From Ophelia neglecta (taxonomy: Eukaryota): 64,000 nucleotides of DNA. Positions within the stretch are counted from its first letter, which is position 1, and the number at the start of each line of letters is the position of its first letter. Both the position numbers and the translations under genes were made by a program. The notes beneath the pieces are model-generated. The model did not search any database. It was given only the letters and a program-made list of their open reading frames with translations, and had not been told where the DNA came from. Below are positions 1-64,000 of this stretch, in pieces. The stretch covers positions 73,718,001-73,782,000 of the forward strand of contig OZ260666.1 in the NCBI GenBank assembly GCA_965285935.1. Reading direction: 5' to 3'.

Positions 1-1922
1 ACTGCTGCGACTCCCCATAGTCATTAATGCGCAGTGCTAATCATTACTACCACTGCGTCAAGAGAGATCCTAACTAGTGCTGCTCAGGATTAATGTCAAG
101 ATATGTGCTCGTGGCTTGGATTTTGGACCCATAAAGCCCTAGTTTCTGATCCAACTTATCCAAGCTAGTTTCCAAGAAACCTTTTTCGAACTTTCAAACA
201 GTAATTTAACTGACGGTATACATAGGCATGAGCGTTTCATTAACAGTTGTTTAATTCATTGCTCTCACTTGTATTATAAATTGTTATTTGATATGAGGGA
301 CATCACATAGTGAAACCAATTAGGTCTGTTTTCATTATATTACATCTGTCTGAAACTGTATATTCGATGACTATTGCGTCACAATTGATGGTGCCTAATG
401 AGCGCAGACTGATTAATAACCGACTGACAATAGTCTGGTCTGGTACATAAGAGGGTTGACTGCCAAAGCGGGATATGATATAGACTATTAAACCATTGTG
501 GCAAGCATCAGTCACAGCGGATTGAGGCGTCTTGACTAGTGGCCATTAGTTCCAAAGCTTTGATAATCATGTCCTCCTTCGTCGAGCTTTCTACTCTATT
601 TTTTATTTCAGAATCCACAATCTCTGACGTCACATTATGTATAGTATAAAGGAACGCAGTTGTTCTATCATGTACCATACAGTTGCCAGTTCGAACTGGC
701 AATATCTGCGATATCCGCGTCTGTGTCATTGGCCCTATACCTGCATTGTCCTTGTTATCAAATCCCTGCAGCCGACCGTTTACGATTATCGATTGTTTAG
801 GACTACACAGACAATGAGTCTACAATGTTGTATAGCTAATAGGACATCAGCTGTTTGTTGTTAAAGGTAGAATAAATGGTTAATACGACAAAAGACAACG
901 ATAGCAATTTAAAGTCAATGCAAAACTCTTACTTAGTTTCTCTCAAACTAGTGGTGGCTTTATCAGACAAAATAAGGCGTTATATCATTTTATTGGACTG
1001 TCGATTTATTTTGTCCTTGTTAATTATTCATCAATACAGTAATCACTAGTTAATTACCAGACCGACACCCCGCTGTGAGGAACAAGCATTGATGCAGAGC
1101 ACTGACCCTTCCTCAAACGTTAATTTTGTTTGGTGTCTTTGCCAACACTCATCGACATCTCCTGATTGTCTAGCCACCACTCATGCTCCACAGTGCTCCC
1201 AGGAGAGCCCTCGAGCTGTACGAGACGATTGATCAGTTGTTTCCTGCTAATTAGCGCAGCTCCCATGGACTTCATTCGATGGCCACATTATGTTGACTTC
1301 CGACGAGTTCGAGTAACGAGACATAGTTTCTAGAACTACTTTCTAAATGCAATTAGGTTAGATAACGTATGAATATCGAGAGGGGTAGCTGAAATTAAGT
1401 GGAATTGTGTCTGTGTAGTACGGGGGGTAAAGGGGGGGGGGTGTCTGAATAGTACAGAGAGGTTAAAGCATCACATCGTCGCATCGCATCAAATGTTGCG
1501 TTATTGTTTCGTTTAATAGAGGGGAAAATCTGTATCATGTTTTTGAAAGTTATACGAGTATGCTCAAAATATGATCATTTTTCTCACGTTAGGCCTACTT
1601 TATTGAATTTTATTACAGGGAGCATCTCCTAGATGGCAAATTGATTAATATTGGAGCCTTGTTGCATGTGACCTGGAAATAAATTGCCATCATACACTGC
1701 AGAAGAAAACACTTCTTTCTTGGCCGTCTGTCTGGGGGCCATCGTAATTAGATTGCCACTGTCGGGTAGAGGTTGTCTTCAGAGTAGGTAAAATAGAAAG
1801 CTTTCATGCATTACAAAGTAAATACCATGTTATTGTGATGTTGCTATTCAAGTATAAGGATGGTTTGATACTGTCTGCTACCATTGTGAATCAGAAGACA
1901 GAGGCAGATGGCCCATGTCCTT

Positions 1923-2048
1923 GGCCCGGTTCCCGAAGGCGGTCTTAACTCATTGATTGGATTTACATCAGTATTAAAATGCATAATCTTAACTTGCTAA
2001 TCGGAGATTCAGAAAGATGGATTTGGCATTCAACTTAAAAACAGGTCA
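1923..2048 (-). mobile_element. MITE family A, partial copy abutting a family C repeat
   Basis: GGCCCGGTTCCCGAAGGCGGTCTTAA terminus and AATCTTAACTTGCTAATCGG internal motif. Confidence 0.65.
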
Positions 2049-2558
2049 ACATGTTTATTTACTGTTTGGGAGCCGCAGATTGTGTGTGGTGCTGTGGCTG
2101 ATGGCCCCTGGTGATTTTACCGATTAAATAGATTATTCTTGATCAACGATTAGACTTTGTCTGCGTGGTATCAACTCCTTCTTTACCATAGCAACTTTAA
2201 ACAATACGTTGCATTACTCAACGAAAAATATCATGTTGAAAGTATGTGGTGAAATAGGATTGGCGAAATGTGCTGGTTTCCAGTTAGCTACAGGATCTGA
2301 TAGTTGTTACTTGAAAGTCAGTCTGTACTGAAAACGGAACGTGTCGTGCAGATCTTTTGCTATGAACTACAGGGCCATTTCACTTATTCGCTTTGTTCCG
2401 CGATAGAAATGGTGACATTATCTCGCCGTATTTCATTCACCATCTGAACCTCTCCCAACTAGCTACAAAACATAATGACACTGTTCTGGCCTCTCCTGGC
2501 ATCATCAACTCTGGGACCAAATTGTCACGTTCTGATATAACCAGTTAATCAAATCCTG

Positions 2559-2715
2559 ATGGAATTGGATAACGAATGTGTTGACAGAAAGGCGAAGCGT
2601 GCTAGTGCTCGGCGTGGCTATTCTAACACGCCTATTTTGCACGGCGCGTTTATCACTATCATTATTCTGTGCTTTCCGTCTGACATCCCGGCTAAGTGCT
2701 TTTACAGGGCAGATT
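2559..2715 (+). CDS. Candidate first coding exon of an unidentified secreted or membrane protein gene
   Basis: ATG ORF with a basic N-region then hydrophobic ILHGAFITIIILCF, ending at a consensus donor T|GTGAGT (phase 1). No downstream exon identified. Confidence 0.3.
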
Positions 2716-5371
2716 GTGAGTGGATACCCAGCACACGAAGTAAAACCACGTAAAAGTGCATTACATTAATGCGCCAAAATGTTACCAGGAATTGTTGTTC
2801 GGTCGTCTTTCGGTGGGCGCCATTCATGCAGAAACCAAGGCAAAAACGGAACTCGATTTTTAAAGGGAACCCGGTGTTTTCATGTCGAACTTGATAAGGC
2901 TTTTTACTTTTTTGGTCGTGTTGCTTTTTCGTGTCTAGAGGCCAGTGGCGACCTCTACCTGATGAATGTCTGTGTAGTGGTGTCTTTTGGCTGGAGACGC
3001 ATGACAGAATGATGCCTTCGTATTAAATAACCATGTAAGATAATCATAGGTCATGACTATTAAATGGTATAAACTAGTTAATATTTGGTTCTTAACAGAT
3101 CAAAAGCGGATTTCCACATTCTAGCGCCTAATGCAGGCTTATTGCGGCCTCCCTGGCACTTTATTCACTAAATTTAATTCATGTCAAATGATATTATATT
3201 TGTAGTTTCCATGTATACTATCTTGTTAAATGGAATGTATAGGACCCCTATATGTTGTAAATAGGATGTCAAATTAACGTTCATATTTAGTCTTAATTCA
3301 TCAACAAATGGTTATTAACACGATTATATAGGGTAGCAATGATCGGTCATTGTGTTCCCCTCTGGGATACTTGGACGTGAATCAAATTCAATGTCATTAT
3401 TTGCAATAGTGAACCGAAGTTGTCTGCCGCAATTAGTAAACAGTTTAGACCAATTCAACAATGTCTTTTACAAATAGCCTACATTACCTGCGCTATCAAT
3501 AGTTATTTAGAAGAAAGGCAACACATAGAAAATAATAAAGATACCAAATACCTCGTGATAAAAGTAAAATTTTCTAACTAAGCGCGTTTAAATATAATAA
3601 GCGCCCAATGCGCGCTTTGCATTGCGCTGGAATAAAGTGAAAGTAGCTCCTTTCCTTCCTCCTGACCCTTGTGATGCTGTTGCTCTACCTTTTTGTCCGA
3701 TCACGTGGGTTTGGGTGGTTTATAATACAAAGCCGAAGACGGCCTTCCACCCGGTTTTGTATTGTTCACAATTTCTTCATGATATTGGGTGACAAGTTTA
3801 TATTATTTCATTTATATCTCATCTTATATTTCATATGTCGATGGCTACATGAAGTCCAAATTATTAACGTTTGTGTATTTACCGAGACAATCGACATTGG
3901 TCTTTAAGTGTAGATATCATGTGACCATGCCACCAGTCATTATTGCAGGCGGTGATAAATATCAGAAGTAAATGAAAATGGAAAGCAGTTGGTCCCCTTG
4001 TGTATAACCCATTGATCGTTGTGGTTCCTTTTCATTCGGCGTGTAGGTACTTGATAGCTAGCTATAATATGAATTGTAACAGCATAAACAGTCCTTCAAA
4101 CTGGACTTTTTATAGAATTATTAAGAAAGGGCGTAGCATTTTCTTGTTGTTTTGTCATTTCATTGGCCTACTATTGCCTAAAGCCTGACACGCCAACAGA
4201 AAGCGTGTGGCGGAGTCTCACACAGAACATTTCAACCTCTGTCTGGACGCTGGTTTAGCAAAGGCAAAGAACACTTTAATAATTAATGAACTTGCGACCT
4301 TGCACATCACGGAAGTTTGAATATCCCATAGGATGCAGCTAAATGGCTAAAAATCGCTGCTATTCATATTTGGACTTTTCGATGAATGTGAAGACGTCAA
4401 CAACTGATTCCTATGACTTTAGTTCCAGTTCAAAGTTTGTACGTTAAATGATGATTGGTAAGTTGCAGTGCACTGCAGGAATGACGGTCGACAGGTTGGG
4501 AATATACGTGTTATATAATGAGTTGTTTCTTATAAAGAAAATAAACACTGTTAAGGATATGTAGGTTTATTAGCCTTAATCACATATGGGTAATATACCT
4601 TACTTTCTAGGGACTGACATGTGGAAATGAGAGAAACTATTAGTACATGAAGTAAGCTGTTAAGATCAGTCTACTGATGATCTTATCTTAGATCGTGGTG
4701 TACATGTGAGAAGCATCATTGAACTTATCAGTTTCTCAGATACTAACTGGATTGGCTTAACCAGCTGAACGTGCATTCCGAATATGCACTGAGTCGCTTA
4801 CTGTAAGTCTTGCTAATTCTATCGCAAGTGACTGCTGCTTGGCGTCAGATCAATACAAGGTCCAGGCGTCCAAAGACAAGGGTATTTACTTTTATAATTA
4901 GCACGGCAGTTCCTATCAAAGGATAGTTTCTTTCTATTTGCCTGTTTATAATTGGATTTCCTGGTGTGAATAGCTTCACTCGACAAGGCATCGTCCCAAT
5001 TTTTTTAGATAAAAAGACAACGCCCGTTAATTGGCTTAAAAGAAGGCATGTGATTGTTTCCGTCTGCTTTGCCACCCAGTAAGGGACTTAGATGAAAAGT
5101 CAATCATATGTATGACACGCTGGCATCTGGTATTATGATTTGCTCAACTTGAATGTACTTAATGTCCACCTGTTTTGATTGTATATTTTGACATAAAACA
5201 TCGTACCAAATAACTACCGTGAATGAAAGCGATGATTTGGTCCTTTACATGTGAGGAAATCTTAGGGTACCCGAAATACACCAATGTCCAACAGAATTTC
5301 CCTTTTTTTTTGGGGGGGGGGGGGCGTTTGACGAAATTATGTTTCTCACTGGTTAATCTGTCACATTTTAC

Positions 5372-5815
5372 ATGGGTAGATTTCATCAACAAAATAAACT
5401 GCTGATTACTGGGTCTAATAATACAAAATCTGGGAATATACCTAGCCCTTAACTCATAGTATGAGCAACATTCAATCACAAAATGGTATTTATCCTCTAA
5501 ATAGTTACACTCCCTCAGAGTACTGAAGAGGCCGTCTACACCATGCACAATTCTCATTGAATAAGTTATGATTTCTCGTTCGGAATTTACTTATAATCAA
5601 AACATCATTAGGGTGAAACTTTTAAACATGAAAATGTATGTCAGCGACTCACTTGTCTATAACAATCAGATAATCTCTGTTTTAAAATAAACAAAAATAC
5701 ATTCAAGTACCCAACTCCCTGACTAAACCATACACCACCAAAAGCACATTCATACAACAGATTTCTCACCTTGGTAGCCCAGGGTACTTCTCTGGTCGAA
5801 TGCTTTACTGAATTA
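5372..5815 (-). mobile_element. Degenerate 3' ORF2 fragment of a second L2/CR1-group LINE family
   Basis: Minus-strand translation gives WATKVRNLLYECAFGGVWFSQGVGYLNVFLFILKQRLSDCYRQ (5781-5655) and CNYLEDKYHFVIECCSYYELRARYIP...RPSNQQFILLM (5510-5380). Both are typical C-terminal segments of invertebrate LINE ORF2, the second the zinc-knuckle EDExHF..EC motif. Confidence 0.8.
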
Positions 5816-8800
5816 TATAATTTGAATGCCGATTAATGCTGGTTTCGTTGTAATCTATCAATTAAAAAGGGCTTGCGATGAAGTTCTCCATATAAAAATT
5901 AATTTGAGAGCCTTAGTTTCAATACACGCTTACAAAATGATGAATATACAGGCTCCACGTCATCCGATGGTTGAAATCCTCAAACTTCAAAAAAACATAG
6001 CACCGCCCCAAGTCTTAATCAGCGTCGAAAGTGTCGTATCAAAAATTAACGGTGAAATATCATCACCACAGTTTCCTATTGAAAGCGAAGTAGACTGATT
6101 CCGATTTCGGAAAACGCAAAAGATAATTTCATTTGATATAATGAGGATGAGAGGTCGTAATGTCATAAGCGTATGGTCATTGTTAGAAAAGGATCAAGAG
6201 CCAATACTACTTTCTTAACGTTTATGGCTATTCCCCATCTCGTCGTTTGGAAAGATAATATATAGGGATATCCCAAATTACCGAAACGCTCCTCATCTCA
6301 ATGGTCTGTTTCACACGTTGTCAGCATTGGTCATAACACCTTTAGTATGTATTCACCGCACACTGCTATTATTGTAGTATATTACACGACTAAATCATCT
6401 TTATCGGTGTCCACATTTCCGGGATGGACGGTTTATTTGGTACTTTGATCTCTTATATCAAGACTCGGGTTTCTTCAGTGAATGGATTTGGCGCTTTTTG
6501 GTTAAGTTATAGTCAATGCCTGGCTTTTAGAGCACCAGGAACGAAAAAAGGGAAATGCCAGCGGAAGATATAATATTTCAACACTACTTTTCGGGCAAAG
6601 TGGACAGATATTGCACGTTTGAGAAACACCCAGTATGAAGACGTCATTATCATGCAAATTACGAATGAATTGTGGTGTTTAGATTTCATAGCAAATCCCG
6701 AACAAAAGTTTAATTACCTTAATTCGTATATATTTAAGTTAACAGAAACCTAGAGGTTAAAATGAGCCATGTTAACACCAACATGTAAAATATTACGCGT
6801 TTGAAAAATGAGATAATTGGATGAAGCAGAAACACACAAAACTATATGTTTGCTCTGTCCTGTGTGTCTGCAGTGAGTTCCTGTGGAATGCATCAATGCA
6901 TATTGTACCGTATAGGGTTATGGGTGTTTTCGCAATCTTAGCGATTTACTAGAAATTCGCGATAATTTCCAGTTTCCGTAAATTGCCTTATTTATACAGT
7001 TTGTTTTCTAAATTGCAAGTAATTTAACACTTTACAGCTATCAAACAAGAACAAATTTGAATTAAGTCAACGTGGTAATTTCTTTTCACAAGTTTATTTA
7101 GAAATATTGCTATCATATTGACGTGGTCTTCAAAAATACCTTCAGGATTGCAGAAATGATCAGGAAACTAATCATTGTTTAGCCCTTTCATTAAAACTTT
7201 AGATTAAAGTGCCTCTATCGATACAAAGTTCGGTAATTTTAGTAGTCGCCGTGAGACTTTCAAATTCCGCGAGCCACTTCAATGATAAATTGAGACATGT
7301 GACAAATTGCACCTCGCGCCGCAGCCCCAGCAAGCATCCTGCTGGGAGTTTTCTCATGTCTTTCTACGACAAATTTAACTATTCGCTGCATTGAATTCTT
7401 AAATACGGTAAGAGCTAAATGATGATACCTTTCTATGTCGATCGATATCTCTCACAAAATTGAGAGAGCCACACGAGCTTGCTCTCCAAATTTGCGTGGT
7501 TAAGCAAAGGATTTGCCAAGTACTGTAAATCTAATCCGTTTTTTGTATGTGCAAAGTTTGATATGATTATTTCATACAATCAATATCAGAGCTCTTGTTT
7601 CACGCTATAGTATAAACAAATTTAGTATTTTTTAAATGACATTACTATAAAAAGCTTTCAGGTAAGCACTCATTTTGTCTCATTATATATTTGCATGTCC
7701 TATGTTCCCCCAACTTTGGTAACGAGATCCTTTGCATTTGTAATATTCTTTTTCTTAATGTTTCTCGGAATTTCCTAAGCTTGAACCTGAATCGGTGACA
7801 ACATCATCGCGTTTTTGTACGAAAACCCGAAATTCATTTCCCGGGATAATCAAAGATTCCTTCGTGCCTCACGTGAGCTCTGTCCGACCATTGACTGCCT
7901 CTGGCAGATATAATGGAAAAGTAAAAACAACTCAATAGCAAAGTACTAATCACATCATCCGATGTGATGTAACACAATGACAGATGAGTCCTGGGGTTGT
8001 GTGTCAATCTATCATTGGGGGAACGGGGCAAAATGCGCTTTCTCCTAACAAACTCGCCCTTAACACTTAGCCTAGCTCTGATAAGACATTTGGTACAAAA
8101 TTAGATGTTCTATGAGAAATAGCTTTCGGGTTTTGAACCTTAAGAGAAACCCAGCTCTTTATCTTAGTTAATCAAGACAGACAAATGGGTAGCATCATAC
8201 TAACACAAATTAACAATTATACCATTGGTGTATAGCAGTGAACTAAGATAGAGCACGTTTTGTGATAACAATCCACAAAGGATTAAAATATTTAATCAAT
8301 ATCATTATTTAAGTGGCCTAACCATCCAGCGGGTAAATGGGGACGGGCTTCATTTCACTGATTCTCTCCATTTTTATTTGTGCAAATTCGACATGCGACA
8401 AACAGCAAAGAACGGACATTATTGTTTAAGTAGTGGTGATATTTGCATTTATTACGCTAGGAATCATTTATAGGTACATTTCGCAACGTTTATAAGACAA
8501 ACTGGTCGAAGAAGAGAATTCTGTCGTTACTTTTGTACGTATGCAGACTAGTCTGAGGATAGTGGTAACTGCTTAGGTATTTGAAATAGCAATCAAGAGC
8601 CCTCCCCCTATATTTTATCTTGAGGGTTGAGCGGGGGAAGCAAATGTTCTTCACCCCATGACCGTTAGTAGACCAAGCGTGCTCGGATAACATCCTCAGC
8701 CTTAAAGGATAGGTGTGAAATAATAGAAGAGAAAATGCTTTTGGTTTAAGACCAACATTAATCCACTTTGAGAGATAGCTATTTAGTATGTAAGACAAGC

Positions 8801-9835
8801 AGTAAGTTAATAATGCTAATACAAAGAAGAGACTATACCTGGCAGACTAAGAAAGATCATTATTAAAGAATCAATAGTTGTTTCAATCTCTTAAAAATCA
8901 TCATCAGCCAGTAGCCACAGACCAACATACACCAATCCAAACAGAAAACATATTTCTAAGCCAATAAAGAAATAAAAAAGCTAAAATTGGCATGACTTGC
9001 GATACGAATTAATTATCAGGTTCATATTAGTCAGCGATTAACGTAAGACAGAGGTGGAATTAGGATAAAAATTGCCCTTGGGGATTTTTAGAAATGCTGT
9101 TTCGCTTGACCAAGGACTTGCCTTAAACAGGTTGAGTTCGGACCAACCGCTAGTGATTAAATAAACATTGTTATTTGTACTTATTTAAAGATCCTGGCCA
9201 TTACCGTTATGGCATCTGTGCAATGTCTCGTTGATTTACGAAACGGCGAAGTCATAAAATCGTAGTTTTCTTTTATTGTCCCCGGCGTGAGGATCTATCG
9301 TCCACGGGATATTTGACTTCAAACTATCGTCCGTCTTGACTAATGACACATGACAACGGTTCTCTCATTAATTCGAGCTAACTGTCAGCTATTTTCATCA
9401 AATTCTCATATATCTTGACCACTGTTTCATTAATTCCTTGTTTTCCTCGATCCTGCTGTCAGCCAGACATTCTCACACTATGTGATGCTCCCATTGAAAG
9501 GGGACGGCTCAGGTCACGAGCGGACGGGATTTAGGTCAAATATGATAAAATGAAACGTCAATAGCTTCAAGCAGACGAGCACAGGGGAGGGAAGTCTAAT
9601 GCCATGGACATTTGCATGATCAATAGCGTCCAAGCATTTAAAAGAAAGTTTTAGTTTCAAATACGCCTACCTTACTCTTTATAGTGAGCATTATTCATAT
9701 TACCTTCTTTTAACCAACAACTTACATTAAGGAAAAATCAACTCCAGGTATGTTGGTAAATCTACCCAAAGTAATGATGCACTGTAACGGCAAACCAGCA
9801 AATGAAATAGTTAAAGTATATCAATATTTTGAGTA

Positions 9836-9989
9836 CCGTATTCTTTTTATTAAGCGCCCGTGCATAAATACACTCCCACCCTATTTTTTGTCAATATCTT
9901 ATAATTTTGACATTTTTCACTATGTTTTGGGGATTTTTAAGCGTAAAAATGGGGCAAAAATATCTAAGCGCCGATTATATAGAATATGG
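9836..9989. mobile_element. Degenerate pogo/Tigger-like MITE
   Basis: TA|CCGTATTCT...TAAGCGCC at the left end and GCGCCGATTATATAGAATATGG at the right form imperfect inverted termini. Confidence 0.5.
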
Positions 9990-12900
9990 TCAACGGTTAC
10001 CATTTGATAGGGTTTTCTTGTTCTTTTCTTCACTCCTTTTGGTTGACTTATTGAAAACCTGGCGACTGCCTCTTAATACCAGTCGTCTGATTCATTAAGT
10101 TGAAAAGATGATTATATCTAATATGGCTTCTAATAATGCTGCTGTGTACAAGTAAACAAACAGTTAAGAGATGGATGCAGCCATCTGAAATAGAGAAGGT
10201 TTGCTTGCTGCTCACCATAGCAACTATAGCTGTATATTTTGAATACCACTAGCATCATTGTTACTCGTGGCATGGACTACTCCTGTGCTGGAGATTGGTG
10301 TATTGATGTCTGCTGGTGTTTGGCTGCTTGTTACTGATGATTTCGGACCTGTTAATGGACAATTCTAGATTAAAGATTTGGCTTTATTCTGCCAGATGTC
10401 CACTCCAGCGCTTTTATGAAGTATTTGGTTAGTGTTTTATATGTTATTACTGGCAATCTTCTGGTTTAGACAGAGCCATATGTTAGTTTCACAATTCGTG
10501 TGAAGGCGACGGTACAGTGATTTTTATTCTGAATTAAAAAGAATACTTCTCTACTAACACATTTTCTTGTGACACAATAGAAATACAGCATAAGCGGCAA
10601 GAGTGCAAAATAAAATGGAACCACTTATACAATTTCACCATATCAATAATATCAGCGGATGAATGCACAATGTACGGACTGTGAAGTAAGAAGGACAACC
10701 CCGTTTAACGGAAGAAGCAGTCATGGTATTTGTTAATTTGCTAACTTACTATATCTGACTAGCCAGTTGGGTAGCTGGACATTCGAGGTTATCCAATGTT
10801 AGAAACCCACTGTCTTATGTCCTGCAGGTGGCACCAGGTGAATTGACACCTGTACACATATTACCCCAGACTGTGAATACTACAAAGAAACCTGAATTGT
10901 ACAGTCCCCATTGAACTGCCATCTGTAGTCCCACCTTGAAAGGCACCGAAACCCTGGATTTAATTGAGAAAAAAACGACTTCAGCACATTACTTCTCAGG
11001 ATATATTTTCCTAATATGTATGGTCAACGGGACTATATTACAAAATCGACTTTGATAAGGTGTCAATGAACTCATTTAAGGCGGACACTGTTTCCATGGA
11101 GTCATTCCATCCCTTAGGGATGGTTGTCCTACGGACATTTATTACCAGGATTGTTAGTCCTATAGTATTACTAGGCCCCATTGTCCGAGGGAGAATGCTT
11201 CCAGAAGCTAGTATTCCTTGAACACCGTCAAGCATCACAGAACGACCTTCCTCATTTTCGTTGCCCGTCAATGAGCTGAAGGTTATTGCCGCCCAAGGAG
11301 CTGTTCAAGGAGAAGGATTGTGCGAAGTCTGTATGGCTGAGATTAGTCCTGATTTCATCTCACGGATGCTTCCCGTGTCAATAGTCGGAGACAAAATTTT
11401 ACCTTATAAGTGCCGGACGCTTCATGTACAAGTAGCATGTAAATTGAAAAATAGTGCTCAAGAATATCCTCGTCATCCAGGCATTGTTTCGCGGTGCTGG
11501 AGAAAAAATCGCGAATTGAGACCTATGGTGGTAGAAACACTGGTTTATCCTGCAGACAACAACCTTTTTGTCGACAACAACCAGTCCTCATACACATCAT
11601 AAAAGCGCATGGATGTATGCTGTCATCGCTTTTAATGGCGTTTGCCGTGTTCCGATTTTTTTTTCTCGTATCAGGTTTCAAAGTATGCCGACATTTCTTG
11701 GAGTAAGCGTCCATTTTAAAAGTGTCCTTGGTATGACAGCTGATATAACAGATGAACCAACTGGATACGTATTTTGTTTAAAGCAGGACTTGAAATAAGG
11801 TGAAGTTTTATAAATTGGACATGTTTAAAGCCTCTGGAGTTTCAGAAGGAAATGGACTCTGGGGGAACAAGAGTTGCTGAACAACCCTGCAGGTCGACAT
11901 TGCAGAATTTGATATGTATGTCCTTTTTAGATGTTGCAAAATGGTCTGTGGTATACTGCAAGAATGATCAACTGTATACAATAAATCCACCGAGTTATTG
12001 AGAACCTCTAACGATAAGTCTGCCTTAACGATTCCTTTCAATAGTGGAATCAAAAAATATGTAAGAATAGAATTTGATATTAATAAAAAGATATATTTAT
12101 GTCGGTTTGGCCACCGTGCGCCTCACAGCGTGTTAATTAATTCAACCGTCCTAGGGACATGCTTCAAATAGGAAACCGGGTTACTGTATTAATTATTAAT
12201 GACTAGTTTGTGAATATTTCAAACACTTTAATGTCAAACAAACTACTGCGTTCTTTTTACGTATATTTTTGTGTATGTATGAACGAATTCAGGAATGTTT
12301 GTCAGTGTGATCGCTACCAGTGTATACTGTAGGAATACAAAACCATGAATATACATTGTATCATCAAGCCCGAATTATACAATTACACCATCGCATATAT
12401 CATGATAAATGCCATAAGAAGACGATATTTCGTTATGTGTCTTAGGTATTTGTCAAATAAGTGTCCCTATCAGTATATCACGACTACCAGTGGTGATATC
12501 AGAGATTTGGTCTTGGGTCACTCTCCTACCGCAGTGATTGGGACATGGCCCCAGTAGGCAGTAGGCGTGTACGTCGGCGAAAGTTAAAGGCGACAAATTA
12601 TCTATTTAGTGCCAAGAATCATGATTGGGTTTACAAATCGATATGGTTTCCAATCACTCAATCCCATTTAACATGACCGGAATTTAAACTCGCAAAGTCT
12701 TCTTGGTTTCAAGCCCAACAACTTTGAGTCATCTAACAGTCCCCCGTTCTTTAGAGTACCATCGTTTGAGATAAATCGCTTGCTTAGGTGTTCATGTATC
12801 TTGCGATTTTCTATTGCAGAAGTTGTTTGTATAACACGTGCTCTAGTGTAAGTAAGGGTTAACTGAAATAATTACAATGCATTGACGATCACCCGATAAT

Positions 12901-14538
12901 GTTTCATTTTTGTTTACATTGTAAGTTTACTACCCGTAGACTAATTGGCGACACCACTGATCACCTCTGTGGATGCCGGATTTGTGTAACATTCGATTCT
13001 ATTCTTCTAGGGATAGAATGCCTACAGCACGTGACATCTTTTGTCTTGAATGACTGACATGTATACGCTTCTGGCAACCAACATATATGTAGAGAATGTT
13101 ATGAATTCATGGACCTTGTTAAAGGGTTTCTCTTCTTTGGAAATTCAATACCACACATTTTACTGACTTCCATCATCGTCTTACTCGTACTTCTGAGCAT
13201 TTTCTTCAAGCTTTTCTGGGACGAATTCTTCGCGCCCTCATTTGAGATATCAATACCATTTATGGGTATTTGAGAAAGCAAAATGTTTTGAAAACAGCGA
13301 AACTTAATTCACAATTTGTGCTTTATTCATTTAAAGACAGTCTATAAGAGCTAGATCACCGCTAGTTCTAGTATAACGGCGCGTCTACAGGACAGGTGAA
13401 ATCCATATCCGCTGCCAGGACATAAAGTCATGTATTAAGTTCAGGCGGTTCATTGATTTAATAATATTAATTGCTAAATTGGCCAAGCTTAAAAGGTTGA
13501 GAAGAGATAAGCCTTAGTACTTCTCCTCTACTGCCTACGGATTTGCCGTAGCCTAATTTAGTATTTATATCAAAGAGGTTATACCAGGAAGTTGGTGGGT
13601 TTACCTTCTTCATTTACGCCCAGGTTTAGTAAGCAAACTGAGGATCTCAATAACCGATCAATGAACAATGGGAGTGGCAACCCGGCCGACAAAGCAAAAT
13701 GATACATTTAATAAGGTACAAATTCCCAAGCAATAGTCAGTTAGAACCCAAGGACCTAAAAAGGACGTTTACAAAACTAAAGACATCTGCTAGCAAGAAT
13801 CGATTACTAATGATTATTGATCACTGTCATTGTAGTGGATAATAAATAAACGCTTATACGTGTGTGTGATATGTGACGTAGGTCACATCACTCACCAAAT
13901 GTACCACGGACTGATTAATGCACGCTAGGGGAAAATGAGAATTTCTTTTGCTGAAATCTACTTTATCTTTTTTATTTGGCTTCAGGCTTACTGATAACAG
14001 ATTACTTCACGAGCGCTAATGAGGGATTTTTTGTATACGAAACCCTATAAGGCCTAGACGCAGCCGTCAACATTGCTTCAAGGATAGGTGCCATTTATCA
14101 TCAAAGGAAATAATAACTTTGAAGAAGAAGAAAATACGAATCCCACCCTATGACTTGATATTTCACTTTTCTTAGTTGTATGCGGCTCTGAAAGAGATTA
14201 ACACCTCACGATCCTAGTTGGTAACATATTTATTCATTTGATTTCTTTCACTAGCTAAAGACCAAACTGCGAAGGTCGTTTGACTATAAACTCAAGGTAC
14301 CATTATAAATACAAGTAGCAAGTAAAGTAACAAGAGAAAAAAAATATAATAAGACATTAGAACAATATATTCTTGAGTCTAGAACGCCCAGTTTTGTGCA
14401 GGAAAACGCATCTATTGCTTCCCAAGCCTTATCGAAAGCATTCGAAAAGGTTAGGATACTCCAATGACTTCATCAATATACATTTTATGATGATCGTCAA
14501 ATTCACGAAAATTTACCTTATTTCAGTACTTTGCTCTG

Positions 14539-14761
14539 TTCCCGGTTGCGGAAAGCGCTCTTAAGTTTAGGAAGTAAATTAGCTTATTCCCTATTAGCTG
14601 ACCCCACTTTGATTAGTGCTTCTATTGACCCGGATTGAGTTTAACACAAAAATGGCTAGGTTTTAAGACGGAATCCAGCTATGATAAACCTCGCGATTTA
14701 GCACTTTGATCCTTATTTGGATCTTAATTCATGTCTTAAGAATGTTGCTAGAAACCGGTCC
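14539..14761 (+). mobile_element. MITE family A (Harbinger/PIF-like, ~230 bp), full copy with CTG target-site duplication
   Basis: Degenerate TIRs of consensus GGCCCGGTTTCTAGAA...TTCTAGAAACCGGGCC; CTG on both sides (14536-38, 14762-64); internal motifs shared with the other copies. Confidence 0.75.
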
Positions 14762-15192
14762 CTGGTGTCTGAAAATGGGATTCATAACATGTGCGTATGC
14801 ACCATTTACTGGCCACTGAACAAAAAACCATCCACCTGTGCATCAAACAGAAAATATGCCCCTGTTAAAATTCTCCGGTGCATCAAACGCTGATGAGGTA
14901 TTTGTAGTTGAGCCAGTATAAATAATTGTTAAAGGTTACATTTTCTATACAAAGTGCCCCATGCTACAACTAGACACGGGATCATGTACAAAAAATGATC
15001 CATATAGTATTGTGGCCAGATATTATTGGTTCCTGAATATATTGGAGAATGTTACGTGATTCAGAAACTGAGTTGAATAGTACCTTTACTATCACTTGCA
15101 TAAGTTCCACATAGATATAACTATTTTGCAATAGAATCACCCATAAATATATTTAAGTAAAAATCGCTTTGCAATAAGTCAATTATATTGTG

Positions 15193-15431
15193 GGACCGGA
15201 TCCTGGAAGCGTTCTTAAGTCTTGAAGTCAGATTAAAATCAGCATTAAAGTGTTAAATCGTTCTTATTGTTGCTATAAAGGGTTTTTGGAAGCTGGATTT
15301 GGTCTTATCTCTAGAAATTTTCATCTTAAAGTCAATCTTGAACAATGGGAACATTGAAGAACGAGGTAATAGATTACTAGTAATGGGCTAATCTAATCCC
15401 AAAACTTAAGACCGATTCTAGAAAGCGGGGC
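15193..15431 (-). mobile_element. MITE family A, full copy (opposite orientation)
   Basis: GGACCGGATCCTGGAAG...TTCTAGAAAGCGGGGC|CAG; internal GCTGGATTTGGTCTTA and GGCTAATCTAATCCC motifs. Confidence 0.75.
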
Positions 15432-15619
15432 CAGAACTGCTTGTCGAAACGAACTTAATTAATTTCACTGACTAATATATTACAGCACATTTATTTCTTT
15501 GTAATTCTATTAGCTTTCAAATGTGTGTTTGTATCTTAGTGAGCTGGATGTATTAAGTATGCTTGTAGCTAGTATGTGAACATTCTTTTGCATTTTTTAA
15601 AATGTTTGTGATGGAATTC

Positions 15620-15750
15620 AACTTTAAGCCTAGCCATGTTGTTCATAAACTCAATCCTGGTCAATGGATATACTGATTAATGTGTTGTTAGTTGATCCGT
15701 AATAGGCTAATCTAATCCCTAAAGTTAAGGCCGCTAACAGAAATCAGGCC
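15620..15750 (-). mobile_element. MITE family A, partial copy
   Basis: CCTGGTCAATGG...AATAGGCTAATCTAATCCCTAAAGTTAAGGCC...CAGGCC|CTG. Confidence 0.7.
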
Positions 15751-17819
15751 CTGGATGATATCTAGACAAAAGTTATTTTCTAAATAGCAAAAAGAACACA
15801 GAGAAGATGCTTCTCGGTTTCAACTCTCCCTTAGGGAAAAAGCACAGTTTAAATTCACATGAGCAGGCAAACTTCGAGTATTCAGATAACAGGCTCCTGG
15901 GTTATACATAGTATTTGTTCCGAGTATAAGTGCTCTACCGTAAGTAGCCTAACCAAAGCACGGAAAAAAAACTATTGGTATACATGACGAAAGCATGGTT
16001 ATTTTCTTTTTACTTAATGAACGTCGAAAAATCTGTGCACTAGTATTATATCGGTCACAGTACGTCATCTACCTAAAAGAAATCACCAACGTAAGGTCTA
16101 CACGTGGGCCAATCTTTATGCTTTCTGCCTGTTTTCCACTGGTCCAGTAACAAAAGACCTCAGCCGCCTCAAGTGTAGCAGAAGTACATCAACAGGAAAT
16201 GGCGCCTTGACGGATACGTAAATATCACAGGTGTTACCAAGGTTTTATACTAAGAGCTTAGTTGTTGGTGATGCCTTTTCTAACAAGGATTACACATTAT
16301 CGTTAATTGTACAGATTAAGTCTGGTGGGAAGTGTTGGAGAAGCGATTTGCATATTTCAAAATGTTATTTATTGTTTTATTACATCTAGGTTTATCTGCA
16401 TAAGATGCAAATATGACGGCATGTGGTTTACGGATGAATTCTTGTTGTGTGCTAATACAAACAAATGCTGGTATCACCGCCTATGTATTAATCCGATCAC
16501 TTAATCAGCATATAAAAATCGGATCATGGTAATCAGTTATCGTCTGTGACTATCACAAGGCTTAGTTTCCACCACCTGGTTGCCATGGTAGCTTGCTATT
16601 TAAACCTGAACGGCTTCGACAGTAAAGAGGACCTATCGCCATGTCATTAAGGTGGCTAGCCCTAATATAAATTAGATTAGCAGCCAGACTTAATTGACTT
16701 TCCAATGCCGCAGTTCATCTTATTTCCAGGCCATCGCTTGCATCTGTGACACAGGCATTCCAGGTAACCACTATTATAAGGAATGTTTCAATCCTCAAGA
16801 ACCGCGTCTCTATTGAGAGATCCATAAGGCAAAAAACAAGACAAAATAATTTAAGAAATAACTCCCAGCGTTTAAATAAGTGTTTGTGATATGCCTATAT
16901 ATAGCGATGTTTTTGCATTGCATACGTATGGCTGGTGCAGAAAGGTTGGATAAGAAATAAATGATACCCAACAGATGAAAGGAATTCCATCTAACGAACT
17001 CAATCCTGTAATTAACGCTCAAAGAGTGAATTAATTGCCAAAGTGTAAGTAGGGTTGGTTTCGTTCTCATTATCCTAATCTATCAACAGGCAGGTGTAGA
17101 AGATAAGGGAATGAAACGATTCTAAATCGTGTACACTGATGTGAGTGAATGATTGTATGCCGACATTGCAACTAGGGCAAAACGGGCGGGGGAGCTGGAT
17201 ACCAAAATCATGTTTTAAGCATACATCTCTGTATTACTGTTTTGGCCAACTTCTCTATATTATGCATTGGTGAGATCATTTAATTCAAAAAACTGAAACA
17301 AACATACATTAAATTAAAACTTGAATGAATAGTCGACAGACATACCGTATCAGTAGTCAGGAATATAATGTCATAGAGAAAACATCTCGATGCTAAGCTA
17401 AGGACTTGCAATGCGCCGTGTCGCATTACAATTACACGGTGTATTCTTGTATTTTATTTCTTTGATGAAAACAGCAGAGATTATTAAGCCCCCATTTCAA
17501 TGAACACTTTAGGATGAACAAAATGTGGGATATTTTGCAATGTGAATAAATGAGTCTTTTCCAAACAAAATTTTCAGTAGATAAATCTATTATTATATGT
17601 CCTGGAGTATAAACGATTACCTAGAAAGTATCATGTATTTTATATAATTAAACTGTTGCTCTTATATGGGAATTATGTTTACCATTGATACCCAATGGAG
17701 CGATCATTAGGGTCAAATGTATAAATAAAAACTTGAAACTTGTCTTTCACTGAACTTAATATATAACACCAAGCAACTTGGATGGATATTGTCGATTAGC
17801 AACTGGCCAAAACACAATC

Positions 17820-17965
17820 ATTAACTCCCCTGGCAGTAAATAAAACATAAATGTCATTGCCCAGCTCTCCAACAGTAAATAAAACACAAACAATGCTCCT
17901 CAGCTCCTGAGCGGTCAATACAAAAATATCTGTTCCCCCTCTCAGCAGTAAAACAAACAATCATT
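17820..17965 (+). repeat. Degenerate ~40-bp tandem repeat (4 units) related to the CAGTAAATAAA segment of family C
   Basis: Recurring CTC....CAGTAAATAAAACA-like units. Confidence 0.5.
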
Positions 17966-18799
17966 GTTACCAGGAACACAAGGGTGAATAAGGGTATCGG
18001 GCTATATATTTGGCAACTTTAAAAATGAAACTCCATAAACTGCACATGGTTAATTGTAAGGTATCCTAAATATGCATTAGCGTGGAAGAAACTTCTGTTG
18101 GCACTCTCAGGAAAAGCATAAATTTAAACTATTTGAAAACATATGCCCTTTTAGAACTGCTACCACTCACCTTGTTTAATGATGGAAAGAGAGACTACTC
18201 ATTGTTAGTCTAATCATGTGAGCTGGTTCACATGTCAGAGGAAAAAAAACACCATTAATATTGATTTAGAAAAGAGTTCGTGCAAAAAAATGTAATCTGT
18301 CAGCATTAGATCGGTGACATCAGAGTCTTTATTCTAGGTTCCCACAAAGCATTTATGTTCGTTTCATTGAACATGAATAATTACGTGAAGTGAAGGAGAA
18401 AATAAGTGAGTTAGGAGCCATAAAGTTCACACTTATAATTTAGGTCGTAAGAAATAACTGAATGATAGTTGACATTTCGTTTTTCAAATGGAAAACTGAA
18501 AATTCGTACGCCACCATCACCTACAAGACTGTCAGTGATGGACACAGTGGGCGTTAATTTACAGCGACCTTTTATCCCTCGTTGGTCATTGATATAGTCT
18601 CTTAAATTATTTGTGTACTTACACAATCATAGGCCATATTCCATCTCTGTTCTACGTTGACAATTAAATCGTTTGTTTTTTGATCTGACTCACATTATTG
18701 AAAACTGTCGACTATTTATCAATGCGAGTGATATAATTTTTGTTTTGAATTTTTATTAAATAGCAACTATATTTAAGGTTTCGTAGCTGGGTATTGATT

Positions 18800-18860
18800 T
18801 AAGCTAATCCTAAACTTAATCCTAATCTTAAACTTAAGGCTCCTTCTAGAAAGCGGGTCC
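18800..18860 (-). mobile_element. MITE family A, terminal fragment
   Basis: CTAATCTTAAACTTAAGGCTCCTTCTAGAAAGCGGGTCC matches the family end. Confidence 0.55.
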
Positions 18861-19562
18861 AAGAGATATCAGGTTAGACGTTTTATTTACACCATAAGAC
18901 TACACATGAATGTTTATACCTAAAATCACAAATATTGAAAAAGCTTAGTGCTCGTGACCTACCGATTTGTTCCATTTCAATAACTTGTTCACTTTTTTAA
19001 AATAATACATTAGGAGGGGTGCAGTTTCAAATGCAGCATTTACTTACAAAAGCCAATTCATCATATTCATTCGTGGCACTTTGACATTCGCTAAAAGGAT
19101 CAAAGCACACATTTTTATTACACCGGAAGTAGTTACCATTGCTGAGCATTATCGTTTGACTATTTATAGATCACCAGCCGTTAAATCTGTCAACCTTGTA
19201 ACGCGAGTGTGTTAAATGCTTGAATTCAATTTACCATACATACTGTGCCCGTCATTCAAAAACAGGACACGAATGCGAATATTTTATACTTGGAAATAAA
19301 CACCTATCGTGCAACCATGTTTGTGCTTTTTTAATGATTTGTGAAAGTATATAACAAATTCAGGCATAAGAACGGAAGTTTAAAATCAGCAGCCAAAGAG
19401 AAAAACAAAGCTGCAGACCCACAGGGCGTACGATGGCATGTGTTGAGTAGAATGGATGGATGGGGGGGGGGGGGGGGTTGATAATAGTATTAGCTTTGTA
19501 CTTGAAAAATACAAAAAAAATATTTGATATGTTAAGGCTAGATTATAATCGTTCAGACGTAC

Positions 19563-19694
19563 AGCTTCCATAACCGGATTCGAAATGTTTCGCGGAACTC
19601 GCTCTTTGCTTCTAAGCAGGATAACCGTAAGCAGCAAGGTCAGCAGTGAACGTGACATAATCCATCTTCTTGTTGCCCGCATTTCTACACACAT
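19563..19694 (-). CDS. Candidate first coding exon (signal or anchor-like) of an unidentified gene
   Basis: MCVEMRATRRWIMSRSLLTLLLTVILLRSKERVPRNISNPVMEA followed by a GTACGT donor, the same donor as nAChR intron 7. No downstream exon identified. Confidence 0.25.
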
Positions 19695-20579
19695 TGCCAA
19701 TTGGTACAATAGCACAAATGGAAGAAAGTGTCAATAATGGCATATACGTCCACATTTAGTATGGAAATTGAGGCCATCATGTCACTTTATAAAACAAATT
19801 AATTACTATAGGATACCATGATGTGGAAGATTTAGCTAACCACAAAGCAACAAACGCATAAGGCAGTTTATTTCAAGGCTAGCTATGGAAGTAAGTATTG
19901 TCCGGGTGTTATGACTAGAATACGCGTAAATCCATCATAAGACAGTAATGAAAGTGTTCTATAGCTCGTCTAAATTACAAAAAAATACTATAGTTCGCAA
20001 TTGTAAAAAGAAAAGCTACATAAAAAGAAGAGAGCTAAGGCGAGGGAAGTGGGGTTGGGGAGGGGTTCGAAGCGGAATTAAACATATTGCATAGTGGCGA
20101 CGAAACCATGTTATTCTCAATAAAAGCTCAAAATAAAGTTATGTTTCTATTATTTGACCAATTGAAGAAGGAAGCAAAGCAAATGGTCCCTCTTCCCAAT
20201 CTGGAACAAACAAGTGTAAGCTTGACACAACACATTTTTATCGATGTGTGCAAAATAAGCGATGATAAGAATAAGAACGTTTCTGGATACAAAAAAAAAA
20301 TTGCTTTAGCCTCAAGGGATTAACAAGCGTCTGCTTGACTGGTAGTTTTGGAGAGTTTGTCGCCTTTATCAAAGAATGATATTGACGAGTTGAATAATGA
20401 AGGAGCCCCTATTTTGAAAAGGACCAATTGATTGGATTTGTGTAAGTGGAAATACCTTTTCTTATACTGAAAGAGTACTAAGATGTAACTGTAAAAAATA
20501 GCCATTTTCGTGACACCTGACGAAAGTTTGAATGTTGATGCTTTAAAGCAATGAAATTAAGTATTAGTGTGGAGGCACT

Positions 20580-20780
20580 TATTATCTGAAGGTACACATG
20601 GTGACCAACGACGCCTGGCTGCACCTGTTACCTGGACGTACTCGAAGTGACGAGTGACGTCTGCCTACGCTTGTGATTTGAAGGTAATAGGGATCACGAG
20701 TGACGTCTGGATCCATGTGATATATTAAGGTACTCGCAGTGACGAGTAGTGTCCTGAGACATGTATTACCTGAAGGTCAG
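20580..20780. repeat. Degenerate ~47-bp tandem repeat (~4 units) containing GAGTGACGTCTG
   Basis: Recurring (T)GAAGGTA...G(T)GACGAGTGACGTCTG units. Confidence 0.55.
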
Positions 20781-22074
20781 CATAACTCCCACGAGAAACA
20801 ACAACTACTTAATAAAATCTGATCAGTGAACTACACAAATTGAGGCCAGTAGAATAGGACCTCTGGAAAATCGATGGTGAGCTTATTGACAGCTTGATCG
20901 AGTGTGCTTGGAGGGTGGTAATGAAGAGACGAGGGAGAGGAAAAGAGCTTCACAATAACTAGATCTGGTAGGGAACGAGACTGCATAAAGAGGGTTATTT
21001 TCAGGACTTGGCCAGATCCGAAGATCCGACCTGTTACTCTTTGCAATAGTTTGACGAACACGTTGGTCGCTACCTATTATATTGTGTTTTCTAAGCGAGA
21101 TGTTATGTTCGATTTTCTTTCGATTGGTAAAAGTCATGTCACTGACGTTGAGAATAGCAGAGACCCTTTAAATACTTCCGGTGGTGTCCCAATGGAAATG
21201 GCACGGGTGCTTTATATCGTTCATAAGTTGATATAGTGTCGGTGTAAATACGCAATTATAGACAATTGACGATTATTCAACGATTTGTGGAATGACTTTG
21301 ATCAAAGAACGATTTTGTTTGTTTGGTATTTATTAAATGCACTGGCATCGCCAATCAGGATATGTTACTTTCTCAATAGTATGACTGTCTATCAGGAATT
21401 TCCTGCATGGGACTAAGGTACATATGCGTCTTTAGTATATATTCCATTCTTGTTTTTCGAGAATAAATCTATTGCACTTACATTTTGTTTCAATGCCTCT
21501 ACCATGGAATGACTGACGCATATCAGTCTAAAATCTATCAGGTTTCTGTGCAATAGACAAATTGTTTAGGTATTACTAAAGTCGTCTTTATATCCAACGT
21601 CAATAATAGACAATATAGTCAGCGTTACAGGGCCTCCAGGAGAAATTAGTTTAAGGGCGTCACTCGACCGATAGTTCAATTTCTTTTTCCGCCAAAAATA
21701 CATACAAAAATCATACTTCGAAAGATCGTATCAAATTCAACCTTTTAGTAAATACCTTTTCTGTTCGTAAATTCTTAAGACGTAGAAGAAGGGATGTTCA
21801 TCTCAGACTTTATAGCATCACGTATCTAATGTCTAACATGACAGACGCCAGTTTTGTTTTAATTTGAATTAGGAAGAAAACGTTTAGATGTAATCAGATA
21901 ATTGTGTTAAACAGGGTTTTTGTCTAATAGGAAATCAGTGTTTGATTTAAATTCTACCTAAGATTGATATCTAAAATTATTTCATGTAAGTGGCTGCAAT
22001 ATGCGGTATTAATGAGTTCTACGCAGCAAGACCTCTGAAGCAAGATTATTTCACTAATTTTAATCTGTTACATA

Positions 22075-22269
22075 TTTGCCTATTACCGATTAGCGGAGAC
22101 CGTGTCAATCGGTTTTTCTATTGACCTGGAGTAAGTTTGAAATTAAATGGCTAGGTTTAAAACCAAATCCAGTTCCCAGAAACCCCGATTAGCAAGTTAA
22201 GACCGATTAAGCACTTTAATCCTGTTTTACTCCAAGTTATGAGTTCAGGGCCTTCCTAGAATACGGGCC
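22075..22269 (+). mobile_element. MITE family A copy
   Basis: GCCTATTACCGATTAG...ATTGACCTGGAGTAAGTT...CCAGAAACCCCGATTAGCAAGTTAAGA...CTAGAATACGGGCC|CTG. Confidence 0.75.
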
Positions 22270-24424
22270 CTGAAGGCGTAGGCATTCCCGTCCCTCCAGG
22301 GATGATGTATGGGGCAAGAAACGGGAGGCCTAAAATACTAGTGTTGAGGCCTATAAGATTAGACTTGGCGCTAAAGTATGGGCATGTATGATTGTGTATG
22401 AGTGGCGTAATTGTTTATGTTAACTGATGTGAATACAGCCTTCTAATGTGTAAATAGGTTGTACTACTAATGTTTCACTCTACTGTAAAGGAGGCGAACA
22501 AATGAATAAATCCGTTCAAATTGCCTGTATACGATAAGCCTTCTTCCAGATAATATCACAGTAAAATTAGGCCATTATTATTTAATAGGTTGGTTACCAA
22601 GACCTCCTTGGTCAATATCATCGGTAATTGGAAAAAAATAAATTGCCAATTTTATTTTTCGTAGCCTAGGAAAATGATCCCACAAACTGTAGTTCGCATG
22701 TTCTTTTGTTCGGACTGGCTAGAATCATGGCGGTTAACAACCGTCTCCTCCAGCAAATATTACTTGTAGCTTTAAACATTGCGCTAAACAACCCTCTCAT
22801 GCAGTCCATATTATTCAGTGACTTGAAACATGTCAGCTATCAACTTCTGTTTACCTATTCACAAAAACTGGGGATACAGTCATAAGTAATAAAATGGGAC
22901 ACTTCTAAATTATTAATTAGCATTTTAATCATCAGAACAATCAGTAGTAGTCTCAAAAATTAATCAATAATTTCTTTCTGTGGTAGGCTTCAACGAAATT
23001 CACTGATTGGACAATTTCCTTTTTTTTGTTACTCATTGTATATAGAAGAATGTGAAAAGTATAAACCTTTGTTAAAACTTAAAACTTTAAGCTTGTTTTG
23101 CTATAATGTTCCTCTGGAGAAAACATAATCGCTCATTGGTAATTCTTAGCTGCATCCAGAACAACCATCTTTGAACTCAGAAAACAGAATAAAGTGATGA
23201 AGAGTGTTTTCTCAATCAGCAAGTTTTCTGTCCCAAATGAATTCAATCTTTAAAATAAGGATCTTTCCGGATGAAACTTTCCTGTTTTGGACCGTCCAGG
23301 CTACTTAAAAGTGTCTGGCATATAACAAACATAAGTCATTGGTGAGCCTTCAAGTTCCTTCTATCGAATCAAAGCACTTTAATCGGTTGTCTAACCTACA
23401 TTCGCCTTCCAAATGTCACTCTCAGGACTAGGTATGGCTCCCATTAGCGTCCGCTGGTCCAATAAACCTCATTAATCTGTATTTTCTTCCACGAAGAGCC
23501 ATAAAATATCTACGACTTGAATCCACTGCTTACAATAAACGAATGCTGCTATTGATTCATTCTGGCAAAATTAAATGAAAGAGCTTTTTGTACGCATATC
23601 CACATTGTTACGATCAGTAAATTTAAGTTGTGAATGCTTCATTTCTTTTCTGGCTTGAGATTTGTATTAATACCTTTTTTTTTAGCTCGTAACATCCTAA
23701 GCAGGCATTCTAGACAGAATTCTAGACACTCTTAAAGTGTCTTCCTCACTGTCTGTTTGATATATTAAGCAATTTCGGCAGTTTAAGAGAAAAAACACCT
23801 CTAGGTAAAATATTAAAACAAGAAACAGATAATATGTCAGCATGCTTTTTCCGGAGTTTTCGCAAATATTCTCGCTAATTTCACAAAACTTAATTGCGAG
23901 TGATAATAATATTATCTTTTGGGATGTTTTATTATGTCACATGTTTGTTTAGCTGAAGCTGGAGATAAATTGATTGATGTGTGTGGGGCTGTTGCTGCTG
24001 GTCCCTGTTTTATTTACCAATTTGATAGACTATTGTAGACTAATAATCTGGCTTTGCCGAGTATCCACTCCCGTTTCTATTAACAGATTGAGAAACTGTA
24101 CACCCACAATGTACTTACTTAAGCCTTTCTTGTTAAGACAAACGCTTTTCATCAGCATCATAAGTGCATTAATGCTGTGATAAAAGCTTGAAGATGTTCC
24201 TACTCACGTAACATGTTAGGTCATGCTGAGTAAACGCTGTGACAAATCAAGTACATTCCCACGGTCATTTTTAGATGTGGAGCGAGTTATAGATTTACCA
24301 TGTGATGACTTTGCATGGTTATAAATTACATGGTTACTAGTTCTAGTAACAATGTGGCATGATTTCTTATGCTATAATTGTTGGTCGTATGGTTAACATT
24401 TCCTCCAGTGTTGTAAATAACCTT

Positions 24425-24659
24425 AGACGGGTTCCTAGAGGAGGTATTTAGTTTTGGAGTAATATTAGCCTGTGAACAATTAACTGAGATTGTGTAAATC
24501 GGTGTATCCATTGACCAAAAATAAACTTAAGACAAAATAACTAGACTTAAGACTCAATCTAGCTTCCAGAAACCTGGATTTGCAAGTTGAGAATTATTAA
24601 GCACTTAATTCTGAAGTTAATCCCAGTTGTAAGATAAGACTGCGTCCAGAAACCGGGCC
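24425..24659 (+). mobile_element. MITE family A, full copy just upstream of the LINE
   Basis: GACGGGTTCCTAGAG...CCAGAAACCGGGCC|CTG; internal similarity to the 14539 and 22075 copies. Confidence 0.75.
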
Positions 24660-24695
24660 CTGATACACTATACCCTATCCCGTACCCACAAATAA

Positions 24696-26394
24696 CCAAT
24701 TACTCCAAAATTATGTAAACAAATAATTGCCCCTTTGGCTCCCATCCTTGCACGAATTTTTAATACAATGTTGACTTCAGGAATATTTCCAGAGAGCATG
24801 AAAATTGCAAAGATAATACCAGTGTATAAGAAGGAAGATCCCAGACAGTTTACTAATTATCGGCCTATTGCCATTCTTCCTGCTTTGTCAAAGATATTTG
24901 AAAAGATACTATATAATAGACTATACAATTTTTTTACTTCTAATAACATATTATATCCATCACAATACGGGTTTAGGATGAATCATTCCACTGAATACGC
25001 TACACACGAACTCGTTGACCACATAGCACAAAATTTAGACTCAAAAAGCAATGTAGGCGCAATATTCATCGACCTTACAAAAGCGTTCGATACCCTTAAA
25101 CATTCTATTTTGTTAAGAAAATTGTTCAATTACGGTGTGCGTGGCCTGCCTCTCACTCTACTTCAGAGCTACCTCACAAATAGGATGCAATATGTTCACT
25201 ACAATAATCATACATCATCTTCTAGTCCGATAAATTGTGGAGTCCCACAAGGGTCAATTCTGGGACCACTCTTCTTTATCATTTTTATAAATGATGTTAT
25301 AAACTGTCTTGATGAATCGATTGCAATTCTGTTCGCTGACGATACCAGCCTTGTTATTCAAAAACCCAATTTCCGTAGCCTTATACACACGATGAATCTT
25401 GAGCAGGATAAAATAAACAAATGGATGACAGCAAATAGTCTTATACTTAATATAAATAAAACCAAATATATTATATTTCAGAACCCTAACAGGAAATGCA
25501 CTGATGTAATGTTAAATGCTCTCTCCATAAATGGGACACAGATCGAACAGGTTCATGCATACAAATTCCTTGGCACCATCATTGATGAGCGCTTAAACTG
25601 GAGAGATAATATAACTCATAAATGCAATAAGGTATCTAAAATAATCGGTATATTAAATAGAATAAAAAACATCCTGCCTATTGATATACTTAAGGTAATC
25701 TACACATCTCTTATCTTACCGCACTTTCATCATGGTGTAACAGCCTGGTATAACCCTAACAACATGTCTTCTACGACTAGGTTGTTCAAACTGCAGAAAA
25801 AAGCTGTCAGAGTAATAACTAGATCTCATTACATCGCACACACTGACCCCATATTTAAGACATATAAGCTACTTAAGCTTCATGATATTTTCATACTTAA
25901 ATGTTTAAAAATCTATTTTGCTATCGTAAACAAATGTTGCCCAAGCTTTACTCTAAATTGTGTATCTTTAAAAGCTAGCAGCGTTCAGCCTTATAATACC
26001 AGAACCTTAGATGTAATTATCAGGAAAAACGCAAGAACGAATTATGGGAAACAATGCCTTTGGTTTAAGCTCCTGTTTTCAACAAATGAAATTTTGTATA
26101 AATTTAGGAAATCTTTATCAGGAAATACAGACTATAAATCAATCTTTCTCAGTGAATGCCAGACCACTTGCCATATACAGAATTGTTATGCATGTAATGC
26201 CTAGAACCTTTTATACTGCAATGGTAACAACTATTCAAACATTAATGTACCCATTACTTACAGCTCCACTATGAAAACTTTGTAACAAATCTATATAATA
26301 TCTTGATGTAAATCTCCATGCTTGACCGGGCGGCCAGTGCTTACAGCTTCGGCCATAGCTGGCGTCCGTAATAAAACGAATTCAATCAATCAAT
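24696..26394 (+). mobile_element. 5'-truncated non-LTR retrotransposon (CR1/L2 group, Crack/Daphne-like)
   Basis: RT reading frame open from ~24696 to 26204. The 3' UTR has a GC-rich stem-loop-like segment (~26326-26369), AATAAA at 26370-26375 and a (TCAA)n tail at 26381-26394. No endonuclease domain or ORF1. Confidence 0.92.
24735..26204 (+). CDS. LINE ORF2 fragment: reverse transcriptase plus C-terminal region (489 aa, no native start codon)
   Basis: RT motifs YRPIAILPALSKIFEK, QYGFR, FIDLTKAFD, GVPQGSILGPLFF, LFADD, KFLG; C-terminal CQTTCHIQNCYAC. Confidence 0.9.
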   Translation: MAPILARIFNTMLTSGIFPESMKIAKIIPVYKKEDPRQFTNYRPIAILPALSKIFEKILYNRLYNFFTSNNILYPSQYGFRMNHSTEYATHELVDHIAQNLDSKSNVGAIFIDLTKAFDTLKHSILLRKLFNYGVRGLPLTLLQSYLTNRMQYVHYNNHTSSSSPINCGVPQGSILGPLFFIIFINDVINCLDESIAILFADDTSLVIQKPNFRSLIHTMNLEQDKINKWMTANSLILNINKTKYIIFQNPNRKCTDVMLNALSINGTQIEQVHAYKFLGTIIDERLNWRDNITHKCNKVSKIIGILNRIKNILPIDILKVIYTSLILPHFHHGVTAWYNPNNMSSTTRLFKLQKKAVRVITRSHYIAHTDPIFKTYKLLKLHDIFILKCLKIYFAIVNKCCPSFTLNCVSLKASSVQPYNTRTLDVIIRKNARTNYGKQCLWFKLLFSTNEILYKFRKSLSGNTDYKSIFLSECQTTCHIQNCYACNA

Positions 26395-26395
26395 G

Positions 26396-26544
26396 AGGTA
26401 AAGTGGGCTAATGTGGCGCCTATTTCAATTCCCCTTTAATTTGAATTATATTTTTGTACTCCCCTCGGAATATCGGCTTAATTCGGCAAGAAATTGTTCG
26501 CGCGCAGAATTAAACGATACACGGAATTACCGGACTTTATCCTA
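26396..26544. mobile_element. Dispersed repeat family B (short quasi-palindromic TIR element); related copies at ~28165-28260, 29690-29830, 34320-34415, 38505-38570, 56364-56500 and 61140-61340
   Basis: Termini GGTAAAGTGGGCTAAT...ATTACCGGACTTTATCC; the core (CTTACT)GCGCGGAATTAAACG and its reverse complement recur at the listed sites. Confidence 0.55.
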
Positions 26545-26546
26545 TA

Positions 26547-26710
26547 CAGTGAAACCTGCCTTAAATACCACCTCTATAATCAGACCACCTGTCAATTCAG
26601 ACCAATTATATGAGGACCATGCTGTATGCTGTATGTCTAACCAGACCACCTCCGAAATTGGACCACCTTTTTCCAGTCCCTTTGGTGATCTAAATAAGCA
26701 GGCTTCACTG
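26547..26710. mobile_element. Tc1/mariner-pogo-like MITE (164 bp)
   Basis: TA|CAGTGAAACCTGC...GCAGGCTTCACTG|TG inverted termini; internal repeated GACCAC motifs. Confidence 0.7.
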
Positions 26711-26716
26711 TGTAAA

Positions 26717-26832
26717 TAACTGCATACTATGCTGTATATAGCGCTTGCCATTGGCAGTAGGTGTCCGACCCAAAGCGAGCAGGCAAACTGTAACCAGGGC
26801 TTCTTTCATCATGATCTGTCAATGAATGGGCA
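26717..26832. repeat. Local ~105-bp direct duplication; second copy at 28274-28375
   Basis: AGCGCTTGYCATTGGCAGTAGGT...CCAAAGCRAGCAGGCAAA..GTAACCAGGGCTT...CATCAYGATMTGTCAATGAATGG is present in both copies. Confidence 0.9.
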
Positions 26833-28900
26833 GCGCTATCCAATTGTGACGTCTTAATCTCCGACCATACAGTCCAGATGTCGGACTCAAAGAGCCCAGA
26901 CGCAGTGTTAGCTGATCAATGACACACAGAGGTCATCATTAGTCCCGGGGGAAGCTGCTAGAAATCCACTAGATTTAAATTGTCGACCAAACAAATATGA
27001 GCTGACAGGTTGAAAGCTCACTGACAATCTGTGATAAAGTGAATGCAAAATCAGATCCGGGGAAGGCTTAGATATTCCATGAGAACCGAAAAAAAAGAAA
27101 AGTGTTAAGCCCTGAATGCATAACTGAAGTACGGTAATATCGCAACTATGATGCAACGGTTTTCTTTGTTGTTTTATTCTAGCTTCGCCTCTTAATGTAA
27201 GTGTTCCACAAAAGTAGTTTCATAAATGAGGTTCTTTCTGTCTTCAAACAAGTCCTTATTTTCATTTTGAAGCTAGTTCAATACCTGCTAACCTTCGTCG
27301 GCACTTAAAAACTTAAGTAGCTTGCTTCGTATCATATTTTTGTTTTAAACATCAGCTCAGAGAGGGCAATCAAGTGCAATGGTGGAAGCGTGTGACATGA
27401 GCGGTGCAGTGCAAGGGCAACACCTCGAGATTTTCAATACCCTGTCTGCCATGTGCACACATCTCGCAGCCCTATTATCGTGAAAATAAGACGAATTGAG
27501 ACAAGGGCCTATTGATCTAAGACAGAAGTGGGTCGCTTTGTGAGCAATCTAGAAGATTGGCTGAGCGCCTGTGCCTACACCATCGCTAGCAGACTCACAA
27601 AGAGGACGGATGTAATCTTTATCTCCGGGACACCGGCGGGGACAGCGCTGATCTAGATTTCATGGACATCGATTCAAGGCTGCCAAGAGACAATAGGTGA
27701 AAGGACAAACATTGGCAGGTCTTACGTTTAGGAAAGTTATACCATTAAACTTTGAGTATGAGGGTAGATTAAAAGTGGATTAAAGTACTGAAGGCCAGAA
27801 TACTAGCAAGGAAGCAAACATGTCATGGTTGAAGAAAGCATGGGATTGGATACTCGGCTGACAAAGTCAAATCATTGATAAGTAATAACCCATTAAAACC
27901 TTAATCACCAGGAACCAGCAGCAACAGGCCATCACATATCAGTAAAGTACATTTCACCAAAACATCAAATAAAAAAAAGGTTACAAAAAACAAAAAATGA
28001 GATCACATGCAGTAACAGATTATTATGATGCGAGTCAGATCAAGAAAGGAACGAGACAGTAATGAACGTGGGACAGAGAATACATATGTCTCACCAAAAA
28101 CAGCGCAAATGTGAGAGTTCATGTTATAAACCAAAAAACGGGAGTGGATGCTCAGCTTATAGTATAAAGGCAAGCAGTTTTCCGTTTCGTTTAATTTACG
28201 CGCAATAAGTAGCCTTATTCCGCGCCTAAGACTTCTCACTAGGCGAAAATACCCAACGTTATTATTTATGGAGTAATTGTATACTACAGCGCTTGTCATT
28301 GGCAGTAGGTTTCTGACCAAAGCAAGCAGGCAAAGAGTAACCAGGGCTTTCATCACGATATGTCAATGAATGGAGCATGCGTATGTCAGGCGTCGCATCA
28401 ACAAATATTGAGAAGCTGAAGAATTTCGCGAATCATATCTTACCATACATTTTCGTCATGAAGATTTATCGCCGAGAAATGTGAGAGAGTGAATTCCTAC
28501 AGAGAGATGGGCTTCGTAGGGAAATAACACACGAAAAATATCGCGATCAGGAGGTGTATGCGAAATTTGCGATTTTTAGAAAATTTGATCACAAACATAG
28601 ACTGTTTCGCCCAATGTTTGGCAGAAAATGCGTTCCTCTTCGGTTTTACAGCCGAAATGAATTGTCTATACTTTTCAGGAGTCGGTATCTATAAGTGTTC
28701 TCAAATTGAAGTATTAGATTATGGGGCTGTAAATCTTAATAGGAATTGTAATCGTCTTTCCCAATGATCTAGCAAATTTCTAGCCTGCTCAAATTGCCTT
28801 GTATCATTTGTTCCTCCGGGCCTTGTCGCGAAGTAGGTACAGGTCTGTGAGCAGGGTAGCAACATGAGTTGCTCGGGTAGATTTCTTATATACTTATACC

Positions 28901-29069
28901 CTTCGTAGCCCTACTTCGTAGCCCTACTTCGTAGCCCTACTTCGTAGCTCTACTTCGTAGCCCTACTTCGTAGCCCTACTTCGTAGCCCTACTTCGTAGC
29001 CCTACTTCGTAGCCCTACTTCGTAGCCCTACTTCGTAGCCCTACTTCGTAGCCCTACTTCGTAGTCCTA
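28901..29069. repeat. 13-bp minisatellite (CTTCGTAGCCCTA)x13
   Basis: 13 consecutive units with only two single-base variants. Confidence 0.97.
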
Positions 29070-29886
29070 GACGAAATCATTCTAGAATTTCTATCGACGA
29101 AAATGCAAGTATAAATATAGTGGAATATCATTCGCAAAAGTTACCTGGACGCGTGAATCACACTCTTGACTGTGAATCCTTGCCTTATAGGATTCCTCTC
29201 ATGCCGCGTTCATCATTTTGATTTGGTTATTATTGACTTAACCGTGAAATGCTGCACTTGTTCGGTTTGCAGGGAGCTAGATTTGGTACATAACATCTTG
29301 CTCAGACGAATGAGTACATTAAGTGTTTTTAGAACTGGACTGAGCTTGTTTGACTGGAGGTTTATGTGAGGATTTTCTTCAAGATATTACAGGAAAGTAC
29401 ATTGCAAGCCTATATTAGGAAATTTGACAGGGTGGTATGAAAAAAAACATTCTATGGATGCTGAGTGCCGATTGCAGGAAATCACGACTGAGCGTCTAGT
29501 TTCGAAACAAATGCATTAAAGGTGAACTTACACAAAGTGAAAACAAATAATCAATTGTACATTTAAATAAAATCAGCTATTAGTAAATAAAGAGATATAG
29601 AGTACATTAAGAAAACCAGTCTCTCACGTAGCTTTATGTTATCATAGAAATCCTAGGCCAAATATTTCCAAGTTTATGGAACAGTCTCGTAACAGGTTTT
29701 CCGTTATATTCCTCGCATAAATTTGGTTACTTCCGCGCAGTAAGTAAACTTAATTTCACACAATGTTAGCGGAGTAAAGCGGCCTACTGCGCGGAATTAA
29801 TCGGTGCCTAAAATCCCCCGACTTTATTCTATTGCAAAAGCGACGAGCCTTTAAATCCGACAGGGATGAAGCTCTGTCAGGAGTCA

Positions 29887-30860
29887 GGAACTGCCATGTC
29901 ATTAGCTGACAATGAACTGCCATGTTATAAGCTTTCAAGGAAATGCCATGTTATAAGCTCTTAATGAAGTGCCATACCGTGAGTTGTCAATGAACTGCCA
30001 TGTTATTAGCTGTCAATGTACAGTCATGTCATAATATTTCAATGAAATGCCATACCATTAGCTGCCATTAGACTGCCATGTCCATATCTGTCAGTAGACT
30101 GCCATGTCATTAGCTGTCAGGAGACTGCCATGTTATTAGCTGTCAGTAGACTGCCATGTCATAAGCTGTCAGTAGATTGTCATGTCATTAGCTGTCAGGA
30201 GACTGCCATGTCATAAGCTGTCAGTAGACTGCCATGTTATTAGCTGTCAGGAGACTGCCATGTTATTAGCTGTCAGTAGACTGCCATGTCATTAGCTGTC
30301 AGTAGACTGCAATGTCCATATCTGTCAGTAGACTGCCATGTCATTAGCTGTCAGTAGACTGCCATGTCATTAGCTGTCAGTAGACCGCCATGTCATTAGC
30401 TGTCAGTAGACTGCCAAATCATTAGCTGTCAGGAGACTGCCATGTTATTAGCTGTCAGTAGACTGCCATGTCATAAGCTGTCAGTAGATTGTCATGTCAT
30501 TAGCTGTCAGGAGACTGCCATGTTATTAGCTGTCAGGAGACTGCCATGTTATTAGCTGTCAGGAGACTGCCATGTTATTAGCTGTCAGTAGACTGCCATG
30601 TCATTAGCTGTCAGTAGACTGCAATGTCCATATCTGTCAGTAGATTGTCATGTCATTAGCTGTCAGGAGACTGCCATGTCATTAGCTGTCAGTAGACCGC
30701 CATGTCATTAGCTGTCAGTAGACTGCCATGTCATTAGCTGTCAGTAGACTGCCATGTCATAAGCTGTCAGAAGTCTGCCATAACATTAGCTGTCAGTAAA
30801 CTGTCATTTAAGTAGCTGTCAGTAGACTGCTATGTTATTAGCTGTCAGAAGACTGCAATG
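29887..30860. repeat. 26-bp minisatellite (TAGACTGCCATGTCATTAGCTGTCAG), ~37 units
   Basis: Homogeneous core (~30070-30780) with degenerate ends; variant units recur at 312-bp spacing. Confidence 0.96.
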
Positions 30861-30929
30861 TGCACATCAATTGAAATAATCTCTCTTCATCTTACAATCT
30901 TTGTCGGTCTCTTATCGAATAAGGGAAGT

Positions 30930-31120
30930 CATATCTCGTCGTGGTGTTTGTATGGCCCCCAAGTAAATGTCTCCTGTTAGGTACGACCCTCATGTCACCT
31001 GTCTGCTAAGCCCCAGTGCCAACCGTCAGCTAAGGCCCATTTGTTAGGTAAGGCCTAATGTCACCTGTTAGGTAAGGCCCCAATATCACCTTTGAAGTAT
31101 GTCTCCGATATCTCGTCATT
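30930..31120. repeat. Degenerate ~25-bp tandem repeat (TGTCACCTGTTAGGTAAGGCCCCAA-like)
   Basis: About 6-7 diverged units, bounded by ATATCTCGTC at 30931 and 31108. Confidence 0.55.
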
Positions 31121-34100
31121 AATTGGTTTCAAAATCACCGGCCTCTCGATCTTCCAGAATGGTCCATACTGGAGCCCCGAGCAGCCTCATGTCCACGATG
31201 AAGCCCCGTGACCCTTCCCACAAGTCCTTCCGTTTCCTGTCACGGCCTGTGCCCTGTTTACCCTTTCTCGGAAGTCAAACTGGTCCTTGCGTCCCGAATC
31301 CATTTCAGTGACCGAATTTTGCTTGACAACGCCTCAAACCAATTTGATTAATATCATTTGTCCGGCTCTGGGTGCTATCAACTTTCTTATAGTAATTGGT
31401 TTGATGCGATCTGTAAAGCTAATATCTGGCCCAAACTTAATTTATTAACAGTTAGTTGATGATATAAGAGACAGAGACCAGTCTGAGGCCAGCGAGAGAT
31501 CAGCCTGCCTTGCCCAAGGCGTCCAACAGACACAATTAGTCCATGCGCATGTCAATCAGCTTTGTATTTCCGGCCATTGCTTTGTAAAGTCGGAGCAGAC
31601 ACTGACTGCTGAGATAAAATTAGGTGGCAAATGAAAAGAAAGCCAAGCGACTTGTGATATGATAGAGAACTAAGGTTTTGACAGACAGGTTATAACGATG
31701 CATACTCGACTATGGAAGGCTCCAAACAGACGAACTTAGCAGAATTTGATTGTAGAACTGCTATATTATTAAGGAAACTGTCATATCCTTCTTTTCAACT
31801 GATGAAAGGCATATTGCACATTGTTTATTGATGGATGTTTTACGGGCATAAGATTAAGTCATGGTGTCCCTAGTTTGCTTTATTCTATGCTCCTTTTAAT
31901 AAATATAGGCATGTCAAGAGCAGAATTACCTGAATGTTTTATCCTAGTTAAGAAAAGGCAAAATCAACAAACAAAAGCAGCGACAATGGAAAAAAAAACT
32001 ATCACAGACAGCTCCTAAACCAATGTTAGCTTCAGTTATGGACGAATCCAAAAGTATCAAGGGTCTCGAATGTAGGCGTGTCACTGCAACGAATTGGTCA
32101 CTCTGACACTCCTATAACAATTTTAAATAATGTGGGTGTTTGTGCCGGCTAGTCCATAGTACCTGTTATGGGCAGGTTGGGTTTCAAATTTGGGCTTAAA
32201 ACTAACAATTGTGGTCTTAAACTTAATGCTAGTAAATGGAAACAATCGATGTATAATCGATAATAGGCTATTTCAATCCCTAAACTTGAGAAATCCTCCA
32301 GATAGCCGGCTCAGGACACCTGAATAGTTGAATAGTTGGAATCCTATGTTGGACTGGCTGTTGTGATTGGCAATTTTGCAGATTTTTAATCTCAGTTTCC
32401 GGTACAAAGAAGCATACATTTTATGAAGTAAGAAGAACTCCTGTCTGAGTGACTGTGTAGAAATATGTAACAGGAGAACGCCATTTGCTTGCAATTCGAA
32501 CACGATTTATAAACAACAACATATCTAAGGCCCCTGGGCATTGTGTACTATATAAGGATATGTAAATAGTCCGAAGACTTTAAAGTCCAAGGACAATTAA
32601 TATACCGTGATACCATTTACAGCGACTGCTTCTATCGAAGAAAGGCTGACAATGCGACTGTTATAATGTTATTGATCTCCGATATATATATATATATGGA
32701 TTGATTGCAAGGTAAACCCTTAATAACAGAAAAGTTGTGTCCTGGAATTCAAGGCTAGCCTATCGTGAACATAATAAGTCCGGCCCTCATACATGACTCC
32801 ATTGCACTTTTAAGTTATCTTTTCGCATTAAAATGCTTCAGCTGAACAGTCCAGCTCCACAATAAAACCTTAACAGGTATTAACATTGGCGCTTATAGAA
32901 TGGAACGTTATTAGGTCCACTAAATACATTGGAGACATTGTGATGATGTGAATGTTCTCGGTGCGAATGTCAATAAGCGGCTCTTATAGTGACTCCGCGA
33001 AATTATTATGACGACCTATATTCCGATCTATCCAGCTTTTTAGTTTATTACAACATGCAAGCAGGTCAAAGCTGGAGCTATGGCTTCTGTTCAGTATTGT
33101 CGCTGCTTTATTTTGATCAATAGCTGTTTTCTAGGCTGTAGCGCATCAGAAAAAGGACTCTTAGACCTAGTAATGGGCAGCAAAATACCGTTAATTACTT
33201 GGCATAAAACATTAAAGTATATTATATTTCTTAACTAGCCTGCGTAGATAGATTGGTAATTAAAATAATGTCGATTTTTTGTTTACTCCTGCAATCAATA
33301 TGACTGAGTATAGGGCGATTTAAGCAAAGACCGGCAAATCTCGATTAACTTAAGAGATGGTTTGATTTTCGCATGAGGTAGCAATATATTTAAATATATC
33401 ATAACGGCAGGTTTTCCTAATCATTATTTACCTTGCTCTATACATCAAGCCTCCTAAATATGTATAAATATATGTGCGTCCTTTCTTAGTGTGTTTGCTG
33501 CCTCCTGTGGATCGATAATAACTTTCCCAAAGGTCCATAGCTGGGTAGATCATAAAACCTTTTTTTCTTACTTTTGTTGTCAATTTTAGGAGCTTTGCAT
33601 TCTTTGTGCATATTGTTACTATTCAAAGCTTGACATTCACACTAAATATTAGATTATCTGCGTAAAAATCGCACGCTTAAGTAAATACTGTCGAACATGT
33701 GCAATCGTGTGATTATTATATTTAAGTGGAAAACTGCTATTGATCCGAACGGAGTGAAACAATTGGAAGCTGTTTTTTGAACCCTACAAACACCACAGCT
33801 TTGTACTTTAAAGCAATTTGTCCTCGGCAATGCGCAATAGTATTGAATCATCAGCAAACAAAAAATAATGACAAAAATCAACTAACAGAGCTTACAATGG
33901 AGATGCCTATTCCTACATATTTGCTTTGCTTTTATATATGTGGGTGTACTATGTTCAATAACTATGGGTTGTGTAGATGTAGGGATATTTATACTTATGT
34001 AGGCGTGATACGTTATCCTGTTTAAACATCATTCTGTCAATGATCTCAGAGAAGAGAAATATAAATGCGACAACGTGTCAGTGATTACTGACGAGACAAA

Positions 34101-34713
34101 AGGAAGAGTATACGAGCTTAGAGCTGACTATTTAGAAAAATTCAGGAGTGCGTTTACTTAGTGAACTAGTTAAAGTATAGTGGTAAAATATATAACTAAT
34201 TAAAAATTATGATGACTTGTGTGCGTTTTATGTTAATATATATGGATTAATTGGACTAATCTAGAACAATGTTTTGAATTTATCCGTCAGGTATCCACTC
34301 TTGTTTATTCCGTTTTTAAAGGCAAGGAGATTTCGGCATCATTTAATTCCGCTTTGTAAGTGGCTTTGAGTGAAATAACCCTGCTTACTGCGCGGAATTA
34401 AACGGAATTTATCTAAAGACCACCTGCAAATAAACTTTATACCGCCGCGGGTTTGTTGTGGCTTGAATATGAAACAAATACTAAATTTACGGATAAGTAA
34501 AGGACGACTCAACCTGACAAACCTACATGCTTATGTCCAGCCGTATTTTCATTTGATCACATCTGATTAGCTTGACATGACATAAAAATGTCACAAGATG
34601 GCAGCAATTCGACAATAAAGAAGTAATAGCGTGTAGATAATAAAAACTAATAGCTGGTAACTGGCTCTCGAGAGGGTGCATGACGCCTGCTCTTGTCTGG
34701 CGTCTCCTCTATG

Positions 34714-34724
34714 TGCGCATGCGC
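34714..34724. promoter_or_regulatory. NRF-1/EWG-type palindrome TGCGCATGCGC in a locally GC-richer segment
   Basis: Matches the YGCGCAYGCGC consensus, but such motifs also occur within invertebrate repeats. Confidence 0.25.
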
Positions 34725-37339
34725 TGGTTCCTGATCATGTCGGATTCATTTAGTAGTATATCGAACAGAACCCATGCTGTAGCCAACGTAAATCAGGAGT
34801 ACTCTACCCGATTGGTGTGCCAGAGAATAATTTGCTTGGGAACGTCATGTAGAATATTATGAAAAAATGAATAATTTCATCAATTAATCGAGCAAAGCAG
34901 ATGATGCTTTGCTGATTAGCACAAATTCTTAATGTTCGTGGGACTTGATACTCCGCGTTCGAAATTTATAAGTCTACACTCAAACCCAATTATACTGAAT
35001 CCAGGCTCCAAAAATATTCGTAGTTTTTACGCCTGCTGCCGTTTTGTTGAATCGTGCCATTGTCACCATTCCGTGAGCTCTCTCTTTATCACACTGTACT
35101 GTTTCCTGACGTTTTTTCGCACACGAATTGTTCTGCTAGCGAGCATTCCTGCTATAGTGTAACAAAGCAATATCTTGCATGTTTAAGGTTTGTGCTGTTT
35201 TTATTACTTCACTTTGGGAATCATATTGTTTACCTGATATGGGTGTCTGTTGTATCGATGTCATCCCGATTTACACTGACTTTATGATGCTTTATTGCTA
35301 CCTGAGAGTACGAAATACTACATTTTTAAAGATGTTCAGTCCACCAGCTGTTCATGGAGGGAATGGATAATTGTGACAGTAGTCACAATGCTTTAATGAA
35401 TGAATTATATGGATTCTTGCCTTGGAAATCGGCATGGGTGTTTCTGTTTATTATCTCAATATCGACTGTCGGAAATCAATACAATGTTGCAACCCTTTTT
35501 TAAATGCGTAAAGTTATTCAGCAAGAACTTCGCTGAATCACATTTGTTTTTTCATCTGTTGGCGGCTTTTGGGGGATAGGGTATGCGTTTATTGGGTTAT
35601 ATTATAAAGATATCACAGTTCTTTCTGTTACTAACTTTGATTCTAGTGTGTATTTCACCCTTCCTCCCTCCATGAACCCCGAAAAGAAATTGCCATATGC
35701 ATAGGTGGATACAGGGCAGACAAAGACATTCCGTATATCGTCTTAAGATTGGAGTTAAAATGGACGAGTACTTATTTGTCATGAATATATGCCGATTATG
35801 AGATACGGACCACGATTTGGCGATGCCTAGTCAGCTGATAGCAATTATACTGCCACGTATCGCGACATGCTCCTTATTAGGCTTAAGTATGCACTCTGCC
35901 AGTTTACATTTGGGTTCATGTGCCCTGGGTATATTAGGAAAGCTGGACCAGTTTCATAGAAAGAGAAAAAAGTAGGCTCAGAATGGAGGAAAGATGTGGT
36001 GGGAGTAGGGGTGGGAAGAATAGAGGGCCTTTGCGGTACTCTAGCTAAGAGGGTTGCGGATAAGAAGATAGGATCGTGTCAAGACAGTATGCTTGGGGTA
36101 AACCAGGGTGAGGAGAGGGGGGGGGGGGTAAACGAAGAAGCCAGTTGAAAAGTCGAATGATAAAATCAGTAAAGGAGGGCTGCTTATGTTCTTCTATGAT
36201 ATAGCATATGATTAAGGTAATAGTGTCTGCCCCTAGGTTCCCTCGCGTATGGCAGTTGTGGCATATACCCGCGGGTCTCGAAATTGCTCATGGTCCCCTT
36301 TGCTTTCTTGTCCCTGAATTTATACGATTTGAATCAGATTGCCAACTGTTAGTTCACTACTTACATTTGTTGAAAGATTGTACCTAACGCACTAACTGAT
36401 TCCAGTTATGAAGCCTCTTCCTTAGCGAATTTGGGACACATAGTAATATTACCCGAGGGTTAGAAATTTGGGGGGAGTTGTTGTCCCAGATTGACAGTTT
36501 AAATGAATGACAGATTGACCTCTTTTGCATCACTATGCTGACAATCCTGCACTAATTAAAAAAACATTTGTGCCCTTTTTCTGTAAGGAAAGCTGGGAGA
36601 CAGGGTCAAGCAACTCGCTATGTGATAAAAGGCCACTGGTACCTCATTTGTCAAAATGACTTTATACCATTACTCGTATTAGAGAAAACTAAGGTGATTT
36701 GTCATCAAAAGCCGTAGACTAATAGGTGTGAATGATGGGCTAGGCGTAAAATTGGACGGAGGTGAGATGTAGCGGTGGGCGAAAGTGCACGTAGATCAGG
36801 TTTGTAAGAGTAATCTACATTGCAAATCTGCCTTTCTGCAACATGGACGAGGAAAAGGTCCGAATGAAAGAGACATAAAGTCATTGGCAAAATTAAGGCA
36901 TCGACAGATGAAGGGATTACATTAAGTAAGCAATTGAAAATTTAACTGCTTTTCTACTCTTATATATCTCAGACATGCCATTATTACAATCTAACTATTT
37001 CGTTAAAGAGCTCCCCAAAGGCTGAGTATCTAACACAAGAATGGAGACAAAATGCCCGAAGTGCCCTCGTACAGCCTTAAAGGGTCATTTCTCGAATACG
37101 ATTCTTCTATTTCACTTCATTATTCTTCCATGAAATATGCTACTATTATAGAAACATAAATGTAGAAGCTGTATGGCTGGTGTATGATGATAGGCGAGAA
37201 CAGGCTTAAAGCTGGGAACACAATGTATAGATGCTTCAAAACTTCTTTGACATTTATCATTATACCTCCATAAATTTCAGGAATATTTCCGTGAATTTCC
37301 AACAAATTGTTTTCCTCGATAACATTGCAACAAAATCAA

Positions 37340-37700
37340 CATTATTTTCGTCATAAAACAGTCACTGAATGGACTAAACGTGCATCGATAACATGCAATG
37401 GAAGAATACACAAAAAAGTAAAATGTTTGTTTTAAAAGATCTCTCAATAATCCAAATATTATTTTGTGGGATCATGGAACCAAACATATTTTTTCATAGG
37501 GTAGGGTGTCCTGTAACTGGCTTAACTATCATATCTATAAGAAATCCTATATCGAATCTCCTTATTGTTTTTATGGTGCCCAGGAGTATTTTTAATGATA
37601 AATAAGATTTTTTCCTCTTACCTGGAATTCGCAACAGCAAAACACTTAACTGTGACAGAGGAAATGACGAATTTATAAACAATTCAGGTTCCTGTGAAAA
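37340..37700 (+). mobile_element. Highly decayed CR1-type LINE 3' remnant
   Basis: Fragmentary + frames YFRHKTVTEW and RVSCNWLNYHIYKKSYIESPYC resemble the F..T..EWN and R..CS.LN.HL...I.SP.C.CG segments of CR1-like ORF2 ends; many stops and frameshifts. Confidence 0.4.
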
Positions 37701-39920
37701 TTTAATATGTTTAAAGCCATCCACAGGAGAGACTACCAACCCTCAGTGAGCATCAGAGCCACTCACACTGAAATTTTCCCCCGAAATAAAAATCATTGAA
37801 CACTGATGTCGCTTATATTACACTTTTGCGAGGTAATTAGCACCGTACAAACACGTTGACAACTACATTAAAACAAAATGCTCGTCTAGATACGTAGCAG
37901 CAACGTATCAGTTCTATACTGATCCTGTATATCCCGTTAGTTCAAAATTCATGTGAACCTGCCAACGCTTCTCAACATTTCTTAGACAGTTGAAGAGATC
38001 TAACCTATTCGGGGTTATATAGAAATTTGCGAAGCGTTCTAGCCAGCAACAAATTCTAAATGTACAGCATTTTAAAGGCGGGGAGCGCAATTAACTCTTT
38101 TTAGATGACTTATTCACTGTCCACAAATAAATAGTTTGTATAAAGTTCTAATTTGGCGACATCAAAGTATCTGTTATTGGTCAAATCGTTTTTAATGGCT
38201 CATATGAAAATTACTGCGTTAAATAGAATTTTTCGGAGCTGCATTAATGTTGTTAATAAACAACCAAGTATATCCTTACATGAACAGGTCACAAACCAAT
38301 TGGTCGATCGATCGTAATATCACTGGCAATTGAGATAGCAGTTTTGTAGTGCCATTTGTTTCTATTACGTGTCTCTATCACTGAATGATACTTTCCGTCA
38401 AAACACAAATTATCATGGTCGAGGAATATGGGTCACATTGAAACATTGAGTTTGGGGCATATTTCAGAGTAAATCAGGTAGTATAGTGCATCGATTATTT
38501 CTGCAAGGAAAGTCGAGGAATTCCTCGCCGAGAGTAGGCTTATTTTGCGCATGTAGTTGGCTTATTTAGCTCAATCAATCAATTTATTACATCATTCGTA
38601 AAGAAATTAAAAAAAAAGTCATTGCAATTTTTTTCATTAATTGAACCAGGGATAGGCGGCGTTTTATAGAACTGCAATTAATATTATTTATCTGTGACCT
38701 TTGCTTGGCTGCCGAGTCTCCACTCCCGTAACGATTGATTACCATTAGCCACTGCCGAGAATATGTGTCAAAAAACCAAGAAGGAGTAATATGTTTGTTT
38801 TCTTAGCTAAAAAAAATATCCTTCTTGGTCAAATGAATTTTCCTGTCAGGCGTGTATCAAGACCAGGAAACTGTTTATTCCGGGGCGTCCCTCTATTTGG
38901 CATTCATACCTTCATTCTGTGTGCCGCAGTCAGACGTCTGTGACGTTCTATTGGGTGTACTCCAAAGTCAATCTGCACTTCAGTGTAACTCGGTGTCAGG
39001 CAGCCTGTCGGGTCATATGGGAAACAACTCATCTCTTAAGATGAATGGTTTATTACCCAAGGGGCAAAGCTTACTAGCTCAATTCTCGATAATATTGCAA
39101 TTCGGGATTTTAAGATTTTGACCGACCTCACCACAGAAAAAAAAACATTATAGGAAAGCTGCACTGCGTTTGGTTATCAAAAGTAAATAAAACTGGTCCT
39201 CCTAGACAGGCTTCATAGGTAATTGAGTACATAAACGACCAGTATTAAGAGGATTTTGCAGGGCCCGGGAGAGACTTACGGGGATTATTGTTAATACAGT
39301 GGGCCCTCGGATCCAAAAGCATTCATGGAATGAGAGATAAAGATGAAAATTGGTTCGGACGTAGGGCTCTAGACACCACATTCCTTGGATCCATCGTCCA
39401 GTCGACTGAGGTTTGCCAATACGACTCGCTTGCAATTGGACTGTGTCTCTAGAGAGAATCATTTATGGAGACGCATTGGTGGCTGTTGACCAAAGACATT
39501 AAGTGCCGGGCTCTTTCCGGCAGTCTGGTACGGAGACGTCTCGAGGGATTGGCCCTACTGCTGAATGTCCACTTAGCTCTCGTTTCAGCCCGGTTGACCA
39601 CGGTTGCCTTGTAACATGTGTCGAGTTTTATTCATACAATCACAATTTGAAGGGTGCCCATTGGCGCATTTTATTCACCGTGGCAAGCCATCAACGGTCT
39701 CTCGGTCAGTGGGTGCTTTGGTGGTGGTACAAAAAACAATTTTTGATAAACACCCTGTATTTATGGCATCAAATGGCCATACCCTTGTCATATTGGACAT
39801 TTTTATATTGGAAAGCTTTGGCAAGCCAGCCTAGCTATCGAATTATGCGCACAAATGGGACTAGATACCTGACAGACACACCAGAACATTAATCTAGAAT
39901 AGTCTATTAATCGGTCCGAA

Positions 39921-40075
39921 AGTCATCAGGATCCAGCAGCCACAGCCCACCACACATCAAAGCATCAATTTCCAGCTCCCAAGCAGTAAATAAACATGTA
40001 ATTCAAATAAAGAACACAACTTACAAGATAAAACTTGATACTATTTGCAATGATAAAACAGGTAAATTTATCATC
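39921..40075 (+). repeat. Dispersed repeat family C; other copies at 2049-2118 (minus), ~8895-8955, ~27903-27950 and 47622-47770
   Basis: Shared ATCAYCAGG..CCAKCAGCCACAG..CCACACA...CTCCCAARCAGTAAATAAACATGT; the reverse complement of 2049-2118 aligns closely with 39921-40000. Confidence 0.7.
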
Positions 40076-40090
40076 GTTATTGATATCCAT

Positions 40091-40308
40091 GGCCGCGGTG
40101 TATGGAGTGTGGTGTATTGTGTATAAATGGCCGCGGTGTATGGAGTATGGTGTATTGTATATAAATTGTCTCGGGGTATGGAGTAAGGTGTATTGTATAT
40201 AAATTGTCTCGGGGTATGGAGTACGGTGTATTGTATATAAATTGCCTCGGGGTATGGAATATGGTGTTTTGTATATAAATGGCCTCGGGGTATGGAATAT
40301 GGTGTATG
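40091..40308. repeat. 38-bp minisatellite (GGCCKCGGKGTATGGAGTATGGTGTATTGTATATAAAT), ~6 units
   Basis: Direct tandem units; explains the repetitive ORFs 39965..40321 and 40021..40389. Confidence 0.93.
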
Positions 40309-43300
40309 GCATATCGACCATCGTTTGTCTGGATCAGATAAATTACAACTACAAACCGTTAATCTCCACATGCTGGATAATAGTGGCAAATATCAGGATA
40401 ATTAGCAAGACTCTCTGTATTTGCAACTACCGCTTATATGTGAAAAAGGGAGTACGGTAGACCATCGACCCGCTAGCCAGCGGGCATCCCCCGCGCAACC
40501 TTTAGCCGCAGTTGCCACTTCACCTGGTAGGCGTGAATGAGTCGTTTAAAATTGCCTTTCGTATTGATCAAGCATACCAAAAGCCTGATATGTTTTACCC
40601 TACCTCTGTCATTTCTAGACTTCCTGCCACGGCTGGTTGTGAAATTCACGAGTCTTTCCACAGTAGGGGGCGCTATGACAAGACTGTGTTAGTTCTCCCT
40701 TGGTTTGCTCGTTTATTACCCAATGTTAATGATCAATATTTTTCACATCGGTAGCAAGACACCAAACCTGTCGGTTCTTTATATTTACTTGAAAGAGTGA
40801 ATATTCACAGAAAATCCTGACTTTTTTCAAGGAGAACTTGACTCATTTCTAGGTAAAACCTACTCATTTTCACGTCAAAACTAATTCATTTTACTTAAAG
40901 CCTGGCTCTCCTGTCATGAAAATCTCTTAGACCGCCGAAAGGCGAGTTGTCGCTGTTGGCGTTGGATTATGAACCATGGAAGCATGAACCCCTTTGCAAT
41001 CTGCGCATGATCAGCTGATTAGACCGAGGCGCGCCCTGTAGCGCGCGTTTTCAAAACACTTATTCTATTGCTTCAAGACAAGGTGACGACCTCTAAAGGT
41101 TTTTCACTATCCAGTGGCAGGAAATACCATTCTTCCGAAGACAGCAGGTCATTCGATTTGTTTCCAACCTCGGCAGGTGTTACCATATCGATGTAACAAT
41201 TCATCTGTAAATCAGATTATTAAGCTAAGAACCTTATGGAAATTAACAATATTTAATAGAAATCTCATGTAGCCCGAAGTGCAATTGCACTTGGATGACA
41301 TTTTAACCGACAGCTTTCCAGGCACAAGGAGAAGGTAAAATATTGTCGAAATTATATAAGAATAAACGACACTCTTCATGAAAAAAAAACTGCAGTCTGA
41401 CTGACACTTGGAGGTGTAATGAACTATTAAATCATTTTTTGCCTTCAATTTTACGCTATCAGAAATATTGCTGTATCAACCAAAGGATTGAGTTTTCTGA
41501 TAAACAAAAAGAGACCGAAAACATCTCATATAATTTGAGATGCAACTAGCATACCAATGCATATATTAAACATAAGTTTTCCTTAACTAATCCTATCGAG
41601 ATAATCTGGGCCTAAGAGCTATTTTGGTCGAGTAGTAGCATGTCATAAACCAAACTGTATAAACTTGATCCTAACAACAGCCATAAAAGTTGAATAACTG
41701 GGTGTTGTCATAGTGATACATGGCTAGGACGAAGTCACATATGAATATGACTTAAATGGACGCCGGCTCATAAAACGTAAATTGTGCTGCCAAGGACAAA
41801 ATGACTTAGTAGAGTGACTAACACTAGCGAAGCCATGTAGACTTGAGGCAAATAAAATATTCAACGAGGCAGGACATTTAATAGACATTCGATCGCTTAG
41901 CCCGCCCACTCAGCAATCAAACAGCAACAGACAAGATCAAACATGGGCCATTCTTATCATGTGCTCTGTCCTAGTCACATGACCTATAGTAACTCACAAG
42001 GGGTGAAGGCCAGTAATTTCTTCTTGTGACTGAGAGACCAATTTATGTTAGAGACATGCTGTAAATAAAGATGACAGGATGAGAAACATCGGACAAGGCG
42101 AGGAATTCATTAGACAGAAGACCGGGCACGAGACAAATAATATTCATTTGCTCAGAAGAAGGACTTTATATACATGCTATGATTGTACGAGCCTCATCTT
42201 ATATAATCCCTGAATATGGATGTCAGGGGTTGGCTGTCTGGAGGTAGATGCATGGATGTGATGAGGGGGTCGCGTACATACTGTTTGGAGTTTGCGAATC
42301 AATTCACTGATAAACTGTTATTATTATATACCTTCAAGATGTGGTTCATCTTGTAATAAGATCCTAAACAAGGGAAACCATTTCTGTAACATCAAAAGGA
42401 TGTTGGTATGGCCTACCTACATAATTTCTCTAATGTAGGTACGAATTAGCATTCGTTTGCTGTGTAGCGGTTAATTGCTGCTAATGGAAACCAAAAATGA
42501 ATTATAGGGCATTCTGTAGGACGGAATGACTACGGACACATCAGATGGGGGTACTCGTAGCCCCAAACCTCCTTAACCTCCCGGCCCTCCCCTCAAAGCT
42601 ACAACATCTTCCTCAGTGACTGACGGAACATTGTTGGATTGTGTTACTAAGTCAGTTTGCCTTGACTATCTCTAGCTATTGATTACAGAGACTCCAGCCG
42701 CTCCATTATGTAAGACCCTATGAATATATACATACAATATATGGATTTTGAGGATTCCAATTACCTAATACCTGCCTTATCAATTCAAAGTGATTGGATG
42801 CATAGAATTGTTCTCCTGCCAAGCAGCTGGTCTGATATTTCTCTGATTGGAATCCCCCAGAAGCAAGCTTCTCTCTCTATCCATCTACATGTTCCTTTAT
42901 GGGGTGAACCTTGGCCTTATCAATAGGGTCATTCGGGGATGATGTAATAATTCTAGTTCAGCCTGCTAGCAAGGAGGTGACAGCACTGCATACCAATAGT
43001 CTGCACTTGAATGTGGAGCTAGACTACAGATTTGCAGCGGTTCCATGTTCATTGCGAAACCTGTAGCTATCACACAAATGTGAAATTTACCTGAATGGAA
43101 GGCCCTCTAAAATGTTAATCATCCCTGAAAGTTTTGTTTTGATTACTTCAACAAGCACTAAGTAAGGGCTTTTAAAACATCATTCCCATGTTAAATTCCC
43201 ATATGAACAGCTGAACGTAGCCCCACTAATCCCAGCCTTACCATTGCCTTTTAATTGCAATCAGCTTTGAAGGTGAGAAAAGTGGTTGTTCGTCAGCAGT

Positions 43301-43663
43301 ATGAAACATATCCGACTGGCCCTATTCTCTCCTGATGAAAGATTCCAATGTGATGGTATTGTTTTTTTTATAGTTTCAATGAAAATAAAAATAACTCAAC
43401 CTTTTTTGAATAGTTTTAATCAAAACAAAAATAACTCACCTTCTGCATAACTAAGGAAGTCAGGTCACGAGGATGAGTAAAATCAGTCCATCCATATTCT
43501 GAGGTCAAACCAACTTATTCCTTGCGTTAACTTAATCGTCAGTTCAAAATGTTGTTTAAATGTTATTTAAAGAGAACATAGTTCAGTAGCACTTAAATAT
43601 TCCTTGAGAATTTGCATTGTAACTGTTTTTCTTGGATAATCCTAATCTGGCCGGGTATGTATT

Positions 43664-44543
43664 TCTACCATCATACTTGATACACGTCCAACACAGCATA
43701 CAGAATACCGCAAGGTATTTCTACTCGTCCTTCACGGCATGCCGAATTACACAAGGTATTTTTACACGTCCAACACGGCATGCCGAATACCACAAGGTAT
43801 TTTTACACGTCCTACGCAGGATGCCGAATACATCAAGGTATTTCTACTCGTCCTTCACGCCATGCCGAATACCACAAGGTATTTTTACACGTCCAACACA
43901 GCATGCCGAATACAACAAGGTATTTCTACACGGCCAACACAGCATGCCGAATACCGCAATGTATTTCTACAGGTCCTTCACAACATGCCGAATACCGTTA
44001 GGTATTTCTAAATGCCCAACACAGCATGCCGAATTTCACAAGATATTTCAACACGGCCAACACAGCATGCCGAATACCGTAAGGTATTTCTGCACGGCCA
44101 ACACATCATGCCGAAAACTGTTTGGTATTTCTACACGGCCACCTCGGCATGCCGAAAACCGTTAGGTATTTCTACACGTCCAACACAGCATGCCGAAAAC
44201 TGTTTGATATTTCTACACGGCCAACACAGCATGCCGAAAACCGTTAGGTATTTCTACACGTCCATCCCAGCATGCCGAAAACCGCATGGTATTTCTACAC
44301 GGCCATCACAGCATGCCGAATACCGTTAGGTATTTCTACACGTCCATCACATCATGCCGAAAACCGCATGGTATTTCTACACGTCCAACTCGGCATGCCG
44401 AATACCACAAGATATTTCTACACGTCCAACACAGCATGCCGAAAACCGTTAGGTATTTCTACACGTCCATCACAGCATGCCGAAAACCGCATGGTATTTC
44501 TACACGGCAAACACAGCATGCCGAAAACAGTTAGATATTTCCA
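43664..44543. repeat. 41-bp minisatellite (CATGCCGAATACCACAAGGTATTTCTACACGTCCAACACAG), ~21 units
   Basis: CATGCCGAA recurs every 41 nt (e.g. 43738, 43779); generates overlapping periodic ORFs in all three + frames. Confidence 0.96.
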
Positions 44544-45319
44544 TATTAGTTGTTAGTAAAATAACATAATTTGCACTCCCGATATACTCTATGCGAAATT
44601 ATCGGACTGCTGACTATGCAGATATGTCACACTGTTCTAGGCAAGACGTTTAATTGTACGTCTGTCGAACTCCCTGAACAATTGCTTTATTTTTCCTTTT
44701 GTGTTGTCTAAAAACATCAGCCCGCTGCAGTGCGTGCCGGTGACTAGGAAAAGAGTAGGTCAAACTCGGGTCATTCACTGGGCGTTTCCAATGACGACAC
44801 GAATTGACGCCGCGATATGAAGATGTACGCCGCCATTTTGAACCCTCCCGCTATCATATTAGGCTACAGGAACTATAGTTCGGAGAATCTGAGAGTAGAC
44901 ATTGCTGTATCCTTTACCAGTTGCGATCTGATGTGTTTCATTGCCGAATCATGTATCCCATTGTTACCAAACTTGCCTGTCCATCCATGGTGTATGTGGA
45001 TCTAACAGTGAGATATAAGCAGGGCCTTTGGTCATGCTCTTTATACCCTTCACTGCATTCGTTGAGCGAATCATTCATAGATGTATAAAAAAGCCAATGA
45101 AACATTTATATGTTAAGTTTCTTTATAAAAAAGAAAGAAAAAAATCATTACAAATGAAGCGTAACATATACAAATTTTACACTCTTAATGCGTCACAATT
45201 ATTTCCGCTATTCACAGTGTCATTTTTACAATAATAAGCAAACGTTATAAACTTGTATCCTTGATCTTCTGATTCAGTTACGCGTAGATTAAGGTATGAG
45301 TCTATTGAGAAAATTAACA

Positions 45320-45325
45320 TTTATT
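45320..45325 (-). terminator. Candidate polyadenylation signal (AATAAA) for the nAChR-like gene
   Basis: AATAAA on the minus strand ~220 nt after the stop. Alternatives lie at 45512-45517 and ~44687; the sequence alone cannot decide between them. Confidence 0.3.
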
Positions 45326-45545
45326 ATAGTTAGAATTGTTATATTATATATGGGAAACACCATAATCTAATGAATTAAAAGAATTGTGTAAAGTTAGTAA
45401 TGGGCGCCACCTGGGGGCTTTGCCTATCCGCCCTGGTCTTTTAAGAACACACACAAGTGAAAATACTATCATTTACATATCGGATTGGCACTTAACTCAA
45501 GAGGCACATCGTTTATTGCCCGCGGATTGGTCAAATTAAATCCAA

Positions 45546-46018
45546 TCACGTCGCGTTGTATTGTGGGATAGTAGAGAACATAGCAACCAGAGAGCCTATA
45601 CTGGAAAACAGAAATAGCCAGAAGAATATTTTGTCCACACATTTTGCCAAGGTACGCCATTCCAATTCGCGTCTGTCCATATGCTCGAGGTCAAGAGCGG
45701 AAGGTTGTTTAGAAACATTACTTCTCCTCATGGAGTTATTACACACATTGTTACGATGTGACGTCAACCCTTCAATTTCACTTAGAATGGAAAGGTTATC
45801 CAGTTCTATTTCCGGTAATTTGACCTCGTTCACGTGGTTCTCTGCCATGGTGACCTTGTTAGTCAACGAGTCGCGTCTGGACCTCGTTTTGAGACAGAGT
45901 CTGCGCAGGCAGGTAGGAACTCTATGGCCAGAGTCTTTTCGCAGGAATATATTGGTAACAATCACTGCCATTACTAAGGCTATAGATACCATGATCATAG
46001 TCAATCCAAACAGCATAC
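45546..46018 (-). CDS. nAChR-like gene, exon 8 (M3, intracellular loop, M4, stop)
   Basis: TTTGTTCCAG|GT ATG; M3 MLFGLTMIMVSIALVMAVIVTNI; MA/M4 EWRTLAKCVDKIFFWLFLF; TGA at 45546-45548. Confidence 0.95.
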
Positions 46019-49000
46019 CTGGAACAAAGATGGGAATATATCTGAATATTAAATATCAGGGTGACACTCAACACGTTACCAAAGCAGTATAACATGGCAA
46101 CTATCTTGATAGATAGACATATACCGAGAATTCGTGTTTTGGATTGAATAATAGTTATAAAATTTTCGTAACCAAGAGAGTTGTCATAATATTGATCACA
46201 CCGGAAATGTATGTTTCACATTCCTTAAGTATACACGTAGTTATCAAGATTTCGTTACATTTAGTGAGTTGGCTGAAGTTGCAGCATATTCTCTCTTACA
46301 TTTGTAATTCATATGAACTTTTTAAATTCAGCCTTATCCTGCTCTACTTTCTTTTTATATAGCTCAATCACACGTTCCTTTTTGGTAGCGTTTAGTTTTT
46401 TATTTCAAAGAGATGACTCTCTTTTACAATCGTCAGTGCTAGAATTTGCATTCCAACTGTATCCGATTATTGTTATGACTACGTACCTAGAGCGGGAATA
46501 GCATCAGGGGTGGGCGGTAAGGTCTCTCCCACTATCAACAGAAATACTACTAGCGCCAGTAGTATTGTAATCTCCAAATTCACCTTCTCGCCGCTCTCTA
46601 CCGGAAGAAAAAAGCCTAGGAAAGACACGGCGTAGATCAGTAGGCAAGGAAAAATAAGGTTAATGATGTAAAACAGGGAGCGGCGTGTCATGTGAATAGT
46701 GAAGGTCACATCCGGGTAGGGTTCAGGGCAGCAGGCGTATATCTTCTCGTGTCTCTCAACCGTCACCTGCAATACAAAGAGTAAAAGTAAGAGACTGGAG
46801 ATGAAATGGCATATGCCGAATGTCTGGCAAGGCTAGGGATCGGGTTAGCTCATCTCTTCACAGTTGCTACCAATGTAAATTATATAAGATAAAGGTCAAC
46901 ATCGTTTAGCACTGTACCTGTTCGACATAATAGTGTTTTAGAAATGAAGTATAATGTGCTGTATACAAGTTGTCACTTTCCCGCTACTACTTGGCTTTAG
47001 GGATGTAGTAAAGAAGTTTGAAAGCATAGTAGTTTAGATAGCATAAACGATAAGTAGTATATGCCTTTTAATTCGCTCTTTTCGTAACTGACTAAGCCAA
47101 TTGTAATACATCTTAAGAATATGTGACCCGTTGTGGTGTAATTAATACGTTTGGAAGCATAGTAGATTACATGACATGAATGTTAAGTAGCAAAATATAA
47201 GGTTCCTGGTCTACATACCACGCCAGGTTTTCAGGAGGGTAGCATATGGCTAGATGGTCGTTCTCGTTGTTACCTACATTTACATTATGTGTATAAAGCA
47301 AGCATTCTATTTGTTATGTTATTAAGTATTATGTAAGGTACCTGGTCCACATACCACTCCTGATTTTTTGGAGTGTAGTATATGGCTTGATGTTCGCTTT
47401 CGTTGTATGTGACGTTCAATTTAAGTCCATTGAAGGTCCAACTAATAAAGACGATGTTGCATTTCTGTCGATCGAATGGGAAGTGCCGAACGTCCAGCGT
47501 GCAATATGTCTTCACCACGGCCGGGAACATCCACAGCACCTGGAGAAAAGTAAAATACTCCAAGTGACAATAGTGGAAAGGGGAATTATATGAGATGATA
47601 CGAGAAAAGTGCGTTAAATCGGTCAGGAACTATCGGCAACCAGCAGCCACAGTCCCACACACATCTACAACCAACGTCGCGCATCCAAACAGCAAACAAA
47701 CTTGCACTGCAATTTATAATTAATAAAAACACCAACTTGATATAACTTGCAATGAGAAGCAATCACCAGTTTTCTACAATCCGGGTCAGAACACAAAACC
47801 AAAAGGTCAGAGGTCAAAGAAGGATAGAGTTGAAGATTATTCATAATATATGGTTAAAAAAAAATAACATTGCCGCCATGCCATTTCGAAAGCCACAACA
47901 GCCAATGTTTGTATCTAGATGGCATGAATCAAAATATGTTTTGGAAATATGCTATTGTTAGTTATTGCATTTATATATCTTTCCCGACCTTATTAACTTA
48001 TGAAGGATGATGTAGAAAGGATATGGCCTCTAAGGCCAAATGTAGCTGGTTGTAGTATGCCCGAATGTAAATAATGCTCTCTTCAGACGACTTATTCAGG
48101 AAAGATATATCTTTTAGTCGCAAGACCAAGTTGGTTTTATCAAAACTAAGAACAATTTTTGCTTTGCATAGATCTTAATAATTTTATATTTCTTAATGGA
48201 TATTAGAAATTTGCTTTTCCTTCAGTCTTGTGTGCTTGACAGAATATAACAAAAAGCCGTATCTAACAAGACAGTATATACGATCACTATAGACTGTTGG
48301 AAATATGATTTCCTTCCTGCCTATCTATATGTATCTTGATATTTGTATGGCCTACCTGTCCGTTGGACGAGATGATGGCAAAGGTGTCCATAAAGTCCTT
48401 AAAACTATCGTCGGCACTGGAAAGGAACAAAGGAAGGGAAATACAATATATGACTATGTCTAAAGCCATAAACAAACATTTGTATACTCTGTGATGTTCA
48501 CATCAGTTTTGAAAAGCATAGTCGCTTGTCTTATTTTGTGCGTTTTGGTGTAAAAAAGAAAATTGACTTTGTTTCAGGCTTTTTGGACTTTTTTAGTGTG
48601 TGCCATTTCATTTTAGAGTCACTTTTTTTTGGCTGAAAATAAAGTAGTTTTAGACCTTGCGGTCACAAAGTTGTCCAGATTTCATTTAAATTCTGGATAT
48701 AAGTACCTTGTGGTGTTTGCGTAATTTCGATAAAAGGTTTGCTTGCGTTTATTTCAAGTTATGTCATTTCATTTGCGTAAAAAGCGTATATTCAACCTCA
48801 AAATCACGATGACATAGAATATTGATTTTATTGATTTGATGTGGCCTGTGTTTGCTTAAGTCTTGTCAATTGCCATCTAAGTCATCTTATGCTTATGTAC
48901 CCCAGTTAGGTCATACAGTTCGAGGCGATGCTCCTTGGCCTGTTTCATTGCCACTCCGGTTCAGTCTGTGACAAGAGGTGATCCAATCAACTAAGGTGGC

Positions 49001-52000
49001 CTTGCAGACATCACAGCTCGTGGAAGCAGTGCAATGCGCTCCTCCACACTTCTGCAGTTTTATATTTTTTCCATCCCAGGATAATGTACATGATTTTGGG
49101 TTCCCCTCTAAACGTTTCATGAGTTGCAAGTTGTAAGCTCTAAGCTGGATGTGAAAAGTTTTCCCTGCTGAAGGCAAAATCTGACACCTTCTCGTGACTA
49201 GCTTTCTTTACTGCAGTGAGAATGACAACTGTTAAGAATGGCAAGTGTAAGGTCTGGAATCTCAAATTGTTACTTCACAATAACCTTTTGGTTTATATAG
49301 AACATATAGTCCCTATCCCAATTTGGCGGCATAGTCAAACGTACGCGTAACCTTAGCTGATCCTCATTCCTATCTACCATATCACAAAGCTCATTAAGCA
49401 TCGCATTGTACTAAACATATTTAGGAGATCCTCTGCTGCACGAATTTGCATTAGCTGATGGTTCAGGACATAAATAAGGTTGTGATATACAGAATCGTTC
49501 TCTTACTTTATGGCAAAATTTAGCTTTTCCTACACGTCTGCCATCTCTGCATGAATCTGCGTTGCAAAGTTACTTACTTGGGTTGATTGTGGCAGCTAAG
49601 CTTTCAGAGAACTATACCTCTGCATAATCATGTTGTGTGTTGGCAGTCGATCTGATCAGATTCAATCTCATTCATTGACCCAACCAGTCAGGGACATTTT
49701 TCCACACCAGAGCGCACAAAATATGAACAAGAGAGCATGACATTGAAAATAAAATGAGCATTATTTGTGAATTACAACTAACCTCCTGCCGTTTCCAACG
49801 TTAAAAACAGATGGTTTATCAACGTAGTTCGGACAGTAAGTGATGCAGCCAGCAATACGCCTTTGACAACGTGTTGTATATATAGTGCAACACACGAAAT
49901 GGGTATCATTCCGATAACATTGTTAATGAACGAGAATATTCCATTTAAGTTGCAAGAATCACCAGGATTAGCTGGTTGCTATTATGTAAATAACCAGCAA
50001 CGCAACAACCCTAGTGCGATCGTCGCTAAGCAGGTGAGGGCTATTTATAAAACTAGTAATTTTACCAGTATTTTGTTATTTTGAAAGAACTACCGTTTTA
50101 AGGTTTTGACCGCTATGGTCATAAATAGTATAGAAACAAAGATGATTGTGATGATTGTGATTGTCTTACAAATTGTTGATGAAGATGTCTGGGGTCCAGA
50201 CGAGTAGGGCCGGGATCCAGATCTTATCCACACCCCCGTACTCCTTCTCATCCCACGTCAAGTACTCGTCCATCCACCGCTAGACGGAGACACACAGAAA
50301 GACAATTGATCATTAAACAGGTACACATTTCAGTAGGAAGTCTAGACATATAATTTCATTCCTTCAGATCGTGCACGAAAACATGTTCCTTTACGATTGC
50401 AGTTCTCGAACGTTTGCGTATTTAAGCTTAGCATTGAGATACTTATTTGGATAAAACATAATTCATTGCAGAGGGGTAGTTACATTTTATACTTAAGGCA
50501 GAGGGGACAAATCTGAGCCTAAGTAAGGGAATCGTTTTGGGCACGAGTAATTATCACTTAACTTTGTATTTGTGCCTTTGGAGGGCCTTTTTATGCAGCT
50601 AATAACAATTCGTATAGAATCATACAAAACATTCCTCGGTGACCGAATAAGCAAGAGGCGTGCCACACTTGAGGTTTTTGTAGATTTCCCAAAGGGAGAT
50701 TTTTCCGCTGCTTAAACTTGGTTGGCTTCCATCTATCTCTTCAGCACCGTGTGAGGCAATGTGTAATTCACCAGGCAATGAGGCCAAAACGTGGAGAGAC
50801 AAGAAAAGATGCTCGGCAAAATTACCTGGTTAACCGTAAATTCAATTGCCAAAAGCATTCTCATAATGCATTTGTGGTTGGAATCACTTCGCTAGCAAGC
50901 ATAAATACCGCCATTATTCTCTTACTAAAAGACACATTTGTCCATTCCTAGATTGCTGTGCTTAAACTAGTTCAGCAAAAATTGCTGGTTTCATTTCTTC
51001 TGTAAATCCCATTCTCATCTACAAAGCCTGATTGCGAACGGCCATTGTGACCTTATTGTAAAACACATTGATCAACGAAAGGCTTTTTTTCTAAGGCGAT
51101 TACTCGATTACCCAAAAATCCATCGGCACAATAGCTCGAGTTTAATCAAAACATTCTGTCCTTATCAATAAGCTTGAATTGTTATTTAAATAATGAGAGA
51201 GGTTTTCTCCAGAAAACACGCACAATCGAATTAGGTGTCTCGAGGGCATATGTATCATCTGTTTAGAAGCCACGACTAACTTGAACAGACAGGTAGAGGA
51301 TAGTCGTTACTTCTCATGCGTGATGAACAAAATTAGCCAGATTTTACACTTAAACAGGCACCATGAATCACGGAAACTGGTTCAATCTTAAGGCTTTGTG
51401 TTAACGGAGAAACCCAAGCTTCGGCGAAAGCCGCATGGCCTTTTAAATTGAGCAAATATGAATTAAATAATAACCCTACCCTAACCCTTTTATATCAAAA
51501 ACAAAATGGACTTGTCTGGCTAAGGGTTGGGTTATAAAATAACTGATATTTTAGATTATTGTGTCACCAATGCTGCTTTCGCAACAGCTCCCGCTTTCGC
51601 CGTTAATACAAAGCCGGGGCTAATTGTAAAACACGGATAAGGATGTCCAGTCCGCTGGCTGGAAGGTTTCCCCCTTTCCCCCGTACTACTGTTTCTAACA
51701 GTGGCCCCAACCCATGAGTCCAAGGGACATGAAACACTAGTGTTTTAGGTCCGCCTGGGTGTCGTATCCCTAGAATAGCAGGACTGTGGTTTGGAAATCC
51801 TGGTTGATAACGTCTCCCTGTCGCAATACATTGGTTTTCTAACGTCCATGGGGCCTTTATTCCTAGGGTTATGAGTCTGAGGGACCATTCAGCCAGGGGA
51901 CCAATTAATCTTATACACCAGCAGTCAATGCAAGGTCGTTCATTAAGATTACTAAATACAACTGGTTCGAAATCCTCGGGAACACTCAACTGCAGGCCCA

Positions 52001-55000
52001 CAAACATCAATCCCCAGTGTTCGGTTTCTGAAATCCCCACCACCCCTCCCAACCAAACCTCCACCCGACCCTACAGGATTATAGTGCTTAATCAATCTTA
52101 ACTTGCTAATCGGGGTTTCTGACAGCTGGATTTGGTCTTAAACCTGGTCATTGTGGCCTTAAATCTAATTCTGGTCAACGGAAAACCGATCAACGCGGCC
52201 TCACCTAAACGGTAATAGGCCAATCTAATCCCTGTACTTAAGCTCGCTTCCATAGATCGGTTCCACTTCTCTCAGTTAATTGCTTCTTTTATTGCCCGGA
52301 TGTTAAATGTTCATTATGTGAAATAATATTTAAAGGTTCTTACCAGCCTGACAGCTATGAGGGCGGACAAAGTTTGCATCTTTTCGTTCTGAAAACACAG
52401 AAGCAAATTAAAGTTGTTACTATGGGACAACGAACGTGTTGACCATTTCAACATTCAATATCCTCAACTGGATGCGACTATTCCATTTTAGACGGACAGT
52501 TGTGGTGAAAGAGGTTAAGTTATATATGTTTGTTTGTTTTATTGCATAAAGGATAAGGCCATAGGCCCTCGACCTTACAGTGGAGTCGAAAAATTGCACA
52601 CAGTCACTGTGCATATTCACAATAATAGCAGTAACATGGCCACCAGTAAACATACTATATAAAGAACTTAAATTACTCTGGACAGAAGTCTACAAACAAT
52701 GGATTATAGTTGTAAGTAAATACTACATTAGATGTTGACAGATTTCGCAACCCAATTTATGAATTCTTTGGGCACTACAGGGTCTCAAAAGAAGTCCATT
52801 TGTGATTAAGGAGTGGCCTCAGTTCCCATACGGAAGCAGTTTGTAGGTAAATTATGTATCTAAACATTACTAGTAAATTTGGGATTGGACTTTGAAATAA
52901 ACGAAAAAAAAAGTGAGTGGACCCATCGAAATCAAAACAAAATCGGTAATCAAGAAATTCCATAAATTTTGGAAATATGCATCAAAAAACACTCATTAGG
53001 AGCCCCACATAATTCCACCCGATGATGAAACACACTCGGAGAGTCTATGATGTAATTATCCATCAAATAAACCTGAGCATGTAGCTGGGAAAATCACCTG
53101 CCTAATTATAATGGAACCATAGGGGTTTAATGGGCTCTTATGAAACATGTATGAGTTTGGTCTGATATGACCCCATCGCCTAAAGGCGTCTGAAATTTAT
53201 CAGTGTGGAAATATAATATCGGAGGTAAAACAAGCGTTCTGGGCCTGAAATCTATACCCATGCGGTAAAATGGTCTTGTTGCCAGACGTACAAATTTGTC
53301 ACGCTTAGAACGCCTGTTATACCTTCGGTAATATCGTAGCTCATACGAGTTATACAACCCCGTGGTACCCCCAATGACTGGCACTATTTGCTTGATAAAC
53401 AATACTGACCGTGTCCAGTATATGATAGAGTGACATTCCTATGTAAACTGTTGTTTCTGTGCTGTCATTGCGGACGGGCCGGATGTTTTTCTCATAATGT
53501 AAGAGTATTTTCTGTTTAATTCTGTATTCGTATGAGTATCCCTCCATGTTTTTCGCAGGACTCATGCCACATCCGGGTCGCTTGACCATTTTCCTACGGC
53601 CGCCTTTTGAAGATGATCTGGAGGTCCCTCTGAGAGATCTGGATGGGAAGTCAGCTTGCATCATGTCCATCCCAATATCCTCTTCCTCCTCATCTTCCTC
53701 ATCCGGGTAGTTATCCTCGTATTCCTCCGCGTTTTCTAACTTTATGTGGTCTCTATCACCATCAGGCACACGAAATAGTCCCCTCTCAATATTGTTCACA
53801 TCGTCGGTTTTATACCTATCATTTTTATGACGAGTCTTTGTAGATGGCGCATGCGCAAGAGGCCTATATGCTGTACTGCCGTCGATATCTGGCCCACGGT
53901 CTCCTTTGAGGTGTTTTACTGTATGGTCACTGGGTGGCGCCACCTGTTTAAAAGATTTACTAGATGTCACCGTATTACTGATATGGAGATCCTCTGATTC
54001 AGTGATGTCATCGTTTTGGGGCGGCACTTCCGATGTTTGCGAGTCTCGGTAACCGGGCCTTTCTACGCGCATGTCTTCAGGTGCAGTTGTAGTAGTAGTC
54101 GTTGATAGTGTAGTGGATCCTCCGCCATCTGTACAGTGCAGGAGAACTGGAAGAAAGAAATATAAGAACTTATCTCAATTGTCACCACGAAACAGACAGC
54201 AAACCTCACTGTCCAATGCCATTTGATAAAGTTGAAAGTGACGTGTAAGTCCTTGCAATATTGCGATAATCTCGAACGTTTTTTGACAAATCATTAACAA
54301 CCAGAAGAAAAACTGGAATAAATTTAAGAAAATGAATAAAATGGCGTAGCAACTTGCCACAATGATATCATGAGTTTTTAAATCATAACAGAGAAAAAGA
54401 CAGTAAAACATACAAGTTGTGGGACCATTGTCCTAGACTGATAAAAATATAATTGGCAATTTCCAATTTTAATTCTATTCCAATTTTCAGCAAATTTGAC
54501 AAGTGCTGTCTTGAAAGCAACTTATTAAACATGATAGCAGCAGGCACGAACGCTCAGCGGTGAATCAGTTCTTCTAAACCTTTTCTCCTCGTGCAAATAC
54601 CTTGGTTTACAGTGTTTTTGTTGTCACAAACGGTCATCAGTCTCCCTAAGAAATATTCGGACCCTTCGTAATACCAATAGATATTCAAACACGAAACCAA
54701 TTGCCTGATATTTATTATTTTGTCTTGACCCCGGTGTGATCAATTCTTCTATCAGACATTCCCATCTTTGTTCGAGTTAAGATTGATTGCTGACAGTCTT
54801 GCCGGATTCAGAGGTTTGGGGTGAAAGGTGCCAGGACCTCCACGTTTGTTTTTCAATGGATAATGCTAGTCGTAGATATTGTTTGATGGGTGTCTCCTAG
54901 ATTGGGTCAGCGGATATAGACAAATCCTCACCTCATGGAGATGACATTAGGACAGTCATCATACAAACTAGTCCAGCTACCTTAAGGACTGTGTAGGAAG

Positions 55001-57977
55001 AAAACCAAGTCCTGACTTCTGTGACCCCCACCCAACCATCAGTTACTAGTGTCACCCTGACTACAACCACCAAAACCCCGTTGCCATTCTTCCGGATGGA
55101 AGGGTCTGGGAGGGGGTCACTTCCCCTCATACCCTCCACATTGAAACCCTATACGATTTTTAAGATCAAGCCTAGATCTGCCAGTAGGCGGGGCTCGCAT
55201 ATATCTCAGGTGGCCTCGATTAAATAGGAAATAAAAAAGGCAAAACACGTGCGAAATAATGATTTAACGACATAAGGTCAGGTTAAACGACACCAGGCTC
55301 ACTAGACCGGAGTAAATTTAAGTTCAAATAATTGGTAAATTGGTCAGAATGGACAAGTTGGTTTTTGAACGCTCTGTGATAAGCCAGTTATATTACTTTT
55401 CGTCTGGGGGCAAATAAATGTAAACGAGAGTTATCATATTCGGCAATGAGCCAACCTGTTTTAACTCTTTTAAAAAGTATTTAAAAAACGAGTGGAAGAG
55501 CCGAGCGAACATTTGTGAATCATGACTAGTATGCGATTTTTTTATTTCTCCGATAACAAACTACGGTCGACAAATCACATTGCAAAACGCTCTTATGACA
55601 AATGACGGTCGACCAATCACAGGACAAAACAGGTCGATAAAAAACGACGGCCGACCAATCACAGGACAAAGCCATTCGATTGCGAAGGACGGTTAACAAT
55701 AGAAAATAAAAATCGTGTTTTCAGTCTTAACATGGTTTTGCCCTTTAACTATAAATAATCACAAAAGAAGCTTTGAGGTTTTCACTTTACCTTTTTGCCT
55801 GAGGCCCAAGGACAATTGGGACATTTAGACTAAATGTACGCATCATGGAATTTATACAAATGGGCAGCCGCTGATTTGACCCCACTGACATATAGTGTTA
55901 AAAACTAATTCAACTGCGAGATCTGGGTACTATATTCATATATCTGTGAATTAAACAAAAACGTCTGTAAGCGGATGAATCGATAAACAACTTGATGACA
56001 TTTAGAACCAAGTGAAAAAGAACAAGAAATACCATTCTTCACAGAGTGGCACCGTCTTTCTCCAGGGCCCTGACTGTCATTGCTTAAAGCCTATGTTTGT
56101 TTGCCAAGTGTCCATTGATGTTTTGTTCTTATCGAGTCACCGTCCTTCGAGGTCTAATCTAACCTCAGCCCCACCCCGCCGACAAAACAAATAAAAGCAA
56201 ATAGAAAACCAGAGAGTCAAATGTCGACTTGAGATTGAGCGATCACACCCGCATACCAATCAGCCCCCGGCTGACTCACAGCCGGGAAGTCAGACCGCTG
56301 TTCAGCTGGCCGGCAGCTCCAGTATCCCACTGCAGTGTTCTGGAAACTTAGAATCAAAGAGGCAGGGTAAAGTCTGGGTATTTTGCGCATCGTTTAGTAG
56401 CATAAGAAGAAAGTCGCCTTATTTCGTTTAGTAAGTATACTACTCTGTGCATAAGTTGCGCGAAAAAGCCTATTTTTTTGGGCGGAATTGTCTTATGGAA
56501 AGGCTGAAGAGGGCAAATGTGAGATGTATTTGTACAGATAAGATTTTAATACGGCCACGAAATAAGCAGCTCCAGGGTGAGGGGAGAGTGAGGGGAGAGA
56601 GAGAGAGAGAGAAATAAATAGAATTGTTAATACTTTAACATAAGTTATGTAACTTATTATATCATAGATGGATGTAGGGTAGGATGGAGGAGATAGGCAG
56701 GAAGTTTAGGGGTCGATGTGGGAGTAGAAACTGTCCCCTCCCAGCCTCCCCTTTAAGGCACATTGATCGTTGTCTATTGTTTCCGGACCCGCCCTTCGAT
56801 ACCACTCGTATTGTGAGTCACTGACCGGGCGATATGCCTTTGGTTAATTGGCACCAGGACCTGACAGGTCAGCCACCCTCGTCTCTCACTGTCAGAATCA
56901 CCCAAGAACTGTGGATGGGCAAGTCTGTGGTATTATCTCAGCCCGGCGGCACAACTGAACATTGCGTGGAATCGGCGGGTTAAGCGATATCAATTACCGG
57001 CTACAGCCGTGTAGTCAGCTTTGGGGAGACTATACGGGTATTAGATGACCTCTTATTGTTCCATCCGTATCATAAAACTAGATCACTGACCAACGCATGT
57101 TACCCTAGTGTGTCTGCCCCTCAAACAGCTGTGTCATCATCACTTTGTCACTGGCCCATTTGCCGCTGACATCATCGAATTATCTATTGTCAGGATTCTT
57201 GGTAGAGAGGTACGTGTAAGATCCGTGGCCGGGGGAGGGGATAGTGTGCGCTCAGGCGTTTTGAGATACCTCATTGTCGAAAGGAAACTAGTAAACTAGC
57301 CACAAAGTTAAGTTTCTTCAAACCGCTTTGGACGAAATGACATCCCATCAACAACTTGGTTCCACGCATTGACTGCCACTGCTGCTTTCTGACTGACCTC
57401 CCCAACCCCCCCCCCTATCACGCCCCATCGCAATATTTAATTTTTGATAATGCATGCCGGTATTCGTGCAACAGCATCGTAATGTCATTAAATAACGTTT
57501 CACAAAATAGCCATGGGCAACACATTCATGTTATTTACTCGATAACAAATAAACAAAGAAAGTTATTTCTGGTGGTTTCTCTGGATGCTACCGTATTGGT
57601 GATGTTTATGATGAATATAATACCAAGGGTTTCCTCTAAAGTAACATTTGCAAAGTTCTATTAAAAAATGGATGGAAACTTCCTACGAATAAATGCAATT
57701 CAAAGCCTTATTAATTGTATGAGTTGCATGCATATGCCACTTTGCAAATCATAATACACTTAACGATCAGGGGATCCATTGACCACCCTAACATTGAAAT
57801 ATTTAATATTCATATGTGAATTATTTTGTTTTCGTTTGAAGGATAAAAAGTATGTCTCACTACATGATGGCTGAAAGTTTGTCTTATCAAGTGTTTAACA
57901 ATTTCAGATATGTTAGTAAACATTTGAACATTACCTTGTCCAAATGCCATAAGCCATAATGTTTTCTTAAGAGACAT
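45546..57977 (-). CDS. Cys-loop ligand-gated ion channel, nicotinic acetylcholine receptor alpha-type subunit (alpha7/alpha9-like), 8 coding exons, 648 aa: join of complement(57935..57977, 53410..54146, 52344..52388, 50170..50279, 48356..48416, 47342..47539, 46487..46766, 45546..46018)
   Basis: Exons assembled by hand; all introns GT..AG with matching phases (1,0,0,2,0,0,1); total 1947 nt = 648 aa + TGA. Motifs: helix EYRIKQKILLHYEKNIRPV, WMDEYLTW, WTPDIFINN, Cys-loop C-x13-C (CTLDVRHFPFDRQKC), SWTF, loop C YACCPEPY, M1-M4 with PVESGEKV and AKCVDKIFFWLF. Confidence 0.95.
46487..46766 (-). CDS. nAChR-like gene, exon 7 (loop C, M1, M2)
   Basis: GTATTGCAG|GTG...CTA G|GTACGT; encodes YACCPEPYPDVTF, RRSLFYIINLIFPC and PVESGEKVNLEITILLALVVFLLIVGE. 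Confidence 0.96.
47342..47539 (-). CDS. nAChR-like gene, exon 6 (Cys-loop, loop B)
   Basis: TTTTCTCCAG|GTG CTG TGG...GAC CAG|GTACCT; encodes VLWMFPAVVKTYCTLDVRHFPFDRQKCNIVFISWTF...EWYVDQ. Confidence 0.95.
48356..48416 (-). CDS. nAChR-like gene, exon 5 (61 nt, (F)ADDSFKDFMDTFAIISSNGQ)
   Basis: TTCCTTTCCAG|T GCC...CAG|GTAGGC; its phase-2 start completes TT|T (Phe) from exon 4. Confidence 0.92.
50170..50279 (-). CDS. nAChR-like gene, exon 4 (110 nt, RWMDEYLTWDEKEYGGVDKIWIPALLVWTPDIFINN)
   Basis: CTCCGTCTAG|CGG...AAT TT|GTAAGA; the 110-nt exon typical of nAChR genes, with WxD and WxPD motifs. Confidence 0.95.
52073..52264 (-). mobile_element. MITE family A copy in nAChR intron 3 (left end missing)
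   Basis: TCTTAACTTGCTAATCGGGGTTTCTG...GCTGGATTTGGTCTTAAACC...GGTAATAGGCCAATCTAATCCC is the reverse complement of the 22075 copy. Confidence 0.75.
52344..52388 (-). CDS. nAChR-like gene, exon 3 (45 nt, NEKMQTLSALIAVRL)
   Basis: TGTTTTCAG|AAC...CTG|GTAAGA; the 45-nt exon typical of nAChR genes, aligning to DEKNQVLTTNIWLQM. Too short for the ORF track. Confidence 0.93.
53410..54146 (-). CDS. nAChR-like gene, exon 2 (737 nt: end of signal peptide, long N-terminal extension, N-terminal helix)
   Basis: Acceptor TTTCTTTCTTCCAG|TT; open frame shared with ORF 53350..54072; ends ...SLYHILDT ACG|GTCAGT. Confidence 0.92.
55562..55700. repeat. ~41-bp tandem repeat (3-4 units, GACGGTCGACCAATCACAGGACAAA) inside a probable Kolobok-like element ending CCCTTTAA (55748)
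   Basis: Direct repeats near 55563, 55603 and 55646, with a TTAA-type terminus downstream. Confidence 0.55.
57935..57977 (-). CDS. nAChR-like gene, coding exon 1 (signal peptide MSLKKTLWLMAFGQ)
   Basis: ATG preceded in frame by TGA TAA TAT. Ends CAA G|GTAATG (phase 1), matching the phase-1 start of exon 2 and giving the signal peptide MSLKKTLWLMAFGQVLLHCTDG. Confidence 0.75.
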
Positions 57978-58024
57978 ATATTATCAAGTAACTCTTTTGA
58001 TCCAGTATTCTATTTGATACCGAA

Positions 58025-58091
58025 TGCTACACGACGCTACAAGATGCTTCATGATACTACACGATGCAACATGATACTACACGTACGATGC
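58025..58091. repeat. 10-bp tandem repeat (TGCTACACGA-like, ~6 units) just upstream of the nAChR start codon
   Basis: tgctacacga cgctacaaga tgcttcatga tactacacga tgcaacatga tactacacg. Confidence 0.7.
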
Positions 58092-61000
58092 CCTTTTGGA
58101 TTAACTGCACATCCGATCCCTTTCAACCTTCATGATGAATGTCTAGTGTGAAGATTGAAACCTGTTTTCCTATTTAAAATTGAAAGCAGTGACAGGGAAT
58201 ACTCTATTTTCCTTAACTTGGATGCGCAGACACATTATTAGTCTTTGATTCCCACTTTTTAATTGCACAGTGACATAGTACTTCTTCTTGTTCGAGGATG
58301 GCTGTGCAATGTATATGAAATTGTTCGATCTTAGAAAAGTAAGACTTTTTTTTCGTACCACTTACTAGTAATTTTGATTGCAGTATTAGCATAATGAACG
58401 AGTGTTTTAAGCCGTATTACTGTATGTTAAATAAGACGTCTCGTATGGTATTTACGAGAAGGACGGTCTGATATTCTGAGCATGTTAACTTGCATGTGTG
58501 TGATAAGGTCCTCTGTGTTTGTATTCATCATGGCTTTTTTATTTCTTTCAATGCATTGATCATGTTTGGGATACATCATTGTGATTTGTGTAAAAATGAT
58601 GAGTTGTATGAATTAAAGTTATTATGTCCCTCCCAACTATCATCATTTGTGACACTGAAGCTGATTAGTGGTGATTTCTTGTGTGCTGGAAAGAGCTTTT
58701 AAAGAATAAGTTTTCAGTCACTTTTGAGAGCTTAGTATGCAAATCAGAAATGGCATATCCCCTTCTCTAAAGTCTCAGATGACGAAATGATTTAACTCAA
58801 ATGCCTTATTTTAACCAAATAGAAATATCCTTATCAATAATTTATAATGCATCCTGCAGTTCTTTGACGGGCGTTGATATACACTAAATGTTATGACTAT
58901 AAAGCATTCCATTTTCCGATACAAAATACTTAAATAAAAGACTAAAAAAAGGTGGTAAAGATAGAAAATGAGATCAGTTTTCACTGGGGATTCAAGTGTT
59001 GGAATCGGGCGCAATAAAATCCAGAAGATTGATAAAGTTGCCGAAGCATTTTAGTCGAATCGCTGTAAAATGTGGCAAGAAGAATGATACATTGGGGAAC
59101 ATTTTGGTAAGAGTTGGTGAAATGGACGCCTAAAGGGCCAGTGATAGCGCAAACCAACTATCATCACACCAATAAACAAAAGCCAATCTCCTAGCTGGTG
59201 AAACCCCTTAACTGGAGCTAAAGATACACAATTTATTCCCTTATCAACAACACAAAATGTGGACAATTGGTATCCCCGTTAGACAGAGTGTCAAAATCAA
59301 TGGTGAGAAATCATGATAAACTATGTCTCACAGTTTAGACAGGCACTACTAGTCACATTTATTCAACTTTTCGGGGCTTACCAAATTGATATTTCGGACA
59401 ACTTGCATTAAGACCTTATAGCAAGACGGGGTGTTGATCTAGATGGATGGTCCTTTCAAGCAGGTCTTTCATTTATTGGTTTACAACCTCCAGCTTCATA
59501 GCTCTATCCTGATATGACGCCTCCAACGACTTGTACATGAAACGACGTTTTTGAGATCACAGATTTTACCTTTTAGGAGCACTTTCATCAGGCCAATAAG
59601 TCTTAGAACGCCACGTTAACTTAACATGAATAGCGCCTCGACCTTTTTATAGACACGCTATAAATGGATTATGTGAACTGTTTAAAGCTTTTGGTGTTTT
59701 TTTTACCTATCTCTAAAAAAATTAATCTTATTTTACCCTTGCGTGGGTCGCTTCTTCGTAATATCCCTTGAGTTCGGTAAAAATAGCGATTCGGATTGAC
59801 AAATTTTAATAAAATGATTAAGAATCGATGTAATGGAATTGCGTTGCCATGATTTTAAAGGCCTGCGGACAGTCTACCCTAAGTAAGGTCGTAGAACTCA
59901 TGGACACCCAGTGCTACAACTAAAAGTAGGTAAACCTTAAAACATACGACTCGGTGTTAAAGGAGTATTTACCCACAAGGACGGAATGACCCAGCTATGT
60001 AATAATTATTCAACGATATTACCTACATTTTTACGTTAAATTTACTAGCATGGCATACAATATAATTTAATATTTGCATATCAATTTTAGTCAACATCAC
60101 TTTGGAACACAAAGGTATGAATTGAAACTAGATATATAGTTAATATTATAGTATTGCTAAAATAACATTTAAATTGTAGAAGGAATAAATGCCAAAATAG
60201 TTAGTTAGTACCAAAACTAACCAACGATAATTGCATGTGCATGCCGTATTAAGTAACGAAATAGGTAACAACACAGATTATTGCTGAAAGATATATACAT
60301 GATATATATAATATATTCAAATACGAGTTAATGTGCCCCAAATTCAGTAGGAGAACTTGAAAAATGTGCAAGAGTGCCAACACGCGGTCGATGCCCATGT
60401 TTATTCCTTTATATTTTTTGCAAAATTATTACCTTTCGACTAAAGGACAAAGATTCCTTTCGTCTGAAAGACAAAGATTCCTTTCTCGGACGTACAATTC
60501 TAGGATTTAGTCCCCTACGGAAACAGCCCTCTACAGTTATGCAGCAAGAGAACTTGCAGTCTCTTTCACCACCATCTTAAAGTCGTAACATAGTCTTAAG
60601 ACCTAAGATAATTTATTGGAAAAAGCCGACCCTGGTGAGGGTTTGGTTTCCGGTTCCGGAATTCGATATGCCACAGACATTACTGTCTGTAGCAGTAGGC
60701 CCATAAACATCCTTAAAACGTTAGAAATATGCGCTCTTCGCAAAACACCCGTGTCCTGAATGGTGCCCCAGAGACCTAGATAAAACAACCACTGCGCAGG
60801 ATGAATGGGCGATAACAGTTCAAACGGAAATGCCGCCTGCGTCCCTCGAGTCTCATAAAGGCCAATTATCGCTCATGAAACGCTCCAATTTCTTGAGTTA
60901 AATGGAAGGCTAACCCACTCCAGTATCCTCGTGTTACCAGAAAATTTTCGTAAACAGGAAATGTTCCAAAATAACTATACGATTGCGAATTTCACTTTAA

Positions 61001-63544
61001 TTAACCACTCGTGTAAATTTGGTCCATTGCCATATGTTGACCTATTTTGCATAGATAGGTAGGAATATTTCGCTCGCAGAGTTGGGACAAGTAGTTGTCA
61101 TGGCTAATTTACTCATTGTAGGTAGCCTTATCCCATGCAAACTGTACGTGAAAAAATACTACTTACTGCGTGTCATTAAACGATGAGCGAATTTACCCTA
61201 TATTTAGTCAGTGCCGAAATTACGCGCAAGGTAATGTTGGGTAATTTCGTGAATCTGACAATGCGGAAAACAGCTTGTCTTCAAAATATATGCATGAAAT
61301 ACGCCTACTTCATGCGAGGAATAAACCTATTTCCGTTCATAACTGATAACACACTGATTCCCCGGAATCAAACGATGTCCTATTCTACCTGACTATAACA
61401 CCTATGAGGGAAAGCAATTGCCGAATTCTTGCTGGTCGTGATCGTGTCTTGGCTGACGCTATAATTGGGTGGTAAATCTCGCCAAACCGATCGAACGCTG
61501 TTAACATAGCTTCCTCGCGGGCAGTGCACTTTTGGTGAACCGCATTACAACGAGACACTCTAATGTTATACGCATGGCACCACTTAAACATAAAGAGGAT
61601 GTGCCCAGTGAGAGAAAGTTTCATCCCCGGGGCATTGTCACTCTGATTCTAAAGTAGATTCATAAATATAGCGATGACCAATTCGCTCCGTAATTTCAGA
61701 AATGTCCACGCTATACTGCTACAATATTTACCGATGTTACAGGGGTGGAACCAATATCATTAGAAATGACAGGGATTAAATGTAATGTCAAGAATATATC
61801 ACTAGTTCTGTTTGTTTTCTTAATAGTGTTTAAATTATAGGATAGGCGTCGCACTTAGCAGGTAATACGCAATGGTGCCACAAGGATTATCCAAAAATGA
61901 CGTGGCCACTATGCAATAAATTATATGGCATCAGATGCTATCAAGGAAATTAAACATTTCTTAACATTTGTATTTTCTATCTCCATTTTATTTATAAACT
62001 TCATCTGTTGAAAAAATTCCTATGTTAAACCCTCATGTTTCTCCAGCAATGAGTTATTAGCCCACATTAAGTCCAACGTTTAGGTGTGTATCTAGTTTGG
62101 CTATATAGTTAAAAGGGGCCATTGTTCTGTAATGGCGTGTATGGAACTACTTTTATATCCGCTTGTTCAAGTGCCCACCGTACATTTTGGACTATTTGTC
62201 TAGACACAAATAAAAACACAAAAGTTAGCTATTTGACTAAAAAGCAAATAGAGTTTTATATATTCTTGTAAATATACAATGTACAAGAAAATATAGTGAT
62301 ACGTAAAATAAAGGAACAACTGAATATTCCAAGCGCTAACTGTACGGAAAATTACGAGACAAAAGAGTCATAAAAAATGCAGATTATCTAGATCTTATTC
62401 TAGCAATCGTGACACCTTAATTACATTGAAATGGCCGTCTCATTATGTACATTGGTTCCTTGGCAGGCCATCATATCTACATGTATGAATCCTTCGTTTT
62501 GTTTTGTTTTACTTTCGTTCCCTGGGCTTTTCAACTAAGAGCATTTTCCCACATTCATTCACTGTCCTTTAAAATAATATACACAATATAGATCCACATG
62601 ATCAGACATATAGCCCTCTTTATTCTCAATATTAAAACCGATGGTATTGTGGTAGTTAGAACAGAGGTCTACCTGAGGCGTTCTGTTTTATTTGGGTACA
62701 TATATAGGCCGGAAAAAATATACCATACTAATTTATATGTCTTTCAGCAAGAGAATAATGCAACAAGTACATGTAAATAAATGTGATATATAATGTTCAT
62801 ATAACTAATATAATCAAGGCCAAACAATGAGTTACAGTCCAACTTCTGGGTTTTAGCTCGGTTGCATTGGCTTCACCAAAAGTGAGAGTGTGCTTAAAAA
62901 GCAAATATATTCTTGCACATTTTCATGTCGCCTACGCCAACCAAAATCACATTCAGTAATACTGTAAGAATCCCAGAGTAATACATTAATTAACATATCA
63001 TTATCAGAAAAGTGGATAATATTGATTTCTAGGCGGATGTAGGAACTTCCGGCGTCATAACTCCTCCAGGGGGAGCTAAAACGGAAGTCACAGTCTCGTC
63101 TGGCGCCTGTAAAAGACAAGATGATCAGACACTGACTGAAGTGACGCGCGCAAGGTCATAGACGGGCAAAGATAGTCACAGGACATTCGGGAAGCCAGGT
63201 GGTGAAGTGTCCTTCAGAATAATCCAAACAGCTGATCTTGCCATGACAGATCATTTGGTAATATTCGTATATTTGAGAAATTTCTAATCAGATCCATGGC
63301 CAGGCTGCCGCGTCTGTTGGCGGCGGTAGAAACTTGTTTCATCAACCTGAACTGTCCGGACCGAATAGAAAAGGAGGAGGCGGGTTGGAGAGGAGAGGTG
63401 GGAGGGGGGGGGGGGTTCTGGATTTTTTTTATTGAAGCATAGCGCCCAGCATGGGGCTGGCGTGGCAGGTGCTGGTGTTGAAGCCAAAGCATGGCTTTAA
63501 GATGCAATCCGTTCAGTCCAAACTTCGCAAATAAAAATAGTCAG

Positions 63545-63766
63545 GAGCAGGTTTCTGGAAGCAATATTAACTATTAATCGGATTTTAATCTGGAATGAAG
63601 TGTTAACTTGATAATCGGTGTTTCTGGGTGCTGGACATGGTATTAAATCTAACAGTTCTTGTCTTAAACTTACTCCTGGTCAATGAAAACTGATTACCCC
63701 GGTCTTAGCAAATCGGTAACAGGTTAATCTAATCGCAAACTTAATACCACTTCTGGAAACCTGGCC
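63545..63766 (-). mobile_element. MITE family A, full copy
   Basis: CAG|GAGCAGGTTTCTGGAAG...TTCTGGAAACCTGGCC; shared internal motifs CTCCTGGTCAATG and AATCGGTAACAGGTTAATCTAATC. Confidence 0.75.
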
Positions 63767-64000
63767 CGTCAAATCGAGTGTCTCGATCGCCCCAGTGTCA
63801 ACTATGCCTTCAATGGGCATTCGTTTTATGTTTAGTTACCTAATTGTCTAGACAATGAGTCAACAGCTTAAAAAGGGATTTGGGTGAATAAATGATTTAT
63901 TACAAAGATGTGACAATAGGTTTTGCTTGTGCAGGTGCACAGCCCTTTGAAGTTCCAAACAGGAAAAAACAACAGTTTGTAATGACCTACTTAACAAACA

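What the first reader, a model, noticed from the sequence alone, without database searches (positions are those of the whole stretch)
46716..52388. Remodelled agonist pocket: loop A Tyr to Asn and loop D Trp to Ala, with loops B and C intact
Seen: loop A reads WTPDIFINNFAD against canonical WxPDIxLYNxAD (Asn codon at 50175-50177). The loop D exon reads NEKMQTLSALIAVRLRW against alpha7 DEKNQVLTTNIWLQMSW (Ala codon at 52353-52355). Loop B (SWTF) and loop C (YACCPEPY) are kept. Established: TyrA, TrpB, TyrC1, TyrC2 and TrpD form the aromatic cage for acetylcholine, and nAChR-derived channels with altered cages respond to other ligands (cephalopod chemotactile receptors; nematode DEG-3-family choline and betaine receptors). 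Inference: this may be a nAChR-derived channel gated by a non-ACh ligand, a chemosensory channel, a toxin-insensitive variant, or an obligate heteromer partner.
Basis: partly seen in the sequence, partly recalled or inferred. Interest (0 to 1): 0.75.

Follow-up and report, generated by a model that had tools for sequence, protein, structure and literature searches.

The report
Worm receptor clade with rebuilt pocket
This is an intact nicotinic-type ion-channel gene from an old group, found in annelids, ribbon worms, a brachiopod and a flatworm, in which two of the five acetylcholine-gripping aromatic residues are lost and neighbouring pocket positions are changed throughout the group, so it likely opens to a small molecule other than acetylcholine, which has not been tested.

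Summary
A minus-strand gene with seven located exons encodes an open 633-residue alpha-type nAChR-family subunit. It has Asn at alpha7 Tyr93 and Ala at Trp55, with Trp149, Tyr188, Cys190-Cys191 and Tyr195 kept.

This is not a quirk of one gene. It belongs to a 17-row clade (100/100 support) from annelids, an orthonectid, nemerteans, a brachiopod and a flatworm. Position 55 is Ala/Ser in 16 of 16 readable rows and position 93 is Tyr in 0 of 17. Two further pocket-facing sites are fixed: Tyr/Phe38 and Ile147, next to an invariant Arg57.

Alpha7 and alpha9 mutant data predict poor acetylcholine responses. Best reading: a conserved cation channel gated by another small amine, possibly a zwitterion (0.45). 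Main rival: a principal-face-only partner in a heteromer (0.28). A lineage-specific toxin-resistance variant is unlikely. Kinship to 5-HT3 is unresolved (AU p 0.54). No ligand or expression data exist here. Orphan lophotrochozoan nAChR-like subunits are known, but my searches found no description of this clade's pocket.

The parts
57935..57977 (-). Candidate first coding exon (ATG plus 14 codons, phase-1 donor) that would complete a 22-residue signal peptide; unproven
   Evidence: Sixth of 33 candidates by hydrophobicity score; preferred by eye for its AAG|GTAATG donor and two basic residues after Met. No RNA evidence.
53410..54146 (-). 737-bp exon: end of signal peptide, about 200-residue low-complexity Thr/Asp/Glu-rich extension with a basic cluster, helix alpha1, beta1 (loop G Tyr38)
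   Evidence: AG/GT ends and open frame; 0 of 5000 shuffles of the 607-bp extension part were stop-free; weak Neur_chan_LBD match at its end, E 0.00095, below the Pfam cut-off
52344..52388 (-). 45-bp exon, loop D: Leu53, Ala55 (codon 52355-52353), Arg57
50170..50279 (-). 110-bp exon, up to loop A: Asn93 (codon 50177-50175)
48356..48416 (-). 61-bp exon, end of loop A and start of loop E
47342..47539 (-). 198-bp exon: loop E, Cys-loop, loop B (Ile147, Trp149), loop F
   Evidence: PF02931 E 3.5e-15
46487..46766 (-). 280-bp exon: loop C (Tyr188, Cys190-Cys191, Tyr195), M1, M2 (-1' Glu, 2' Asn, 4' Glu, 13' Val, 20' Glu)
   Evidence: PF02932 E 1.1e-15
45546..46018 (-). Last exon: M3, 93-residue intracellular loop, M4, stop codon
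   Evidence: PF02932 E 2.1e-9

Best explanation
An intact alpha-type Cys-loop subunit of a conserved spiralian clade that has lost TyrA and TrpD and fixed other residues around the site; it likely forms a cation channel, alone or with its sister paralogs, that is likely gated by a small amine other than acetylcholine. Shown: gene structure, clade, residue pattern. Inferred: the amine or quaternary ammonium would still sit among Trp149, Tyr188 and Tyr195 under loop C. Ile147 and Tyr/Phe38 would re-tile the space left by Tyr93 and Trp55. With a small residue at 55, Arg57 would be exposed to the ligand's tail, which favours a zwitterion with a carboxylate or sulfonate (betaine-, glycine-, GABA- or taurine-like; about 0.2 for this class on its own). 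Cation selectivity is inferred from -1' Glu, 13' Val and 20' Glu (rule recalled).
For: Clade of 17 rows, 100/100, stem 0.87. Position 55 is Ser 10, Ala 6, gap 1, against Trp 191 of 231 other domains. Position 93 is never Tyr, against Tyr 179 of 231. Only 7 of 231 others lack an aromatic at both. Position 38 is Tyr/Phe in 16 of 16 readable rows (5% elsewhere) and 147 is Ile in 14 of 17 (Gly 167 of 231), and Ile in 55 of 58 readable loop B sites among 70 short clade-type proteins. In a GluCl the residue two before the loop B aromatic, the loop D Arg, and the loop G Arg 19 residues before it all govern agonist recognition (PMC4338433 section 5); the same spacings fall on 147, 57 and 38 here. AChBP Gln55 equals GluCl Arg56 (PMC4006026). 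Human alpha7 Y93C does not respond to 3.16 mM ACh without a modulator. W55T in both alpha9 and alpha10 gives no current at 30 mM. Fourteen pocket positions are more conserved in the clade than the extracellular domain overall (0.82 vs 0.57, p 0.001). Every paralog readable at these sites lacks both residues, so heteromers within the clade would not restore the cage.
Against: No ligand, current or expression data. Arg57 is not derived: 97 of 231 other domains have it, including ACh-gated alpha9 and alpha10. Tyr38 also occurs beside an intact Trp55 in DEG-3 and 5-HT3A, so it need not be compensation. Alpha7 W55G shifts ACh potency only 6.5-fold and raises efficacy. The closest named relative (Owenia P0018) has Phe at 93. 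The complementary face alone is only marginally more conserved than background (0.77, p 0.046), and the pocket figure includes residues conserved in all alpha subunits. Betaine binding in ACR-23 uses no arginine. Spatial closeness of these residues is taken from other receptors, not from a model of this protein.
Confidence: 0.45

Rival explanations
1. A principal-face-only alpha subunit (or structural subunit) of a heteromeric ACh receptor. A partner from another subfamily supplies Trp55, and loss of TyrA lowers potency.
For: The loop D aromatic is absent in alpha isoforms that give only principal faces (PMC4006026). Loops B and C are intact. Three Alvinella nAChR-like subunits gave no current alone, and heteromers were proposed (PMC4801368).
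Against: It does not explain the loss of Tyr93 and the fixed Ile147 on the principal face itself. The complementary face is still fixed at 38, 53, 55 (small only) and 57, though interface packing could also cause that.
Confidence: 0.28
2. A spiralian relative of 5-HT3 receptors, gated by serotonin or another aromatic amine.
For: Mouse 5-HT3A has Tyr at 38, Arg at 57, Ile-Asn at 92-93, Phe at 95 and a non-Gly at 147 (N128 = loop A Tyr and R92 = loop D Gln in PMC3537142). FastTree put two fish 5-HT3A-like domains as sister, 0.88. They share 7 of 25 clade-diagnostic states, the most of 231 (mean 1.45). The AU test does not reject the union (p 0.54).
Against: The essential loop A Glu129 is Asn in 17 of 17 and Trp90 is absent. 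Loop C keeps the vicinal cysteines. The mixture-model tree did not recover the pairing. Identity to the fish domains is no higher than for other nAChRs (0.268 vs 0.276 and 0.269 vs 0.268). Two other divergent rows share 6 of 25 states. Only two 5-HT3-like rows, both on a long branch, were available. The PDB search ranked alpha7 first, with no 5-HT3A in the best 60.
Confidence: 0.1
3. Still an ACh or choline receptor of ordinary or millimolar potency, because Tyr38 and Ile147 rebuild an equivalent cage.
For: Three of five aromatics and the vicinal cysteines are kept. Alpha7 W55G remains ACh-gated. Choline-gated DEG-3 (ligand recalled) also has Tyr38.
Against: Alpha7 Y93C is silent and double W55T alpha9alpha10 is silent. 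Ile cannot replace the TyrA hydroxyl or ring (inference).
Confidence: 0.1
4. A peripheral chemosensory channel like the cephalopod chemotactile receptors.
For: Precedent in molluscs (as summarised in PMC10338036). The 200-residue N-terminal extension is unexplained.
Against: No large expansion among hits (1 to 4 named copies per species). Short branches within the clade. No named mollusc protein falls in the clade. Kept in the parasite Intoshia.
Confidence: 0.05
5. A recent toxin-insensitive variant in this lineage.
For: Both residues contact nicotinic ligands (W55 noted as an alpha-bungarotoxin contact in PMC5325082).
Against: The same losses occur in annelids, nemerteans, a brachiopod, a flatworm and an orthonectid, so they predate these phyla.
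Confidence: 0.02

Closest known systems
Vertebrate alpha7 and alpha9/alpha10 nAChR subunits
   Same: Best PDB match of the Owenia relative is alpha7 (282 bits). Cys-loop, TrpB, TyrC1, vicinal Cys, TyrC2 and a GEK-type M2 are shared. Arg57 and a non-Lys at 145 are shared with alpha9.
   Different: Tyr93 and Trp55 lost; Tyr/Phe38, Ile147, 2' Asn and 4' Glu fixed; loop F differs with a Tyr-Tyr motif; identity to the window core 43% or less for all non-clade rows; not nested in either group.
5-HT3A receptor
   Same: Tyr38, Arg57, Ile92-Asn93, Phe95, non-Gly 147, charged 4' residue
   Different: No loop A Glu129, no Trp90, loop C of the alpha-nAChR type, 4' Glu instead of Lys
Nematode DEG-3/DES-2 and ACR-23 (choline and betaine receptors)
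   Same: nAChR-derived cation channels with a non-ACh agonist; DEG-3 shares Tyr38
   Different: ACR-23 keeps all five aromatics and binds the carboxylate through Cys224 and a water; DEG-3 keeps Trp55
GluCl, GlyR and GABA-A amino-acid agonist motif
   Same: Arg at the loop D position that binds the carboxylate
   Different: These are anion channels with Tyr/Phe in loop B and a loop C Thr; here TrpB, a nicotinic loop C and a cation-type M2
Alvinella Alpo1-4 and other lophotrochozoan orphan nAChR-like subunits
   Same: Annelid, orphan, nAChR-like
   Different: Alpo4 keeps loop D Trp65 and lacks the vicinal cysteines. Alpo1-3 sequences were not seen, so identity with this clade is untested; the Alpo2 and Alpo3 families include molluscs, which this clade's named hits do not.

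Membership tests
Cys-loop pLGIC, cationic branch | Neur_chan_LBD plus Neur_chan_memb, 13-residue Cys-loop, four TM helices | tested here: met
Cys-loop pLGIC, cationic branch | Cation-type M2 sequence (-1' Glu, no Pro-Ala ring) | tested here: met
   -1' Glu 16 of 17, 13' Val 16, 20' Glu 16; the rule is recalled, ion selectivity itself not measured
nAChR alpha subunit | Vicinal cysteines in loop C | tested here: met
   17 of 17
Canonical ACh site (alpha7/alpha9 type homomer) | TrpB, TyrC1, TyrC2 | tested here: met
   Window has all three; clade Trp 17, Tyr 16/Phe 1, Tyr 14/Phe 3
Canonical ACh site (alpha7/alpha9 type homomer) | TyrA (Tyr93) | tested here: not met
   Asn in the window; Tyr in 0 of 17
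Canonical ACh site (alpha7/alpha9 type homomer) | TrpD (Trp55) | tested here: not met
   Ala in the window; Ala/Ser in 16 of 16 readable
alpha7 or alpha9/alpha10 ortholog | Groups with alpha7-like or vertebrate alpha9/alpha10 subunits | tested here: inconclusive
   Separate 100/100 clade on an unresolved backbone; a sister relation was not tested by AU
nAChR (functional) | Gated by acetylcholine | not testable with these tools
   needs electrophysiology
5-HT3 receptor | Loop A Glu129 and loop D Trp90 | tested here: not met
   Asn 17 of 17 at the Glu position; no Trp
5-HT3 receptor | Loop A Asn128, loop D Arg92 | tested here: met
   In the window protein; Arg 16 of 16 readable, Asn only 2 of 17 in the clade
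5-HT3 receptor | Phylogenetic grouping with 5-HT3 | tested here: inconclusive
   FastTree yes, IQ-TREE no, AU p 0.54; two rows only
DEG-3 family (ACR-23, DEG-3) | Full aromatic box including TyrA and TrpD | tested here: not met
Cephalopod chemotactile receptors | Phylogenetic grouping with CRT1/CRB1 and sensory-cell expression | not tested
   No CR sequence was held for the tree; no named mollusc protein fell in the clade

The most novel reading that the evidence does not exclude
An unrecognised, pan-spiralian class of excitatory Cys-loop receptor: a nicotinic-type cation channel that has taken on carboxylate-style recognition through an unmasked loop D arginine and opens to a zwitterionic transmitter or osmolyte, or that is the protostome sister of 5-HT3/ZAC still carrying an alpha-type loop C.
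Probability: 0.25. Interest if true: 0.8.

Novelty: new variant of a known kind. Interest (0 to 1): 0.5.

Why it matters
Lophotrochozoans carry many nAChR-like genes of unknown ligand, and most divergent ones are lineage-specific expansions. This clade is instead old, low-copy among my hits, and kept even in the reduced parasite Intoshia, with a fixed alternative pocket. That makes it a well-defined target for finding a fast transmitter or modulator other than ACh in annelids and their relatives, with specific residues (38, 55, 57, 93, 147) to test. If the 5-HT3 link held, it would bear on the open question of where 5-HT3 receptors came from.

Tried and rejected
No whole genome is held, so paralogs and partner subunits in this species could not be listed. 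No RNA holder was listed, so splicing, the first exon and expression are unverified. Polymorphism in the N-terminal extension was not read base by base; one search shows no indel listed inside that exon. The AlphaFold model of P0018 was poor (mean pLDDT 60.8, many binding loops under 50); its Foldseek hits (alpha1, alpha7, 5-HT3A at rank 49) only confirm the fold and were not used for the pocket. The ESM Atlas gave only generic Neur_chan_LBD clusters. The first multiple alignment, with fragments, misaligned loop A and was redone on rows spanning loop D to M2. Arg57 as a derived carboxylate clamp was downgraded because alpha9/alpha10 have it. Sisterhood with 5-HT3 was neither confirmed nor rejected. 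Earlier findings of the scan: none by sequence or words. PMC7441323 (spiralian-specific genes) has no receptor or channel terms. The annelid and orthonectid '5-HT3 homologs' in supplement 1 of PMC9977066 do not include the Capitella, Helobdella or Intoshia members found here. No complex prediction was run, since Cys-loop subunits would pass by likeness.
Full report
Observation. The finding lies in a minus-strand gene with seven located exons: 54146-53410, 52388-52344, 50279-50170, 48416-48356, 47539-47342, 46766-46487 and 46018-45546. All junctions are AG/GT and the spliced frame is open for 633 residues to a stop. The Owenia relative P0018 aligns without gaps to human alpha7 through loops D and A, and the multiple alignments place the window's Ala and Asn on Trp55 and Tyr93. 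Contigs of runs X1 and X2 cover both codons without a listed difference (one sample, possibly the source). A first coding exon is not proven; 57977-57935 is my preferred candidate of 33. The species is unknown. Its nearest named protein is from the annelid Owenia (95/91), so an annelid is likely (inference).

A clade, not a one-off. Three word-index searches and one full HMMER scan gave 324 proteins. Of these, 228 (247 domains) spanned loop D to M2 and were aligned; the other 96, mostly single-exon fragments, were dropped from the residue counts. FastTree on all 248 rows gave a 17-row group holding the window protein (0.99). IQ-TREE with a C20 mixture on 59 of these rows, chosen by me to cover the groups, gave 100/100 and a stem of 0.87 changes per site, on an unresolved backbone. 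Named members are Owenia (3), Helobdella (2), a cluster with Lamellibrachia and Ridgeia, Intoshia linei, Lineus, Tubulanus (2), Lingula and Macrostomum (3); P0022 and P0064 are unnamed. Partial proteins from Capitella, Dimorphilus, Paralvinella and a fourth Macrostomum copy carry the same M2 but were too short for the tree. No named mollusc protein fell inside; the searches are not exhaustive, so absence is not shown.

The pocket (alpha7 numbering; 17 clade rows against 231 other domains). Position 55: Ser 10, Ala 6, gap 1, against Trp 191. Position 93: Ser 10, Thr 3, Asn 2, Phe 1, Gln 1, against Tyr 179 and Phe 17. Only 7 of the 231 lack an aromatic at both. Kept: Trp149 17, Tyr188 16 (Phe 1), both cysteines 17, Tyr195 14 (Phe 3). 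Newly seen: Tyr/Phe at 38 in 16 of 16 readable rows, Leu53 in 14, Arg57 in 16 of 16, Ile147 in 14 (Gly in 167 others), and in M2 Asn at 2' (16) and Glu at 4' (17; 16 of 231 elsewhere). Ile147 also stands in 55 of 58 readable sites among 70 short clade-type proteins. Fourteen pocket positions average 0.82 pairwise conservation in the clade against 0.57 for 205 extracellular columns (p 0.001). The seven complementary-face positions alone give 0.77 (p 0.046), and position 93 is the least conserved at 0.36.

What the changes likely do. In human alpha7, Y93C is silent to 3.16 mM ACh unless a modulator is added, while W55G shifts the EC50 only 6.5-fold and raises efficacy (PMC4560414, passages). In rat alpha9alpha10, W55T in alpha9 shifts it 60-fold and in both subunits abolishes currents at 30 mM (PMC5325082, passages). 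A homomer lacking both residues would therefore likely respond poorly to ACh, though these are mutants in other backgrounds. In a nematode GluCl, the residue two before the loop B aromatic, the loop D Arg and the loop G Arg 19 residues upstream all control agonist recognition (PMC4338433, passages and section 5). The same spacings fall on 147, 57 and 38 here, and AChBP Gln55 is stated to equal GluCl Arg56 (PMC4006026, passages). So the clade's fixed changes sit where ligand choice is made in other Cys-loop receptors. I infer a rebuilt site rather than a decayed one: amine held by Trp149, Tyr188 and Tyr195, tail facing Arg57 once Trp55 is gone. Against this, Arg57 is present in 97 of the 231 others, including ACh-gated alpha9/alpha10, and Tyr38 occurs with an intact Trp55 in DEG-3 and 5-HT3A. 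The M2 sequence is of the cation type (rule recalled).

Rivals. A non-aromatic loop D residue is normal in alpha subunits that give only the principal face (PMC4006026), so a heteromer with an outside partner is the main rival; it leaves the principal-face changes at 93 and 147 unexplained. A link to 5-HT3 is suggested by shared states with mouse 5-HT3A (N128 and R92 equivalences in PMC3537142, passages), by the FastTree placement, and by two fish 5-HT3A-like domains sharing 7 of 25 diagnostic states, the most of 231. But two other divergent rows share 6, overall identity is not raised, the mixture tree does not recover the pair, and Glu129 and Trp90 are missing. The AU test leaves it open (p 0.54, constrained tree 1.44 log units better). 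A recent toxin-resistance origin is ruled out by the spread over four phyla. A chemosensory role cannot be tested without expression data, but no expansion was seen.

Comparison with what is known. Orphan nAChR-like subunits with altered sites are established in lophotrochozoans: only 13 of 33 oyster alpha subunits keep all principal-site residues (PMC6896357, passages), and Alvinella Alpo1, 2 and 4 gave no currents (PMC4801368, passages). Alpo4 keeps its loop D Trp and lacks the vicinal cysteines (PMC10338036, passages). Five searches aimed at this clade (listings only) showed no paper describing it. I also saw passages of PMC6543705, PMC9977066 with a term search of its supplements and PMC8634148, and a term search of PMC7441323 with no hits. 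The tree of 649 annelid and mollusc sequences in the figure supplement of PMC10338036 samples Capitella, Dimorphilus, Owenia and Helobdella and probably holds this clade as a numbered family; I could not see it, nor the alignments of PMC6896357 and PMC4801368. Most subscription papers are not searched.

Specific to this gene. About 200 low-complexity residues precede helix alpha1. The conserved RPV motif lies at residue 221 of the partial protein, against 23 to 94 in the 12 of 14 relatives examined that show it. The stretch is unlikely to be open by chance (0 of 5000 shuffles). Its role is unknown.

Verdict. This is a new variant of a known kind: a conserved spiralian orphan clade with a consistently rebuilt agonist pocket. 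The ligand is unknown, and the heteromer reading remains a serious alternative. Interest 0.5.

Noticed in passing
window 53540-54146 (-): About 200-residue Thr/Asp/Glu-rich N-terminal extension ending in a basic cluster, much longer than in the relatives examined; several relatives have short basic-rich extensions at the same place. Possibly a propeptide or glycosylated stalk.
   Followed up: partly
window 47540-48355 and 46767-47341: Two phase-0 introns that are absent in relatives: 36 of 70 short clade-type proteins read straight through both sites and then run on into the next intron, as gene calls on genomic DNA do.
   Followed up: partly
window 47155-47282 (-): Degenerate tandem copy of the 3' part of the loop F exon and its donor inside the next intron, with the GT changed to GA (score 126, shuffle maximum 60).
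   Followed up: partly
window M2, exon 46487-46766: Glu at the 4' and Asn at the 2' position, fixed in the clade; 4' Glu also occurs in some mollusc alpha9-like subunits and 5-HT3A has Lys there.
   Followed up: no
P0189: The orthonectid Intoshia linei, a highly reduced parasite, keeps a member of this clade.
   Followed up: partly
window 24696-26201 (+): 502-codon open frame with a reverse transcriptase domain (RVT_1, E 5.8e-35), a LINE-type retroelement remnant by inference.
   Followed up: no
window 43681-44525, 29883-30861, 40078-40314, 28901-29069: Minisatellite arrays with periods 41, 26, 38 and 13.
   Followed up: no
window 51420-52322: Very high-copy repeats in the intron between the loop D and loop A exons (summed contig depth up to about 40,000 against about 28).
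   Followed up: no

What the first reader, a model, noticed from the sequence alone, without database searches (positions are those of the whole stretch)
53530..54125. nAChR-like subunit with a ~200-residue pro-domain-like N-terminal extension
Seen: between the signal peptide (~residue 22) and the conserved helix EYRIKQKILLHYEKNIRPV (~residue 221) lie ~200 extra residues in one exon. They include a Thr/Ser mucin-like run (STTLSTTTTTT), an acidic tract with Tyr in a sulfation-like context (EEYEDNYPDEEDEEEED), a basic cluster (RSLRGTSRSSSKGGRRKMVKR) and one unpaired Cys (PGCG). Established: canonical nAChR subunits begin the helix a few residues after signal cleavage; RxxR and RR/KR are proprotein convertase motifs; G-RR is the peptide amidation signal. 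Inference: this may be a protease-processed pro-receptor that sheds an acidic propeptide, or one carrying a tethered or disulfide-linked regulatory segment. Either would be a poorly described regulatory mode for Cys-loop channels.
Basis: partly seen in the sequence, partly recalled or inferred. Interest (0 to 1): 0.75.

Follow-up and report, generated by a model that had tools for sequence, protein, structure and literature searches.

The report
Disordered charged tail on worm nicotinic receptor
A nicotinic-receptor-like channel gene of a probable annelid worm really does encode about 200 extra, floppy, strongly charged residues in front of its ligand-binding domain; related worm genes share the layout, but the proposed protease-cleavage sites are not conserved, so it looks like a tethered tail rather than a shed propeptide.

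Summary
On the minus strand, a 737-nt exon (54146-53410) is open throughout. It encodes about 200 residues between a signal-peptide end and the first helix of an alpha-type, alpha7/9/10-like nicotinic-receptor gene whose later exons run down to 45549. A 274-codon open frame is not expected by chance (4.6e-8). The extension has no Pfam domain and AlphaFold2 models it as disordered. Its nearest relative, an unnamed contig ORF, is 54% identical over 228 aligned positions.

Many relatives share the layout: a Tyr-rich acidic block, then a short [ML][MQ]x[DE][FY] motif, then a clustered Lys/Arg block just before the helix. The only named relative with the long extension is from the annelid Paralvinella.

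The named cleavage sites, the Gly-Arg-Arg signal and the lone Cys are all lost in the nearest relative. Convertase motifs are no commoner than in shuffles within this subgroup (R-x-[KR]-R in 1 of 15, 1.3 expected). A sister subgroup does keep R-x-K-R (10 of 46 in the wider set, 1.45 expected).

My best reading is a tethered, charge-patterned, probably Tyr-sulfated extracellular tail. No RNA data exist for this organism, so the splice junctions and the first exon are unverified. I rate it a new variant of a known kind, of moderate interest.

The parts
57935..57977 (-). Candidate exon 1: start codon, 14 codons plus 1 nt, signal-peptide-like. This is a prediction only.
Evidence: One search shows an ATG at 57977, a phase-1 donor AAG|GTAATG and a hydrophobic core. 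There is no RNA or homology support.
53410..54146 (-). Exon 2, 737 nt: the end of the signal peptide, about 200 residues of extension, then the first LBD helix and beta1.
   Evidence: Searches give the splice signals and the open frame. One search shows it is not chance. Searches show conservation. One search shows DNA contigs agree.
54085..54117 (-). Thr/Ser run (residues 10-20 of the exon-2 translation). It is mucin-like and not shown to be conserved.
   Evidence: The nearest relative's ORF starts downstream of it. Other relatives have different Pro/Thr/Ser-rich repeats.
53737..54084 (-). Variable, low-complexity middle of the extension (residues 21-136).
   Evidence: It aligns collinearly only with P0001. 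pLDDT is 42-50 with no secondary structure.
53665..53736 (-). Acidic, Tyr-containing block (residues 137-160).
   Evidence: Net charge is -11 in residues 141-155. An acidic tract occurs in 20 of 46 relatives. Tyr is enriched inside such tracts, 15.8% against 3.1%.
53647..53664 (-). Short conserved motif of pattern [ML][MQ]x[DE][FY] (residues 161-166).
   Evidence: It is present in 15 of the 71 sequences that have a helix anchor, and in 13 of the 46 with a long pre-helix part. It is aligned in A1.
53578..53640 (-). Basic Lys/Arg cluster (residues 169-189).
   Evidence: Net charge is +6 in residues 171-185. Lys/Arg clustering is 103 against a shuffle mean of 81.3, with 0 of 2000 shuffles reaching it. 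A basic cluster occurs in 36 of 46 relatives. Convertase motifs are not enriched and are lost in P0001.
53530..53577 (-). Linker to the helix (residues 190-205), with the single Cys at 53569-53571.
   Evidence: The Cys is replaced by Gly in P0001.
53410..53529 (-). First LBD helix and beta1 strand (residues 206-245). The exon ends in phase 0.
   Evidence: Pfam PF02931 covers residues 207-244. AlphaFold2 gives a helix at 205-215 with pLDDT about 90. All 25 relatives aligned end at the same exon boundary.
52326..52391 (-). Exon 3 (loop D region). These are tblastn match limits, not splice sites.
50178..50279 (-). Exon 4 (tblastn match limits).
48353..48415 (-). Exon 5 (tblastn match limits).
47330..47539 (-). 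Exon 6, with the Cys-loop (two Cys 13 residues apart).
46485..46778 (-). Exon 7: loop C with the vicinal Cys pair, then M1 and M2.
45549..46034 (-). Last exon: M3, the intracellular loop and M4, up to the stop.

Best explanation
Exon 2 is a genuine coding exon of an alpha-type, alpha7/9/10-like nicotinic-receptor-family gene in a probable annelid. It adds an extracellular, intrinsically disordered tail of about 200 residues between the signal peptide and the first helix of the ligand-binding domain.

The last third of the tail is a conserved charge-patterned module. A Tyr-rich polyacidic block comes first, then a short [ML][MQ]x[DE][FY] motif, then a dense Lys/Arg cluster that abuts the helix.

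I infer that the tail stays attached to the mature subunit at the top of the extracellular domain and works electrostatically. The basic cluster is the older element of the clade. It would bind polyanions, either sulfated matrix glycans or the receptor's own acidic block. The acidic block, with Tyr in the classic sulfation context, would act as a counter-charge or as a capture site for basic partners. In that way the tail would tune surface localisation, clustering or access to the vestibule, rather than form the agonist site.

Shown here: the coding status, the disorder, the layout and its conservation. Inferred: the topology, the sulfation, the absence of cleavage and the function.
For: Coding status:
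- The open frame has probability 4.6e-8 by chance.
- The acceptor is strong, with a 0.90 pyrimidine tract, and there is a GT donor.
- P0001 is 54% identical over 228 aligned positions with 14 gap positions.
- 78 library proteins match at E<=1e-3 and 19 at E<=1e-10, many across residues 100-245.
- All 25 relatives aligned stop being similar exactly at the same exon end.
- Several relatives (P0004, P0016, P0005, P0028) start the same ORF with a hydrophobic, signal-peptide-like stretch, judged by eye.
- A Paralvinella gene model joins the extension to the LBD.

Disorder:
- No Pfam hit before residue 207 at E<=1.
- pLDDT is 42-53 and there is no secondary structure over residues 1-200.
- Mean hydropathy is 0.357, below the charge-hydropathy boundary of 0.433, and the fraction of charged residues is 0.33.

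Layout:
- A basic cluster occurs in 36 of 46 sequences and an acidic tract in 20 of 46. The acidic block lies N-terminal of the basic one in 18 of 19 that have both.
- Lys/Arg clustering exceeds all 2000 shuffles.
- Tyr makes up 15.8% of non-acidic residues inside acidic tracts and 3.1% outside. 14 of 19 tracts hold a Tyr.

Against cleavage as the conserved role:
- Convertase motifs are at shuffle level in the subgroup and are lost in P0001.
- The basic cluster follows the signal peptide directly in Tubulanus, Lineus and one Owenia protein.
Against: - No transcript evidence exists. No RNA run holds the exon, and the three runs laid are DNA contigs of one sample. The exon 1-2 junction, exon 1 itself and use of the exon in the main isoform are therefore unverified.
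- The window's own protein does contain an R-x-x-R and two [KR]R sites, so cleavage in this species is not excluded.
- A sister subgroup conserves R-x-K-R, which shows that processing is plausible somewhere in the family.
- No signal-peptide, sulfation or disorder predictor was available beyond AlphaFold2 and composition.
- The relatives are mostly unnamed contig ORFs of unknown species. They are related to one another, so the counts and p-values are nominal.
- Function is inferred entirely from composition.
Confidence: 0.5

Rival explanations
1. A proprotein convertase cuts in the basic cluster, the acidic N-terminal part is shed or stays non-covalently bound, and the receptor matures or is activated.
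For: - The window protein has one R-x-x-R and two [KR]R sites in the 39 residues between the motif and the helix.
- A sister subgroup keeps a positionally conserved R-x-K-R right after the acidic tract: 10 of 46 against 1.45 expected, with 0 of 2000 shuffles reaching 10.
- An acidic block in front of a basic block resembles anionic propieces that neutralise cationic mature parts (recalled, not tested).
Against: - None of the 13 long-pre-helix members of the window's subgroup has R-x-K-R.
- R-x-[KR]-R occurs in 1 of 15 (1.3 expected) and [KR]R in 10 of 15 (10.6 expected).
- Lys and Arg interchange freely, whereas convertases need Arg at P1 (established knowledge).
- Relatives with the basic cluster directly after the signal peptide have nothing to shed.
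- No paper on convertase processing of Cys-loop receptors was found (15 of 43 listed papers seen as titles and abstract starts).
Confidence: 0.2
2. The extension is isoform-specific or mostly skipped. The main transcript would use another first exon or an internal acceptor and produce a canonical short N-terminus.
For: - There is no RNA evidence either way.
- A paralogue 200 kb away has the canonical structure, with an acceptor 14 codons before the helix.
- An in-frame internal AG at 53627 has a 0.70 pyrimidine tract.
Against:
- 200 codons kept open and 54% identical to a relative imply translation in at least one important isoform.
- Relatives carry the signal peptide, extension and helix in one uninterrupted ORF.
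Confidence: 0.12
3. The extension is a tolerated, fast-evolving spacer with no specific role. Its low-complexity sequence would have expanded by slippage in front of the LBD.
For: - The N-terminal two thirds align only with the nearest relative.
- Relatives hold unrelated tandem repeats there (P0011 and P0028).
- Extension lengths vary widely, from 60 to 285 residues before the helix.
Against: - The order of acidic block, motif and basic block, the sequence motif itself and the Tyr enrichment are kept among relatives that are under 50% identical overall.
- The exon shows 3 substitutions and 0 indels, while the adjoining 705 nt of intron show 8 substitutions and 1 indel in run X2. These numbers are small and come from one individual.
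Confidence: 0.15

Closest known systems
Drosophila nAChR subunit Dalpha5
   Same: [quoted passage not shown] Long N-terminal extensions in this receptor class are therefore already on record.
   Different: That extension is described as lying upstream of the usual start, whereas here it lies between the signal peptide and the helix. No sequence comparison was made here. No charge-block module is described in the passage I read.
Human alpha7 nAChR (closest solved structure)
   Same: It is the best PDB match to the Paralvinella relative (E 1.8e-52). The Cys-loop, the vicinal Cys pair and the M1-M4 layout are shared.
   Different: The PDB alignment begins only after the first helix and beta1 (query 200-411), so nothing in alpha7 matched the extension. 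That mature alpha7 begins a few residues before the helix is established knowledge, not shown. The loop D Trp of alpha7 aligns with Ala in the Paralvinella relative, and the window has Ala at the matching place.
Alv-a1-pHCl / Alpo7 of Alvinella pompejana (Juneja et al. 2014, J Biol Chem)
   Same: It is an annelid Cys-loop channel. As I recall it, removing 37 residues in front of the N-terminal helix changed desensitisation and modulation. That would be a precedent for a pre-helix tail acting as an internal modulator.
   Different: It is an anion-selective, proton-gated channel from a different family branch, and its tail is far shorter. The paper is not held. I saw only its title in reference lists, so the details are recalled.
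Tyrosine-sulfated acidic N-terminal tails (chemokine receptors, PSGL-1, fibromodulin/osteoadherin)
   Same: These are extracellular acidic stretches rich in Tyr that bind basic surfaces, and the fibromodulin type mimics heparin (recalled). Here Tyr is enriched about five-fold inside the acidic tracts.
   Different: Sulfation was not tested here. Those proteins are not ion channels and do not carry an adjacent basic cluster in the same tail.
ENaC activation by furin
   Same: It is an ion channel matured by convertase cleavage that releases an inhibitory tract (recalled).
   Different: It belongs to an unrelated channel family. The defining conserved R-x-x-R sites are not conserved in the window's subgroup.

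Membership tests
Cys-loop / nicotinic receptor family (Pfam Neur_chan_LBD + Neur_chan_memb) | Ligand-binding domain profile match | tested here: met
   PF02931 matches the Cys-loop exon at E 2.8e-16, and the end of exon 2 at E 9.5e-4, which is below the cut-off on its own.
Cys-loop / nicotinic receptor family (Pfam Neur_chan_LBD + Neur_chan_memb) | Two Cys 13 residues apart (the Cys-loop) and a transmembrane region | tested here: met
   The Cys-loop was read in the open segment 47629-47288. PF02932 matches at E 9.5e-16 and 1.7e-9 on the last two exons.
Alpha-type nAChR subunit | Vicinal Cys pair in loop C | tested here: met
   The pair was read in the open segment 46832-46482.
Acetylcholine-gated nAChR (functional sense) | Complete aromatic box, including the loop D Trp | tested here: not met
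   The alpha7 loop D Trp aligns with Ala in the Paralvinella relative, and the window has Ala at the homologous place. Loop A was not checked here.
Convertase-processed proprotein | Conserved R-x-[KR]-R (or at least a dibasic site with Arg at P1) at the pro/mature junction | tested here: not met
   The window has no R-x-[KR]-R. The subgroup has it in 1 of 15 (1.3 expected) and [KR]R in 10 of 15 (10.6 expected). The sites are lost in P0001. A sister subgroup does meet this feature.
Convertase-processed proprotein | Demonstrated cleavage | not testable with these tools
   This needs protein work.
Tyr-sulfated acidic extracellular tail | Tyr flanked by Asp/Glu in a secretory-pathway-exposed segment | tested here: met
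   Two Tyr in the window's tract have at least 4 Asp/Glu within five residues either side. The family shows Tyr enrichment of 15.8% against 3.1%. Lumenal exposure is inferred from the position between the signal peptide and the LBD.
Tyr-sulfated acidic extracellular tail | Actual sulfate on Tyr | not testable with these tools
   This needs labelling or mass spectrometry.
Mucin-like domain | Extended Pro/Thr/Ser-rich repeats | tested here: inconclusive
   The window has only an 11-residue Thr/Ser run. Some relatives have longer Pro/Thr/Ser repeats (P0028). No conservation was shown.
Intrinsically disordered region | No stable fold predicted, with low hydropathy and high charge | tested here: met

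The most novel reading that the evidence does not exclude
The tail is a functional part of an orphan receptor. The agonist pocket is remodelled (loop D Trp is replaced). In this reading, the conserved short motif together with the sulfated acidic block acts in one of two ways. It could be a tethered ligand or auto-modulator that reaches the receptor's own extracellular domain. Alternatively, it could be one half of an electrostatic 'Velcro', in which the acidic block of one pentamer binds the basic cluster of the next. Receptors would then cluster themselves without an intracellular scaffold. In the sister subgroup with R-x-K-R, convertase cleavage would switch this off or on.
Probability: 0.1. 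Interest if true: 0.8.

Novelty: new variant of a known kind. Interest (0 to 1): 0.4.

Why it matters
Cys-loop receptors are usually pictured as starting at the first helix of the ligand-binding domain. Here a whole clade of spiralian alpha7/9/10-like subunits carries a conserved, disordered, charge-blocked tail at the mouth of the channel, and the acetylcholine pocket of these subunits is altered.

If the tail controls localisation, clustering, ion access or ligand capture, it would be a little-studied way of regulating this receptor class. It would also give a handle on orphan receptors from the large annelid expansion; at least 164 LBD exon matches occur in this genome.

There is a practical lesson too. 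Among the annotated relatives retrieved, only the Paralvinella model carries the long extension. Automated models may therefore be missing it.

Tried and rejected
RNA evidence:
- The look-up of sequencing runs listed 3 runs, none on record as RNA and all from one sample and study.
- Laid on 52200-58199, they are DNA contigs collinear with the introns. They give no junction evidence.

Naming the relatives' organisms:
- The listing of cluster members named only Paralvinella palmiformis and Macrostomum lignano.
- A second homologue search with exon 2 gave 12 proteins, none named.

Other searches on the extension:
- ESM Atlas gave a best score of 0.76, which is below the level of a lead.
- The own-genome search found the extension only once.
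- The PF02931 own-genome search listed later LBD exons only, so I could not count how many paralogues have long first coding exons.

Exon 1: the strict scan gave 4 poor candidates. The relaxed scan listed the best 18, and I kept only 57977-57935, as a prediction.

Ideas rejected:
- Disulfide tether through the Cys, because the Cys is not conserved.
- The amidation signal, because Gly-Arg-Arg is lost in P0001.
- The hydrophobic translation just upstream of the acceptor as a signal peptide, because it is the pyrimidine tract read as codons and is closed by a stop.
- Cardin-Weintraub XBBBXXBX: found in 4 of 15 against 0.92 expected. The four are close relatives and this was one of six patterns tried, so I do not rely on it.

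Literature:
- (titles and abstract starts of the listed papers) showed nothing on such an extension or on convertase processing of Cys-loop receptors.
- Jiao 2019 (PMC6896357): a term search found 0 occurrences of 'extension', 'signal peptide' and 'propeptide'.
- The Alpo4 paper (PMC10338036): only passages were read.
- Wijckmans 2016 (PMC4801368): only passages were read.
- Supplements are closed. Domain-combination tables or alignments there could mention N-terminal extensions.

Every search used single exons or natural database proteins. The second structure job and fold search were not used, because the extension has no fold to compare.
Full report
WHAT IS THERE. The finding lies on the minus strand. 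Reading 54222-53350 in that direction gives one long open frame. A 'cag' acceptor sits at 54149-54147, behind a tract that is 90% pyrimidine. A GT donor sits at 53409. The first two bases complete a codon begun upstream, and 245 full codons follow (54144-53410).

Pfam finds only the start of Neur_chan_LBD, at residues 207-244, and nothing else at E<=1. The rest of the gene was located exon by exon with a flatworm relative (P0066) and with Pfam. The match limits are:
- 52391-52326;
- 50279-50178;
- 48415-48353;
- 47539-47330, holding the Cys-loop;
- 46778-46485, holding the vicinal Cys pair of loop C, M1 and M2;
- 46034-45549, holding M3, the intracellular loop and M4.

It is therefore an alpha-type subunit gene. 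The closest solved structure to its Paralvinella relative is human alpha7 (E 1.8e-52).

With stops at 0.0598 per codon in this window, a 274-codon open segment has a chance probability of 4.6e-8.

IS IT TRANSLATED? Direct evidence is not available. No RNA run holds the exon. The three runs that do hold it are DNA contigs of a single sample, collinear with the flanking introns. They confirm the sequence. The exon carries three substitutions, two synonymous and one Pro-to-Leu, and no indel. In the same contig of run X2, the adjoining 705 nt of intron carry 8 substitutions and 1 indel.

The evidence for translation is comparative:
- A HMMER scan of 1.84 billion representative proteins with the exon translation gave 78 hits at E<=1e-3, 19 at E<=1e-10 and 1 at E<=1e-30.
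- The best hit, P0001, is 54% identical over 228 aligned positions with 14 gap positions. It runs from residue 25 to the exon end.
- Many other hits match from about residue 100-140 onward.
- In an alignment of the window with 25 relatives, every relative stops being similar at the same exon end and then reads on into unrelated sequence. They are genomic ORFs with the same donor position.
- Several (P0004, P0016, P0005, P0028) begin the same ORF with a hydrophobic stretch that looks like a signal peptide by eye.
- A GenBank model from the annelid Paralvinella palmiformis (KAK2168105.1, P0080) joins such an extension to the LBD, although it skips beta1.

In the window the signal peptide must lie in an upstream exon.

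Its pyrimidine tract scores 0.40. The best in-frame internal AG, at 53627, scores 0.70, against 0.90 for the real acceptor.

WHAT KIND OF SEQUENCE IT IS. AlphaFold2 was run with the 26-row alignment. It gives pLDDT 42-53 and no secondary structure for residues 1-200, then a confident helix at 205-215. The composition agrees: one third of the residues are charged, and mean hydropathy is 0.357 against a boundary of 0.433. The charge is segregated, at -11 in residues 141-155 and +6 in residues 171-185.

WHAT IS CONSERVED. There were 79 sequences in all, the window plus 78 hits. Eight had no recognisable helix anchor and 25 had fewer than 60 residues before it. That leaves 46. Among those 46:
- 36 have a basic cluster (at least 6 Lys/Arg in 12 residues);
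- 20 have an acidic tract (at least 10 Asp/Glu in 20 residues);
- where both occur, the acidic block is N-terminal in 18 of 19;
- 13 have a short motif of pattern [ML][MQ]x[DE][FY] between the two blocks.

Counting two ORFs that start at the motif, the subgroup has 15 members including the window. In these 15, the 26-42 residues between the motif and the helix hold 9-12 Lys/Arg and 0-4 Asp/Glu. The basic residues are more clustered than in any of 2000 shuffles (103 against a mean of 81.3).

Inside acidic tracts, Tyr makes up 15.8% of the non-acidic residues, against 3.1% elsewhere in the pre-helix region. 14 of 19 tracts contain a Tyr. The Fisher p-value of 2e-12 is nominal, because the sequences are related.

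The N-terminal two thirds of the extension align only with P0001. Other relatives carry unrelated repeats there.

THE CLEAVAGE HYPOTHESIS. In the 15-member subgroup the counts against shuffle expectation are:
- R-x-[KR]-R: 1 observed, 1.3 expected;
- [KR]R: 10 observed, 10.6 expected;
- R-x-x-R: 5 observed, 4.7 expected.

So charge is conserved but convertase recognition is not.

Annotated nemertean proteins (Tubulanus P0087, Lineus P0086) and one Owenia protein (P0091) have short N-termini, in which a basic cluster follows the signal peptide almost directly. There a cut would release next to nothing. The basic cluster therefore looks like an old part of the mature receptor.

Against this, 10 of the 46 sequences, none of them in the motif subgroup, carry R-x-K-R at the start of their basic cluster, usually as Ser-Arg-x-Lys-Arg. 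Shuffles give 1.45 on average, and none of 2000 reaches 10. Processing is thus a serious possibility for that sister subgroup, and it cannot be excluded for the window's protein, which still has dibasic sites.

CONTEXT.
- The closest named relatives are annelid. Paralvinella is 66.5% identical and Owenia 59.6% identical over the aligned exon pieces.
- Further relatives occur in nemerteans, a brachiopod, flatworms and an orthonectid, mostly annotated 'alpha-9/10-like'. Notes from other agents on this genome also call it an annelid.
- The genome holds a large Cys-loop expansion, with at least 164 LBD exon matches.
- The extension itself occurs once in the genome.
- A paralogue 200 kb away has the canonical structure, with an acceptor 14 codons before the helix.
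- A more distant nAChR-like gene on another chromosome (L003) has its own extension of about 130 residues, ending in an acidic Tyr-rich tract but with no basic cluster.
- The alpha7 loop D Trp aligns with Ala in the Paralvinella relative, and the window has Ala at the matching place. This agrees with the neighbouring first-stage note s1-733661.

HOW IT PROBABLY WORKS. The shown facts are that the exon is coding, the tail is disordered, and the module of acidic block, motif and basic block is conserved. The rest is inferred.

The tail should be extracellular, because it lies between a signal peptide and the LBD. It sits at the top of the extracellular domain, next to the first helix. The Tyr residues lie in the classic acidic context of tyrosylprotein sulfotransferase substrates (established knowledge; not tested here).

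I commit to a tethered, uncleaved polyampholyte tail. Its basic cluster binds polyanions, either sulfated matrix or the tail's own acidic block. Its acidic block acts as a counter-charge or capture site. The effect would be to tune localisation, clustering or vestibule access. My confidence is about 0.5 for the whole statement and about 0.85 for the part that says it is a real, conserved, disordered coding extension.

The rivals are convertase processing (0.2), an isoform-specific or skipped exon (0.12) and a tolerated spacer (0.15).

COMPARISON AND NOVELTY. Long N-terminal extensions in alpha7-like subunits are already on record. Drosophila Dalpha5 has about 300 extra residues (PMC3444433, passage read). 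As I recall, an Alvinella proton-gated chloride channel has a 37-residue pre-helix stretch that modulates it (Juneja 2014). That paper is not held and I saw only its title.

I found no description of the module of acidic block, motif and basic block, nor of convertase processing of any Cys-loop receptor. The searches were made, where I saw listings only, and term searches in Jiao 2019. Supplements were closed.

I file this as a new variant of a known kind. Interest is moderate (0.4).

LIMITS.
- No signal-peptide, cleavage-site or sulfation predictor was available.
- The relatives are mostly unnamed contig ORFs.

Noticed in passing
window 47170-47313 (minus strand): About 140 nt downstream of the Cys-loop exon's end, a second open stretch repeats the last 30 or so residues of that exon, plus the first residues read into the intron, in diverged form. 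It could be a local tandem duplication of the exon's 3' end, giving either a pseudo-exon or an alternative 3' end.
   Followed up: no
window 43681-44525: A tandem array with a 41-nt period, 20.6 copies and 83% matches lies just downstream of the receptor gene's last exon. It reads as repeated 40-residue open stretches on both strands.
   Followed up: partly
window 24735-26204 (+): This 489-residue ORF has the look of a non-LTR retrotransposon reverse transcriptase, judged by eye. It lies in a region of strong GC skew change. No Pfam scan was run.
   Followed up: no
L003 1012-1638 (G000 C8, about 42.61 Mb): Another nAChR-like first coding exon in the same genome has a 208-residue ORF. It holds a signal-peptide-like stretch, about 130 extra residues with several N-x-S/T sites, and an acidic Tyr-rich tract directly before the helix, but no basic cluster. 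Acidic Tyr-rich pre-helix tails may therefore recur in this genome's receptor expansion.
   Followed up: partly
L002 1463-1630 (G000 C9, about 73.565 Mb): This is a canonical paralogue 200 kb from the window's gene. Its exon starts 14 codons before the helix and carries only a few basic residues. A later LBD exon of the same paralogue appears at C9:73567877.
   Followed up: partly
window 52326-52391 (minus strand): In the loop D region, the position of the alpha7 Trp is Ala, both here and in the Paralvinella relative. This agrees with the separate first-stage note on a remodelled agonist pocket.
   Followed up: partly
window 54204-54480: Two contig versions of the intron just upstream of exon 2 differ at 16 positions and 1 gap in 276 nt (records 3 and 4). 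This probably reflects two haplotypes of one individual and is far more divergent than the exon.
   Followed up: no
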